Assembly: GCA_902593945.1 (NCBI GenBank) | Contig: CACJKA010000006.1 | Location: 3,471 to 67,470 of the forward strand | DNA length: 64,000 nucleotides | From: an uncultured Candidatus Poseidoniales archaeon | GTDB lineage: Archaea > Thermoplasmatota > Poseidoniia > Poseidoniales > Thalassarchaeaceae | Reading direction: 5' to 3' | Part shown: piece by piece, positions 1-64,000 of the stretch | Position numbering within the stretch: the first letter of the stretch is position 1 | How the letters are laid out: the number at the start of each line of letters is the position of its first letter | The notes under the pieces: generated by a model | Databases searched by the model: none | What the model saw: only the letters and a program-made list of their open reading frames with translations | What the model was told of the DNA's origin: nothing | Made by a program: the position numbers and the translations under genes

Positions 1-156
1 TCATGGTCTTGTACCCATTTATTTGTTTCAGATCCTCCTGCAAGTATAGTCGAAGGTAGAATACATGTAGCAATACCTTGGAACTGGGTAAAATCTATTG
101 GAGATGTTGTGGTTTTACGTTGGTTTCCTCAGACTCCAATACCTAAAAAACCCTAA
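1..156 (+). CDS. PRC-barrel domain protein, 5'-truncated (CdpB-like)
   Basis: Frame 1 read by hand: SWSCTHLFVSDPPASIVEGRIHVAIPWNWVKSIGDVVVLRWFPQTPIPKKP*. The segment IPWNWVKSIGDVVVL matches the archaeal PRC-barrel C-terminal consensus. Not in the ORF track. Confidence 0.7.
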   Translation, partial: SWSCTHLFVSDPPASIVEGRIHVAIPWNWVKSIGDVVVLRWFPQTPIPKKP

Positions 157-223
157 TTATTGATGATGCAACTATACACGTAATCACAATACGATTCAAA
201 AAGGGAAAGTTCACGCTAAGCCA

Positions 224-2725
224 ATGCGTAGAGTCTCGTCAGCCATTTTGATTGTTCTTCTTCTCTCTCTAGCAAGCCCTTTAGTTTCTGCTGATTCTAA
301 AGGTATCATTGGTTGTACTAGTGCAGATTTAGACATGATGCCAGCGAGTTGGGAGATATCTGATCAGTCTTGTGTGACTATAGATTTCCAGGAAGTATTG
401 TCTCCTGGTACAACATTTTCATTTGAGATAGACTCAGATGAAGATATTGATATTTTACTATTCACAGCAAATGCAAGAACAACTTATCAGAATGAGCAGA
501 ATTACAGAACAGATTTGATTTGGGAAGAAGATTCTGTCTTCGAATCTTTTTCTGGACAGGGTTCTTGGCATTGGACTGTTCCAGATGAAGGGCAATCAAC
601 TCGATGGTACATGGTAATTGATAATTTAGCTCATCCTCAAGATAATGGTCAGGGCGCTCAAGGAGGAAGTGTAGCGAATGTAATAATGAACGTTGAACAG
701 GTTGTGGCTCCTGCTTTTTCTTTGATAGATACGATTGTTCGTTTGGATACAAATGATCACCAAGTTGTAGCTGGTCCTTTCTCTTTAGACCAGGGCAGTC
801 AACTTTCTATTGATGTGACTACAATGGAAGGTGGTCCTGATATATTCTTGATGACAGAGGAACAAAAGAACACCTATGAATCTGCAGTTGCAAATGGTAC
901 AGTTGCAGCATCTAGAATAAATCAAGCAGATTTACTCGCAGTAACTAGTTCTGGTAGCACAGTTTGGTCAGCAGGGCCTCAGTATTCTGGGATTCCTCTA
1001 TACTTAGTTGTGGATAATCGTGCAGGTGCAGGCGGAGCAGGAACAAGCAAAGTGGCAACTACTGTGGTGTCTTACCTCACACCTGTTGTTCAAGTGATTC
1101 TAACCGATCCAGACTCTTTGACCGTTGTTGATGTTGGGGCGACTATGACATTGGATGCCAGCAATACACCAAATCTTTCCAATCAAATATCTAGTATTAA
1201 TTGGGATACAGACGGCGACGGGTTTGATGATTATTCTGGTGAAACTATTGAATTATCTTGGCTAATTCCAACAAATTTCACATTAAAGGTTACAGCAGTA
1301 TCTACCGATTCACGAAGTTCTACCATATTCAAAGACATAGAAGTTAGAGATATCTCAAATCCTTCTGCTAGCATTGATATTAACTCGGATATAACACGCG
1401 GATATGGTGAAAATATTGTCTTGAGTGGCCAATTCTCAGATAACTGGGAGGTTTCAACCGTAGAATGGTTAGTTGATGATTTAGTTATGGAGTCTTATTC
1501 TGGCACCGATCCCTCTGCTACTTCCTTTACTCATGTATTCGACTCATCCTACATATCTGGGCTTCATACAATCACTCTCAGAGTTACAGACAAATCAGGA
1601 TTAGTAACTGATGATGTCGCTAACATAAATTTGTATGACCCCACACCTCCTAAAGTAGACTCCGATTTCGTCACTGAACTGCAAGTTGTAGTCAACCAAG
1701 CTTATCCTTTCTCAGTCCCAGCAACTGATCCTGAATCAACGAATCTAATTTACAAATGGGATTTCAATAGAGATATTGATTCAGATAATGACGGAATAAC
1801 TTCTAATGATAACGAAGGAGTAGGTCCAACAGTAGTTCATCCTTTTTCAGAGCCAGGAATTTTTTGGGTAGTTTGTACTATTCAGAATGATGAGGGATTA
1901 ACTACTGAAGCAGAGATTCTAGTGACAGTTATTTCCGCAGATTCTGGTTCAGATGGAATTGATTGGTTGAATATTATTGTAATTTTAGTTGTAATCTTAG
2001 TTGTAATGGCATTAATTGGTTTGGTAACAGTAAGAGTACTAGAAAATAGAAAAATCGCAGCAATGTTAGCTGAACAAGCGGAACAAGAAGTTGAAGAAAA
2101 TGTGGCACCCCCATCTGTTGACGAGCAGAAAGCAATGTGGGGAGGAGCGGGAATTAATCAAGTGAGTCCGCTCTCTCAAGCAACTGTAGGTAATCAATAC
2201 GGTGGTTATTCTTCAGGAATGTCCGGTTTACCAACTCCGCCGCCGTCCGGTTCCCCTACTTCTCCTGTAGAGATGGATCCTGATTTGTCAGAATTACTCA
2301 GTTCGTCCCCTCCACCAACATCTGCCCCTGTTAATAGTCCTGCTAATGACTTACTTGCAGCATTTGAAGAAGACGATGCAGTTCCTAGAGAAGATATTCA
2401 ACACGATTTTGATTCTTCTGAGAATTCTGAAAATGTTTGGAAACCTTCTGAAGATCCACTAGAAGGCATTTCAGCGCCAGTTTCTGAGGTAGTAGAAGCA
2501 CCTGATTTTGAGCCAGAACCGGAACCAGAACCAGAACCGGAACCTGAATCAGAACCGGAGCCTGAACTAGAACCAGAACCGGAGCCACCTTCACAAAATC
2601 GTACAGTTAGAAATTCATGTTCAAGTTGTGGGAAATTGTTTGAAGTCGATATGCCAGTAGGTGTTGATGTTGCTAGAACATCATGTCCACATTGTGGGTC
2701 AATTGAGACAATACGTTTTGAGTGA
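224..2725 (+). CDS. Secreted, membrane-anchored PKD-domain protein with a cytoplasmic Pro/Glu-rich linker and C-terminal zinc ribbon
   Basis: Signal peptide; PKD-like motifs (LDAS...WDTDGDG, YKWDF, HTITLRVTD); one TM helix (IIVILVVILVVMALIGLV); EP repeats; CSSC...CPHC at the C-terminus. Confidence 0.8.
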   Translation: MRRVSSAILIVLLLSLASPLVSADSKGIIGCTSADLDMMPASWEISDQSCVTIDFQEVLSPGTTFSFEIDSDEDIDILLFTANARTTYQNEQNYRTDLIWEEDSVFESFSGQGSWHWTVPDEGQSTRWYMVIDNLAHPQDNGQGAQGGSVANVIMNVEQVVAPAFSLIDTIVRLDTNDHQVVAGPFSLDQGSQLSIDVTTMEGGPDIFLMTEEQKNTYESAVANGTVAASRINQADLLAVTSSGSTVWSAGPQYSGIPLYLVVDNRAGAGGAGTSKVATTVVSYLTPVVQVILTDPDSLTVVDVGATMTLDASNTPNLSNQISSINWDTDGDGFDDYSGETIELSWLIPTNFTLKVTAVSTDSRSSTIFKDIEVRDISNPSASIDINSDITRGYGENIVLSGQFSDNWEVSTVEWLVDDLVMESYSGTDPSATSFTHVFDSSYISGLHTITLRVTDKSGLVTDDVANINLYDPTPPKVDSDFVTELQVVVNQAYPFSVPATDPESTNLIYKWDFNRDIDSDNDGITSNDNEGVGPTVVHPFSEPGIFWVVCTIQNDEGLTTEAEILVTVISADSGSDGIDWLNIIVILVVILVVMALIGLVTVRVLENRKIAAMLAEQAEQEVEENVAPPSVDEQKAMWGGAGINQVSPLSQATVGNQYGGYSSGMSGLPTPPPSGSPTSPVEMDPDLSELLSSSPPPTSAPVNSPANDLLAAFEEDDAVPREDIQHDFDSSENSENVWKPSEDPLEGISAPVSEVVEAPDFEPEPEPEPEPEPESEPEPELEPEPEPPSQNRTVRNSCSSCGKLFEVDMPVGVDVARTSCPHCGSIETIRFE
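2510..2587 (+). repeat. Degenerate hexamer repeat (GARCCN) encoding a (Glu-Pro)n linker
   Basis: gagccagaaccggaaccagaaccagaaccggaacctgaatcagaaccggagcctgaactagaaccagaaccggagcca. Confidence 0.9.
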
Positions 2726-2730
2726 ATTTT

Positions 2731-3135
2731 ATGAAAAGAAATTGGATTCTTCACATAGGATCAATTATTTTCGGGTTTCCATTTGTACTCATTGGGATAG
2801 ATCACTTTGTAGACCCAGTTTGGTATGAGCCGATAGTCCCCGAAATATTGGGTTATCCTACATTTTGGGTATATGCTAGCGGAGTTTTTGAAATTGTTTT
2901 AGGGGCCGGCTTGATGTTTCCACGTACTCGACAAATTTCTGCATATGGTGTAGCTTTAATGCTGTTAGTTCTTTATTGGGCCAATTTCAACATGTGGATT
3001 AATGATATAGCAATTGGCGGCTCTAAATTCGGCACTAATTGGCATATAATGAGAGCAATAATTCAAGTAATTCTAATTATTATTTGTCTTACGATAGCTA
3101 AATATTCTTCTAAATTATCTCAATCATCAGAATGA
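2731..3135 (+). CDS. DoxX-like membrane protein
   Basis: GIDHF...YEPIVP, SGVFEIVLG and ANFNM motifs with about 4 hydrophobic segments. ATG 2731 preferred over GTG 2722. Confidence 0.75.
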   Translation: MKRNWILHIGSIIFGFPFVLIGIDHFVDPVWYEPIVPEILGYPTFWVYASGVFEIVLGAGLMFPRTRQISAYGVALMLLVLYWANFNMWINDIAIGGSKFGTNWHIMRAIIQVILIIICLTIAKYSSKLSQSSE

Positions 3136-3226
3136 AAGATTGGTTTCAATTGAAACAAGATTAAATCTATTTTTATTGTACTCAAGTAGGGGAATAACCT
3201 TTACCATATCTCTGAGAGGTGAGTCC

Positions 3227-6200
3227 ATGAAAGGCGGTGCTGTACGTATCATACGCAGAGCCCCTGCCATCAATCATTCACAGACAATTCTTCTAGTTCT
3301 GATATTTTTGATGCCGATGTATTCGCCAATTACTAATGTATCTGCAGATACAAGAATCAGCGCTGATGATTTTCAAATTCTTGACGAAATGACGGAAGTA
3401 CTTTCTCAGAGAGAAGATGTAATATCGTCGGAACTGGTTAAAAATATCGCAGGACCTTCTCTTGAAGGGGTTGAAAATTCAGTTACCTCAACAAATCAGG
3501 ATGATCCTCTTTATGGAATTAATGATTTGTTTTCAGATTCTTCCATTGTAGATACAACACCTCCTGAAGTCATTCATCCGGGACCATATGATCTTCTAAT
3601 AAATCCTGAAAATTCACCCCCTGGTGCCGTGAATACAGTCTGGCAAACAATTTTCAATCTGACAGATTATTTGATTTGGACAAAGTATACTGATTTAGAC
3701 GGTAATCAAGTCGAAAAGTTCGAAGTAGTTACTTTTACTGCTTCATTGTTTTCTTTACTTGATCCTGAGACCGAATCATTCCTTCATGCGATTGATGTCG
3801 ATAATGACGGAAATAATGATATCCAAGTAGGTCTAAAGATAGCTTTTGATTTAGGCGATGAATTGGGTATTGAAGGAGATACTCTTTGGATAAAACCTAC
3901 AATTTCTTTCGAAGTAGTTGTATTAGAATCTAGTGAAGGAGATGCCGTTTGGGATGAGTTACAAAATCTTCAAGTTTCACTATTGAAAGCATTTGCTTAT
4001 TCTGAAGGTATTCTAACAGGTGGAGAAAGTTATGTTTGGGTCATCGACTCAGCCTTTACTACCCCGCCAATTGACTTTTCTTTGGATGTTGGTATAGAAA
4101 GATTATTTTTTGATATTTCAGATGCCGCATCAAGTTTGGTGTCTAGTCTTCTTGCATTCGTTAGTTTAGGAATACCTTTACCTGGTGTGGATGAGTCAGA
4201 TATTGTTCTTTCATCGCTTTCTTCTCCATATGCAATTCTCATAAATAATAATGGACAAACAAATTGTCCAGATAGATATTCCCAAATTGAATTATCTACT
4301 TTACCTTCCACTGAGATTTCTTGTGGAGTTGTAGCAGGGTTTGGGTATGTCCATTTTTCTCCTCAAGATAGTAATGGTGATAGAGAGGTCTGGGAAGTTG
4401 CTTATATCGAAGCCACTATACATCCAAACGGTGTTTCTACAAGATTACCTTCTGAAGTGAATCTAGTCATCAGAACTGATACAACATTGGCTGAGGGTGG
4501 CGGTGGAGCAGGTGAAAATGCTCTAGATACAATCGAATACTATGCAGATAGAAGATCAGATTTACACATTCACTTCCATGAGAATAAAGCCGGACAACCA
4601 ACTGCTAACTCCGACGATCCAAGTGGAAATTCCACAGATACAATTGGTTGGCTAAGAGGTATGCCTGCCGGAAGCCTCTCCTCTGATGAGATTGATCGTG
4701 TTTTCACAATGTTGGGCTCTAAATCTTCTCCTGAATTACCAGGTGGTCAACCTGAAAAATTAGGTATGATCATTGCAATCAAGAATTTCTCTAGAGATAC
4801 AACACAAAATGTCGATGACCCTACTCTACCGATTAATCCTGCTTATCCTCCTAAGACCTTAGTGCTAATTAGATCTGTTCAAAGTATCCAATCAATAGAA
4901 TATGATTCATGGCATAAAAGAGGAGATATTGCTACAGATCATAGTAAACTCAGTCTCGAATTGAGAGATTTGCCAACATCAATCGCTATTTTTGGTTCAT
5001 TCGAACTGGGAAGTACTGAATCATCAGATACAAGCCTTGATACTGGCGCTAATTTAGATTTCATGTCCAAGATTTTAGATTCAGTGATTCTTAACTTGGT
5101 TAATTTATTCTTAGATGTCGGCGATATAATCAATTCAGTACCAGGTGAAGCAATTTCAGTACTTACTGGCGATGCTGGTGCTGGAGGAATAAATTCATTC
5201 GCAGGTAGAGAGGTAAATCTATTGATGACTGATAATCTATTATCAAGTAGAGAGAGTATGGAAATCAGTGTACTTTCTTTCCAAATCGGATCAAGTCCTC
5301 ACCCAATTGCTCAAGATGATCATATCATAATTTCTAAAGATAGAGATTTGAATCAGGTTGTTGGAGAATTTGGAGTCAGAGAACCTATTGTTCCAGTTGC
5401 TTCAAGTATTAGATTTAGTGGATTATCCGAATTTACATTCAGTGATGACAATCTTACTAATATTCAATCAGTAGGGATAAAAACTAATTCCGATGAATCA
5501 TTCAGATTTTCGTTTATTGAACATGATAGAAGTTCTCTCGAGAATTTTTCATTCCAGAGCCTATATCTCTCAGACATACCAAATAATATTTCTATTGAAT
5601 TGGATGAAGAATCTTTGAGCTATATCGCTAATGAAGGAATAGAATTGATCTCTTATGTTGGTTTAGATGGTGAACAGAGACAGGCTGCAAATATTCATGA
5701 TATGCCTGCAGAATTCATGTTTGAATTCGGAGAACAGACCAGTTTTATTGCAGAAACTCCAATTTCTACTGTAGAAGTTCAAATTAGTAATTCTTCTGAT
5801 CCCGTTACTATGACTGGTGATCATTTCTTATTCCATCATGATTCTAATAATGAGACCTCTACTATATCCACTAGATTGACAGGAATACAGGAATTAGGCT
5901 GGATACCACCTATTGAGGAAGGTTCTCTAGGATCATCGGGCCGAGGAACAGCATTCCTAAAATCTGCAGGAGATAGGCCAATGAGTATCAATGTAGATAA
6001 CGCTCCTACTGTCGATTCTTCTGGGTTGTCAGCATTAGCTTTAATTGAACCATTACCATCTTATCTTACGGTTGAAGTTCCAACTGGTGAATCTTCCAAT
6101 TCTGATTTGGTCTTACCAGACTTCAATTCAACTCAGGGGCTTTCAGGAGTTGCCTTTTTCATTGGTGGATTTTCCGATTTCGGCAGGTCAATTAATTCTG

Positions 6201-7624
6201 TATTAGCAGGTTTAACTAGCGATATCTCAACAGGCACAGACGAAGTCGATGAATCTTTTTCATATGCCTTACAATTAGAATCAGATTCTGCATTTGATCT
6301 TACTCTAGAAGCAACATATGGAAAAGACGTGACTTCTGAGCCTCCATGGGTGCATGGAATCTCTTTCCAGTCCGCACCTGAGGGATTATCGAATGGATTC
6401 CATATCAAAACATGGTTACCTGGTTTGCCACCACAAATTGATATGACAATTGCTAGAGATACTCTATCCAATGGTGAAGATTGGTATATACAAGTTTCAA
6501 TGGATGGATGGAAACCTGCTCGAGAAGAATTTATGATTCATGCATATGGTGTGAATGGTCAAGATTTGTTAATGACAATGCAGGGACTAAGTCCTGGAGA
6601 ATCTACTAGCTTGTACATTGATTCAATTTTTGAAATCAGAGACACCGGAGGAATTACGGTAGTTTCAACTGGGACACAATTTGGTATATCTGAAAGATTA
6701 GATTGGGTGCATATGATTTTGATTAATCGAGAGTCCCAGAGTCGAACGGAGATGTTGATTAATGAGATTCCTAAATCTATTTCTTTACAGGCAAGTCTTG
6801 GAACTGCGATTTCTATTGATATGAGTGTCCCCGAACAAGAAAGAATTGAAGGATTTGCTGTAGGTTCTTTGATGTTGCAACAGATGCAATGGATGGATGG
6901 ATTTTGGTGGCCAGCAACTGTATTCTTGAAAGACATACCAGGTTATATTAATTTGACAACTGCTCCAGAATTGAATTTTGATATAACCAAGAATCTTGCT
7001 TTCCAAGGTTTACCTAATCTTGATTTCACTTCTTCAGATGAAGGAATGTCATTGTATATTGAAGCATTTGGTAGAGCAATAAATTCTCGTGGAGATATTA
7101 TTCTCCTAGCAGAAGGGATGACCGATAAGATGGTCATAAAACCAACAAATGATTTTGGTTTAGAGATACGTTCTGGAGGAAGTGGAGTAGAAAAAATATA
7201 TGTTAGAGTTAACGATGTTCCTACGGGAACTAGTCAAGTAGGTACTCCACCAGTTTATCTTGAAGAAATGGAAGCCATGGGGGAAAATCTTCGTAGTGCT
7301 ACTTTGCATATTAGGGAATTAGTTGGCCCTTACAGTGTAATTGAAGTTGATGATGTAGATGGCGGAAAAATAATTGTTTCAGCTAAAGTAAGTACCGAGT
7401 TTGCAGGTCAAGAAATACAAGTCAGAGGCGTTCTAATCGATGCCCAAACTACTGGAGGAGTCCCTACAGGTACTACTCTTGGAGTCAATGGTTTATCTTC
7501 GGATCTTTCAATATTGAATTTAGTGCCTGGTTTGGGGGGTTCAACACATCACTTGTTAGTTCCAGAACCATTTACTTCTGCAATACTAACTGTTGTTGCC
7601 ACATTATCTAATGGAGGTGACTAG
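3227..7624 (+). CDS. Very large secreted/membrane-anchored hypothetical protein with internal beta-rich repeats
   Basis: Long ORF with an N-terminal hydrophobic segment and a Ca-binding-like DVDNDGNND. ATG 3227 follows GAGGTGA. Confidence 0.8.
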   Translation: MKGGAVRIIRRAPAINHSQTILLVLIFLMPMYSPITNVSADTRISADDFQILDEMTEVLSQREDVISSELVKNIAGPSLEGVENSVTSTNQDDPLYGINDLFSDSSIVDTTPPEVIHPGPYDLLINPENSPPGAVNTVWQTIFNLTDYLIWTKYTDLDGNQVEKFEVVTFTASLFSLLDPETESFLHAIDVDNDGNNDIQVGLKIAFDLGDELGIEGDTLWIKPTISFEVVVLESSEGDAVWDELQNLQVSLLKAFAYSEGILTGGESYVWVIDSAFTTPPIDFSLDVGIERLFFDISDAASSLVSSLLAFVSLGIPLPGVDESDIVLSSLSSPYAILINNNGQTNCPDRYSQIELSTLPSTEISCGVVAGFGYVHFSPQDSNGDREVWEVAYIEATIHPNGVSTRLPSEVNLVIRTDTTLAEGGGGAGENALDTIEYYADRRSDLHIHFHENKAGQPTANSDDPSGNSTDTIGWLRGMPAGSLSSDEIDRVFTMLGSKSSPELPGGQPEKLGMIIAIKNFSRDTTQNVDDPTLPINPAYPPKTLVLIRSVQSIQSIEYDSWHKRGDIATDHSKLSLELRDLPTSIAIFGSFELGSTESSDTSLDTGANLDFMSKILDSVILNLVNLFLDVGDIINSVPGEAISVLTGDAGAGGINSFAGREVNLLMTDNLLSSRESMEISVLSFQIGSSPHPIAQDDHIIISKDRDLNQVVGEFGVREPIVPVASSIRFSGLSEFTFSDDNLTNIQSVGIKTNSDESFRFSFIEHDRSSLENFSFQSLYLSDIPNNISIELDEESLSYIANEGIELISYVGLDGEQRQAANIHDMPAEFMFEFGEQTSFIAETPISTVEVQISNSSDPVTMTGDHFLFHHDSNNETSTISTRLTGIQELGWIPPIEEGSLGSSGRGTAFLKSAGDRPMSINVDNAPTVDSSGLSALALIEPLPSYLTVEVPTGESSNSDLVLPDFNSTQGLSGVAFFIGGFSDFGRSINSVLAGLTSDISTGTDEVDESFSYALQLESDSAFDLTLEATYGKDVTSEPPWVHGISFQSAPEGLSNGFHIKTWLPGLPPQIDMTIARDTLSNGEDWYIQVSMDGWKPAREEFMIHAYGVNGQDLLMTMQGLSPGESTSLYIDSIFEIRDTGGITVVSTGTQFGISERLDWVHMILINRESQSRTEMLINEIPKSISLQASLGTAISIDMSVPEQERIEGFAVGSLMLQQMQWMDGFWWPATVFLKDIPGYINLTTAPELNFDITKNLAFQGLPNLDFTSSDEGMSLYIEAFGRAINSRGDIILLAEGMTDKMVIKPTNDFGLEIRSGGSGVEKIYVRVNDVPTGTSQVGTPPVYLEEMEAMGENLRSATLHIRELVGPYSVIEVDDVDGGKIIVSAKVSTEFAGQEIQVRGVLIDAQTTGGVPTGTTLGVNGLSSDLSILNLVPGLGGSTHHLLVPEPFTSAILTVVATLSNGGD

Positions 7625-8185
7625 ATGGGATTACTCGAGAAGTCTAAAAATCAGAATATAGAAGAAACTCTTGAAGAGGAATATGCTCACGATGTTTTGG
7701 TTAAATTAGAAGACACAATGAGTCACATCTCACCGATGAGAGTGATAATTGTTTCTGTAGTTGCTTTGATGATTATTTCTTCGACAATTATTGCTGTGAC
7801 ATGGATAGTCCCTTACGATAAGGTTACAGTGGATGTAGTTTACATCCAAAGCAGTGCAGGTCATGTGATTCTAACTGAGGTTGATAATGATGGAAGTAGA
7901 GCCATATCTGATATAATTTTGATAATTCGATTCATCAATTCAGATAATATTGAGATTGATAGAACTTCTTTCAATAAATCATCTCTACCTGCCCATAGTT
8001 CAGTTTCTGGAGATAGTCTAGAATTAATTGTAATTGGGCCATCCGTTTGGGAAAATTATACTATCGATATTGATTTAGAATATACAAAGAATAACAATGA
8101 TAATTCTAAGATTGAATTAGAGTATGTTGTAGGTGAATGGAAAATGGAACAATTTAGTCATGGCACTGGTATTGACTTTTTCTAA
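7625..8185 (+). CDS. Hypothetical single-pass membrane protein with Ig-like domain
   Basis: Starts immediately after the upstream stop, with GGAGGTGA SD; one TM helix, then a beta-rich domain. Confidence 0.7.
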   Translation: MGLLEKSKNQNIEETLEEEYAHDVLVKLEDTMSHISPMRVIIVSVVALMIISSTIIAVTWIVPYDKVTVDVVYIQSSAGHVILTEVDNDGSRAISDIILIIRFINSDNIEIDRTSFNKSSLPAHSSVSGDSLELIVIGPSVWENYTIDIDLEYTKNNNDNSKIELEYVVGEWKMEQFSHGTGIDFF

Positions 8186-8266
8186 CTCTGTTAGAATCCA
8201 ATGTATGAATCCTTTAGGGTTCAACTAACCCATATACTCAAAACCATCTTTAGTAGAGGGAACTTC

Positions 8267-11200
8267 ATGACCAAGCGTACTGTATGCTTAATTTTAGGGC
8301 TCTTCCTCCTTTCATACATACCTGCTACTGATTTCTTTGAAGAACCAGAAGAATCATTTGGAGCAAATATGGATGATAAAATAGAACGAGTAGAAATCTC
8401 TCCCAATCCAAATAGCATTACAGATCTAGGAGCTCCAGTAATCGCAGATAGTTTTGAATTGGTACGTTCTGAGAATGCGGATTCTAGTATTGGAGTGTTT
8501 ACTCATTCAGGACTTATACCTAGCGTATATTTTTCTGAAGATATTGCAACAACTAGAGCAGACCTTGCTTTAGTCATAGTAGACGGAAATACTGGTTTAT
8601 GGGACGCTAGAATGGAATTAATGGAAATAAATGGACTAGAAATCCGTTCTACTATTCCTCCATCTGGGTACTTAGTCCAAGGCTCCGAAGAACAATTAAA
8701 TGAATTAAAGAATATTCGATCTGTTGAATCTATTCACAATGTGCCAGCAGGCCTAATGGTTCATTCATCTCTTTATGATGCTCCTGCAGATCAAAGTCTA
8801 GTTGTTGAAATCACAGGATGGAAGAATTCAGATCTAGTGCGTCAATTAGATGTATTAGGCGACAATCTCCAAGATGTTGCAGATTTATGGCTGACAGAAC
8901 CTTGGTCACCTGATTCAGGAATTTTTTGGGGCGAAATACAAACAAATGACATTCCAAAAATCATCAAGCATCCATCTGTATCATACATTGCTCCAGTCCC
9001 TGTGCTTGAATTAATGAATAATGAAGCCAGAGACCACATGGGAATCGATACTGTAGAAGATTTCTTCATTACTGGTTTGAATGGTTCGGGGCAAAAGATA
9101 GCTGTTGGGGACTCAGGTTTAGATGATGACCATGGCGACTTTACAGGTAGGGTTGCTGGTCTAGATTCTGTTACTCCGGGGGACTCTTCCACTGCTGACC
9201 TTTCTGATGGACATGGAACACATGTGGCATGCACAGTACTTGGTTCTGGAATGAGAAGCAACGGGAATTACCAAGGAATCGCCCCTGAAGCAGATCTTTA
9301 TTTCCAAGCAATGGAAGATGATGATACTGGAGCATTGTATTCAATCGGCATTAACAGTATGTTGAATGAAGCTTACAATGCAGGGGCTCGCCTTCATACT
9401 AACAGTTGGGGTTCCCCAACTGGTGGAGATTATACGACATCATCTGAAGATGCTGATGATCGCGTATCAACTTGGGATCAATATTGGCAATATCAAGGAA
9501 TGACCGTATTATTTGCGGCTGGAAATGAAAGAAATGACGGCATCTCTTCTCCAGGGACTGCAAAAAATGTGATTACAATAGGTGGTCATGTAAATAGATA
9601 CAACGGTGCTCCTGACGATATGTATTACTGGAGTAGTAGAGGCCCTACTGACGATGGTCGAATTAAACCTGATCTTGTAGCTCCAGGAGATTATGTCCGC
9701 TCTTGCAAGTCTCAAGAAGCAAGTAGTGCTTCAGGATCTTGGAGTAATAATTGGTATCTCGAATATAGCGGTACTTCAATGGCTACTCCAGCAGCAGCAG
9801 GAGCTGCGGTATTAGTTAGAGAATATTTGATGGAAGTGGCTTCAAGGCCTGCTCCACAAGCTGCTTTGATTAAGGCATTACTAATTCTTGGTGCAGAAGA
9901 CATGGGTGCCAGAAACATTCCCAATAATGACGAAGGCTGGGGGCGAGTAAATCTTGTGAATACTTTAGTTCCAGATAGTGATGTAGGAATTTTCGTCGAT
10001 GACCGATCTAGATTATCTTCCGGCCAAATTAGTGATTATTCGTTTGAAATTACAAGAGCAGGGGAGCCTCTGAAAGTAGTACTTGCTTGGTCTGATTATC
10101 CTGGCTCATCTTCATCTTCAACTCAATTAAGAAATGATTTAGATTTAGAAATCACCAATCCGAATGGCCTCATTTACAAAGGTAATGTTTTCACTAATGG
10201 TCAATCTGTAACTAATGGGCAAAAAGATTCCAAAAACAATGTTGAAGTAGTACTTGTAGATAATGCAATGGTCGGTACGTGGAGCGTTAGGGTGAAAGAC
10301 GCATCTCACGGAGGAAGTAGTTTCTATCAGTCATATTCTCTTGCTGTTAGGGGAGTTAATGTCAATGATTTAGACCCCGACCCAACTTTCGTACAAGATT
10401 CATTTGATTTATCGGTTCCAATACCTCAGATAGATGAAGAAGTCGAATTTTCAGTTTCACTAATCAATCAAGGAGCTGGGAGTATACCCGAACTTTCAGT
10501 CTTAGCTGCAGTTAATAGTGTAACAATTAGTACGAAAACCATCAGTCTTTCCCCAGGAGAATATGCAGAATTAACTTGGAATTGGACCCCTAATCAAGAT
10601 GGTGAAAATATTATTTCATTTTACATTGATCCAAATGATGAAGTCGAAGAAGTATCAGAATCTAATAATCAGCTTTTCGAAACTGTAATTGTTAGCGTTC
10701 CCGGAGTTAGAGTAACTAGCGATAATCCTACAATGCTTATTGAAGGTACAACTGATAGTTCAACAACTTGGTCTCTTGAATTGACAAATACGGCACTTTT
10801 TGAAACGAATGCTAGCATTGTAGTTTCAGAACCTGTAAGAATGCAAGATGGTATAGAGTTTGATTGGTTCTCATCATTCTCAAATAATACTTTCAATTTA
10901 ATGCCGGCTGAGTCAACATCAGTTGATTTGTCAGTAATTCATCCTGCTCCACCAGAACCTGGACTTTATCGTATGATTGTAACAGGAACTGATACTGAGA
11001 ATCAGGTACAATCTGAATTTGAGTTATATCTAGAAGTGCCACTTCTTTCTAGTCCTGATATCCTACTTCCTCCAGGCCAGGTTAAGGTAAACCCTCTAGT
11101 CTCAACACCATTGCAGATAGAAGTTAAGAATGAAGGAAATGGCCCTCAGACCTACGATGTTGAATTAATTTCTCCATCGGGGTGGAGTCTAGGTTTAGAT

Positions 11201-12733
11201 TCAATAGGATCTTTTGCAGGTTCATCTCATGGCTCAACAGGTTCTTTGGACAAAGGAGAAACTAGAGTTATTGATGTTACAATAAATCCACCGGGTGCAA
11301 TGATTCCTGCAGGAACTTTGTTTTCAGGGTCAATTTCTATACATTCTAGAGTTAGTTCAGAATCTTGGTTTGAAGACATAACCATGGTGGTTGAGAATGT
11401 AGATGTCGTTACTTTAACTCCAACCTCTGATGGATTAGAGCCCGAGGTTTCTGCAGATGATACATTAGAATGGGATGTTAATTTTAATAACCAAGGAAAT
11501 CGAGATCTAGAATTAACCCCGTATGTTCTTTCTACACCAAATGGATGGTCGTTAACAGGTACTCAGAGCTCATTCACTGTATTGTCTGGTGAGCAGTTTA
11601 TATTGCCTCTATCACTCAATGGCAACGGTCTTGCTAAGAGTGGTGAATTAAAGATTCGATTTGTCACAGATGACGGGTTTACAGTTGACTGGAATAGAAC
11701 AATAGATGTTATCTCTGGAGCGATCCCTAACATTGACTTTTTCCAAGTTGCCTTACCTGATGGAACTTCTGCGAGTACTCCATTAGGTGTAGATGCCCAT
11801 CCTGTAGGGGGGATTGGATTTGACCTACTATGGAAGGTTTCTAATTCTGGAACAATGACTTGGAGGCCTAGCGTTTCAATGGATTTACCTGATGAGGAAT
11901 GGCAATATTCGTGTTCTAGCGACCCAACCATAATGGTCGATTCTACAGTCACAGTAATTTGTAATGTAATCATTCCCTTATCTGCAGAAGCAGGTTCTGA
12001 ACCATCAATTTCACTGATATTAGACGGCGGGGGAATCGTATCGCAAGATACAATTTCTCTTTATGTTGAAACAATTTCTAAAGTGAGTTGGACCATTACT
12101 CAACAATTTGATTCTCCTCAAGGTTTCAATAATGAATTACATTTGGAACTGCAGAATGTAGGTAATTCTGATATTTCAGAGATATTAGAGATAACCGCCC
12201 CTTCCGGTTGGAATGAACTAATTTTAGATAGTCAATGGGTAAATTTAAGGCCCGGAGAAACTAGATCTGTGGAAATAGGATATAATCCTACAAAAAGTTC
12301 GGATGGAGTCATCACTGTCTCTCTTTCTAATTCAGATGTAATTGAAAATTCAAAAATAGAAGTCGAGATTGATGTACTATCTAACGGGAGTTCTGAAGAT
12401 ATCAATTTGACAAATATTCTTTTGATAATTCTAATTATGATTCTATTAGCTGGAGGTTTGGGTTTAGCTATGTTCTTGCGTAGAGGAGGAGAGATTCAAT
12501 CTTTAATTCCTGAGAAAGTAGTTGAAAATTTGACTCCAAAGGAAGACGAAGAAGTTTCGAGTGGAGTTCCTTGTTGGATTTGTAGTGTTGATATTACCAT
12601 AGGCAAGGCTTGGGCCTGTTTAGAATGCGGTGCAAGGTATCATATGGATGGACAGGTACAGGGTTGCAGTATCATTGAAAGAGGAAATTGTTTGCATTGT
12701 GATGCAGAGATAGATCAACTCACAGAAGTATGA
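8267..12733 (+). CDS. Membrane-anchored S8 (subtilisin-like) serine protease with CARDB/Ig-like repeats and C-terminal C4HC3 zinc finger
   Basis: Catalytic motifs AVGDSG, HGTHVA, FAAGNE, SGTSMATP; CARDB motif (IDPNDEVEEVSESNN); TM helix near the C-terminus; Cys-rich tail. ATG 8267 gives a signal peptide. Confidence 0.92.
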   Translation: MTKRTVCLILGLFLLSYIPATDFFEEPEESFGANMDDKIERVEISPNPNSITDLGAPVIADSFELVRSENADSSIGVFTHSGLIPSVYFSEDIATTRADLALVIVDGNTGLWDARMELMEINGLEIRSTIPPSGYLVQGSEEQLNELKNIRSVESIHNVPAGLMVHSSLYDAPADQSLVVEITGWKNSDLVRQLDVLGDNLQDVADLWLTEPWSPDSGIFWGEIQTNDIPKIIKHPSVSYIAPVPVLELMNNEARDHMGIDTVEDFFITGLNGSGQKIAVGDSGLDDDHGDFTGRVAGLDSVTPGDSSTADLSDGHGTHVACTVLGSGMRSNGNYQGIAPEADLYFQAMEDDDTGALYSIGINSMLNEAYNAGARLHTNSWGSPTGGDYTTSSEDADDRVSTWDQYWQYQGMTVLFAAGNERNDGISSPGTAKNVITIGGHVNRYNGAPDDMYYWSSRGPTDDGRIKPDLVAPGDYVRSCKSQEASSASGSWSNNWYLEYSGTSMATPAAAGAAVLVREYLMEVASRPAPQAALIKALLILGAEDMGARNIPNNDEGWGRVNLVNTLVPDSDVGIFVDDRSRLSSGQISDYSFEITRAGEPLKVVLAWSDYPGSSSSSTQLRNDLDLEITNPNGLIYKGNVFTNGQSVTNGQKDSKNNVEVVLVDNAMVGTWSVRVKDASHGGSSFYQSYSLAVRGVNVNDLDPDPTFVQDSFDLSVPIPQIDEEVEFSVSLINQGAGSIPELSVLAAVNSVTISTKTISLSPGEYAELTWNWTPNQDGENIISFYIDPNDEVEEVSESNNQLFETVIVSVPGVRVTSDNPTMLIEGTTDSSTTWSLELTNTALFETNASIVVSEPVRMQDGIEFDWFSSFSNNTFNLMPAESTSVDLSVIHPAPPEPGLYRMIVTGTDTENQVQSEFELYLEVPLLSSPDILLPPGQVKVNPLVSTPLQIEVKNEGNGPQTYDVELISPSGWSLGLDSIGSFAGSSHGSTGSLDKGETRVIDVTINPPGAMIPAGTLFSGSISIHSRVSSESWFEDITMVVENVDVVTLTPTSDGLEPEVSADDTLEWDVNFNNQGNRDLELTPYVLSTPNGWSLTGTQSSFTVLSGEQFILPLSLNGNGLAKSGELKIRFVTDDGFTVDWNRTIDVISGAIPNIDFFQVALPDGTSASTPLGVDAHPVGGIGFDLLWKVSNSGTMTWRPSVSMDLPDEEWQYSCSSDPTIMVDSTVTVICNVIIPLSAEAGSEPSISLILDGGGIVSQDTISLYVETISKVSWTITQQFDSPQGFNNELHLELQNVGNSDISEILEITAPSGWNELILDSQWVNLRPGETRSVEIGYNPTKSSDGVITVSLSNSDVIENSKIEVEIDVLSNGSSEDINLTNILLIILIMILLAGGLGLAMFLRRGGEIQSLIPEKVVENLTPKEDEEVSSGVPCWICSVDITIGKAWACLECGARYHMDGQVQGCSIIERGNCLHCDAEIDQLTEV

Positions 12734-12798
12734 GAATAGCATATTTTAGTACACGACAAACACGAAGCCCTTAGAGGGAAGATTACTCCGGGTCAATC

Positions 12799-15468
12799 AT
12801 GAAGAGAGCCGATACAACTCGCTTGGTTCTAATTTTATTGTTACTTTCTTTGATCCCTCCTGCTGTATCTGCGGCTGTAGATGTATCAATTTCAGCATCT
12901 CCTACGTCTCAAGAAGCGGACTCCGATAATCCTGCTGAATATGACATAACAGTGACAAATACAGGTGATGACGACATTACTGTAACTCTTACCACATCCC
13001 AAGCTGCTGATTGTAATGGTTTTACTTCAAACGTAGAACAAGTTAGTGGAACAATCGAATCAGGTTCTAGCGAAACAGTCCTCCTTACAGTATCTGTGAA
13101 TGAACAGGCTAGTGGTGAATGTGAAACTACAGTTACAGTATCTGCAACAGGAGCAACTCCTGGTCAACCAAAAACCGATGACGTAAAAGTCACTACTACT
13201 GCGGGAGATGGAGGGCTATATTCCGTAACTTTGACTGTTGATGATCAGACAGTAACTTATGATGGCGAAGAGGATGAAGTAGTTTGGGAAGTTGATGTAG
13301 AGAATACTGGTGAACAGCAAGAAAATATACAACTTGAAATGAGCTCTGATAATGATTGTGAATCTGATGAACTAGACGCAACCGTCAACCCGACTACTGT
13401 TCAGTTAGACTCTGGAGACTCAACAACAGTTGATGTTACAGTAGATTTGCCTGATGGCTCATCAACAGAAGCTGGAATCCATTGTTTCATAATTAAGGCT
13501 ACAGTAACAAATGACCCTAATGCTGCAGATCCTGCTGAAGACAATTTAACTTTAACAGTAAATATCCCTGAAGTAAAGGAATGTGACCCCTCATTACAAT
13601 TCACATCCATGAGTTTGAATCCTGGTGAAACAGGAAATAATAGATTTACCGTTGAGAATATTGGAAACACAGAGTGGACAGTTACAGCAAAAGCAGTAGC
13701 AGATAATTTTGATGTCTCGGATTGGGTTGATTTTTCACCACCTTCGAATGCATTACTCGGTGAGAAAAATACTGCAGATGACAGACATACATTTGAGTTC
13801 CAAGTAACACCTGATGATTCAGTGGAAGCAAGTACCCAAGTCCCAATAAAAATACAAGGTAGATCAGGTACTGATGTCGGTTGTGAGAAGATAATGACAT
13901 TAAATGTTGGGCAATCATATGATGCTTCGGCATCTTTGAGTAAATCCTCTCTTTCCAATGTTGAACCGGGTACTTCAAAATCTGTGACTATGACAATCAC
14001 TAATGAGGGCAATGGCGTTGATACAATCCAAGTTAATGCAGCAAATGTTCCTTCTGGTTGGCAAGTTTCATTTTCACAATCATCTGTTACGCTTGCAAGT
14101 GGGAATCAAGGTAGTTTGACTATTGATGTCGCTGTACCTGAAGGTGCTGATGCAGGTTCAGATAGCATTACCTTCAATGTAGGTCATGGAGGAGGCTCTA
14201 CGCCTTATGACTCGAAAACTCTAACGGTTTCTGTAGCCCAAGTTCATGATTTGAGCACCTCTATTATTTCAGACTCCCAGAAAGGTAAATCAGAGCAGAT
14301 TATTAGTTTCCCGATTGAGATTACAAATACTGGAAATGTGAATGATAATTTCAAGTTACAAGCCTGTGATCCAAATGACGTAACGGGTTGTAATGATCCT
14401 CTATGGGAATCATCTTTTTCCAATTCTCAAGGTTCCACAATTACTCAAATAAACATTGAATCCGGAGCAACAAAGACGGTTTATTTGGATGTTACAATTG
14501 AGGGAGAAGAGAATGGGGACAGGGCATCAGTTTCTGCAGTCATAACTATCTTTGGAACGGACAAGTCTTCATCTCATGAGTTCACAATTTCAGTTTCAAA
14601 CTTTAATTATGGTATGAGTATAACACCGGTTAGTCCCGGAGAAATTCCTGATGAATTACAAGTCCAGCTTCCGCCCGGCGGAATAGGCTCTGTTTCTTTT
14701 TGGGTTGAAAATATTGGCGACTTCCCTAATGGTGATAATGCTGTGATTACAGTTACTGGAATGGAATCTACCGTTCTGCGTACTTTGAAGGTAAGTGGCG
14801 TAACTACAGATGAATCATTCCATGTTGATGTAGGACCTGAGAATCGTGTAATGGTGACGCTTGATTTCGAGGTTTTAGAGGGAGTCCAAAGTGGGGCTTC
14901 TGGAATGATTAAGGTTTCAGCATCTTCAGAACTTAATGCTATAGAAAGTACACATGTAGATCTATTAGTTGATGTCATCACTATACATGATCTCAGGTTC
15001 ACTATCGAAGAAGAAACTTCCAAGACTGTTACGTACCCTGAGAAGGCAATTTTCACAATTTTTGTTACTAACCATGGCAATATTGAAGAAACTGTTGTTA
15101 TTGAATCTTCAGAAGCACTGAGATTCTGGTCTGTCAATGCAGTTGAAGATGAATTCAAATTGGCTCCTGGTGAAACAAGAGAAGTAGAAGTTCGAGTAAC
15201 TCCTCCTAATGATTTAATCCAAGATGATACTTATGATTTTACAATTATTGTAATGCCAAAAGGACTTCCGGTGGCGGGGCAACCTCTAGACCTATCTGTT
15301 ACTGCTGAGATTTCTATTGGGATATCTTTCCTCTCTGACGACATGGTCCAGATTCTAGGCTGGGGAGGTATCTTAATCGGCGGACTGCTCGTCATTATTC
15401 TTTTCCTCAGGTCTAGGAAAGAGAGCCAAAGAATAATGAAAGCTCTTGAACTTGAATCCGAACGTTAA
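12799..15468 (+). CDS. Secreted COG1470/NEW3-like repeat surface protein with C-terminal TM anchor
   Basis: Signal peptide; about 7 Ig-like repeats marked by (V/I)xNxG(N/D/E); PSGWQVS motif; C-terminal TM followed by a basic tail. Confidence 0.8.
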   Translation: MKRADTTRLVLILLLLSLIPPAVSAAVDVSISASPTSQEADSDNPAEYDITVTNTGDDDITVTLTTSQAADCNGFTSNVEQVSGTIESGSSETVLLTVSVNEQASGECETTVTVSATGATPGQPKTDDVKVTTTAGDGGLYSVTLTVDDQTVTYDGEEDEVVWEVDVENTGEQQENIQLEMSSDNDCESDELDATVNPTTVQLDSGDSTTVDVTVDLPDGSSTEAGIHCFIIKATVTNDPNAADPAEDNLTLTVNIPEVKECDPSLQFTSMSLNPGETGNNRFTVENIGNTEWTVTAKAVADNFDVSDWVDFSPPSNALLGEKNTADDRHTFEFQVTPDDSVEASTQVPIKIQGRSGTDVGCEKIMTLNVGQSYDASASLSKSSLSNVEPGTSKSVTMTITNEGNGVDTIQVNAANVPSGWQVSFSQSSVTLASGNQGSLTIDVAVPEGADAGSDSITFNVGHGGGSTPYDSKTLTVSVAQVHDLSTSIISDSQKGKSEQIISFPIEITNTGNVNDNFKLQACDPNDVTGCNDPLWESSFSNSQGSTITQINIESGATKTVYLDVTIEGEENGDRASVSAVITIFGTDKSSSHEFTISVSNFNYGMSITPVSPGEIPDELQVQLPPGGIGSVSFWVENIGDFPNGDNAVITVTGMESTVLRTLKVSGVTTDESFHVDVGPENRVMVTLDFEVLEGVQSGASGMIKVSASSELNAIESTHVDLLVDVITIHDLRFTIEEETSKTVTYPEKAIFTIFVTNHGNIEETVVIESSEALRFWSVNAVEDEFKLAPGETREVEVRVTPPNDLIQDDTYDFTIIVMPKGLPVAGQPLDLSVTAEISIGISFLSDDMVQILGWGGILIGGLLVIILFLRSRKESQRIMKALELESER

Positions 15469-15497
15469 CTACTAAGTTGAGGCCCACTGTTAGGTTA

Positions 15498-15548
15498 CAC
15501 TTATTGCCCTATTTTTAGTGGGCCATACTAACGGTCCCGAAGGGACCG
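15498..15548 (+). promoter_or_regulatory. Putative nuo operon promoter motif CACTTATTGCCCT plus 5' hairpin CGGTCCC-GAA-GGGACCG
   Basis: The 13-mer is identical to one upstream of the sdh operon; perfect 7-bp stem at 15532-15548. Confidence 0.6.
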
Positions 15549-15552
15549 GGTT

Positions 15553-16014
15553 GTGAGCCCTATGACATCCGTCTCCGAAGCCTATCTTGCACTAGCAGTA
15601 ATGACTTTGGTTGGTATCGGTTTTCCAGTAGGAAGTTTCGTAGCTTCAAGACTTTTGAGGCCTGTTGTTGATCCAAATAATCCAACAAAAACTCGTTCCT
15701 GGTTACTTCCTGGTTATGAGGTAGATCAATCATTATATGTTCGTCGTGAGAGTACCTATGAGTGTGGTTCTGCACCAGTTGGTGAGGCACACATTAATTT
15801 CCACTTTCAATACTACTGGTATGCAATTATATTCTTAGTATTCGATATAGCTTTTATGTTTCTAGCATTTGGTGGAATAATATCCATACAAGATGTTGAC
15901 GTTACATCTAGGGCTGAGATTATGGGTGCTTTGACTACAATGTCAATCTTCATTTTACTTATGGGCCTAGGGGTTTGGCACGTATTCAGGAAAAGAGGAA
16001 GAATATACATTTGA
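15553..16014 (+). CDS. nuoA: NADH-quinone oxidoreductase-like subunit A
   Basis: STYECG and QYYWYAIIFLVFD motifs; 3 TM helices. Confidence 0.95.
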   Translation: MSPMTSVSEAYLALAVMTLVGIGFPVGSFVASRLLRPVVDPNNPTKTRSWLLPGYEVDQSLYVRRESTYECGSAPVGEAHINFHFQYYWYAIIFLVFDIAFMFLAFGGIISIQDVDVTSRAEIMGALTTMSIFILLMGLGVWHVFRKRGRIYI

Positions 16015-16023
16015 GGTGGTTGC

Positions 16024-16620
16024 ATGGCAGACGATACACAAAATTATTCTATGTTTAGCAGTAGACTATTAGTCGATACAGTCGGAGATGTTACAGATGA
16101 AGCATTGAAGTCTAGTAGATTGAAAGATGTGATTGGTGTATTAGCAGGACGTCTATTCAATTGGGGACAGAGAAAATCTCTCTTCCCCTTACATCTTGGG
16201 ATAAAGTGCTGTGCATTGGAAATGGCTGCTGCGGGAGCAAGTAGATTCGACGCAGAACGTTTTGGAGTTTTCTTTCGCTCTAGTCCAAGGCAATGTGATG
16301 TACTACTAGTAAACGGACCTATCAGCAAGAAATTTGCAGACCCCATAGTACGTCTTTGGGAACAAATGCCTGAGCCCAAATGGTGTATTGCTATGGGAGA
16401 ATGTGCTATCTCTGGAGGGCCTTATTTTCAATCCTACAATATTCTAGAAGGGGTAGATACAATCATTCCTGTTGATGTATATATTCCTGGTTGCCCCCCA
16501 AGACCCGAGGCTTTAATCGACGGTTTCGGCAAATTGAGAGAGAAAATAATTCGAATTGGCGCTATGCCAAGCCATTCAAGATTAGAAAGCGAAGCTCCTG
16601 TGATTATCGGAGATGCATGA
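16024..16620 (+). CDS. nuoB: Complex I-like subunit B (N2 cluster)
   Basis: CCALEM, SPRQCD, MGECAISGG, YIPGCPPRPE. Confidence 0.97.
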   Translation: MADDTQNYSMFSSRLLVDTVGDVTDEALKSSRLKDVIGVLAGRLFNWGQRKSLFPLHLGIKCCALEMAAAGASRFDAERFGVFFRSSPRQCDVLLVNGPISKKFADPIVRLWEQMPEPKWCIAMGECAISGGPYFQSYNILEGVDTIIPVDVYIPGCPPRPEALIDGFGKLREKIIRIGAMPSHSRLESEAPVIIGDA

Positions 16621-16629
16621 GGGATAATT

Positions 16630-17283
16630 ATGAGGATAGTTTCGGAAAAAGCACAACAAGAGGCGGCTGAGAAATTAGTCGCTTCTCTGAATAAGATGGA
16701 TGGGGTCGAATCATCGTTAGATATTCGTACTAGTGGTACTCAGAATAGACCGATTGTTAATGCATCAGTTTCTCCTGAAAACTGGAGAAAGGTTGCTGAA
16801 CAACTCAAAGAAAAACATTTGGTTGACCATTGTTCTATGATCACAGGTATTCATTGGCCGGAATCTTCAGATAAGAAATGGGAAGTTGTTTACCATTTCT
16901 TGAGAACAGGAATTAGAGATCCTGTTATTGAAGAAGGCCTTGTAATACCAAACATTGTCGATTTTTCAAAAGTAAAGGGCAAGAATGTTCCTTTAGAAAT
17001 TCAAATCAGTGTCAAGATTGGAGAGACAAGAACGCCTTCAGTGGCTAGTGTGCAAGACCTTTGGGTTGGAGCAGATTGGAATGAAAAAGAGACTTGGGAC
17101 TTAGTTGGTATTGATTTCGAAGGACATGATGGAATGAGGAGAGTTCTAAATCCGCATGAGTCTCCAGTCGGTTTCCATCCGCTTCAGAAACAACATAAAT
17201 TACGATATCATGGATTCGAAGAAATGTACGATGACGCTCAAGGTTTTATGCGTAAACCAGTCGATTCTAGTAGAGTAAAGTAG
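16630..17283 (+). CDS. nuoC: Complex I-like subunit C
   Basis: ADWNEKETWDLVGIDFEGH...HPLQK. Confidence 0.92.
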   Translation: MRIVSEKAQQEAAEKLVASLNKMDGVESSLDIRTSGTQNRPIVNASVSPENWRKVAEQLKEKHLVDHCSMITGIHWPESSDKKWEVVYHFLRTGIRDPVIEEGLVIPNIVDFSKVKGKNVPLEIQISVKIGETRTPSVASVQDLWVGADWNEKETWDLVGIDFEGHDGMRRVLNPHESPVGFHPLQKQHKLRYHGFEEMYDDAQGFMRKPVDSSRVK

Positions 17284-17292
17284 GTGAAAAAA

Positions 17293-18429
17293 ATGGCAGA
17301 AATGTGGATTTCAATGGGCCCTCAGCACCCGATGACCCATGGTCTTTGGACTTTGAAAGTTAAAGTCGATGGAGAAACGGTAGTAGATACAGAACCTGAT
17401 CTTGGTTACATTCATCGAGGTGTTGAAAAAATATGCGAGTCACGTGATTTCACACAGATTACTACTTATTGCGATAGACTCTGTTATGCATCGGCAAATA
17501 CTTGGTCTCATGCTTACATCTATGCTGCAGAAGACTTACTCGAAGTCGAAGTTCCTGAGAGGGCGGAATATATTCGCTTGGTAGCTGTTGAGATTCAAAG
17601 GATAGCAAGTCATTTGATGTGGCTTGGTGCTTATGGTCCTGATATTGGAAATCTTAGTGTAATGGTTTGGTGTCTACGTGAAAGAGAGATGATGATGGAC
17701 TTATTACAAGAATTGGGCGGTTCTAGGATGCATTATAATTTCCCTCGTATTGGTGGTGTCAAAAGAGACTTACCCCATGGTTTTGCCCTTAGAGCTAGAC
17801 ACAAACTAAAACTATTTTTGGATAGAATCCAAGAATATGAGGCACTTTTTGATGAATCAACTGTATTCTTAATTCGTAGCCAAGGAGTAGGTTATGCTAA
17901 ACCTGAAGAAATGATTAATCACGGTGTTTCGGGACCTAATATTCGTGCAGCAGGAGTAAATCACGATATACGTTCATCTCATCCCTATTCAGTATATTCT
18001 GAGTTAGATTGGGAGCCAGCAGTGGAACGTTCTTCGATAAAGGGCGCGGACTGTTATGACAGATATAGGATTAGAGTTGAAGAAATGCGACAAAGTGCAA
18101 ATCTAGTTCTGCAAGCATTAGATAAAATTCCAGGAGGGGCTGAAACATATCACGAACCAGGAGATCCTAAGATAATTGGCAAGGCCCCAACTCGTGCCCC
18201 AGAGGGCACATCAGGTTCACATCACTTTGAAGATAGTCGAGGTGAATCAATGTTCTACATTGCCGGTGGAGGAGAGGGCCGTGGCAAGATGCCTTATCGT
18301 GTTTCAATTCGTTCCCCTATGTTCATTACAATTCCATATGCTTCAAAGTGCATGATTGGATACAAGGTAGCAGACATTCCTGCAATAATGGGGTCATTCG
18401 ACCCTTGTATCGGCGAGACAGATAGGTGA
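17293..18429 (+). CDS. nuoD: Complex I-like subunit D
   Basis: MGPQHPMTHG, GYIHRGVEK, DRLCY, C-terminal GETDR. ATG 17293 follows GGTGA. Confidence 0.97.
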   Translation: MAEMWISMGPQHPMTHGLWTLKVKVDGETVVDTEPDLGYIHRGVEKICESRDFTQITTYCDRLCYASANTWSHAYIYAAEDLLEVEVPERAEYIRLVAVEIQRIASHLMWLGAYGPDIGNLSVMVWCLREREMMMDLLQELGGSRMHYNFPRIGGVKRDLPHGFALRARHKLKLFLDRIQEYEALFDESTVFLIRSQGVGYAKPEEMINHGVSGPNIRAAGVNHDIRSSHPYSVYSELDWEPAVERSSIKGADCYDRYRIRVEEMRQSANLVLQALDKIPGGAETYHEPGDPKIIGKAPTRAPEGTSGSHHFEDSRGESMFYIAGGGEGRGKMPYRVSIRSPMFITIPYASKCMIGYKVADIPAIMGSFDPCIGETDR

Positions 18430-18439
18430 GGTGATAAAT

Positions 18440-20002
18440 ATGGCAAGCAGTGATTGGTTAGATGTTCGTGGTTGGACAGAATCACTCATAGGTTGGTCAA
18501 TGGACAAAACTCATGACGCCCTCCCCTCAAATGATATAGATTTGCAATTTTCTATTACAAGGCCAAGATGGTTTTTAGAAGAACCAATAGTTATCGGTTC
18601 TGAAATTAATCTTCAGTCCGGATTTGCAGATATCCAACCCTCATTAGAAGCATTCTTTGTTTCAACTATAATGTGTACAGTGGTTTTCGCTACAATGATG
18701 CTGACTTTGATGGTCGTTCCTTACATTGAGAGGAAATTTATTGGCAGATTAATGGATAGAATTGGTGCAACAACTTCATTGAGAAGTTTGTGGATTGGAG
18801 AAGGCCCATCTACAGCAGGAGATTGGTGGAATAAATTACCAATGGGAATGGGGGCTCCAATAGGTATGGTGAATAAGAGTTTAAATTCTGCTTTTGGCAA
18901 TAGTCACCATTTGGAAACAATTGATAGAGTCGGAAATCGAGGATATCATGGAATTTGGTTCTTATTCCCTGGTTTCTTTCAAGCATTGGCAGATTTCCTG
19001 AAGTTCGCCACAAAAGAGCACCTTATCCCTGAAAAGGCCGATAAATTAGTTTTTGAAGTTGCACCTGTGATTATTATTGCAACCACAATAATGTGCTATG
19101 CATTCATTCCCTTTGGTCCGCATATATGGGCCGCTAATCCTGATCTTTCTCTACTATTCTTAATGGCAATTTTCGGAGTTGCTCCTCTTGGAGTATTCTT
19201 TGCTGGTTGGGCATCAAACAACAAATATACATTAATTGGAGGCATGCGTTCTGCAGCGCAATTGACAGCTTATGAGATACCTCTGTTAATTACCGTACTT
19301 TCGATTGCAGTCATTAGTGGTTCTTTCAATATTATCGAGATTGTAGATTTCCAGATTCAAACTTCTGATACATGGAATCTATTTATGCTTCCTCTGGGTG
19401 CTGCACTTTTCTTGATAACAATGATTGCAGAAGTTGAAAGAATCCCATTCGATATGCCTGAGGCAGAAGCAGAACTTGTTGAAGGATGGTGGACAGAGTA
19501 CGGAGGAATCCGTTGGGGACTAATGTTCGCAGTAGAAATGATGAGAGCCTATGCAGCTTGTATCTTATTCGCTATGTTTTTCCTTGGCGGATGGGAGTTC
19601 CCATTCCAAGATACACTTTCTGGCATACCAGTTATTGGCACTATAGTTGATTTGATACCAGGGTTAGTAGTTGTTCTACTCAAAGCTTGGCTACTTTTCG
19701 CATTCTTTGTTTGGGTTCGTGCATCGCTACATAGAATTAGAACAGACCAGATATTAGAGTTCGGTTGGAGATACTTGCTCCCACTTTCAATCTTGAATCT
19801 AGCAATTGCAATGTATCTACGGCTAGAAGTATGGACAGGTACAAGTTGGCCAATATGGGCCCCTCCCGTGATTACAATTCTAGGGATAATTCTGTTTGTT
19901 GTGTATGCAATAGATGAAGACAAAGATGCATTAGAGTACTCAAGAAGGCCGTACAATACCCAAACATTGGATAAAGCATATCCAGGAAGTAGAAGAGATT
20001 AG
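18440..20002 (+). CDS. nuoH: Complex I-like subunit H (extended)
   Basis: ERKFIGRLMDRIG, GWASNNKY, RIPFDMPEAEAELVEG, RIRTDQ. ATG 18440 follows GAGGTGA. Confidence 0.95.
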   Translation: MASSDWLDVRGWTESLIGWSMDKTHDALPSNDIDLQFSITRPRWFLEEPIVIGSEINLQSGFADIQPSLEAFFVSTIMCTVVFATMMLTLMVVPYIERKFIGRLMDRIGATTSLRSLWIGEGPSTAGDWWNKLPMGMGAPIGMVNKSLNSAFGNSHHLETIDRVGNRGYHGIWFLFPGFFQALADFLKFATKEHLIPEKADKLVFEVAPVIIIATTIMCYAFIPFGPHIWAANPDLSLLFLMAIFGVAPLGVFFAGWASNNKYTLIGGMRSAAQLTAYEIPLLITVLSIAVISGSFNIIEIVDFQIQTSDTWNLFMLPLGAALFLITMIAEVERIPFDMPEAEAELVEGWWTEYGGIRWGLMFAVEMMRAYAACILFAMFFLGGWEFPFQDTLSGIPVIGTIVDLIPGLVVVLLKAWLLFAFFVWVRASLHRIRTDQILEFGWRYLLPLSILNLAIAMYLRLEVWTGTSWPIWAPPVITILGIILFVVYAIDEDKDALEYSRRPYNTQTLDKAYPGSRRD

Positions 20003-20013
20003 GAGGTGAAATA

Positions 20014-20982
20014 ATGGATTACAATACAGGACACCCTCATGCAACACCAAATTTTAGAAATTTAGTAATTAAACCTATGTGGATTACTTTGAAAACAGCT
20101 CTTCGGACAGTTCCATATATCGGTAAAGCAAAATTTTTGAAAAATAATTACCATGGTCAGAAAGCAAATCTGGCAGATGAATTTACTTTGGAAAGAATCG
20201 GAGAAGATCATCCTTCTTCTGGACAAATATATGCTGCTGATAGAGAATCATCGCCAGCTCTTCCTTTCCTAGAAAGACCGGTGACAATCATGTATCCATA
20301 TGAAAGACTCGAGGATATGGAACCCTGGCTCTTTGTTCCAGGAAACTATAATGGAAGAATAGGAATTGTTTGGGAAACTTGCACAGCATGTAAAGCATGT
20401 GTGAAAGCCTGTCCCAATGACTGCCTTCACATGACTTCAGAAACTAGAGTCAATGTTCTTGATACAACTGATGAAGGAGATGAGTGGCATGGACTTGGAA
20501 GCGAAATAGAATCTGGAGGTCTAGCAGCTAGGAGAAAAGAGGATTTCGAAGAAATCGAGAGTTTTGATTTAATGCATGAACACACAGCTCCTCCGCAACA
20601 ATATGATTTTGCAGAAGTCATTGATGTTAGTGGTGATAAAGCAACAGTTCGCTGGCAAGACGGCTCAGGCATTGAGTCAGTTGAGATGGCATCTCTAAAA
20701 CCAGCAGAAGTAGATATTGTCTCAGGAAGAATCGATATTGGAAGATGTATGTTCTGTGGTTTGTGCGCAGAAGCGTGTCCTTTCGAATCATTCTTCATGT
20801 CCAATGAATATGATGGAATGTCCGGATATACTAGAGAAGATCTTTGGTTCGATGCAGATCGAACTAGATTACTTCCTGTAGTTCATCAGGAAAGGGTAGA
20901 CATGGAATTAGCTAAGAGAGCTCAGAAAGAGAAAACTAAGCGTGAGAAGAAAGCTGCTAAGGCTGCTCAATCGGAGGCATGA
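20014..20982 (+). CDS. nuoI: Complex I-like subunit I (2x[4Fe-4S]) with large insertion
   Basis: CTACKACVKACP and CMFCGLCAEACP; VTIMYPYE; operon position. Confidence 0.92.
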   Translation: MDYNTGHPHATPNFRNLVIKPMWITLKTALRTVPYIGKAKFLKNNYHGQKANLADEFTLERIGEDHPSSGQIYAADRESSPALPFLERPVTIMYPYERLEDMEPWLFVPGNYNGRIGIVWETCTACKACVKACPNDCLHMTSETRVNVLDTTDEGDEWHGLGSEIESGGLAARRKEDFEEIESFDLMHEHTAPPQQYDFAEVIDVSGDKATVRWQDGSGIESVEMASLKPAEVDIVSGRIDIGRCMFCGLCAEACPFESFFMSNEYDGMSGYTREDLWFDADRTRLLPVVHQERVDMELAKRAQKEKTKREKKAAKAAQSEA

Positions 20983-21257
20983 TTTTTATGGCAATAGATT
21001 TTGAAGCGATTGTTTTTGTTATTCTTTCATCTGCTGCAATTATTGGCGCTTTGGGGTGTGTTTATGCTAGAAGAGTAGCTCATTCTCTCCTCTCGCTTAT
21101 GCTTACATTCCTAGCAGTTGCTGGAGTAATGGTTATGGCCTCCGCAGAAATGTTGGCAGCAATACAAATTTTAGTTTATCTTGGTTCTGTAATGCTTGTG
21201 GTTCAATTCGGTGTAATGCTCACTCGTCGTCAAATTCAAGAAGGTGATATTCAATGA
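20979..21257 (+). CDS. nuoJ: Complex I-like subunit J, N-terminal half
   Basis: AEMLAAIQILVYLGSVMLV. Confidence 0.9.
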   Translation: MIFMAIDFEAIVFVILSSAAIIGALGCVYARRVAHSLLSLMLTFLAVAGVMVMASAEMLAAIQILVYLGSVMLVVQFGVMLTRRQIQEGDIQ

Positions 21258-21526
21258 AAGCACTTTCAGCATTAACGAAACTGGGTCTTTTCGCATTCAT
21301 TTTAGTAATGCTAAACGAAGTAATGTCACATTCAATGTGGGGGTTATCGTCATCTACGCCCCCTTCAACAGTTGATTTCGCACTCTCACTCTATGGGGAT
21401 GAGTGGGCTATTGCAACAGTGATTCTAGGCGCTTTGTTAGCTATGGCTATGGTTGGAGCATCTTACCTTGTACGTGATGAAAGATTAATCAATCTGATTT
21501 GGGATATGGGGGGAGAAGAGTCATGA
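21254..21526 (+). CDS. nuoJ: Complex I-like subunit J, C-terminal half
   Basis: LLAMAMVGASYL matches the last NuoJ helix; own GGTGA SD; ATGA overlap with the upstream gene. Confidence 0.8.
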   Translation: MKALSALTKLGLFAFILVMLNEVMSHSMWGLSSSTPPSTVDFALSLYGDEWAIATVILGALLAMAMVGASYLVRDERLINLIWDMGGEES

Positions 21527-21825
21527 TAGATCCTAGTTGGATTTCTGGGTTAGGAGTGATCCTCTTCGGCATCGGACTTCTCGGTGCTTTTACAAGAAAA
21601 AATGCAATAATTGTATTGATGTGCATTGAAGTAATGTTGAATGCTGCAAATCTTAACTTTGTAGCAGGGGCTTCGCATTATGGGGATGTCGACGGCTGGG
21701 TATTCACTGCAATAGCAATAGCAATTGCTGCAGCAGAAGTTGCAATTGGTCTGGCAATATTACTTTCATTATACAGTACACAGGAGACAATCTCTCTTGA
21801 CGAGGCTAGTATTCTGAGAAACTGA
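21523..21825 (+). CDS. nuoK: Complex I-like subunit K
   Basis: LMCIEVMLNAANLN and AAAEVAIGLA; ATGA overlap at 21523. Confidence 0.95.
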   Translation: MIDPSWISGLGVILFGIGLLGAFTRKNAIIVLMCIEVMLNAANLNFVAGASHYGDVDGWVFTAIAIAIAAAEVAIGLAILLSLYSTQETISLDEASILRN

Positions 21826-21835
21826 GGTGATTTTG

Positions 21836-24133
21836 ATGGGTGAAACAAAAAATGAGTACAGGCTTCTCTTTCCATTATTGCCGTTTTTAGCAATCGTTCC
21901 TTACCTGGCTTTACAAGGTGAAAATTCTTCTACTGATTTTGCTTGGATGATAGTAGTAGCACCTTTTATTGCCTTTCCAATTATTCTAATTAGTGGACAA
22001 GTGTATAATAAAAATGAAACATGGAAAAATACATTCAAGGAAGGAGGAATATTAGGTCTAGCAGCACTCTTAGTATCCTTATCTACTACAATATGGATTG
22101 TCTATGATTATCTTATAGGTAGTGCAGATATCAACAATAATGATGTTACAAGTTGGTTAGAGTGGATTTCCTTTGATATTCTTCAATCAGATTACACAAT
22201 GGCACAAAATCGAGTCCTTGGTGTAGGCGTATGGGTCGACTCTTTGACATTGATGCTTCTATTTGTGGCCACATTTTTGTGCTTCTTGATTTGTTGGTTT
22301 GCTATCGGTTATATGACCACAGATCCAATAAATGAGGATAGTAATCATCGCTTTTTCGCAGAGTTTGTACTGTTTAGCCTTGGAATGTTTGGAATGGTTC
22401 TTGCAGATAACTTCCTCTGGTTATTCATTTTCTGGGAAGTTATGGGACTGTGCTCTTATTTATTGATAGGATTCTACTATTGGAAAGAAAGCGCGGCTTA
22501 TGCTGCTAAGAAGGCATTTTTGACTACGAGAGTTGGAGACGTCTTCTTAATGGTAGGATTGTTGATTCTATACGACATCTATGGTTCTCTAGATTTCGCA
22601 GTTGTTTTTGATGACCCCTCAACAGGTGTTGGCGGTGCTTTAGTCGATTCAGGCGAGTTATTTTGGGCTTTAATGATGTTATTTATTGGTGCTGTTGGTA
22701 AAAGTGCTCAGTTCCCATTACACGTATGGTTACCTGATGCGATGGAGGGTCCAACCCCTGTATCTGCCTTAATTCACGCAGCTACAATGGTTAATGCCGG
22801 TTTATACTTAGTTGCAAGATTAATGCCATTTGTTGATGTTCATCATCATGGTGTTTCAGGATTAGAAGACTTTGGATTGATTGTAGCTTGGATTGGAGGT
22901 ATTACTGCATTTATGGCTGCTTCTATTGCCTTTGTTCAGAATGATATCAAGAAAGTTTTAGCATACTCTACTATGTCTCAATTAGCATACATATTTACTG
23001 GTTTAGGTTCGGCACTTTATTTCTTAAACATAAACGAATATTATGCAGGATATTTTGTTCTAGGGGCTTCTCTATTCCATTTATTCAATCACGCAATGGC
23101 AAAAGGAATGCTATTTATGGCCAGTGGTTCGGTAATTCACGAAGTTCATCATGCCCATGATCATCTACATCATGGTTCTGACCATGGGCATCATGATTTC
23201 GATCCTCAAGATATGCGAAACATGGGAGGCCTTGCATCTAAATTACCAGTCACAGCCACTGCAATGATGTTCGGTTCAATGTCAATAATTGGGATACCTT
23301 TGATTGGAGGTTTCTGGTCGAAAGAGGGAATAATTGCAAAAACATGGTCTGCATATTTCCATGGCGAGACTCTGATGCTTGGCCCTGCTTTACTGATTCT
23401 TGCAACTGCAGGAATGACCGGATTCTATATGTCTAGAATGTGGTTCATGACTTTTGCTGGAGAACCTAAGAGTGAAGTTGTTGACCATGTTCATGAATCA
23501 ACTCCATGGATTAAGGAACCACTAATTATCCTTACAATAATCACCGCTGTTGGTGGATTTGTATTGGCTGTGTTAGGTGTGGTTGACTTCCTTTCAAACA
23601 AATCAGTAAATCTCTCCTTACATGGTAAACCATTGCTTGATCAAATTATCTATGAATTAGAACATGCATTTTTACCAGAAGATCAAAAACTTCGTATTGT
23701 AGGTTGGATCACAATTTTCCTTTCTTTTATAGTCGGACCAATCATGGCTTCAAGAGTTCATGGTGGGAGACTTAAAGAGGGTGAGAAAGCTAATTTATTT
23801 GTTGGATGGCTAGTCAATCTTTCAGGTAAGTTCGGGAAACAAGATGTTTCATGGTTAGCAGAGTCGCAATTATCAGAGGCTCTTGATAAAAGACTTTATT
23901 TTGATGATTTGTATGAAGGAGTATTAGCACGTACACTAATTCCATTTGCTGATTTTACTGCCTGGTTTGATAGAAATATAATTGATGGCATCATTAAACA
24001 AATAGAATCCAAATCAGTTCTTGGTTCATTTGAGATTCGTAAATTTACTACAGGAAGTGCTGGTGATTATATCTTAATGGCGACCGTGGGTGCTCTCTGT
24101 ATATTCGTATTATTAATGGGGGTGAGTTTCTGA
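21836..24133 (+). CDS. nuoL: Complex I-like antiporter subunit L
   Basis: WEVMGLCSYLLIGF, GKSAQFPLHVWLPDAMEGPTPVSALIHAATMV, KKVLAYSTMSQL. Confidence 0.97.
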   Translation: MGETKNEYRLLFPLLPFLAIVPYLALQGENSSTDFAWMIVVAPFIAFPIILISGQVYNKNETWKNTFKEGGILGLAALLVSLSTTIWIVYDYLIGSADINNNDVTSWLEWISFDILQSDYTMAQNRVLGVGVWVDSLTLMLLFVATFLCFLICWFAIGYMTTDPINEDSNHRFFAEFVLFSLGMFGMVLADNFLWLFIFWEVMGLCSYLLIGFYYWKESAAYAAKKAFLTTRVGDVFLMVGLLILYDIYGSLDFAVVFDDPSTGVGGALVDSGELFWALMMLFIGAVGKSAQFPLHVWLPDAMEGPTPVSALIHAATMVNAGLYLVARLMPFVDVHHHGVSGLEDFGLIVAWIGGITAFMAASIAFVQNDIKKVLAYSTMSQLAYIFTGLGSALYFLNINEYYAGYFVLGASLFHLFNHAMAKGMLFMASGSVIHEVHHAHDHLHHGSDHGHHDFDPQDMRNMGGLASKLPVTATAMMFGSMSIIGIPLIGGFWSKEGIIAKTWSAYFHGETLMLGPALLILATAGMTGFYMSRMWFMTFAGEPKSEVVDHVHESTPWIKEPLIILTIITAVGGFVLAVLGVVDFLSNKSVNLSLHGKPLLDQIIYELEHAFLPEDQKLRIVGWITIFLSFIVGPIMASRVHGGRLKEGEKANLFVGWLVNLSGKFGKQDVSWLAESQLSEALDKRLYFDDLYEGVLARTLIPFADFTAWFDRNIIDGIIKQIESKSVLGSFEIRKFTTGSAGDYILMATVGALCIFVLLMGVSF

Positions 24134-25728
24134 ACGATCCTTTGACAATTCTAACATTGACTCCAATTGGGGTAGGTCTGTTATTGCTGATTCTACCTCA
24201 GTTATTACCTGAAAACTTAGCCTCGTCAATGCGCAGATTTTCTCGTAATGTTAGTTTTGGAGTTTCAATGGCCCTATTTGCATTCGCAACATACCTTTCA
24301 TTTACTACTTTTGGCGGTATTGACTGGCTTGATATTAATATGGGCGAATATGAATTAATGAATGATAAACCGGTCACTCTTATCTCATCAATAGGTGTAT
24401 CTTGGATTGTCGGTGTTGATGCACTTTCACTACCAATGGTTTGGCTAACAGCTCTATTGATCCCCCTATCGATGTTAGTAGAATGGGATGCTAAAGAGGG
24501 GCATATCTTCCATCCATTGATCCTTGTTATGGAAGGCGCTTTACTTGGTGTATTCGTCGTGCTAGACTTGTTTGTATTCTATGTCTTCTGGGAAATGACA
24601 TTGATACCGATGTTCTTTTTGATATTAGTTTGGGGTGGTGAAGATAGAAAATATGCTTCTATGAAGTTCTTCATTTACACGTTCACTGCTAGTGTAATTA
24701 TGCTAGTCGGAATTTTAGTCATGTATTTCCACACAGGAGATATATCTGGAGTATCAGGAACATTAACAGGGCATCACTTTAGTCTTATTGAGATGAATAG
24801 TGAGATGATTCAATCCGAAGGTCTCAGACATTTAGTTTGGATTTTATTATTAATTGGATTTGCAACAAAGATGCCTAGCGTACCTGTGCATACTTGGCTC
24901 CCCGACGCTCACGTTCAGGCGCCAACTGCGGGTTCAATGTTATTGGCAGGTGTAATGCTGAAAATGGGAGCATATGGTTTCCTCAGAGTTGCAGTATCAT
25001 TATTCCCAGAGTCTACAGTTGTTTTCACACCTATTCTAATTATTCTTGGTATGGCAAGTCTAGTTTATGGGGCATTGGTATGTATGGGTCAAACAAATCT
25101 GAAAAGGATGGTTGCCTATTCATCAGTTTCACACATGGGATTAATATTCTTAGGAATTGCAACAATGCAACCATTAGGTATAGCTGGAGCTTTATTCATG
25201 ATGTTTGCTCATGGAATAATTAGTCCTCTGTTGTTCGCAGTTGCAGGTGCTTTCAAACATCATTATCATACTCTAGAAATAGGATCTATGAGAGGAATTG
25301 CACACCATTCTCCATATTTAGCCGCTCATATGATGCTAGGTTGGATGGGCAGTTTAGGGCTTCCATTACTAGCCGGTTTCGTTGCTGAGGTAGCAATTAT
25401 GATTGCTTTCTGGATGAGTTTTGGATGGCTAGTTATTTTACCTGCATTGACATTAATTATTACAGCAGTCTACTATTTGACATCCATGCAGAAGACTATA
25501 TTTGAATCAAACGATAGACATCATGGTATACTTCCAGATTCATTACATGGTGAAGAACCTAGAGACATTACTTGGAATGAAAATACTAGTATGTTCATTT
25601 TAGGAATCCTCACAATTGCTTTTGGTATCTTCCCATTCATATTCTTTGATATGATGTCAGAATGGTCTTCTGAGTTTGTTCGTGAAGTATTACTTAATCA
25701 TTTAATTGAGCAGGGGGTAAAACCATGA
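24130..25728 (+). CDS. nuoM: Complex I-like antiporter subunit M
   Basis: FYVFWEMTLIPM, PVHTWLPDAHVQAPTAGS, LKMGAYG. Start is either CTG 24130 (fits the SD spacing) or TTG 24142. Confidence 0.95.
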   Translation: MNDPLTILTLTPIGVGLLLLILPQLLPENLASSMRRFSRNVSFGVSMALFAFATYLSFTTFGGIDWLDINMGEYELMNDKPVTLISSIGVSWIVGVDALSLPMVWLTALLIPLSMLVEWDAKEGHIFHPLILVMEGALLGVFVVLDLFVFYVFWEMTLIPMFFLILVWGGEDRKYASMKFFIYTFTASVIMLVGILVMYFHTGDISGVSGTLTGHHFSLIEMNSEMIQSEGLRHLVWILLLIGFATKMPSVPVHTWLPDAHVQAPTAGSMLLAGVMLKMGAYGFLRVAVSLFPESTVVFTPILIILGMASLVYGALVCMGQTNLKRMVAYSSVSHMGLIFLGIATMQPLGIAGALFMMFAHGIISPLLFAVAGAFKHHYHTLEIGSMRGIAHHSPYLAAHMMLGWMGSLGLPLLAGFVAEVAIMIAFWMSFGWLVILPALTLIITAVYYLTSMQKTIFESNDRHHGILPDSLHGEEPRDITWNENTSMFILGILTIAFGIFPFIFFDMMSEWSSEFVREVLLNHLIEQGVKP

Positions 25729-27410
25729 ATCTTCCAATTAATACTTCGGAAGCCGAATTAGTTATTCCTGAATTAATCATGCTATTTGGGCTAATAGCAA
25801 TAATTTTAATTCCTAATCTAGGGAATGCAAGTTTCCGTATCCCTCTAACAAGAATTCATGTTCCTGTATTTATCGGAGGCAGTCGTTTCAAGAGTACGAG
25901 TAATCCTAAATTGCCAAATCAAGTTTCATTAATTATTTTTATCTCAGCTTTATTTTTTGGCCTTATGCAGAATTCTTATGGTCCAATAGGAAATACATTA
26001 GAGGTTACTGAATTCAGTCGTTTATTTTCTCTAATATTCATTGCGGCTTTACTTCTTGCTACTATTGCAACTACACACAGGCTTCCTGCTAGACCCAATG
26101 TAAAGCCGCCAAATGATGGAGATAGCGAGAATATTTCTACTAAGAAAATTAATGCTTTAATCGATAATCGTCGCCAAGTTGATTTCCATATTATTCTGAT
26201 TATGGTCGGGCTTGGGATGAGTCTTATGTCAATGGCAACTCATCTTTTCATGCTATTCGTTTGTATTGAATTGGCATCATTATCATCCTACATACTTGTA
26301 GCCTTCCACAAAGAAAGTAAGGTTGGTGGCGAAGCAGGAATGAAGTACTTCATTGTAGGTTCCGTCGCTTCAGCAGTCGGAATTTATGGTATGTCGCTTC
26401 TATATCTATGGAGTGGTGACCTTTCATTAGATGCTCTAGCAATAAAGTGGGCAGAATCATCCTCGATTGATCCTTTAGCAGGAATAGCCGTTGGTTTGAT
26501 GTTGGTAGCATTCGGATTCAAGGTAGGTGCCGCACCTTTCCATCTTGCAGCGCCTGATGCCTATTCTGGGGCATCATCACCCATTGCTGGTTTACTGGCC
26601 ACAGCTTCGAAAGCCATGGGATTTGTTGCTTTAATGAGAATCTTAGTATCAGTTACAATGCCTATTGAAGGTGAAGCTTTCTGGTATACTGCGATTGCTA
26701 TAATTGCAGTTGTTACTATGACATGGGGTAATCTGGCGGCTCTAACTAGTAGTAATCCAAAGAGGATGCTGGCTTACTCTAGTGTATCCCATGCAGGATA
26801 CATGTTAGCAGGTCTAGCAGCTATTGGAAGTGGTCTAGGTTCAGAAGAAGCAATTCAGCTTGTATTAACTGCTATAGTATTCCATCTCGCAGTCCTAGTT
26901 ATTTTCAAGTTTGGAGCGTTCTTGGTTCTCTCTCTTTTAGAAACAGAGGAAAGAGGCCATAGGTTGGAAGATCTACATGGACTTGCCCGTAGAGAGCCAT
27001 TAGTTGCTGGTTCCATGTTCTTGTTCATGCTGTCACTAGCAGGGGTCCCGCCATTGTCTGGTTTCCTGTCAAAGTTCTTGATGATTAATGGAATAGTGAA
27101 TATTTCTGCTGGCACTGGCGCCTCAGATGCAACTTCAATTTTGGACTGGTTAATCAGTGTTGAACCAGTATTTTGGTTGGCTTTTGCAATTGTAATAAAT
27201 TCTGCGCTATCAATGTTTTATTATCTAAGAATTGGATTAGTAATGTTCTTTGAGGAACCAGAAGATAGTAGGGCCATGAAGGATGCCTTCAGTCTAAGAT
27301 TAGCGATTGTCGCTTGTGCAATACTAACAGTAATTCTAGGAATTGGGCCATTAAGTGATTCATTATTAGAAATGGTTGCAGATGCTATAAATTCCTTTGT
27401 TTCTAACTGA
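25725..27410 (+). CDS. nuoN: Complex I-like antiporter subunit N
   Basis: EAGMKYF, FKVGAAPFH, KRMLAYSSVSHAGY, SLAGVPPLSGF. Confidence 0.96.
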   Translation: MNLPINTSEAELVIPELIMLFGLIAIILIPNLGNASFRIPLTRIHVPVFIGGSRFKSTSNPKLPNQVSLIIFISALFFGLMQNSYGPIGNTLEVTEFSRLFSLIFIAALLLATIATTHRLPARPNVKPPNDGDSENISTKKINALIDNRRQVDFHIILIMVGLGMSLMSMATHLFMLFVCIELASLSSYILVAFHKESKVGGEAGMKYFIVGSVASAVGIYGMSLLYLWSGDLSLDALAIKWAESSSIDPLAGIAVGLMLVAFGFKVGAAPFHLAAPDAYSGASSPIAGLLATASKAMGFVALMRILVSVTMPIEGEAFWYTAIAIIAVVTMTWGNLAALTSSNPKRMLAYSSVSHAGYMLAGLAAIGSGLGSEEAIQLVLTAIVFHLAVLVIFKFGAFLVLSLLETEERGHRLEDLHGLARREPLVAGSMFLFMLSLAGVPPLSGFLSKFLMINGIVNISAGTGASDATSILDWLISVEPVFWLAFAIVINSALSMFYYLRIGLVMFFEEPEDSRAMKDAFSLRLAIVACAILTVILGIGPLSDSLLEMVADAINSFVSN

Positions 27411-27454
27411 GCGTCAAGGCTCAACTTCACATAGGTGACTCTAGACGGGTAGTC

Positions 27455-27970
27455 ATGGCTCGTAGAGAGGAGAAGGTTGACGCTGAGCTTTTAGCAAGGT
27501 TAGAATCAGGTAGTGGTGACAAAATAAGGGTGCCTTTACCGAATCGTAAAGTCAACGAAATGTTTGCTATCGCAGATCAGATTTTAGGTGGCAGAAGGGT
27601 AAGAGCAGTCTGTGAAGATGGAGATAGTCGTCTAGCGCGAATCCCTGGGAAAATGCGCCGTAGACAATGGGTTAGAGAAGGAGACTTAATTGTTGTACAA
27701 CCATGGGATTTTCAAGATGAGAAAGCAAATGTAGTAATGAGATATACAAAAACCCAGTCATTATATTTATCAAGAAAAGGAGTCTTGCCTGACATAGTAG
27801 ATTTATTTGGAATGTCCGAGGATATCTCAGAAGTAACTGAAACTAATGATGAGTCGGAATCTATAGAAAATGAAGATTTAGTTGAAGAAGAACAGGAATC
27901 AGAAATTGAGGAACCATCTGTAAGAGACACATCTTCGTTTGACGATGATATTGATTCTTTCTTTGGGTGA
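27455..27970 (+). CDS. eif1a: Translation initiation factor aIF-1A with acidic tail
   Basis: RLARIPGKMRRRQWVREGDLIVVQPWDFQDEKA. Confidence 0.95.
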   Translation: MARREEKVDAELLARLESGSGDKIRVPLPNRKVNEMFAIADQILGGRRVRAVCEDGDSRLARIPGKMRRRQWVREGDLIVVQPWDFQDEKANVVMRYTKTQSLYLSRKGVLPDIVDLFGMSEDISEVTETNDESESIENEDLVEEEQESEIEEPSVRDTSSFDDDIDSFFG

Positions 27971-27974
27971 AATT

Positions 27975-28859
27975 ATGTCGGAATCAGAGGATTGGGATTT
28001 ACCCGACCTCGACGCTTTAATGCGAGGCGAGAAAAAACACGAATGGTTATCTGAACCTCGATTCGAGAAAATGTTCTCCGAAATTGAAGATGGACTTCAA
28101 GGAGTTCTAGGTAAGGGAACTTATGATTGGGTTGATCGAAGAGTATTCGATGCTGTTTTTGATAAATCTACATTAATGTCATTACATAAGTTAATGCAAA
28201 AAGGTGAGATTGAGACACTTGATTATCCAATTGCAAGAGGTAAGGAGGCCCATGTTTTTCATGCAACATCTAATCATGGACCTGTAGCGGTTAAAATATT
28301 TCATACAACAAATGCGGTTTTCAAAGGACTAGCGAAATATATTGATGGAGATCCAAGATTTGGAGGTTTATCGCGTAGGCATAGAGAGTTAGTGAATATC
28401 TGGGTACGTAAAGAATTTAGAAATCTAAAAAGAATGAGGAAATATGGATTAAGAGTCCCAAAACCTCTTTCTAATCTGAAAAATGTTCTTATTATGGAAT
28501 ATTTAGGTGAAGGTGAAGGCGTCAGTCCAAGATTAAAAGATGTAGTTATTGATGAGCCATATGAGGTATTCGAAGATTTACTAGATTTCCTTGCTATTAA
28601 TTGGCAAACAGCGGATCTTGTTCATGCAGACTTTTCAGAGTATAATATCCTATGGAAAGATGGAGAACCATGGGTAATTGATGTTGGACAAAGTGTAACA
28701 AAGCAACATCCTCACTCAGAAGAGTTTCTTGTTAGAGATGTAACGAGATTAGTTCAGTGGATAAATCGCCAAGGATATAATGTAGATATCGGTGAAAGTT
28801 TACTCCGAGTATTAGAAGATCCGGTACCCACATTACCTCCTTTATCCGATGGAAACTGA
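27975..28859 (+). CDS. rio1: RIO1-type serine/threonine kinase
   Basis: GKEAHVF, AVKIF, LVHADFSEYNIL, IDVGQ. ATG 27975 follows GGGTGA. Confidence 0.95.
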   Translation: MSESEDWDLPDLDALMRGEKKHEWLSEPRFEKMFSEIEDGLQGVLGKGTYDWVDRRVFDAVFDKSTLMSLHKLMQKGEIETLDYPIARGKEAHVFHATSNHGPVAVKIFHTTNAVFKGLAKYIDGDPRFGGLSRRHRELVNIWVRKEFRNLKRMRKYGLRVPKPLSNLKNVLIMEYLGEGEGVSPRLKDVVIDEPYEVFEDLLDFLAINWQTADLVHADFSEYNILWKDGEPWVIDVGQSVTKQHPHSEEFLVRDVTRLVQWINRQGYNVDIGESLLRVLEDPVPTLPPLSDGN

Positions 28860-28898
28860 AACAGGAAGTTAAAACATAACAACCACTCCCCTAAACAT

Positions 28899-29630
28899 AT
28901 GGAGCATTTAGCACGGATTCCTAAAAATCGTATTGCAGTGCTTATTGGTAAAAGTGGTTCTACAAGGAAAATGATTGAGAAAGCATGTGGGGCATCATTG
29001 CATATTGAGTCAAAATCAGGTGATGTTAGCGTTAACTGGCCGGATGAAGGGTCTGATCCTGTAATAAAAATGAAACTCCCTGATGTAATATTTGCTATTG
29101 GAAGAGGGCTAGCACCCAAAAGAGCAATCCAACTTTTAGAAGATGATGTATTTTTGAGAATGTATGACATCAGAGAGTGGGTAGGTAAGCAACCAAATCA
29201 AACTAGAAGAATGAGAAGTAGATTAATTGGCACTAATGGTAGAATTAGAAGTTTAATTGAAGAATTAACTGGGACAGAGATGGCAATTTATGGCTCAACA
29301 GTGTTGGTAATTGGAAATCAAGAATCTTTAGCATTAGCAACTCCTGCTATCGAAGGGATTCTCCAAGGTTCTGAACACGGCACAGTTCTTTTCGGCTTAG
29401 AACAAGATAGGAAACGTCAACGGATTCGTTCCTACAGTCTTGAAACCTATGAAGAAAAGGTTGTTGAAGATAATTCGACGTTCGAAGCCTTAGTTCCTAG
29501 TTTGGCCGATGCACGTCGTCGAAGAGAAAGAAAGTTTACAAATTCACAAGTTGACCCTCTAGATGAAGACGCAATTTCAGAAATGATGGAGTTAGCTGAC
29601 GATGAAAAGATAGTATTTGAAGAAGAATAA
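28899..29630 (+). CDS. KH-domain ribosome biogenesis protein (Dim2/Pno1/Krr1-like)
   Basis: RIAVLIGKSG, AIGRG, RLIGTNG; conserved synteny with aIF-1A and Rio1. Confidence 0.92.
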   Translation: MEHLARIPKNRIAVLIGKSGSTRKMIEKACGASLHIESKSGDVSVNWPDEGSDPVIKMKLPDVIFAIGRGLAPKRAIQLLEDDVFLRMYDIREWVGKQPNQTRRMRSRLIGTNGRIRSLIEELTGTEMAIYGSTVLVIGNQESLALATPAIEGILQGSEHGTVLFGLEQDRKRQRIRSYSLETYEEKVVEDNSTFEALVPSLADARRRRERKFTNSQVDPLDEDAISEMMELADDEKIVFEEE

Positions 29631-29659
29631 TTTCCTAATCTTAAATGCGTTATACCTAA

Positions 29660-32636
<2,977 letters not shown>

Positions 32637-32637
<1 letters not shown>

Positions 32638-33506
32638 TGGTGAGTAAAATGAAAATGAGTGATTCCCTTCCAAAAAATAATCTATGTGAACTTGTTATTA
32701 ATGATGATATTGCCAGAATTAATCTAAACCGTAGTGATGTTTTTAATGCTCTTAATACTGAATTGATTAGTGAGTTAATATCTCTAATTAAATGGACATC
32801 CGATAGGAGCGTCTCGAGAAATTCATCCTTGAAAGATTCAGACGGTAATAAATTTCTCCGAGTAATAATTTTTACAGGTGAAGGTAAGCATTTCTGCGCC
32901 GGAGCCGATATCAATATGATGAGAGATGCTGGAGCGCGTTCTGTTGAAGAGAATCGTTTAGATTCTGAAAGATTGGATAGTTTATTTTACGGACTTTGGT
33001 CACACCCATGTTTCACTATAGGTTGTATACAAGGTGTAGCTTTGGGCGGGGGTGCAGGATTAGTCTCTTGTTTCGATTATGCAATTGCAGAACCAAGAAC
33101 AAGAATTGCCCTTTCAGAGGCTAAATTAGGCATATTACCTGCAGTTATTGGCCCCTATGTGTATCGTAAAATAGGCAGTTCTAACTTCCGCAGATTATCC
33201 ATGATGGCTAGTAAAATAGATTCTGATGAAGCCATGAGAATAGGTTTAATTGATTATGTCACAGAATCTTCTGGAGATTTTGAGGACAAATCGAATATGA
33301 TCGCTCAAGAAGTTCTAACAACCGGTCCTATGGCAATTACAGAGGCTAAGAATTTGACACTGTTTTTCGATAGATGGAATGGTAATGATGAAGATCTTCG
33401 TGAATGGACCTTAGACAAAACCAGCCAAATGAGAGGTTCAGAAGAAGGACAAGAAGGGCTTTCTTCTTTCTTAGAGCGTCGTAAACCAAACTGGTCCTCT
33501 GAATAA
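32637..33506 (+). CDS. Enoyl-CoA hydratase/isomerase, likely methylglutaconyl-CoA hydratase (LiuC-like)
   Basis: FCAGADI, GVALGGGAGL, SEAKLGILPAVIGPY; located between the mcc subunits. Confidence 0.85.
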
Positions 33507-33519
33507 TGTGGTGTGAGAA

Positions 33520-35073
33520 ATGTTGCCTGATTGGATGATTAATGCTCCAACTCCATTCAATTCAGTCTTGGTAGCAAATCGTGGTGAAATTGCAGTTAGA
33601 ATACTAAAAGCAGCAAAAGAATCGGGCCTTAAAGGAATTGCTATTTACTCCGATCCCGATAAAAATTCATTACATGTTGAAATAGCCGATGACTCTGTTC
33701 ATTTACCTGGAAAAAGTCTCTCTGAAACTTATCTAAATATGGAATTAATAATATCTGCAGCAAAAGAATCGGGGGCTCAAGCCATACATCCAGGATATGG
33801 TTTCTTATCTGAAAGGGCTAATTTTGCTAAATTAGTGAAAGATTCTGGATTAATATGGATAGGGCCATCCTCAGAAGCAATAGAAACTATGGGAGATAAG
33901 ATATCTGCTCGCAGGAGAATGATTGAGTCTAATGTCCCTATTATTCCCGGTGAAGAGTTAGCAATTGAATCAGGATCAAATCCTCTTGGTGTTTTAGCAA
34001 CATCTGCAGCTAGAGTAGGCTATCCGTTATTGGTTAAGGCTAGTGCAGGTGGTGGAGGAAAGGGAATGAGAGCGGTTCACGAACCTAAGATGCTTAGGAC
34101 TGAATATGAAGCAGCAGCACGTGAAGCCTCAGCAGCCTTCGGAGATGGTACTGTTTACGTTGAGAGACTATTGACAGGTTCAAGGCATGTTGAAATTCAA
34201 GTACTTTGTGATCAATATGGTAATTCAATACATTTGAATGAAAGAGATTGTTCATTACAACGAAGACATCAGAAAGTAATCGAAGAAGCACCTTCTCCAG
34301 CAGTCACACCTGAAATTCGTAATAATATGGGTCAAGCTGCGATAAGGGCTGCCAAGGCTGTAAATTATGAAGGAGCTGGAACGGTCGAATTTCTTCTAAC
34401 TTCTAAAGGCGAGTTTTTCTTTCTTGAAATGAACACTCGATTACAGGTTGAACATCCAGTTACTGAATTAATTACTGGAATTGATTTAGTTCAGAAACAA
34501 TTTGAAGTTGCTGCGGGTATTCCATTGAATATATCTCAAGATGAAATAGGAATTACAGGGCATTCGATTGAAGCCAGAATCTATGCTGAAGATGTAAGTA
34601 AAGGGTTCCTTCCGGCTATTGGAAAGCTATCAATGTGGAGGCCACCAACAACTCCTGGTGTTAGAATGGATTCGGGATTTAGAGAAGGAGACGAAGTAAC
34701 TATTGATTTCGATCCAATGTTAGCCAAATTAATTGTCCACGCCCCAACAAGGGAGGCAGCATTGAGAAGACTGGATACTGCATTATCAGAGTTTGTTGTT
34801 TTAGGCGTCACTACTAATGTTGGATTTTTACGCGAGGTATCGAAAAGTGAAGCATTTTCAAATGGTCTTGTAACAACTGATTATCTTGATAACATATCTT
34901 TAGAAGAATTTAAGGAACCAGAAATTAGTGATTCAATCTTAATTTCGATTGCAGCAGGAGCAAGCCGTTTTGGATTAGATCGTAATTTATTGTCTGTCAA
35001 CTCAGAAATAATAGATGAGTATAGTGGGCATTCAGGTGATCCATTCAAAACATTGACGAGGTCTTACCCTTAG
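33520..35073 (+). CDS. Biotin carboxylase subunit (MccA/AccC-like)
   Basis: ANRGEIA, HPGYGFLSE, GGGGKGMR, RDCSLQRRHQK, FLEMNTRLQVEHPVTE. Confidence 0.95.
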   Translation: MLPDWMINAPTPFNSVLVANRGEIAVRILKAAKESGLKGIAIYSDPDKNSLHVEIADDSVHLPGKSLSETYLNMELIISAAKESGAQAIHPGYGFLSERANFAKLVKDSGLIWIGPSSEAIETMGDKISARRRMIESNVPIIPGEELAIESGSNPLGVLATSAARVGYPLLVKASAGGGGKGMRAVHEPKMLRTEYEAAAREASAAFGDGTVYVERLLTGSRHVEIQVLCDQYGNSIHLNERDCSLQRRHQKVIEEAPSPAVTPEIRNNMGQAAIRAAKAVNYEGAGTVEFLLTSKGEFFFLEMNTRLQVEHPVTELITGIDLVQKQFEVAAGIPLNISQDEIGITGHSIEARIYAEDVSKGFLPAIGKLSMWRPPTTPGVRMDSGFREGDEVTIDFDPMLAKLIVHAPTREAALRRLDTALSEFVVLGVTTNVGFLREVSKSEAFSNGLVTTDYLDNISLEEFKEPEISDSILISIAAGASRFGLDRNLLSVNSEIIDEYSGHSGDPFKTLTRSYP

Positions 35074-35081
35074 GTGATTTT

Positions 35082-35582
35082 ATGGAATGGAGTATAGATA
35101 ATTCTGGTCCTAGATACACAGTAAACTTCTCTGAAAAAGAGGGTTTACTTTCCCTTTCTAAATTGATTTCTAATGGTGACGAAATTAGTTTTCCTGAGAT
35201 TTCATTGAGTAAAGATCAGCAATCGGGGAGAATTCTTGTAGAATTAGACGGAGTTAGAAGTTTCGCTCATGTTTCTCGCTGTGACGATGAATGGTGGATT
35301 CATTTCCAAGGAAGAATTTATGTTACTAATATGCACGAACCCGGAAGTAAAGACTCTACATTATCAGAAGGCAGTCTAAGTGCTCCGATGCCCGGTACAA
35401 TTCTTGATGTAATGGTAAAGAAAGGCCAGAGAGTAAGAGAAGGCCAGACGTTATTGGTTATGGAAGCGATGAAGATGGAGCACCGTATTCAGGCACCAAG
35501 AGCCGGTGAAGTTACAGAAGTATACTTCCAGACAGGTGAAAGAGTAGATATGGGTGCAAATCTAGTTGAAATAAGCGATTAG
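35082..35582 (+). CDS. Biotin carboxyl carrier protein (BT + biotinyl domain)
   Basis: APMPG and EAMKMEH biotinylation motif. Confidence 0.93.
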   Translation: MEWSIDNSGPRYTVNFSEKEGLLSLSKLISNGDEISFPEISLSKDQQSGRILVELDGVRSFAHVSRCDDEWWIHFQGRIYVTNMHEPGSKDSTLSEGSLSAPMPGTILDVMVKKGQRVREGQTLLVMEAMKMEHRIQAPRAGEVTEVYFQTGERVDMGANLVEISD

Positions 35583-35656
35583 ACCAGTCTTATGCATTTA
35601 TTCTACAATTATCACGCAGGGAGTGGGTTAATTACATCCAAGGTCTTGGCATTATC

Positions 35657-36250
35657 ATGGGAGTAGAAACGACAATACTTGCTGCATTGATGGGTCTCAG
35701 CCTTGCATCTGCCTCAGGATTTAGAGTATTCTTGCCTCCATTTATCTTATCATTAGCAGTTAGGACAGATACTTTTGTTAATTTTGATTTATCAGGAACA
35801 GAGTTTGCTGCTTTTGATAGTAATGCAGCAGTTCTAATTCTTGGAATAGCATGCTTAGCAGAATTTGGAGCATATTATGTTCCTTGGTTAGACAATTTAC
35901 TAGATACAATCGCTACTCCTGCAGCTGTAGTTTCAGGTGTTGGTATGACTTCCATGGCTTTAGTAGGGAGCGACCCAATAATTCAATGGTCTTTTGCAAT
36001 AATTGCAGGAGGTGGCTCAGCAGGAATAATTCAAGTAACTACAGTGGCAATTCGTGGTTTGTCATCCACCTTAACTCTAGGTTTTGGCAATTCATTTGTT
36101 GCATCTGGTGAGAATATAGCAAGTATTGTTCTTACTTTTGCAGCTTTAATCGCACCTCTAATTGCAGCAATCTTCGCAGTTCTATTAGTTGTTTTATTGA
36201 TACGGCAATCAATTAAAGTTACAGCGGAGAAATCAACTCAAGGGGCTTAG
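35657..36250 (+). CDS. DUF4126 membrane protein
   Basis: GLSLASASGFRVFLP and YYVPWLDNLLDTIATP. Confidence 0.85.
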   Translation: MGVETTILAALMGLSLASASGFRVFLPPFILSLAVRTDTFVNFDLSGTEFAAFDSNAAVLILGIACLAEFGAYYVPWLDNLLDTIATPAAVVSGVGMTSMALVGSDPIIQWSFAIIAGGGSAGIIQVTTVAIRGLSSTLTLGFGNSFVASGENIASIVLTFAALIAPLIAAIFAVLLVVLLIRQSIKVTAEKSTQGA

Positions 36251-37513
36251 GAATTCTTGATCCCCCATATATGATCTCAAAGCTTCTGGTATCATTATTC
36301 GACCATCCTCTGTTTGATATTGTTCAAGAATTGCCACCAATGCTCTACTTGTGGCAACTGCAGTGGAATTTAGTGTATGAACAGCAGAGTTTCCTTCCGA
36401 TGTCCTGTATCTCATACGAAGTCTATTTGCCTGATAGTCAGTACAATTAGAACAAGAAACCACTTCTTTGTATTCTCCAACACCCGGTAGCCATGCTTCA
36501 AGGTCATATTTCTTTGAAGCGACAGTCCCCATGTCTCCAGTACAAATATTTACTACTCGGTAGTGTAAACCTAAACTATCCCATAATTCAGTTGCATTAT
36601 TCAATAAATCTTCATGATGAGACCATGAGTCTTCTGGTTTACAAATTATTATTTGTTCTATTTTAGTAAACTGATGTACTCTCCATATCCCTCTATCTGA
36701 GAGCCCATGCGCTCCAACTTCTCTACGGAAACATTGCGATACTCCGACAAGCTTTATTGGAAGCTCAGAAGGTTCGATAATTTCATCCATTCTCATAGCA
36801 GTTAATGGGTGTTCACTTGTGGCTATGAGATAGAATTTATCTGGCTCAATACCATACATTACAGTTTCAAAATCCCCAAGATCTGTAACTCCCTCGTAAG
36901 CTTCTTTATTCATCATTAAAGGCGGTTGAACGAGAGTATAATTTTTATTGATGAGAAAGTTTGTAGTGTAATTTTGTAGAGCCATTTCTAGTCTTGCTAA
37001 ATCTCCTTGCATGAAATAGAATCTACTTCCAGTAATTTTTGCGGCCCTAGCTAAATCAACCCAACCATTGTTTTCAATAATTTCATTGTGATTTTTTGCC
37101 TCGAAACTAAAATCAATTTTCTCACCATGTAGGCTGTGTAGAGTATTCTTTTGCTCGTCTTCCCCTACTGGAACACTTTCGTGAAGAATATTTGGGACTC
37201 TCATTCTTATTGAATCTCTATTTTCTAGAAAATCATCCGCCATTTTTGATAATTCTTCAATCTTATCTCCTATGCTAGATACTTCAATCATTATTTTATT
37301 CACAGCCTCAGTATCTCCTGTTTTTTTTGCTGCGGCTATACCTCTTGCCGCTTCATTTCTTGATTTACGAAGTTGATCGACTTCATACCTCGCTTGCTTC
37401 CATTCATTATCTAGTCTAATTACTTCATCAATGTTATCATGAGGAATTTTTCTTTTATCATGATCTTTTCGTAAAACCTCTGATTTTTCACGAAACATAC
37501 TCATGTCTAGCAT
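36233..37513 (-). CDS. serS: Serine--tRNA ligase
   Basis: LIATSEHPL, CFRREVG, RVHQFTKIEQ, EVVSCSNCTDYQ, HTLNST. Confidence 0.98.
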   Translation of the reverse strand: MLDMSMFREKSEVLRKDHDKRKIPHDNIDEVIRLDNEWKQARYEVDQLRKSRNEAARGIAAAKKTGDTEAVNKIMIEVSSIGDKIEELSKMADDFLENRDSIRMRVPNILHESVPVGEDEQKNTLHSLHGEKIDFSFEAKNHNEIIENNGWVDLARAAKITGSRFYFMQGDLARLEMALQNYTTNFLINKNYTLVQPPLMMNKEAYEGVTDLGDFETVMYGIEPDKFYLIATSEHPLTAMRMDEIIEPSELPIKLVGVSQCFRREVGAHGLSDRGIWRVHQFTKIEQIIICKPEDSWSHHEDLLNNATELWDSLGLHYRVVNICTGDMGTVASKKYDLEAWLPGVGEYKEVVSCSNCTDYQANRLRMRYRTSEGNSAVHTLNSTAVATSRALVAILEQYQTEDGRIMIPEALRSYMGDQEFLSPLS

Positions 37514-37567
37514 AACTATCAACTCTAGGAGTGACCAATCTTCTTTCAATGAATCGGGCTTTTAGGT

Positions 37568-38668
37568 TCAGAAGAGGCTAATTTGTTGAATTAAATCAGA
37601 TGGGCCATATACTATCAATCCAGTAATAAAATAACCCAAAATTGCTCCACCATTAAGCAAAGGTAACCCTGCTTGTGGCTTCCCTTTCGCTACTTGGGTC
37701 ATCAATCCTAAGTAACCCATTAATCCTCCTAATAAAGTCCCTATTCCAACCATCAAAGGATCTAAATGAAGCCATCCAAAGAATGAAGTTAGAGGTAAAG
37801 AACCTAAAACCGGACCAGTTTGTGGTAAGAAAGTGATGGTGGATATAATCAACATACCTGGGAAAATAACATCTCCGAGACCCATAAATAACGCATCTCT
37901 ACCCGTTTTCTCTACTTTTATGGCCCCAATTTTAGGGTCTTCCCAATCTTCTTGTGATGGTCTCTGAATTGTTTTTTCCATTACTCCTTCCTTCTCGTCT
38001 AAAAATGAATAACCTTTTTCTTTGGGAGCAACTAATAATATTGGTAACTTCAGATCTATCATTGTGTCTGCTAATTCTAACATATGTTTACTTCCATTAA
38101 CTGCCCAATGGTCATAAATTGCAGCGATAATCATGAAGATGATAATTAATGTAGGGACAAAACTAATTCCAATCATTGTGATAACTCCAGCCCCAACTAG
38201 TATTCCTACAAGATTTACGATATACCATTCAGGGTATCTCCATAGAGTTATCATGAGTAATAGATCCAACCACAATGCAATAAAAAATGCATTTTCTTGA
38301 GTACTCATAAAAATTTCCATTGCCAATGCGATATATGGATATGCTGTATATGTTAAGGAAAAATAAAGTGAGAACATAATAAATCCTTTAATGAAAAACT
38401 CAAGATTCTTTCTAGCAAGCCATATTATGACGAAAGTAAAAATTCCGATTAAAACCAATTCCAGTAGTATATAGCTTGTTTGTGTCGTGCCTTCTTCTCC
38501 AAATGCTCGAGCCTCAGAAAAATTCCAAACAGGTTGAATTGAAACTCCTAGAAATATAGTTGTTACAAACATTCCAGCCATGCTTGTCATTGATTTCCAC
38601 TGATCTTTTATGGCCTCTATCGTCTCGTTCACTTTCACTCCCCTGCCCCCACGAAGTTCAAAGACCAT
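37568..38668 (-). CDS. Presenilin/signal-peptide-peptidase family intramembrane aspartyl protease (PSH)
   Basis: AIYD and GLGD catalytic motifs; AGLPLLNGG; multiple TMs. Confidence 0.92.
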   Translation of the reverse strand: MVFELRGGRGVKVNETIEAIKDQWKSMTSMAGMFVTTIFLGVSIQPVWNFSEARAFGEEGTTQTSYILLELVLIGIFTFVIIWLARKNLEFFIKGFIMFSLYFSLTYTAYPYIALAMEIFMSTQENAFFIALWLDLLLMITLWRYPEWYIVNLVGILVGAGVITMIGISFVPTLIIIFMIIAAIYDHWAVNGSKHMLELADTMIDLKLPILLVAPKEKGYSFLDEKEGVMEKTIQRPSQEDWEDPKIGAIKVEKTGRDALFMGLGDVIFPGMLIISTITFLPQTGPVLGSLPLTSFFGWLHLDPLMVGIGTLLGGLMGYLGLMTQVAKGKPQAGLPLLNGGAILGYFITGLIVYGPSDLIQQISLF

Positions 38669-38703
38669 ATCACTTTGACTAATACAAGTGTGTAGTTGAA
38701 CTA

Positions 38704-39936
38704 GTGGGTGATTATCTTTTGAGCGTTAGAAAATGGCTAGAAAATACGAAAGATTCTGGTGTTAAATTAGGTCTTGAGAATTGTGAAGTCTTGTTGGAAA
38801 GATTGGGAAATCCTCATCTTGATTTCCCCTCAATTCATGTTGCCGGGACAAACGGTAAGGGTTCACTATGCGTTCAACTTTCTGCAGTTGCAAGAGAAAA
38901 TAATTTGAAAGTAGGATTATTTACTTCTCCTCATTTGATAACAATTGAAGAAAGAATTAGAATAAATGGGATTCCAATTTCTCCTCAAGATTTTGATATC
39001 TTTTTGAATAAGGTACGTGAAGCCTCATTAATTGCTCCAGTTTGTAAACCAACTTTTTTTGAAGTTACATTTTTGCTTGCCATGGTAGTTTTTAGTGAGA
39101 ATAAGATTGACAGAGCTATTATTGAGACTGGTTTGGGAGGTAGACTAGATTCTACCAGATTGGTTGATGCTGATCTTTGTGTGATAACCACCATCTCAAA
39201 GGATCATACTGAGTTTTTAGGAGAAACCTTGGAAAAAATTGCTTTCGAAAAAGCGGGTATTCATCGTCCAGGGGTGCCTCTACTCTTATTGAAAAATGAG
39301 AATTTATCTTCTTCTGTATTGACAGTAATTTCCGATAAAGTTGGTGAAGATCTTTGGTTATTTGAAGAAAATAAAGAATTGTCGAATTGGCAGAATTGGA
39401 ATATAATGGCAAGAAAAATTGCACAATTTTTCAAATGGGAAGAATCAGAAATTAATTGTAAATGGCCGGGGCGCTCCCCTGGATATGGTTCATCCTGGTT
39501 TGATTTCCCTCTGAAGATATGTGCTGCTCACAACAAAGAAGGCTTTGAGTCCGAACTTAATTCAATCAAAAAACCGAGTGTTTTTGTTATCGGAGTAACA
39601 GAAAAAGCAGATATCAACGATACATTAACTCCATTTCTACAAGAGAATCTTCATCAATCCATTTTTCATCATTTGATATTTACTGAACCTCTTTCTGGAA
39701 GAAATAATTCTGTAAGTGCAGAGCAATTAGAAAATATAATTTGTAGCCATAGAGAAACCTCTCGTGATATAATTAAGAATCCAGTTAACGCGATTGAAGA
39801 AGCATCAAAAATTTGTGAAATCGATAGTGTCGAGTTGGTCCTGATAGGTAGTGTTTATCTTGTTGGAGATATTCTAAATTATATTATTTCTAGAGATAAT
39901 CTGAATTTTTGGGAAGAACTCCGCGTTCACCGATAA
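38704..39936 (+). CDS. folC: Folylpolyglutamate synthase/dihydrofolate synthase
   Basis: IHVAGTNGKGS, FTSPHL, ETGLGGRLDST, IAFEKAGI, GSVYLVG. Confidence 0.9.
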   Translation: MGDYLLSVRKWLENTKDSGVKLGLENCEVLLERLGNPHLDFPSIHVAGTNGKGSLCVQLSAVARENNLKVGLFTSPHLITIEERIRINGIPISPQDFDIFLNKVREASLIAPVCKPTFFEVTFLLAMVVFSENKIDRAIIETGLGGRLDSTRLVDADLCVITTISKDHTEFLGETLEKIAFEKAGIHRPGVPLLLLKNENLSSSVLTVISDKVGEDLWLFEENKELSNWQNWNIMARKIAQFFKWEESEINCKWPGRSPGYGSSWFDFPLKICAAHNKEGFESELNSIKKPSVFVIGVTEKADINDTLTPFLQENLHQSIFHHLIFTEPLSGRNNSVSAEQLENIICSHRETSRDIIKNPVNAIEEASKICEIDSVELVLIGSVYLVGDILNYIISRDNLNFWEELRVHR

Positions 39937-39969
39937 TCAAAAAGGATGACCTATGTCGATGGCTCGTAG

Positions 39970-40278
39970 ATGACCAATAAGCCGGATGAGAAAAATGAAA
40001 TTAGAGTAGTCTTGGAACCACAAGACAGTACTTCGAAATATATCTTAGTAGCTCTTATTCTTGTTCTTTCTGGCTTGCTATTCGCTATTCTAGCGGGTGG
40101 CGGTGCAGAAAAATTACTATCATCAAATGATGATACTATCGGAAACTGTGGTGATGGTTTAGATAATGACAATGGAGGAAAAGCCGATAGAGATGATCCT
40201 GATTGTTATGCCAACCCTACTTCTTTAGATGGTTATGACCCTAATCGTACAGAGGCGAATAGGGATAATGACTTATGA
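39970..40278 (+). CDS. Small membrane-anchored protein with CxDGxDND...DPDC metal-binding motif
   Basis: One TM helix followed by CGDGLDNDNGGKADRDDPDC. Confidence 0.75.
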   Translation: MTNKPDEKNEIRVVLEPQDSTSKYILVALILVLSGLLFAILAGGGAEKLLSSNDDTIGNCGDGLDNDNGGKADRDDPDCYANPTSLDGYDPNRTEANRDNDL

Positions 40279-40300
40279 TAGATATTCAGGAGATATTCAT

Positions 40301-40738
40301 ATGAGCGACAAATGGGATAAAAGATTTCTAGAATTAGCGAAACATATCTCTGACTGGTCAAAAGACCCCTCTACCAAAGTAGGTTGTATTGTTGTAGGCG
40401 AAGATCGTGAAATTAGGTCTACAGGATTCAATGGTTTCCCTAGAGGTATAGAAGATAAAATCGAGAGATTAGAAGATCGCGAACAGAAGTATCCTATGAT
40501 TTGTCACGCTGAAGAGAATGCTATAATGCACGCTGCAAGAATTGGCATTTCATTGAAAGGTACTATGGCGTATGTAACTTGGCCGCCTTGTTCTAGATGT
40601 ACTAGGTCTCTTATTCAAGCAGGAGTAAGAGAGGTTATTTATCCTAAAGATCTAGAGATTCCAGAAAGATGGCAAAAAGATTTTGATATTGCATCCGGCA
40701 TGATGCATGAAGCTGGAATAATCGTTAGAACTGCATAA
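40301..40738 (+). CDS. dCMP deaminase family protein
   Basis: SKDPSTKVG, TGFNGFPRG, HAEENA, PCSRC zinc motifs. Confidence 0.92.
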   Translation: MSDKWDKRFLELAKHISDWSKDPSTKVGCIVVGEDREIRSTGFNGFPRGIEDKIERLEDREQKYPMICHAEENAIMHAARIGISLKGTMAYVTWPPCSRCTRSLIQAGVREVIYPKDLEIPERWQKDFDIASGMMHEAGIIVRTA

Positions 40739-40746
40739 TTCAGAGA

Positions 40747-42606
40747 TTAGAAGTCTCCACCGCCGCCACCGCCGCCACCGCTGCCACCGCTGTCAAATCC
40801 ACCGCCGCCGCCACCGCCGCCGCCACCGCCACTACTACTACTACTCGCTCTTTCAGAACGGGTACTTCCTGAACTGGATCTGAAACTTCCTCTTCTACTA
40901 CTCATGACCCTGTAACTCCAATTGTAATGATCGTAATGATCCATTTGATGAGTATCTCCCATAGTTGTAAAAGATTTTGAGTTCATAATTGGTATTCCTA
41001 GAATTAGGCTCATTTCCTTTTTCATATTTCCCGCACCTTGATTAGTTATATCGAAGACTAAATTGATGGCAGCAAAAACAGGCATTGCAACAAAAGGGCC
41101 TAAGATTGCTAAAACAAAAATAGAACCTCCAATACCAATAAAGAAATTACCAAATGTTATTTTTGATGCTTCCATTCCCCAATAAGATTCGTCATATCCT
41201 ATTAATAAAGTTACAATTATGGGTATAGTAAGTATCAATAAAATTACAGAAAAATAGTCTGATATGTTAGTTCTTAGTTGGTATACTTCATTTATCATTC
41301 TCAATTCATTATCATATTTCTCTAGACTGATTTCCTTATCTACTTGCATTAAAACATCGTCTAATTGTCTAAAGGATTTAATTTCAGAATCACTAATCCC
41401 ACTAAATTTTCCATTCCAGTTTTTTCTTATTGATGAGTTTCCTGCAAGATTACCCATTATTGCTCTATTAATTAGGGCTATATTTTCAAATGCCATGTCT
41501 TTTTTCTTTCGAAACTTAATCTTTTTAGGAATTGTCCTAGCAAATATACCAATAGATAATAAAATGAATAATGGCAATAATAAAATTATGTATAGATTAA
41601 TTTCTATCCATTCCTCCATATTGAAGCCATCATCGAGAATTGCTTTTTCAGAGTAATCTACAATCTCATGCAATAAAAAATCATCAACTTCTCCTCCACC
41701 CCATTCTAATTCTTCGTAAATTTCCCATTCTTTATCGTACATGTAATTTATCCAATCACTATTATATTCTGCTCCCATTCTAGTATAAACTTCCCAGTAA
41801 GTTCCCCATGCCGATTCATCATTCGTGATTAACCATAAAATATCGCATTCATCCAAATCATAATTCTGAAAAGCTCCATATGCATATTCATATGGGCCAA
41901 TAAAAGAGGCATTTTTTCCGCTTAACCCGTCTATGGTAATAATCAAGATAGAGCAGTTTGTATTCTTTTCAATATCATTTATCCTCAAATTAATATCGAT
42001 TTCATCCACATCAACAATTAATCCGGCTTCATCAATAATCCAGTTAGGTGATGAATCATCAGCAATTTTATTCCATTCAGGATATGTAATCTCTCCTTGG
42101 ATAACAATTTCTTCCATTCCTTCAACTGCAGCAAGTAAACCCTCGTACCATCTATCCTCGCTAAGATACGGTCTCACTCCGTAATCAAAGACCTCTTGGA
42201 CGTACGAATCCCAACCTTCGTTAGAATACCCACTTCCTAACTCAGTCCAAAATTGTCTGTCTTGTTCTGACATGAATATCAGTATCGCTTTATTCTGATT
42301 TTTGTCATCATTTATTCCGTATTCATCGAATGCAAATCTAGCATAATCCCATTTTTCCCAACCATCTGCATTATGTTCTTCATAACTTTCTATTGTTAGA
42401 ACTACAATCGGTTTTCCTGTTTCAAGATATATCTCATTGGATTTGTTATTCAGTATATTAAACTCAGAATCTGACAAAACCTCTGCTGAATCAATAACCC
42501 AGACTCCTTCTTCTTCAGGAGGAGGAGGGACGTCTGCTGCTTGAACATTAATAGATAAAAAAATACTAATTAATAGTGCAATGACAATTAGCCTGAGTTT
42601 CTTCAT
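40747..42606 (-). CDS. TPM (TLP18.3/Psb32/MOLO-1) domain membrane protein, tandem domains, Gly-rich tail
   Basis: WVIDSAEVLS...IVVLTI and a second WIIDEAGLI...ILIITI; TMs; terminal GGFDSGGSGGGGGGGDF. Confidence 0.85.
   Translation of the reverse strand: MKKLRLIVIALLISIFLSINVQAADVPPPPEEEGVWVIDSAEVLSDSEFNILNNKSNEIYLETGKPIVVLTIESYEEHNADGWEKWDYARFAFDEYGINDDKNQNKAILIFMSEQDRQFWTELGSGYSNEGWDSYVQEVFDYGVRPYLSEDRWYEGLLAAVEGMEEIVIQGEITYPEWNKIADDSSPNWIIDEAGLIVDVDEIDINLRINDIEKNTNCSILIITIDGLSGKNASFIGPYEYAYGAFQNYDLDECDILWLITNDESAWGTYWEVYTRMGAEYNSDWINYMYDKEWEIYEELEWGGGEVDDFLLHEIVDYSEKAILDDGFNMEEWIEINLYIILLLPLFILLSIGIFARTIPKKIKFRKKKDMAFENIALINRAIMGNLAGNSSIRKNWNGKFSGISDSEIKSFRQLDDVLMQVDKEISLEKYDNELRMINEVYQLRTNISDYFSVILLILTIPIIVTLLIGYDESYWGMEASKITFGNFFIGIGGSIFVLAILGPFVAMPVFAAINLVFDITNQGAGNMKKEMSLILGIPIMNSKSFTTMGDTHQMDHYDHYNWSYRVMSSRRGSFRSSSGSTRSERASSSSSGGGGGGGGGGGFDSGGSGGGGGGGGDF
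40756..40843 (-). repeat. GC-rich trinucleotide repeat encoding the Ser/Gly tail of the TPM protein
   Basis: (ccg/cca)n followed by (cta)n on the + strand. Confidence 0.85.
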
Positions 42607-42658
42607 ATCAAAGCCAATAATACTCAACTCATAAACTATTTTCCGTCATTAAAATTAC

Positions 42659-43201
42659 TTATTCGATTTTCTGAAAGAATTCTTCCAAGTCACCAATTAA
42701 TTCCTCTTCCGTACCATCATTTAGAATTACTATATCTGCTAATTCTGCAGTTGCGTTTAGAGCCTGCCCTGCATCATCTTTAGCTACAGCCTCTGCCTTT
42801 TCTTGCTCCATAAAAGTCTCTTTGTCTAAGGGATCACCAGCTCTTGCCCGACTTTGCAGTCTCTCCCATCTTGTTTCTGTATTTGCTCTAATTTCTATTA
42901 AGATAAAATCATCTCTTTTCCTCAAAGCCTCAACTTCTCCTGGGGTCCTAATTGAATCAACAACGGCATCCTTTCCATCCAGAATGTCTAGCAACATTTC
43001 TGCTAATATTCCAGCGCCACCCTTTCTTCTAAGTTCTCTCCCTCCTTCAATCAAAGCGTCTCTTGTAGGCTCAATATTTTGTTCCGCAAGCCATGCTCTA
43101 ATTGAATCAGAACAAGAAGAAGTTTCCAATCCTTTATTTGAAAACCAGTTGACAACCGTCGACTTTCCGGACGCATTTCTTCCAGTTAAACCAATGAGCA
43201 T
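42659..43201 (-). CDS. P-loop nucleotide kinase (dephospho-CoA kinase-like/UPF0200)
   Basis: IGLTGRNASGKST, VVDSIRTPGE, RWERLQSRAR, ADIVILNDG. Confidence 0.8.
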   Translation of the reverse strand: MLIGLTGRNASGKSTVVNWFSNKGLETSSCSDSIRAWLAEQNIEPTRDALIEGGRELRRKGGAGILAEMLLDILDGKDAVVDSIRTPGEVEALRKRDDFILIEIRANTETRWERLQSRARAGDPLDKETFMEQEKAEAVAKDDAGQALNATAELADIVILNDGTEEELIGDLEEFFQKIE

Positions 43202-43243
43202 GTGAGCACGCTGTGAAAGGATGGAAATAGTGATTGCCTTCTC

Positions 43244-46228
43244 TCAACCCCAATATCTACGTGTTGAAGCATACTTTAATTCAGCATTATGTATAGAACG
43301 TAGTAATCTTACTCTCTCTCCTGAAACATGACCTCTGAGAATTTTTGTTGCTGTTTCTTCTGCAATTCCTCTACCCATCATACAAATTATTGCATCCTTC
43401 CCATGAGTACGAATTAGCTCTGCATTCTTAGTCATTTTACCAGAAATTTTCGGGTCCTTGCTTTCAACCCAATCAGATAACATAGACTCCATTCTTTCTG
43501 GTGAACATGCTTGCATAGTTCCTGAACAACTAGAACAGGGGGCCACTCTTTCAGTAAATCTTGCAACTCTCTTTCTTGTTCTATTTTTACAATTTAGACA
43601 AATCAATACTGCTCTTTCGTTTACCAATCTAACTTCTAAATGATCTCTCAGTTCTTTATCTGACCAAGATGGAAGCAATAGATCTTTTTCACTTTTCTTT
43701 GATTGACCAAGAGGTCCAGGGGGTGTTTCTAATAATTTTATATCTCCATTTTGTATTTCGGTAAGTAAGTCGACAGTTGCCTCTATATCCATTCTTTCAT
43801 GGAATAATTTACTTAACGCCTCTTCAATTACTGGTGTCCCTTTCCATCTTCTCATCAAACCCTGAAGATTTACTTTGCGAGGATCAACTCCTTTTTGCAA
43901 AACTCCCATTCTTCTAGCAACTTGAACAACTCTCCATCTCACTGCTCTTCCATTTGGAATCGTCATTCGCATTAGAGAAGGTATTGCTGCAGGTGGAGTT
44001 TGTTGTAACCATCCAACGACGTCTACAGTACTTGTTCCTGGAATTTGAATGGATATTCTATAAGGGTCAATTAAGGTTCTTCCCATCTTACCTTCTTTCA
44101 ATGAACCAAATGCTTGAATTAGATATGCCAATGTTTCATTAATTTTAGATCCAGCACAAGTGTTTAGAATAATTGTTTTTTGTCTTTCTTCTATTGTTAT
44201 GGTTCTTTCATCGGGTAAAACTCCAGTAGCCTCAATATGTTCTGCAACTGTCCTAATTAATACATCTCTTGCACTAGGTGATAGTGGATATTCTTCAAAG
44301 GGAATTACAGATTCATCATTTTCAATTGCTCCAATAGTTATTCCAACAGATCTTCTTAACTTTCCAACTTCTCTAGCCACTTCTTTGGGTACTGGGGTCA
44401 ATTCTCCAGACCATACGGGAGCTTCTCCAGTTTCTTTTATTGGGGCTACTAGAAGTTCTTCTTGTTCTGGATCAGCATCAACAATTTGCCAAGTTCTACC
44501 TGCCATTACAAATCTTCTTGCTCTCCCCATTGAATCATCACTAGCATCGTTGTTAAGAGACAGAACAAATGCTTCATCTACGGAACCAAGAACCGACCTA
44601 CTTACAGCATCTCTAACTCTGTAAGAAATTTCATCAGGAATCATAGAGATATGGTCTGTTCTAGATTTAGATGCTTTTCCAGATGGAGAGAACCAACCTT
44701 TTTCAAGACTCTTGGGGAGCTCTTTGACCATTGCCTTTCTCCATTTGATTTTATCAGATTCTTTTTGTTCCTCATCCCAAGGAGGCCTTTTCTCAGGGAT
44801 ATCTTGACTACTCCTCTTCGCCAACTCTTCCCAAAGTTTCGCTGGCCATTTTGTTACATCTGATTCTTCTGGATTTTCAATAAGTCTAATTAACCAACGA
44901 TCATTTAGGACCCTCAATATATTGATACTTTTTTCATAATCCCATTCTCTGAATATTGAGCAATTTTCTATAATCTCATTAGCCTTCTGGAGTGGTACTA
45001 CTCCTCTCTCTATGCCCAATTGAATAAACTGATTAGCGGCTACAATTCCTGGATCTGTTTGCCATTCTACTCCCTCAAGTTCCGATGCCATTGCTCTTCT
45101 TGAAATTACTGCACATTCAGAAATTTCATCTAATTCCCATGCTAGAATCTCTCCTCTTCCTGTACCGCCTAGATGATGCTCAGCTCTCCCCATTCTTTGC
45201 AGTAATCTATCTACTGCTCTTGGAGATTGTAATTGATGAACTTTCTTAATAGACCCAATATCAATTCCTAATTCCAAGCTACTAGTACAAATAATTCCAT
45301 GTAAATCTCCACTCCTTAGTTTATCTTCCATTTCTTTTCTAGTTTCAGATGCGAGACTTCCATGATGTACACCAATTTTAATCTCTGGTGCTATAGCAGT
45401 TAGTCTTTGAGAAACTGTTTCAGCAGCAGATCTTGAATTAACAAACACTAGAGATGGAGAATCATCTATTAATGAGTTAGCTAGTCTCCGAAAGGCAGCA
45501 ACAGAATTGGGTGAAACTGACCATTTTACTGATAGAATATCATCTTCAGGAGATGGGATTTCTTTATGGACTAAAACATCTGTAAATCTTGGAGCAGGCC
45601 CCATTATAGGTATCGCATTATTAGCCATGTAATTAGCAACCTCGGCAGGGTTTCCAACAGTTGCAGAGAGCCCTATTCGTTGTATATCATTAGGGTTAAT
45701 ATCTGCAATACGCTCTAGTCCTACCATTAACTGAGAACCTCTTTCACTTCCAGCCAAATCATGTATTTCATCTAAAATTATAACTTTAACACCCGCAAGA
45801 TGTTTCCTTAATCTACTTCCTAGCATCATTATTTGTGTGGTTTCTGGTGTAGTAACTAATAAATTTGGAGGATTCTTTGATTGTCTTGTCCTCTCTTTTT
45901 GAGTAGTGTCTCCATGTCTTAAGCCAACAGTTAATCCAAGAGGTTCCAACATTGCAGATAACCTTCTGTCAATATCTCTGTTCAGTGCTCTTAGTGGCGT
46001 AATATATAGGATTGACAGCCCTTCCCAATTCTCACTAATTGCTCTTGAAATTACTGGCAATATTGCGGCTTCAGTTTTGCCACTTCCTGTTGGTGCAACC
46101 AATAGTCTATTTTTTCCTGCACATAAATCAATAGCCGCTTCTTCTTGAATTGGCGTTAGATTCCAACCTAACTTAGATATCAAGTCTCTAACTTTTGGGT
46201 GCAGAATTTCTATTGCTGCCCCTTCCAT
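43244..46228 (-). CDS. lhr: Lhr-type SF2 DEAH helicase with C-terminal Cys4 motif
   Basis: APTGSGKT, PLRALNRD, DEIH, LSAT, SSLELGIDIG, QRMGRAEH; CLNC...CSSC. Confidence 0.92.
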   Translation of the reverse strand: MEGAAIEILHPKVRDLISKLGWNLTPIQEEAAIDLCAGKNRLLVAPTGSGKTEAAILPVISRAISENWEGLSILYITPLRALNRDIDRRLSAMLEPLGLTVGLRHGDTTQKERTRQSKNPPNLLVTTPETTQIMMLGSRLRKHLAGVKVIILDEIHDLAGSERGSQLMVGLERIADINPNDIQRIGLSATVGNPAEVANYMANNAIPIMGPAPRFTDVLVHKEIPSPEDDILSVKWSVSPNSVAAFRRLANSLIDDSPSLVFVNSRSAAETVSQRLTAIAPEIKIGVHHGSLASETRKEMEDKLRSGDLHGIICTSSLELGIDIGSIKKVHQLQSPRAVDRLLQRMGRAEHHLGGTGRGEILAWELDEISECAVISRRAMASELEGVEWQTDPGIVAANQFIQLGIERGVVPLQKANEIIENCSIFREWDYEKSINILRVLNDRWLIRLIENPEESDVTKWPAKLWEELAKRSSQDIPEKRPPWDEEQKESDKIKWRKAMVKELPKSLEKGWFSPSGKASKSRTDHISMIPDEISYRVRDAVSRSVLGSVDEAFVLSLNNDASDDSMGRARRFVMAGRTWQIVDADPEQEELLVAPIKETGEAPVWSGELTPVPKEVAREVGKLRRSVGITIGAIENDESVIPFEEYPLSPSARDVLIRTVAEHIEATGVLPDERTITIEERQKTIILNTCAGSKINETLAYLIQAFGSLKEGKMGRTLIDPYRISIQIPGTSTVDVVGWLQQTPPAAIPSLMRMTIPNGRAVRWRVVQVARRMGVLQKGVDPRKVNLQGLMRRWKGTPVIEEALSKLFHERMDIEATVDLLTEIQNGDIKLLETPPGPLGQSKKSEKDLLLPSWSDKELRDHLEVRLVNERAVLICLNCKNRTRKRVARFTERVAPCSSCSGTMQACSPERMESMLSDWVESKDPKISGKMTKNAELIRTHGKDAIICMMGRGIAEETATKILRGHVSGERVRLLRSIHNAELKYASTRRYWG

Positions 46229-46293
46229 ATCTATATCGACAACGTTCTATCTAGAAAACCCAACGAATTAGAAATCAACTTCCATTATACAAT

Positions 46294-47478
46294 TTACGGG
46301 TGTGGAGGGATCTCGTCATCCCAATTTTCCATTTTGTTTAATGTGGTTGTTACGTTTGTTATTTCACCATCTTCCCAATAATCAACGGCTACAAATGTAG
46401 GTCTTCTATCCATAATTTCCCAACATTCGATAGTACGATTTAGTAAAAAATCATACTCATTTATCTCATGAGCCTTGTAAGGGTCTGCAGTACCAAATAT
46501 ACTACTCAACCAATGGCTTAGATGCCAAACAGGTTGACTTGAATCCCCTCTTCCCAATTCACATGTCATTTCTTCTTTATCTTGTTGACCATATGGAGTA
46601 TCCCAACTGTGCTTCCATGCCGGATGGAAATATGAATAACTCTCATTATATTCTGATTGTACGTATATCACAACGTCCCTTTCTTGCAGAATCATATCTC
46701 CTATTGAAGGCCAAGGTTCACCTAATTGATGAATAAATGCTCTTTCTAAAATTCCAGTTTGGTTAAATAAAAACTCTAGATGATCAGCAGGTACGTAGTT
46801 TTCAACTAATATGGATACAACCTCTCCACATGTAAATGAGCAACTTTCATCAGTTAAATTCATTAACGAATTAAGAAGTGATAACCATTCAAATGGATCT
46901 ACTTCAGAATACGCACATGGATGTGGAAACTGACCAGGGGAACCATGACAGAATCTTACATCTTCTGCCTCAGTTTCATCATTACTTAGATGATGTGCAT
47001 CCACCATAAATGCTCTAATTCCTCCATCCCATTGAGCTTGAAGTCCAGTATAGTGATTAGTCCCAAGAATTACACCATCTTCTGATGTAGCAAAAGCATT
47101 GTGTGTCTCAGGAAATGTAAAATTATCATAGTTTCTTAAACAGTATTTTGCCAATCCATGGCAAATAATAGTGTCATTCTGATCTAGTGGGTCAAGACCT
47201 CTTTCTGATTCCCAGTCATTCGGCAAGTCATCTCCATCTATATCCTCATCCAAAGTATCACAGATTGTATCGCCATCGAGATCATTAGGCATTTCTTCAG
47301 AATTATCTGGATTACTATTACAATCAATTTCGATTAAATTTTCCCATCCGTCTCCATCTCTATCCAAATCTTCACTATCTTCTATACCGTCATTATCCAT
47401 GTCTAGAAACTCATCCCCTATACAGCCTGAAAGAACCAAGCCAACAACAATCAGAATCACTATCCAACGCTTTTCCAT
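46294..47478 (-). CDS. Putative lipoprotein with DxDxDG (TSP3-like) repeats and a PI-PLC-like phosphodiesterase domain
   Basis: Lipobox LSGC; DxDxDG repeats; THNAF...GIRAFMVDAH...FCHG; AVDYW. Confidence 0.75.
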   Translation of the reverse strand: MEKRWIVILIVVGLVLSGCIGDEFLDMDNDGIEDSEDLDRDGDGWENLIEIDCNSNPDNSEEMPNDLDGDTICDTLDEDIDGDDLPNDWESERGLDPLDQNDTIICHGLAKYCLRNYDNFTFPETHNAFATSEDGVILGTNHYTGLQAQWDGGIRAFMVDAHHLSNDETEAEDVRFCHGSPGQFPHPCAYSEVDPFEWLSLLNSLMNLTDESCSFTCGEVVSILVENYVPADHLEFLFNQTGILERAFIHQLGEPWPSIGDMILQERDVVIYVQSEYNESYSYFHPAWKHSWDTPYGQQDKEEMTCELGRGDSSQPVWHLSHWLSSIFGTADPYKAHEINEYDFLLNRTIECWEIMDRRPTFVAVDYWEDGEITNVTTTLNKMENWDDEIPPHP

Positions 47479-47588
47479 AGTATTCCATTGGTAGCATAGC
47501 CCATCAATTAATTGGTATGATTGCATTTTTCATGTGAACTTGTTAGCGTAAGACACTAAGCCACGAAGCCTTACCCACGATTGATATA

Positions 47589-48371
47589 ATGGCTCGTCGA
47601 GATGATAGAAACTTGGGTTTTTTCGGTCGATTATGGGAAAGTCAAAGGGGAAGACATTTCCAAATTGTCACTAATGTCTCAATTTTATCCGTGGCTCTAT
47701 TAGTTTGGGGAATAATTTTTCTCTTCGGACTTTCCGGACCCACAGACCCATCCAAAGAAAATATCGTAACTTTAAGTTGGATAGGTATGTTAATTGGAGC
47801 CATTGGTACATTCTATGTTGGCCCTGAGTTCTTCTTCTATCTTGAGAAGAAACAGGTTCTCGATGATATTCTTTTGTTGGATTCACGTGCCGAAGTATTA
47901 AGGCGCCGAAAAGAAGGAGAAGAAGCAGCAATTATGCTTGGGTCAAAGCACATGAGTCTGATGCGAGGATTACTTGAACTACATGAAATACCAGTTGGAA
48001 AGAATCTGACTAATTCTCCAATAATTAAATCTCATAGCGATATCAATGTAGAAGAAAATTGGTGGAATAATTCAAACTCGGTCCTTTCACGTAAACTTCC
48101 AGGATTAGATATACTTAGAGAACTATTCTTTCATAGATTTTTAATTTTAATCACTTCATCTAGTTTAATCGCATTATTTTGGAACACTATTTTTGGTATC
48201 GCTTCCATGGGAGGCTCTAGAGATTATACAATCGATCTCACAGAGAGAATTAGTGGATTATCATCTTTCCATCACCTTGCTCCTCACATAGATCCCGTTA
48301 GTATTATTTTGATTCTTTTCTTAACTTTCATATTATATCTAACTAGGCCGTATAACTTCAAGGAGATTTAG
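47589..48371 (+). CDS. Membrane protein (DUF3198-like)
   Basis: Two pairs of TMs with a DSRAEVL...EEAAIML segment; upstream of the signal peptidase. Confidence 0.6.
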   Translation: MARRDDRNLGFFGRLWESQRGRHFQIVTNVSILSVALLVWGIIFLFGLSGPTDPSKENIVTLSWIGMLIGAIGTFYVGPEFFFYLEKKQVLDDILLLDSRAEVLRRRKEGEEAAIMLGSKHMSLMRGLLELHEIPVGKNLTNSPIIKSHSDINVEENWWNNSNSVLSRKLPGLDILRELFFHRFLILITSSSLIALFWNTIFGIASMGGSRDYTIDLTERISGLSSFHHLAPHIDPVSIILILFLTFILYLTRPYNFKEI

Positions 48372-48372
48372 T

Positions 48373-49257
48373 ATGGAAAATGACTTCAAGCTCTATCTCA
48401 GAGAGGCATTTCTTGCTATAGGGCTAGTTTTCTTATTACTTGGGTCCATGTGGTTAGCTACCGGTATGTTTCCTCCAATGGTTGTCGTTGAATCAGGTTC
48501 AATGAAACATAGCGAAGATGGTTCTCTAGGGGCAATTGATCCTGGTGATTTGGTATTGATTATGAATCCCGATAGAGTTGAAATAGTCACATACGTAGAA
48601 GCTTCTAATGAAGATAATGAGAATTTTGGATATGAAATGCATGGTATGTATGGGGACGTAATTATTTATGAAAAAAATGGAGGTTCTGATACCCCTGTGA
48701 TCCATCGAGCATTACTCAAAGCGGAAACAAACTTAACCGAAAATCCAATTCAGAATTCATGTTCAGAGGGCGTATTTGATCAGTTAGAAGAAATATGCAT
48801 TTTAACATGGGATGTTCCGGGTACTCATTTAGTAAATGTAAGTAATATTTCTTTAACATTAGATTATTCTTGCGCACCTCATGGAAATCTAACAATCGAT
48901 AAGTGGATCCCAAAACACGAAGGATATTTGACAACAGGCGACAATAGGATGACCAATGGATGTACAATCGATCAACTAAGAGCAACAAGTTCGACAGCCG
49001 ATGATTCCTATATCCAGAGTCGTGGCTTAAAGGATGAATATGGCAACCCCGTAACTGCTGTGAGAGATGTTTGGGTAGTGGGAGTTGCTTCATCTGAAAT
49101 TCCATGGGTCGGAGCAATCAAACTTTTTTTCTCTGGAACCTATGATTTTGTATCTCCACAAACTTGGAATTATCTGTTTACGTTGATTGCAGCAGTAGTC
49201 ATTATTCCAATGGTTTATGATATGTTAATATTCAGAGAAAGCGAAGAAGAAGAATAG
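48373..49257 (+). CDS. Signal peptidase I (S26, archaeal Sec11-type)
   Basis: VVVESGSM, GDLV, PVIHR, TTGDN, IPWVG. Confidence 0.9.
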   Translation: MENDFKLYLREAFLAIGLVFLLLGSMWLATGMFPPMVVVESGSMKHSEDGSLGAIDPGDLVLIMNPDRVEIVTYVEASNEDNENFGYEMHGMYGDVIIYEKNGGSDTPVIHRALLKAETNLTENPIQNSCSEGVFDQLEEICILTWDVPGTHLVNVSNISLTLDYSCAPHGNLTIDKWIPKHEGYLTTGDNRMTNGCTIDQLRATSSTADDSYIQSRGLKDEYGNPVTAVRDVWVVGVASSEIPWVGAIKLFFSGTYDFVSPQTWNYLFTLIAAVVIIPMVYDMLIFRESEEEE

Positions 49258-49263
49258 AATATT

Positions 49264-50805
49264 TTAGTTTAACATATTAGCTAATAGTATTGGGAATAAG
49301 ACAATTAAAAGTATAATTATACTACTAAAACCACTTACTCGATTAGCTATTTTTTCAACTCTTAGAGGATTCATATTTTTCCCAAAGAATTTTATTACTG
49401 AGTGGGTAGAATCTCTAGTGATTTGCCCGCCATCAAAGGGTACCATAGGTATTAAGTTAGCAAAACCAAGTATGAAATTTATCCATGCTAACCAGAATAA
49501 GAAATCAAAAATAGCTAACATGCCGCTAGTCCCTATTATTGAAGCAATAATTCCATCTCCTGATTCAAGTAAATCTCTCTCTTCTAGTGGCATAGAATGA
49601 CCCTCTAATCTTATTGGCTCACCCAATAATTCTAATGGCTTGAATACGAAAATGACAGTTCTGAGGAGAGGATTTAGATCTTCAGTAGATGACAACTTAT
49701 ATCGCTCGACTGCACTAGTTCCAGAGGAAATTCCACTAACTCCGAGAAAAGCATTCCCTTGTTCTATACCATTTCCATTCAAGAAAGTAATATAATCTTC
49801 CATACACTGTTCTTGACTATCACAATCCTCCTCAAACCAAGTAGGAATTCCTTGAGAAACGTAGTAATCCAGTTGATCGGTTAGTGTTACAACAATTTCT
49901 CTTGTTTCTCTGTCCCCCATCTCATTTTTTCTAGACATAACAGATAAATTCATTTCATCTCCTGCGGATTTAGAATCCATAATTTCTGTGAAAGAGTCAT
50001 AATCCGGGACATGTATTCCATCAAGGTGAGTAATTATTTCATACGGCTCTAATCCCGCTTCCTCAGCACCACTATCTACAATAATACCCTTTGCATGTAG
50101 TCCAGGTTCAGAAGCTACAAATCCTGAGGCCGTGCATGATAGTAAAAGTATCACGATATATGTTGAAACAATATTTATCGAAGGTGCAGCAGCATAAATT
50201 CGCAATCTTTCTCTCCTAGGTGCTCTAGTCATTTCTTGAATTTCCGGTTCGAAAAATGCCCCCATAGGCAAAGGACCTAGTAGTAATAATCCGAAACTTT
50301 TTGCTCTCATTCCATGAACTCTTGCTTGTATTGCATGGCCGTATTCATGAATAATTACCGCCATAATTAGTGCGATTACTGGCCACCAGAAAGGAACAAA
50401 ACTCGTTACACCTGGAATTAATAATAGATCTTTAGCAGGAATTGCCTCTTCCGGTGGTGAAAATGCACTTGCTACAGCGGTTAAAATCAGAAGAAGGATT
50501 ACTCCAAACATTACTATGAAACATAACCATATTGAGAATTCTCCAAAACCTCTCCAAAATCTTCTGTATTTTGAGATCTTTTCAAGAAAAATTCTTCCTT
50601 TTTTTGTTCTAATCATCAAAATGAAACCCAAAACTCTTGTTGCATCCCAGTTATCTAGAGTTCCATTATTTTCTAGAATAATTAATACGGAGTACCAAAT
50701 TATCATAATTATGGCACCCCATATTGGTAGCCCTAGAAGATAAAAAAAGTAGATTGAAATCATTGGTAAAAGATGATTCATAACCGACCCCTCCTCATCT
50801 TGCAT
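49264..50805 (-). CDS. Site-2 protease (M50) with PDZ domain
   Basis: HEYGH, NLIPMVPFDGG, SGAEEAGL...IITHLDG. Confidence 0.93.
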   Translation of the reverse strand: MQDEEGSVMNHLLPMISIYFFYLLGLPIWGAIIMIIWYSVLIILENNGTLDNWDATRVLGFILMIRTKKGRIFLEKISKYRRFWRGFGEFSIWLCFIVMFGVILLLILTAVASAFSPPEEAIPAKDLLLIPGVTSFVPFWWPVIALIMAVIIHEYGHAIQARVHGMRAKSFGLLLLGPLPMGAFFEPEIQEMTRAPRRERLRIYAAAPSINIVSTYIVILLLSCTASGFVASEPGLHAKGIIVDSGAEEAGLEPYEIITHLDGIHVPDYDSFTEIMDSKSAGDEMNLSVMSRKNEMGDRETREIVVTLTDQLDYYVSQGIPTWFEEDCDSQEQCMEDYITFLNGNGIEQGNAFLGVSGISSGTSAVERYKLSSTEDLNPLLRTVIFVFKPLELLGEPIRLEGHSMPLEERDLLESGDGIIASIIGTSGMLAIFDFLFWLAWINFILGFANLIPMVPFDGGQITRDSTHSVIKFFGKNMNPLRVEKIANRVSGFSSIIILLIVLFPILLANMLN

Positions 50806-50887
50806 AACACGTGGTCAAGACCCCCCATTCTTCAACTTGTGTTCTTTATTACAAAAATGACTTCAAAGATAAGCCTCTCGGAATTGC

Positions 50888-51076
50888 ATGGTTGAACGTG
50901 ATTCAGAGGATATCAAGAGCAAAAAACGTCAACTTGATATCATCAGAAGAGAAAGGGATAGTATCCTGCGTTTGTTAAATCAAGCTAGGTTGGCAAATCT
51001 GAACAAAGAAGTAGAAAATCTGATTCAAGAATTCGATAGACTTGATGCGGTTCTCTCAGAAGAAGACTCATATTGA
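50888..51076 (+). CDS. Small helical/coiled-coil hypothetical protein
   Basis: 62-aa ATG ORF in an otherwise empty gap, protein-like charged helix; overlaps the 3' end of hjc. Confidence 0.45.
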   Translation: MVERDSEDIKSKKRQLDIIRRERDSILRLLNQARLANLNKEVENLIQEFDRLDAVLSEEDSY

Positions 51077-51666
51077 GTCATTATTGATTCTTTCATTGGG
51101 AAATTGGTATTTTCTTCCAAAGCAGTAGTTTGAATATTATTAGCATTTTCAGACTTAGAGATTAATGAAAGAAATTTGTGTAACGGAAGTCCCTTATTCC
51201 AATCTAAGTAAGGAGTTCCATTTCTCGTTAGAGGTAATTCAGGAACAGTTCTAGAGAGTAATCTTAGTTTCCCTGTAAGTCCTTCAGTTTTCACTCTAAA
51301 TATTCTCCAACTGTCCCCCCTGACTCCTTTCAACCTGTAAGCATAGAATGGTTGTATTGAGCACCTAATTCCAATTTCTTCTAATGCTTTATACTGTAAA
51401 ACAGTTCTACCAGAAAGATATAATTTAGGCTTCTTTGAAGATTTTACTTCTATTGGGAAACACATATCGCCCCTTAATGCTAGAAGATCGCCAGTACCTT
51501 CTGAACCACTTCCTGGCGCCCTTACAACTAGAAATGGACGTTGACAAATCTGCATAGCCTGTGCTCGTTCTGTTTCACTACAAGATCTTGTTATTGCACG
51601 AACTCCTTTTTCTTCACCTGCAAGTACTGAGCGTAACTCACGCTCGTATGCCCCTCCTATTCCCAT
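51025..51666 (-). CDS. hjc: Archaeal Holliday junction resolvase
   Basis: GGAYERELR, VVRAPGSG, DLLA, IEVKSS (PD-(D/E)xK). Confidence 0.88.
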   Translation of the reverse strand: MGIGGAYERELRSVLAGEEKGVRAITRSCSETERAQAMQICQRPFLVVRAPGSGSEGTGDLLALRGDMCFPIEVKSSKKPKLYLSGRTVLQYKALEEIGIRCSIQPFYAYRLKGVRGDSWRIFRVKTEGLTGKLRLLSRTVPELPLTRNGTPYLDWNKGLPLHKFLSLISKSENANNIQTTALEENTNFPMKESIMTQYESSSERTASSLSNS

Positions 51667-51761
51667 GCTACTATCGTAATCTCAAGGTTATTGAGGACAT
51701 CGCTTGATTAATGCTTTTTTTTCCGGTTTTTGGAGTTTTTTATAAAGTGACATTTAGCAAA

Positions 51762-52403
51762 TTATTGAAATTTACCTTTCCTATATTCTCTTGTCCTATC
51801 GACTCCCGGGAATTGATCTTCACTTTCACGATATACGGTTTTCATATTCTTTAGAAAACTCTGCTCATTTGTAACAATTAAGACCATATCTACACCTGGG
51901 TCTTCTCCTTCATCCATCCAAGCTAATACAATCTCCATTGTCATCCTAGCTCCTTCTCTATGTGGGTAAGCAAATACATCCATGCCCAAAGGTGGTAGAA
52001 CTAAAGTTTCGCGCGGTTCTAGATTTTCTACTTCTAAAAATAATGAATCATATGATTTTTTTAATAATTCTCTTCTGTATTGATCTTGTGTAGGTCTTCT
52101 ACAATCTGGACCTACAACATGTACAAGATGTTCTGCAGGTAGATTGTAGGCAGATGTGGTAACCGCCTCTCCAACTCCACAAGGTTGTGAGTTTGTTTTA
52201 CGTTTTTCTTTTGCTATTTCAGTACAAGCAGCTCTTAATTCAGGTCCGGCCGCTAGTTGCATCACCTCATCTAAACCTTCTCTGCCCGCAAGTCTATTGT
52301 TGGCTGGTAGAACCATTATGTCACCCTCCACTCTAGTAACATTGCCAAAGCACACTCTCACCTGTCCATATTTACATTCTCGGACTATGATAACCTCTGC
52401 CAT
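51762..52403 (-). CDS. Macro domain protein (divergent)
   Basis: GNVTR, VLPAN, AAGPELRAAC, GEAVTTSAYNLPA, HVVGP. Confidence 0.85.
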   Translation of the reverse strand: MAEVIIVRECKYGQVRVCFGNVTRVEGDIMVLPANNRLAGREGLDEVMQLAAGPELRAACTEIAKEKRKTNSQPCGVGEAVTTSAYNLPAEHLVHVVGPDCRRPTQDQYRRELLKKSYDSLFLEVENLEPRETLVLPPLGMDVFAYPHREGARMTMEIVLAWMDEGEDPGVDMVLIVTNEQSFLKNMKTVYRESEDQFPGVDRTREYRKGKFQ

Positions 52404-52502
52404 ATTAATGATGAGGGGAGGGCATCCAATATGTATGCTTCTTCTCAACATTCTGAATATTAAAGCGAACATTTGATGCGTGAAGACGTCTCCCACTGGA
52501 AT

Positions 52503-52736
52503 ATGTCAGTGGGTTACGTACTAGTAAATGTTGAACCCGGTTCGGAAGTAGATGTGTTTAATACAGCATCATCATTATCTTTTGTAACCGATGCAAATCT
52601 TCTCTTCGGCGATCATGATTTAATAGTTAAATTAGAGGCAGAAAATATGGGAGATATAGCTAGGTTAGTTGTAGAATCAATACGTGCAATTCCAGGAGTT
52701 TTGAATACCAAAACGCTTGCTTGCGCAGAAATGTAG
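52503..52736 (+). CDS. Stand-alone Lrp/AsnC ligand-binding (RAM) domain protein
   Basis: GYVLVNVEPG, LFGDHDLIVKLE, IRAIPGVLNTKTL; no HTH. Confidence 0.88.
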   Translation: MSVGYVLVNVEPGSEVDVFNTASSLSFVTDANLLFGDHDLIVKLEAENMGDIARLVVESIRAIPGVLNTKTLACAEM

Positions 52737-52852
52737 ATGATTTTTCATTAGTCGGTTTTTTCAGTTTTCTTTTAATTGTGGCGCAGTATTGCGTTTTTTA
52801 TACAATAACTTCATATCCTATTTTGACTGTCGAAGTGGCGGAGGATTGCTTT

Positions 52853-53116
52853 ATGTCAGACAAAAAATACTTCGTATTGATGGAGAATGGAAAGGACACT
52901 ACTCAAGTGTTCGTAAGCAAGCAGCCACGTGGAGCAGCCTTGAAGGCAGCTACTCGTGGCCATACCGCTATCCAACTGCGTGAGCGCGGAACAAACCGTG
53001 TTCACAATTTTGAAGGTTGGACTGAGGTTGTTGCAAAGCCAGCTAATGGACCAGCTTGGCTACCAGACAAAATCAAGAAGGCCAATGTAAAGAAAAATGG
53101 AATTACTCGATTATGA
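52853..53116 (+). CDS. Non-histone chromosomal protein MC1
   Basis: VF...QPRGAALKAATRG...LRERGT..VH.F.G...P.WLP...K..V; GGAGG SD upstream. Confidence 0.92.
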   Translation: MSDKKYFVLMENGKDTTQVFVSKQPRGAALKAATRGHTAIQLRERGTNRVHNFEGWTEVVAKPANGPAWLPDKIKKANVKKNGITRL

Positions 53117-53145
53117 GTAATCTATTTTTTCCGGAATTACAAAAC

Positions 53146-53171
53146 CCCTCTCCGGGTTTACTCGGAGAGGG
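53146..53171. terminator. Hairpin between convergent MC1 and sdhB genes
   Basis: CCCTCTCCG-ggtttact-CGGAGAGGG, a perfect 9-bp stem. On the minus strand it is followed by TTTT. Confidence 0.65.
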
Positions 53172-53176
53172 TTAAA

Positions 53177-53938
53177 TCATCTTAATCCTAATTTACGTCC
53201 AATTATTGCAATTGGATCGTAGTATTCTGTAATTACTCTTTCTTTGAGAGGTATTATTGCATTGTCTGTGATATTGATCCCTGCAGGGCATACTTCTGTG
53301 CAACATCGAGTAATATTACAATAGCCTATACCAAAATCATCTTTAATTTCAGGAATTCTATTTTCAACATCTAATGGATGCATTTCTAATCCTGCTAAAC
53401 GTACAAAGAACCTTGGTCCAGCGAAATCATCGAATTTTTGATGTTCTCGGAGTACGTGACATGTGTTTACACACAACATACATTCAATACAACCTCTAAA
53501 CTCTTGGATTCGATTTGCCTCATTCTGATTAAATTCCCAGTCTAATTCATCAGGGCCTTTCACAGGGACCATTTTTTTATTCATTTCATAAGCCCATGAT
53601 GTATCTGTAACCAAGTCCTTTGTTAATGGGAATGATTGCATTGGTTTCACAAGAACAGGCTCTCCATCTGGAGTTTCTTCCATTACTTCTTCCATTCTTG
53701 TCATGCACATAAGACGTGGTTTTCCATTAACTTCTGCGGAACATGAACCACATTTACCTGCTTTACAATTCCATCTGCAAGATAGGTCTGGAGCATGCTC
53801 AGCTTGTATTCTATGAATTACATCAAGAACTACCATCCCTTCATCCATTTCAACAGTATAATCTACCATTTCTCCGAATGGGTCTCCATCTTCATCGGGT
53901 TCTCCTCTGAAAATTTTGAATGTTACATCTTCTGCCAT
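53177..53938 (-). CDS. sdhB: Succinate dehydrogenase iron-sulfur subunit
   Basis: CKAGKCGSC, CIECMLCVNTC, CNITRCCTEVCP. ATG 53938 follows a GAGGA SD. Confidence 0.96.
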   Translation of the reverse strand: MAEDVTFKIFRGEPDEDGDPFGEMVDYTVEMDEGMVVLDVIHRIQAEHAPDLSCRWNCKAGKCGSCSAEVNGKPRLMCMTRMEEVMEETPDGEPVLVKPMQSFPLTKDLVTDTSWAYEMNKKMVPVKGPDELDWEFNQNEANRIQEFRGCIECMLCVNTCHVLREHQKFDDFAGPRFFVRLAGLEMHPLDVENRIPEIKDDFGIGYCNITRCCTEVCPAGINITDNAIIPLKERVITEYYDPIAIIGRKLGLR

Positions 53939-53939
53939 T

Positions 53940-55766
53940 TTATTCCTCCTCGTGCAAGTCTTCAATATCTAGTAATTTTTTCAGTTCCTCGTCTATGGGA
54001 GGGTATCTTCGATGCTCAATTGTCATTTTATCTTTCTTCGTTATAACACTATTTATTTTGCCCCAGTATTTGTAATCAGGTGTTGGGAAATCATCTCTAG
54101 TATGGCCTCCTCTAGATTCCTTTCTATGCAGTGCTGCTAATGTACACATTCTACTTACATCAATCATAGCATCAATTTCTAGTGCTTGATGCCAACCTGG
54201 ATTGTAAATACGGCTATTTCCTGTAGATGTATTCTTAGAACGTTTTTCCAAATCATCTAAATCTTCTAATGCCTCTTTTAACAATTTTTCAGTTCTAATT
54301 ATGCCTACTTTATATTGCATCATTTCTCTTAAATCTTCTACGACTTTTGCTGGATTCTCCCCTTCAGTTCTATTTAATGGCGCTAATGTTTCTTCAATTG
54401 CATTATTAATTTCTATAGGGTCTATTGGGAGAAAATCCTCAATATCTTTAGCGAGCAATGCAGCGTTTTCTCCAGCAATTTTTCCGAATACAATAAGATC
54501 TGAGAGTGAATTTCCTCCAAGCCTATTTGCGCCATGTAGGCCTGTAGCGGCTTCTCCGGCTGCAAACATTCTAGGTACTGTAGTTTCCTGTGTTTCCGGG
54601 TGAACTTTTATTCCTCCCATCACATAGTGTGCTGTAGGGCCAACTTCCATTTTTTCAGTAGTAATATCAACTGCAGCCAATTCCTTGAATTGATGGTACA
54701 TTCCTGGAAGTTTCTTTCTTACTTGATCAGGCTCTCTCCAAGAAATATCCAGATATGCTCCTCCATGAACGCTGGCTCTACCAGCATCTCTTTCGGAATT
54801 TATTGCTTTAGCAACAACATCTCTTGTCAATAATTCAGGAGGTCTACGGACAGTTGCTAATTTCCCTTCTACAATCTCAGAGACCCATTCCAAAGCCTCT
54901 TTTTCAGTATCAGCGAATTCGTCCTTATACATCTCAGGGACATAGTCGAACATGAATCTCTTTCCTTCAGAATTGGTCAGCATACCTCCCTCTCCTCGAA
55001 CACCCTCAGTAACTAAAATTCCTTTTACAGACGGGGGCCAAATCATACCTGTAGGGTGGAATTGAATGAATTCCATATCTCCCATTTCGGCTCCGGCCCA
55101 ATATGCTAATGCATATCCTTCTCCAGTATACTCCCATGAACCTGAACAAACAGCCCAACACCTTGTGGCACCTCCAGTTGCCATTACAATGGTTTTTGCT
55201 TTGAAAACATGTAATGTTCCATTGTTCCTATCGTAGGCAAAACATCCAGATATTTTCCCATCAGTCTTGAACATTTTACGGACAGTGAATTCCATAAATA
55301 TCTCCATACCCATATGAACTCCTTTCTCTTGAAGAGTTCTGATTAATTCTAAACCAGTTGCATCTCCAATATGTGCTAACCTAGGATATGTATGTCCACC
55401 AAAGTTTCTTTGATTTGTTAGCCCCTTTGGTGTTCTATCAAAAACAGCCCCCCAAGTTTCTAGTTCTCTAATCCTGTCTGGGGCCTGTTGAGCATGAATT
55501 TTTGCCATCCTCCAATCATTTAGGTATTTTCCACCTTTCATTGTGTCTCGGAAATGAGTTTGCCAATTATCACGAGGATCTTTGTTGCCCAATGCGGCTG
55601 CAGCACCTCCTTCAGCCATTACCGTATGCGCCTTTCCTAGCATTGATTTACATATCATGGCGACACTAACTCCTGAGTTACTAGCCTCTATTGCTGCTCT
55701 CAATCCAGCACCCCCTGCTCCAATTATTACGACATCATGTTCATGAACAATGTAATTTTCACTCAT
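53940..55766 (-). CDS. sdhA: Succinate dehydrogenase flavoprotein subunit
   Basis: [15 protein letters not shown] (covalent FAD His), [23 protein letters not shown]. Confidence 0.97.
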
Positions 55767-55775
55767 AATATCACC

Positions 55776-56576
55776 TCACATTATAATCCAATAGTGGTCT
55801 TGAATTCTGCCTTCTGAGACGGCCAAAACAAACAAATCTCCAAGAAAAACCATAACTAAACTAGTCCAAAACCAGAAGGCATGTTCAATATTTAAGTTAC
55901 TAACTTTGATGTATAATTTCCCCATTATTCCTGAGATTCCACCTCTCCATCGATTCATCCCTCCACCAAATAGATGTCTGAATGCGTGACAAGAAGCAAC
56001 ATACATGAATAGAAGAATAGATTCAGTAGCTAAAACCACGGTTCCTAAAGATATTCCAAATTCAGTTCCATCGTTAAACCACATTGTATGATATACATCG
56101 TAAACTTTCATTGAAAGAATAATTATTGCTAGATATAACATATATCTGTGAATATTATTTAACACAAATAGTCCGGTTTCTCCTTTGTACCCTATTCTGT
56201 AATTCACTTCAGGTTTTGCAACTACACATGCTGTAGGATTTTGGAAAAAGACTCTATGGTAGACTTTTCGCATGTAGTAACATGTCCCTCTAAATCCAAA
56301 TGGTATCCATAAAATCAGCATAGCTGAATTCATCCAATTAGGTGCTTTTATACCGAACAAATGTATTACATCGGGTGAAAAAATTGGTGAAGTCACCCTG
56401 TGATTGTCGTAGTGAATTGCTCCATCCCAAATCAAAACCCGTAATGCAGTATAGATCAAAGCCAGAGTTAATCCAAACCCCATCCAAAATGGCTTAGTCC
56501 ACCATCTGTCGATTCTATCTGTTTTCCCAAACCCCTTTTTCAGGGGTAGTTTAATCGCATCAGACAAAGAACTCAC
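55776..56576 (-). CDS. Succinate dehydrogenase membrane anchor, mycobacterial Sdh1 (Rv0249c-like) type
   Basis: FRGTCYYMRKVYHR, NIHRY, SCHAFRH and HAFWFW motifs; several TMs; first gene of the sdh operon. Confidence 0.85.
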   Translation of the reverse strand: MSSLSDAIKLPLKKGFGKTDRIDRWWTKPFWMGFGLTLALIYTALRVLIWDGAIHYDNHRVTSPIFSPDVIHLFGIKAPNWMNSAMLILWIPFGFRGTCYYMRKVYHRVFFQNPTACVVAKPEVNYRIGYKGETGLFVLNNIHRYMLYLAIIILSMKVYDVYHTMWFNDGTEFGISLGTVVLATESILLFMYVASCHAFRHLFGGGMNRWRGGISGIMGKLYIKVSNLNIEHAFWFWTSLVMVFLGDLFVLAVSEGRIQDHYWIIM

Positions 56577-56580
56577 CTAA

Positions 56581-56628
56581 TGGTGCAAGCACCAGTAATA
56601 CTCCCGACTCAAGTAAGGGCAATAAGTG
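56581..56628 (-). promoter_or_regulatory. Putative sdh promoter motif CACTTATTGCCCT plus 5' hairpin TGGTG-CTTG-CACCA
   Basis: + strand agggcaataagtg at 56616-56628 and tggtgcaagcacca at 56581-56594. Confidence 0.6.
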
Positions 56629-56707
56629 ATTGCTTTTACCCATGACTTAATCATTCATCTTTAGCGGAATATTAATGTTAACTTGGCTTTTCGTATGTTT
56701 GATTAAA

Positions 56708-56821
56708 ATGGATGACTTCAATGATATCACTTCATCAATTTGTCCTAATTGTGGTTATATGCCCGGAGCTTGGCTCCCCTCTCTCCGTTGTCCGGAATGT
56801 GGAGAAATAATGTTTCCATGA
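56708..56821 (+). CDS. 37-aa CPxCG zinc-finger micro-protein
   Basis: MDDFNDITSSICPNCGYMPGAWLPSLRCPECGEIMFP*, read by hand; two CPxCG motifs; fills the intergenic gap. Confidence 0.7.
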   Translation: MDDFNDITSSICPNCGYMPGAWLPSLRCPECGEIMFP

Positions 56822-56835
56822 AAAAATATTATAAT

Positions 56836-58464
56836 TTACGCTAAAGAAGAATAATCAACCTTTTCTTCAATTAATTCAATTTCGTCTACATCCATTTGTG
56901 CAAGCTGCAATTTACCTGACAATTCGTCATTTACTGCATGCCAATATGAGTATGATTCGATAACCCATATTCCTGATTCCCGAGTGCCATTTCCACTACC
57001 TTTTACTCCACCAAAAGGAAGGTGCGCCTCAGCCCCCGTTGTCGAATTATTTATTCCGGTCATTCCTGCTTTAATTCCTGACTTGTACCTATATGCCTCT
57101 AGTCTATCATTGGTATAAATTGCACTTGATAATCCATATGGTGATGCATTGGCAAGATGTAATGCATGTTCGAAATCTTTAGCCTTTACAATAGTGACTA
57201 CTGGACCAAATATTTCTTCATGGAAACATTCCATTTCTTCAGTTACATCTGCATAAACATGTGGCCACATGTAAACTCCTTGTTCAGGATTACCAAGGAA
57301 GTTCTCTGGTCTATTGTCGGAAGTTATTCTTCCATTACCCCACAATTTCTTCGCTCCACTTTTCTCACATAATTCTAAATCTCGCATGAAATCATTTGCA
57401 TATTTTTCAGATAACATAGGGCCATATAATACATCTTCATGTACCATTGAATCCCCAATTGTTGTTGATCTGACTTTTTCCATTAACTTTTCAATGAAAT
57501 CATCATAAATGTCTTCATGAATTATCAAATTACCAAGACTTGTACATCGTTGACCGGCTGTCCCAAATCCTGCCCAGTATGCTCCTTCAACAGCGTTCTC
57601 CATATTTGCACTTGGCATAATTACCAATGGGTTCTTACCTCCTAATTCTAGACTGGCAGATACTAAGTTCCTACCGCAAACTTCTCCAATCATTTTTCCT
57701 ACTGATGTAGAACCAGTAAAACTGATCTTATTGACTAATCCTTGGTCAACAGCATCAACAAGATGTTGTCCCGCGCCACTTCCTTTTCCATGAATCAAGT
57801 TTATGACGCCATTTGGTAGTCCTGCTTCATGCATAATTCTAGTTAGCATGAAAGACAATAATGGGGAGTCCTGTGGGCTTTTCCAAACACAAGTATTACC
57901 GCACATTATTGCCGGAATCATTTTCCAAAAGGGAACTGCTGAGGGGAAATTACATGCGTTGATTATTCCGCAAACTCCTAAAGGTCTTCTGTAGGTAAAA
58001 AGCTCCTTATCGGGTAATTCTGAATTAACTGTTTGGCCATATAATCTACGACCCTCAGATTGGAAAAATAGGCATGTATCAATCGCTTCCTGAACTTCTC
58101 CTCCACTTTCTTTCAATGTCTTACCGATCTCTCTTGTTTCAACTCTTACAATATCCTCTTTGTATTGCATTAGAAGTCTCCCCATATTTCCTATAATTTG
58201 ACCTCTGGTTGGTGCCGGTGTTGCAGCCCATGAAGGAAATGCATTTCTTGCAGCATCTAGGGCTTCATGCACATCATCTTTAGTGGAAAGAGGAAACTCT
58301 CCAAGACAGTCAGAAAGTAGTGCTGGATTTAGACTTTCAAAAGTTTCTCCACTACTGGATAATTTCAATTCCCCATTAATTATATTGTATCCCTTAATCT
58401 TCGGACTACCGTTGGGATTATTGGCTTCCATAAATTCAAATCCTGTTTCGAGTACATTGGTCAT
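56836..58464 (-). CDS. NAD(P)-dependent aldehyde dehydrogenase
   Basis: CNFP, SFTGST, ELGGKNP, AGQRCTS, EEIFGPV, PFGGVKGSG. Confidence 0.95.
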   Translation of the reverse strand: MTNVLETGFEFMEANNPNGSPKIKGYNIINGELKLSSSGETFESLNPALLSDCLGEFPLSTKDDVHEALDAARNAFPSWAATPAPTRGQIIGNMGRLLMQYKEDIVRVETREIGKTLKESGGEVQEAIDTCLFFQSEGRRLYGQTVNSELPDKELFTYRRPLGVCGIINACNFPSAVPFWKMIPAIMCGNTCVWKSPQDSPLLSFMLTRIMHEAGLPNGVINLIHGKGSGAGQHLVDAVDQGLVNKISFTGSTSVGKMIGEVCGRNLVSASLELGGKNPLVIMPSANMENAVEGAYWAGFGTAGQRCTSLGNLIIHEDIYDDFIEKLMEKVRSTTIGDSMVHEDVLYGPMLSEKYANDFMRDLELCEKSGAKKLWGNGRITSDNRPENFLGNPEQGVYMWPHVYADVTEEMECFHEEIFGPVVTIVKAKDFEHALHLANASPYGLSSAIYTNDRLEAYRYKSGIKAGMTGINNSTTGAEAHLPFGGVKGSGNGTRESGIWVIESYSYWHAVNDELSGKLQLAQMDVDEIELIEEKVDYSSLA

Positions 58465-58604
58465 GTGCCTGCGAAATATAACTCTATCAAGAAACCTTCT
58501 CAAGGAAGATTATGGTGATTTAATCCATTATTCATTTGACATCTTCAAGTTCACAGGTTTAACTACCCCCCATTACTACAGAGGATTGTTCAGAGGTATG
58601 TGGA

Positions 58605-60836
58605 ATGTCAAATGAGGAAGTAGATGACTTACAACTTAGAGTAGCAAAGGCGATACCGAGTGATGTAGGGCATGGTCGTGCTCGAGTACCTTTCGACAAT
58701 GATTTGAATCTGAAACCAGGAGATATTGTTGAGATTACAGGAGAACAGAAAACTGCTGCTATTGTTTGGCGTTGTCGCCCAGAAGATGCCAATCTTGGCA
58801 TTATTAGAGTGGATGGAATTATTAGGAAAAATGCAGGTGTTTCTCTTGGTGATAAAGTTTCAATCCGTAAAGTCGAGACACAGCCTTGTCAGAAATTAAT
58901 TCTTAGTCCTGTAATGGCTAAACAGCAGAAAGTACGATTCGGGCCAGGAATTGAAGGTTTTGCTCGTAGAGGCCTGAATAAGAGGCCAGTAGTTTCTGGA
59001 GATAGAATTTTTATACCAGGGATGACTCTTTTCGCAGAGGCTTTACCATTTCAAATTGTCAAAACAACTCCTAAGGGAATAGTTCAGGTACTTCCTGATA
59101 CTGAAATAGTAATCAAAGAAGAACCTGTTGATGAAGAAGATGAATCCGGACAGCCAATTTCAACAATTTCATATGAGGACATAGGGGGAATCGGTGAGCA
59201 ACTTCAAAAAGTTAGAGAAATGATAGAACTTCCATTGAAGCATCCTATTCTTTTCCGAAGATTAGGAATTGATCCTCCCAGAGGGGTTCTTCTCCATGGT
59301 CCTCCAGGCACAGGGAAAACATTGATTGCGAAGGCGGTTGCATCAGAAACTAAGGCAAACTTTACTTCAATAAATGGTCCAGAGATAATTTCGAAATATT
59401 ATGGTGAGAGTGAAAAACAGTTACGTGAAATATTTGACGAAGCAGCTGCCAATTCTCCTGCAATAATTTTCATTGATGAGTTAGATTCTATTGCCCCTAA
59501 GAGAGAAGATGTTAGTGGAGAAGTAGAAAGAAGGGTCGTAGCTCAATTATTGACTTTACTGGATGGTATGCAAGGCAGGGACAATGTCATAGTAATAGGT
59601 GCAACTAATCGTCCTGATGCAATCGATCCTGCTCTCCGTCGCGGAGGGAGATTTGATCGAGAATTAGAGATAGGCGTTCCTGATAAGCATGGTCGTTCAG
59701 AAATCATTGGTATCCATACTCGTGGAATGCCAATTAGTGACGACTTTGAGATTGAATGGTTATTAGATAATACTCATGGATTTGTAGGTGCAGATATTTC
59801 AGCTCTTGTAAGGGAAGCCGCAATGAAAGCTCTTAGAAGATATTTACCAGAGATTGATTTAGACGAAGAACAGATTCCAACTGAAGTACTTGAGAAGATG
59901 GAAGTCAAAATGGCAGATTTCAAATTAGCAATAAAGGAAATTGAGCCAAGCGCTTTAAGAGAAATATATCTTGAAGTTCCTGAAGTAAGTTGGGATCAAG
60001 TAGGTGGACTCAAAGAAGTAAAAGAAAGACTGAAGGAAAGTATTGAATGGCCTCTAACAAGGCCCGAGATGTTCAACCACTTTGGTATTAATCCTCCACG
60101 AGGAATAGTACTGTTTGGGGCACCTGGAACTGGTAAGACACTTATTGCTAAGGCGATTGCAAATGAAGCCAAGGCGAATTTCATTACAATAAAAGGTCCT
60201 GAATTAATTTCTAAATGGGTAGGTGATTCTGAGAAAGCGGTAAGAGAATTATTCAAGAAAGCCAAACAATCTAGTCCTTCTATAATTTTCTTAGATGAGT
60301 TTGAAAGTATTGCAGGAGTTAGGAGAAGTAATACCGGTGAAGGTTCAGATGTGATGAATAGAGTGGTTAATCAATTACTAAGTTCAATGGATGGTGTTGA
60401 ATCAATGGAAGGCGTAATAGTCGTTGCAGCTACCAATCGCCCAGAGATGATAGACCCCGCACTACTAAGAAGTGGAAGATTCGAAAGAGTACTCCATATC
60501 CCTCCTCCTGATGTTGATTCAATTAAGGCAATTTTGAAGATTCATTCCGAACCGATGCCTCTTGGGAAATTCAATATTGAGTCCTTTGCTCCACAATTGG
60601 TTAATTATACTGGTGCAGATATTGAAGCTATATGTAGAGAAGCAGCTCTAATTTCAATGAGGGCCGAGAAGAAAAGTGTATCCAAAAAGCATTTTGAAGA
60701 GGCAATAAATAGAGTCCGTCCTACGATTACCGATGAAATGATGGATTACTACAACAGAATGGAAGCAAGATTGACTAGTGGGCTTGAATCAGTCCGACGT
60801 AGTTCTGAGATTCATTCAGGAATAGAATCAGCTTGA
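58605..60836 (+). CDS. cdc48: CDC48/VCP family AAA ATPase (VAT)
   Basis: N-domain plus two AAA modules (GPPGTGKT...IDELD; GAPGTGKT...LDEFE). Confidence 0.97.
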
Positions 60837-60846
60837 GGGAGATAAA

Positions 60847-61089
60847 ATGCCAGTAACATTCGGACGAGAAATCATTAATCGTGAAGTCCACGATAGTGCA
60901 GATGATAGGCTAGGTAGTGTTACAGATTTTACTATTGATGTCGAAAATGGACAGATAACTAATATTCTAGTGATGATTGAACCAGATATCAACCCCCAAC
61001 TTCTTCCTTGGCCTACCGTAAATGGTCTTTTATCGGTTCCAGTTGAAGAGATTGATAGTATTGGTCAGGTAATCAAACTGTCAGAATAG
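60847..61089 (+). CDS. PRC-barrel domain protein
   Basis: IINREV...LGSVTDFTIDVENGQITNI...VPVEEIDSIGQVI. Confidence 0.85.
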   Translation: MPVTFGREIINREVHDSADDRLGSVTDFTIDVENGQITNILVMIEPDINPQLLPWPTVNGLLSVPVEEIDSIGQVIKLSE

Positions 61090-61177
61090 CATGATGCATA
61101 ACCGTTCATTCGTTCACAACCATCTTAAGTCGAAGTTCAGGCTCGATTTTTGTCGTATTGACTAGGTGGGGTATAGG

Positions 61178-62830
61178 ATGGCCAATTTTCGCGATTATAC
61201 TCGTAGATTAACAACCCTCAAAGCTCGTCGTAATATGTTGATTGGAGCCTTCTGGATTCTACTAATTCTTTTAATTTCTACAATAGCTGCAACATATGTT
61301 ACGGACGGTCAAACTCAACAATCGGCATATGGTGATGACTGGAACGATCTTGGTTTGTTTAGAGCTGAAATAAATAGCATGGGAGTTGATACAACTGCAT
61401 TAGTTTCGAGCCCCCTATTATTGAGTGAGATAGATCATCCTGAGGAAGCTATTTTCGTTATATCTGGTGTAGAGAAAGATACTATTTCATTGCCTAGGTT
61501 TACAGGTGATGAGAATGTAATTGAATTATCAGAGGGTTCGGGTTATACGACTTCTGAGATTATTGCTATAGATGAATTCGTTGAAGCAGGTGGCACCGTA
61601 CTTTTGATGGATGATAAAGGATACTCTTCAACTTTAGCAGAAAAGTTTGGATTAGAGTTCTCAGGTCATACCTTATATGACGGAGAAGCATATGCTACAG
61701 AATTAGATTACAATTTCATTTGGGTAAATACTACATCAGCCTTTAATTTCACTACTAATTCCGGTTCTTTATCAAGTATTCATCCATGCCTCAGAGATAC
61801 AGATACTGACGGATTTATTGATTTACTAGATACTGACCCTTATGATATTACAACATTCCCTGCAGGAATTACTAGGGAAGATGCCGGATTGTGTTCTCAC
61901 AGGTGGATATCAGAAACACAATGGGATTTTTCTGAGAATTATAATTTGTTAACTAATCAACCATCTGCTTTCAATGCAGGTTCTTATAACCCTGTAGAAA
62001 ATAGATATGATATAGGAAAATCTACTCTTGATTCATATTTAGATACTAATGATGATGGGAATCTCACGATTGGTTCTTCTGCCTTTGGGATCGATGGGGA
62101 TGAGGTAGGCCCATTTGCTGTTTATGTTCGTTACTGTGCAGATCGTTTGTGTGTAGGAGCAGATTCAGGAAGGGTGCATTTTGTTGCCGATGGTTCAATA
62201 TTAACTAATTCATTGTATGATGATGCATTCTATTCCGGAGTCGACGACGTCGTTCCTTCGAATGACAATCGGAAGTGGGCACTGGACATTATTGCTGAGT
62301 CGTTATTGATTGGAAATTCAAGCGCAAAAAGTTCATCTAATGCGATAGTCATTTTCGATGAATCAAGACATCAACAACCTACATTATTTGGAGATACATA
62401 TAACTTAATGTATTATTTATTGATTTATTTTACTAACGATTGGATGGCAATGTTACTACTATTCCTTGGTTTATTTATTACTTTAGAAGCAGTCCTAATA
62501 CGAAAAGAAGATCCTGAAAATTGGCGGCATGTATTCAGGATAATTTACTATGGTTTTGGAGATGCTAGAAGATATGAGTATTATCAAAAACCAGAAAAAA
62601 TAAGGCAGGTATTACTTACGAGAATAAGAAATCTAAACACTCTATCAAGAGAAGAATTCGATGCACTTCCAGCTGCTGAATTACAAAGAATGATTGATGA
62701 TCAAGTATTAACTAAATTCATTTTTGAAGATAGAAGATATAAGCCAGATGAATTAGTTGGAATTGTGAAGAGAATCAAGGAGTGGGGTTCAACGAATTCT
62801 GAAGAGGAGGTAGAATATGTGGACTCGTAA
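61178..62830 (+). CDS. DUF4350-like membrane protein
   Basis: N-terminal TM; FVEAGGTVLLMDD; VADGSILTN; IFDESRH; second TM. Confidence 0.75.
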   Translation: MANFRDYTRRLTTLKARRNMLIGAFWILLILLISTIAATYVTDGQTQQSAYGDDWNDLGLFRAEINSMGVDTTALVSSPLLLSEIDHPEEAIFVISGVEKDTISLPRFTGDENVIELSEGSGYTTSEIIAIDEFVEAGGTVLLMDDKGYSSTLAEKFGLEFSGHTLYDGEAYATELDYNFIWVNTTSAFNFTTNSGSLSSIHPCLRDTDTDGFIDLLDTDPYDITTFPAGITREDAGLCSHRWISETQWDFSENYNLLTNQPSAFNAGSYNPVENRYDIGKSTLDSYLDTNDDGNLTIGSSAFGIDGDEVGPFAVYVRYCADRLCVGADSGRVHFVADGSILTNSLYDDAFYSGVDDVVPSNDNRKWALDIIAESLLIGNSSAKSSSNAIVIFDESRHQQPTLFGDTYNLMYYLLIYFTNDWMAMLLLFLGLFITLEAVLIRKEDPENWRHVFRIIYYGFGDARRYEYYQKPEKIRQVLLTRIRNLNTLSREEFDALPAAELQRMIDDQVLTKFIFEDRRYKPDELVGIVKRIKEWGSTNSEEEVEYVDS

Positions 62831-64000
62831 AGCTGCTATCATTCTCACAAGTGGAATAAGCTTGATTTTGATAGGTATGATGATTTCAAATTTCCAATTA
62901 ATGATCGTGGGTTTGACATTCGTATCATTTTTAGCAATTAATGGGTGGATAGAGGGTCATTCTGATTTAGAGATTAAAAGAGAAGTTTCTGCTGTTAATG
63001 TCTACAAAGGAGATGACATAAATGTTGTACTAACGATAACAAATAAGTCATATCGACGTACACAACAGTTAGAGGTTTTTGATAATGTACCTCATGAGAT
63101 GAAAATGAGAAAAGGTGTCAATCTAATGAGAATGAATCTAGGACCAGGGCAAACTGCTACCATTCGCTATACTGTTCGCTGTCCATTAAGGGGGCACTAC
63201 ACAATAGGGCCTACATCTATTAGGTATAGAAACACGTTCAATCTATTTGTTTCAGAGACTAGTATTGGAGATAGATCAGATATCACTGTATTCCCACAAG
63301 TTAGAGATGTGGAAGAGGCTTTGATTCGTTCTGATGTTCCAAAGATGTATACTGGAGCCACAACTCTAAAAACACCAGGTCAAGGAATGGAATTTTATGC
63401 CTTGAGAGAATATTTCCCAGGGGACTCATTCCGTTCAATTAATTGGAAAGCTTTTGCTAGGACTGGAGAATTAATGGTAAATGAGAAGACTAGAGACGCA
63501 GTGACCGACGTTTTCATTATTCTTGATACTCGTGATGTAGCAAGAATTGGAACCGTTCTAAAGAATCCATTAGAAATGGGTACAGTAGCCGCTGCTTCAA
63601 TTGCTAATTATTTCATTAAGAGAAGAGATTCGGTTTCATTGGTTACCTATGGTGAAAGAATGGATTTTCTGCCTCCTGAAACCGGAGATAAGCAACATTA
63701 CAAAGTTCTAAGCCAATTGGCTGCAGTTGAATCGAAAGGAAGTATGCCTTTACAAGCAGTAACTAATGCTCTCTCTCCAAGGATTTCTCGAGGCTCTCCT
63801 GTGTTTATTATTAGTAGTCTTGAAGGAGATGGGACTACTTTATCTGCAATTAGAAATCTTTCAGGTAAGGGGCACGAGGTAATCGTTTTGTCTCCTAGTA
63901 GTATTGATCTTGAGAGGCTTGTAAGCAGAATTCCAAGGATGGCCTATGAAGTTTTAAAATTGGAAAGACAAAATCGATTAACAGCGATCTCAGGCTATGG
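62817..64000 (+). CDS. DUF58 domain protein (MoxR-associated, vWA-like), 3'-truncated
   Basis: Read by hand: MWTRKAAIILTSG..., GQGMEFYALREYFPGDSFRSINWKAFARTGELMVNE. GGAGGT SD upstream; frame open to the window end. Confidence 0.9.
   Translation, partial: MWTRKAAIILTSGISLILIGMMISNFQLMIVGLTFVSFLAINGWIEGHSDLEIKREVSAVNVYKGDDINVVLTITNKSYRRTQQLEVFDNVPHEMKMRKGVNLMRMNLGPGQTATIRYTVRCPLRGHYTIGPTSIRYRNTFNLFVSETSIGDRSDITVFPQVRDVEEALIRSDVPKMYTGATTLKTPGQGMEFYALREYFPGDSFRSINWKAFARTGELMVNEKTRDAVTDVFIILDTRDVARIGTVLKNPLEMGTVAAASIANYFIKRRDSVSLVTYGERMDFLPPETGDKQHYKVLSQLAAVESKGSMPLQAVTNALSPRISRGSPVFIISSLEGDGTTLSAIRNLSGKGHEVIVLSPSSIDLERLVSRIPRMAYEVLKLERQNRLTAISGY

Follow-up and report, generated by a model that had tools for sequence, protein, structure and literature searches.

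Upstream architecture of the nuo and sdh operons in an uncultured Poseidoniales archaeon: a putative TATA-variant promoter followed by a leader stem-loop

The operons for complex I (nuo) and succinate dehydrogenase (sdh) of an uncultured Candidatus Poseidoniales archaeon share one upstream architecture, and both of its parts are known kinds of element. Judging from the sequence, the arrangement is probably best explained by two ordinary elements placed in equal order, first a promoter with a variant TATA box and then a 5' leader stem-loop that would act in the RNA, and the reading of the shared sequence as the mark of a regulon is unlikely. Since these archaea are uncultured, their expression signals can be read from sequence only.

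The window, by which we mean the whole stretch of 64,000 nucleotides that was analysed, is part of contig C6 of an assembly with 1,208,757 bases in 35 contigs, 65% complete and with 38% G+C; genes for an Hjc resolvase and for an archaeal 16S rRNA are also present in the assembly. For comparison we used 40 genomes of the same order, of which 17 belong to the same genus, the others coming from 7 further genera of the family and from two further families (g1 and g7 below are genus labels and f3 is a family label).

A sequence of 13 bases, CACTTATTGCCCT, occurs with zero mismatches at 15498-15510 (+), upstream of nuoA, and at 56628-56616 (-), upstream of the membrane gene of the sdh operon. On both strands of the whole assembly these two copies, at nuo and sdh only, are the sole exact ones, and the next-best sites genome-wide are two with one mismatch, neither in a comparable context. 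At both operons the distance from the motif to a hairpin is 21 nt and that from the hairpin end to an in-frame GTG (15553; 56576) is 4 nt; the motif positions, hairpins and spacings described in the sequence-only reading all proved correct on recheck. Downstream of the first copy the gene order is nuoA (PF00507), nuoB, nuoC, and the membrane gene ahead of sdhA and sdhB encodes a protein of 263-266 aa, for which (55776-56567, -) searches of Pfam and NCBIfam returned no family. Two types of this membrane gene exist among relatives, with an identity of only ~40-45%, the second type being found in three genus members and several other genera. On the nuo side, a block of giant surface-protein genes with Ig-like domains (224-15468, +; 833, 1494, 1510 and 889 aa) ends directly before the promoter. 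The features are collected in Table 1.

Table 1. Features of the two upstream regions, given in window positions; promoter elements and transcription starts are predictions.
Feature	Position	Strand	Basis
BRE-side bases of the nuo promoter (TTAGGTTACA region)	15491..15499	+	register with 25 tRNA promoters; conserved in 14/14 close genus members
Putative nuo TATA box, variant CTTATTGC, inside the 13-mer	15500..15507	+	CTTAT in 40/40 nuo leaders; CTTAT[TG] peak before leaderless ATGs
Predicted nuo transcription start, most likely A15530	15529..15531	+	29-30 nt from first TATA base (leaderless and tRNA calibration)
nuo leader hairpin CGGTCCC-GAA-GGGACCG	15532..15548	+	at least 6 bp in 35/40 orthologues, 17 distinct stems
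Putative nuo Shine-Dalgarno core GTGA, includes the GTG first taken as start	15553..15556	+	16S 3' end; Shine-Dalgarno register
nuoA coding sequence, ATG start (revised, likely)	15562..16014	+	Pfam PF00507, NCBIfam NuoA; ATG kept in relatives
Second copy of the 13-mer; putative sdh TATA box CTTATTGC at 56626-56619	56616..56628	-	GCAATCACTTAT kept in sdh promoters of the genus; CTCAAAG at the same distance in f3
Predicted sdh transcription start, A56596	56596..56597	-	calibration as for nuo
sdh leader hairpin TGGTG-CTTG-CACCA, 5 bp here, 6-7 bp in close relatives	56581..56594	-	fold and relatives
Putative sdh Shine-Dalgarno AGGTGA, includes the GTG first taken as start	56573..56578	-	16S 3' end; Shine-Dalgarno register
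Membrane gene before sdhA and sdhB, TTG start (revised, likely)	55776..56567	-	ATG at the TTG position in relatives

The shared sequence as a probable core promoter

Taken with its surroundings, the 13-mer is probably the core promoter, with CTTAT(T/G) as a TATA-box variant and the other bases as its flanks. From 1004 selected open reading frames we took the ATG codons at the 5' ends and counted hexamer positions before them. TATA-like hexamers peaked at 29-30 nt before the ATG (TT[CG]AAA 19+10, TTTA[TA]A 9+2 and CTTAT[TG] 6+4), the background of CTTAT[TG] being ~1.4 per position elsewhere; the ten leaderless genes with CTTAT[TG] at this distance have unrelated functions. A plain search for 6-mer enrichment in upstream regions gave no oriented signal. 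Altogether 148 of the 1004 frames carry a TATA-like hexamer 28-31 nt before the ATG and form a leaderless class with a sharp peak at 29-30 nt, from which transcription is predicted to start 29-30 nt after the first TATA base.

The tRNA genes offer a second register. Alignment of 25 tRNA upstream regions gave the consensus tCCGTT..a-TT[C/G]AAAt, in which the first TATA base lies 32 nt before the mature tRNA, and the promoter of tRNA-Glu has ATTATGT in register with CTTATTG. The nuo sequence TAGGTTACA-CTTATTG fits the same register, with GGTT on its BRE side matching the CCGTT of the tRNA promoters. The earlier proposal that TTATT is the TATA element is thus borne out by three observations, namely the peak at 29-30 nt before ATG, the register of the tRNA promoters and the fixed distance to the start codon in relatives.

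Among these relatives, CTTAT stands at the equivalent place in 40 of the 40 orthologous nuo leaders. In the 37 leaders with a stem of at least 5 bp, which were those used for TATA distances, the first TATA base lies 62 nt before the start codon in 29 and 28-33 nt before the 5' base of the hairpin throughout, the latter distance being 32 nt in 22. For sdh, the distance from the TATA box to the start is 58-59 nt in 19 of 24 leaders, GCAATCACTTAT is kept in the promoters across the genus, and CTCAAAG occupies the TATA position in family f3, again 58-59 nt before the start. The cox operon, whose first gene is the COX2 gene, has the promoter CACTTATG in this genome and its closest relatives only; in other genus members TTTAAC or GTTAAG replaces CTTATG with the position unchanged. 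Such swaps at an orthologous TATA position indicate that CTTAT(T/G) is one interchangeable TATA variant. In the cox operon (contig C5:45806-46599) we also observed a BRE-like CCGCGA and a TATA box 40 nt before the ATG, an arrangement conserved in the genus; with the box at that distance, the leader would be only ~10 nt long and without a Shine-Dalgarno sequence.

The genome-wide mapped BRE/TATA core promoters of archaea (Thermococcus, Methanolobus) have the same make-up as the element described here, with an A/T-rich stretch of 7-8 bp at a fixed distance and a short conserved element before it, and in the present genome one element type serves leaderless, leadered and tRNA genes. The nuo and sdh box differs from the archaeal core promoter in being a less A/T-rich CTTAT(T/G), whereas TT(C/G)AAAT dominates the tRNA promoters of this genome. 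In what the dRNA-seq study of Methanolobus says of its promoters, BRE/TATA elements lie ~19-22 nt from the transcription start in 81.6% of primary transcripts (PMC5378194). Our full-text literature search on promoters of Marine Group II / Poseidoniales found no relevant paper. Compared with the leaderless TATA promoters of the same genome, the TATA-to-start geometry is equal, with the difference that nuo and sdh insert ~30 nt, consisting of the hairpin and the Shine-Dalgarno sequence, before the start codon.

Assembled contigs of four RNA runs cover the nuo genes, and one contig from an RNA library, belonging to a relative, spans the nuo promoter uninterrupted (15278-15560), a pattern that may be due to transcription running on from the gene upstream or to DNA contaminating the library. 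We further noted, at 15481-15525 (+), an inverted repeat of 9 bp, GGCCCACTG ... TAGTGGGCC, that surrounds the nuo TATA box together with a T5 run and folds at -18.2 kcal/mol (z -3.0). Neither a role as regulator site nor one in terminating the gene upstream was retained for this repeat, since it is reduced to 4-6 bp or absent in relatives; it could be part of the 3' end of the surface-protein gene that precedes nuo.

Start codons and leader hairpins

The translation starts of both operons probably call for revision. The sequence-only reading had nuoA and the sdh anchor gene begin at GTG codons, and both of these GTGs turn out to lie inside a Shine-Dalgarno core GTGA, at a place where relatives often lack a start codon. 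The 3' end of the 16S rRNA is GGATCACCTCCT, and at 147 unambiguous ATG starts of this genome GTGA ends 4 nt upstream in 22 cases and GGTG ends 5 nt upstream in 21; in the two operons GTGA ends 5 nt before ATG 15562 and TTG 56567. The codon aligned to the GTG is often a non-start codon in relatives (GTT, GGC or GGG in nuo; AGC in sdh), an ATG is retained at the downstream start position, and the sdh relatives have ATG in place of TTG 56567 with no in-frame start upstream. On these grounds of sequence, the start of nuoA is likely ATG 15562 and that of the sdh membrane gene likely TTG 56567.

For the hairpins, the best hairpin in the 42 nt before each start codon was compared with 200 shuffles per leader. 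Of the 40 nuo leaders, 35 form a stem of 6 bp or more and 31 are equalled by at most 5% of their shuffles; 17 distinct stems occur. The corresponding values are 18, 14 and 19 for the 39 sdh leaders, and 0, 0 and 5 for the 29 cox2 leaders that served as control (one cox2 locus was left out on account of masked bases). Conservation of the hairpin therefore holds for nuo (35/40) and only in part for sdh (18/39 at 6 bp or more), the other 21 sdh leaders having a stem shorter than 6 bp. In 36 of 40 genomes the last base of the nuo 3' arm lies 11-15 nt from the start codon. Examples of the nuo stems are CGGTCCC/GGGACCG, CGGTACC/GGTACCG, GGAACCC/GGGTTCC, GAGAGCG/CGCTCTC and TTGCGGAGC/GCTTTGCAA.

Pairs were counted on stems anchored at the loop; a MAFFT alignment of the 37 distinct nuo leaders put groups out of register and was for that reason not used for this purpose. 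With 17 distinct rows, 108 of 119 cells (91%) pair in nuo against 61.8 +/- 5.5 (52%) when 3' arms are swapped between genomes, and 0 of 2000 shuffles reach the observed value; for sdh, restricted to stems of 5 bp or more (a filter that dropped 15 rows), the figures are 104 of 108 cells and 52.6 +/- 5.9. Such pairing percentages are to some extent a product of the method, since each leader entered the count with its best hairpin. Independent support for conservation of the hairpin comes from the shuffles, the cox control and the fixed position. Moreover, the stem is longer on the sense strand than on the antisense strand, by way of G·U pairs, in 8 distinct nuo stems against 2 with the opposite bias (10 equal) and in 10 sdh stems against 4 (18 equal), a bias that points to RNA rather than to a DNA palindrome. 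The covariation that had been put forward as a check was accordingly found in nuo, where compensatory changes across the 17 distinct stems go together with the sense-strand G·U bias.

The two hairpins are of unequal strength in this genome. The predicted fold of the nuo leader has -15.8 kcal/mol with z -2.48 (RNAfold) and that of the sdh leader -6.2 kcal/mol with z -0.56 (RNAfold). With its 5 bp, the sdh hairpin is matched by 17% of shuffled leaders and is credible only because relatives carry a version of 6-7 bp at the equivalent place; in the three genus members without an sdh hairpin the leader is exactly 10 nt shorter. Within the sdh leader (56565-56596, -), we observed that the 5' arm UGGUG mimics the Shine-Dalgarno sequence and that the RNAfold minimum pairs the 3' arm CACC with the Shine-Dalgarno GGUG. 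By the calibrated geometry, the stems would begin 2-3 nt after the predicted transcription start, which would be in line with the earlier suggestion that the hairpins sit at the extreme 5' end of the mRNA.

Taken together, the nuo leader hairpin joins, with good support, the class of conserved 5' UTR stem-loops. It has conserved 5' UTR structure in common with the cis-regulatory leaders of Rfam and matches no Rfam family, none being found at gathering scores in the window and none at E up to 1 in 15440-15620. Bacteria are known to carry stabilising stem-loops at mRNA 5' ends, as in ompA of E. coli and the aprE leader of B. subtilis. The present leaders are like these in having a stem-loop few bases from the (here predicted) 5' end, a ribosome-binding site next and a well-expressed gene; they are unlike them in belonging to another domain of life with other decay enzymes, and in that the 5' end is a predicted one.

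Possible roles of the stem-loop and of the box

On the preferred reading, the core promoter would consist of the CTTAT(T/G) TATA box, here CTTATTGC, flanked by two bases (CA) on the BRE side and by three of the spacer. The box would be bound by TBP and TFB, and transcription would begin 29-30 nt after its first base, at about A15530 for nuo and A56596 for sdh. In each of the resulting leaders of ~30 nt, 1-2 unpaired bases would be followed by the stem-loop, then by GTGA or AGGTGA as Shine-Dalgarno core and, after a spacer of 5 nt, by the start codon. The stem-loop would work in the RNA, on the sense strand, where it may shield the mRNA 5' end from 5'-end-dependent decay and may hold the ribosome-binding site downstream of it unpaired, in a defined setting. 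Its role would most likely lie in protecting the mRNA 5' end or in setting up translation, the second being an equally simple one and the first suggested by analogy.

As for the enzymes against which such protection would be directed, a search for the RMMBL domain found no beta-CASP ribonuclease gene in this 65%-complete assembly, whereas one or two are present in 40 of the 40 relatives, so that the missing gene is probably a gap of the assembly. The short (~440-aa) beta-CASP paralogue of the relatives looks like CPSF73 and not like RNase J. One published study describes aRNase J as conserved in Euryarchaeota (PMC7144898).

A control of translation by the hairpin, instead of stabilisation, would set the accessibility of the Shine-Dalgarno sequence, for example through alternative pairing or temperature. 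We regard this as unlikely, while acknowledging that the end of the hairpin invariably lies 10-15 nt from the start codon, just in front of the Shine-Dalgarno sequence, that the sdh 3' arm CACC can pair with it (GGUG) in place of the 5' arm UGGUG in the RNAfold minimum of this genome, and that the Methanolobus study, in what it says of one 5' UTR stem-loop, proposes a masking of the ribosome-binding site (PMC5378194). However, the Shine-Dalgarno sequence lies outside the stem in nuo and in the 6-7 bp versions of sdh, and a second small hairpin in nuo is not conserved in relatives.

The sequence-only reading had gone further and seen in the shared flanks a respiratory regulon, either with a promoter class of its own or with a regulator site. 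In this form, the extended motif (CACTTATTG, perhaps with GCCCT) would mark an aerobic energy regulon beyond the basal promoter, via a dedicated regulator or one TFB paralogue, and we hold this to be distinctly improbable. Several facts speak for it. Every genus member examined retains CACTTAT in nuo and sdh, a divergent subgroup with a different anchor gene among them, and it thus persists across the whole genus while the TATA box of cox drifts; a plain basal promoter gives no explanation for this retention, which counts against the preferred reading. Genus g7 also keeps CACTTAT, and there the nuo and sdh promoters are both CACTTATGT. CACTTATG stands before cox in this genome and in its closest relatives, 3 of the 6-7 promoter-like CACTTAT sites precede respiratory complexes, and two TFB genes are present.

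Other facts speak against it. Across the genus only 9 of the 13 bases, that is CACTTATTG, are conserved in both the nuo and the sdh promoters, and the last four bases vary in the sdh orthologues (CCCT, CCCA, CCAT, GTCT, GTAT, GTGT and others), so that conservation of the whole motif in orthologous promoters was not borne out. Outside g1 and g7 the two operons diverge and carry different TATA variants, and the cox motif is lost within the genus. Genome-wide, CACTTATTG has 14 sites, 4 of them between genes, and CACTTAT stands at a promoter-like distance before nuo, sdh, cox2, a polyprenyl synthase operon and the genes for ribosomal protein L10e and a D12 methylase, and perhaps one more. The scan for the motif before other respiratory operons, which the earlier reading had called for, gave CACTTATG at cox and failed at atp, where a different box, no hairpin and a 14-nt leader with AGGTG were found; the cox test is, besides, a post hoc one and accounts for 1 of 5 further sites. 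A search for rhodopsin (PF01036) matched neither this genome nor the control genomes and so carries no weight. The genome yielded a single TBP gene, and the BRE regions of nuo and sdh are unlike (TAGGTTA vs AGCAAT), TFB being the reader of the BRE. With an atp operon that lacks the motif, a respiratory regulon is not supported; with CACTTAT before unrelated genes, one TBP and unlike BRE sides in addition, neither is a dedicated respiratory class, although within this genus it keeps some probability, the motif being readable as a TATA box that is unstable in cox.

To see how general the leader design is, one may turn to the 779 GC-rich hairpins of at least 6 bp on both strands of the genome, where they are rare. 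Only five genes have one that ends 8-17 nt before the predicted start (sdh falls below the filter), namely those for pyruvate dehydrogenase E1 and nuoA together with C9 11284, C10 15179 and C15 8061, and with only five such genes the design is not a general property of the mRNAs of this genome. The E1 leader (contig C5:1078-1105) has a hairpin of 8 bp, TCTGCCCC/GGGGCAGA, 8 nt before the ATG, and an ordinary TTGAAGA box with 33 nt to the hairpin and 61 nt to the start; all 13 genus members with the gene keep the hairpin, and among the full set of 28 orthologues 15 do so. Hairpins after TATA-like boxes, with less regular spacing, also precede the genes for a PKD-domain protein, gyrase B, an S8 peptidase and an XPD-type helicase. 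It is conceivable, albeit doubtful, that complex I, succinate dehydrogenase and pyruvate dehydrogenase E1 form a small aerobic-energy transcript class of Marine Group II with a common leader design (TATA box, ~32 nt, 5'-terminal hairpin, Shine-Dalgarno sequence and a start ~60 nt from the TATA box), coupled to CACTTAT in nuo and sdh. If true, it would amount to a lineage-specific control of respiration, both transcriptional and post-transcriptional, in a group that ranks among the most abundant archaea of the surface ocean.

Two further explanations fare worse. Archaeal repressors are commonly positioned on palindromes that lie at the start site, and the position of the inverted repeat is fixed relative to the TATA box, as a DNA operator bound by a dimeric repressor on the transcription start might have it; this is very improbable, however, since a protein site would conserve sequence and not complementarity, while nuo has 17 stem sequences with pairing kept, and the sense strand tolerates G·T positions much more frequently than A·C ones. 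Finally, a mere coincidence between two unrelated upstream regions is scarcely credible: 13-mers are shared by 51 pairs among 576 upstream regions vs 24.2 in composition shuffles, and by 11 pairs vs 2.9 within 5 nt of equal distance from the start, so that such position-matched sharing is not rare genome-wide (the chance for one named pair is ~2.9 in 165,600), and the GCCCT extension in sdh is confined to few close relatives, but many genomes retain, at orthologous positions, the 9-base core as well as the spacing and the hairpin, by which the coincidence is largely refuted.

Significance

The preferred reading, of an ordinary TATA-variant promoter followed by a leader stem-loop, reveals no new kind of system. 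What is gained is a calibrated promoter geometry, a Shine-Dalgarno register and two corrected start codons, together with a complex I leader hairpin that persists across the whole order despite turnover of its sequence. These can be put to use in better gene calling and in the interpretation of metatranscriptomes, and they provide a concrete element for heterologous archaeal hosts.
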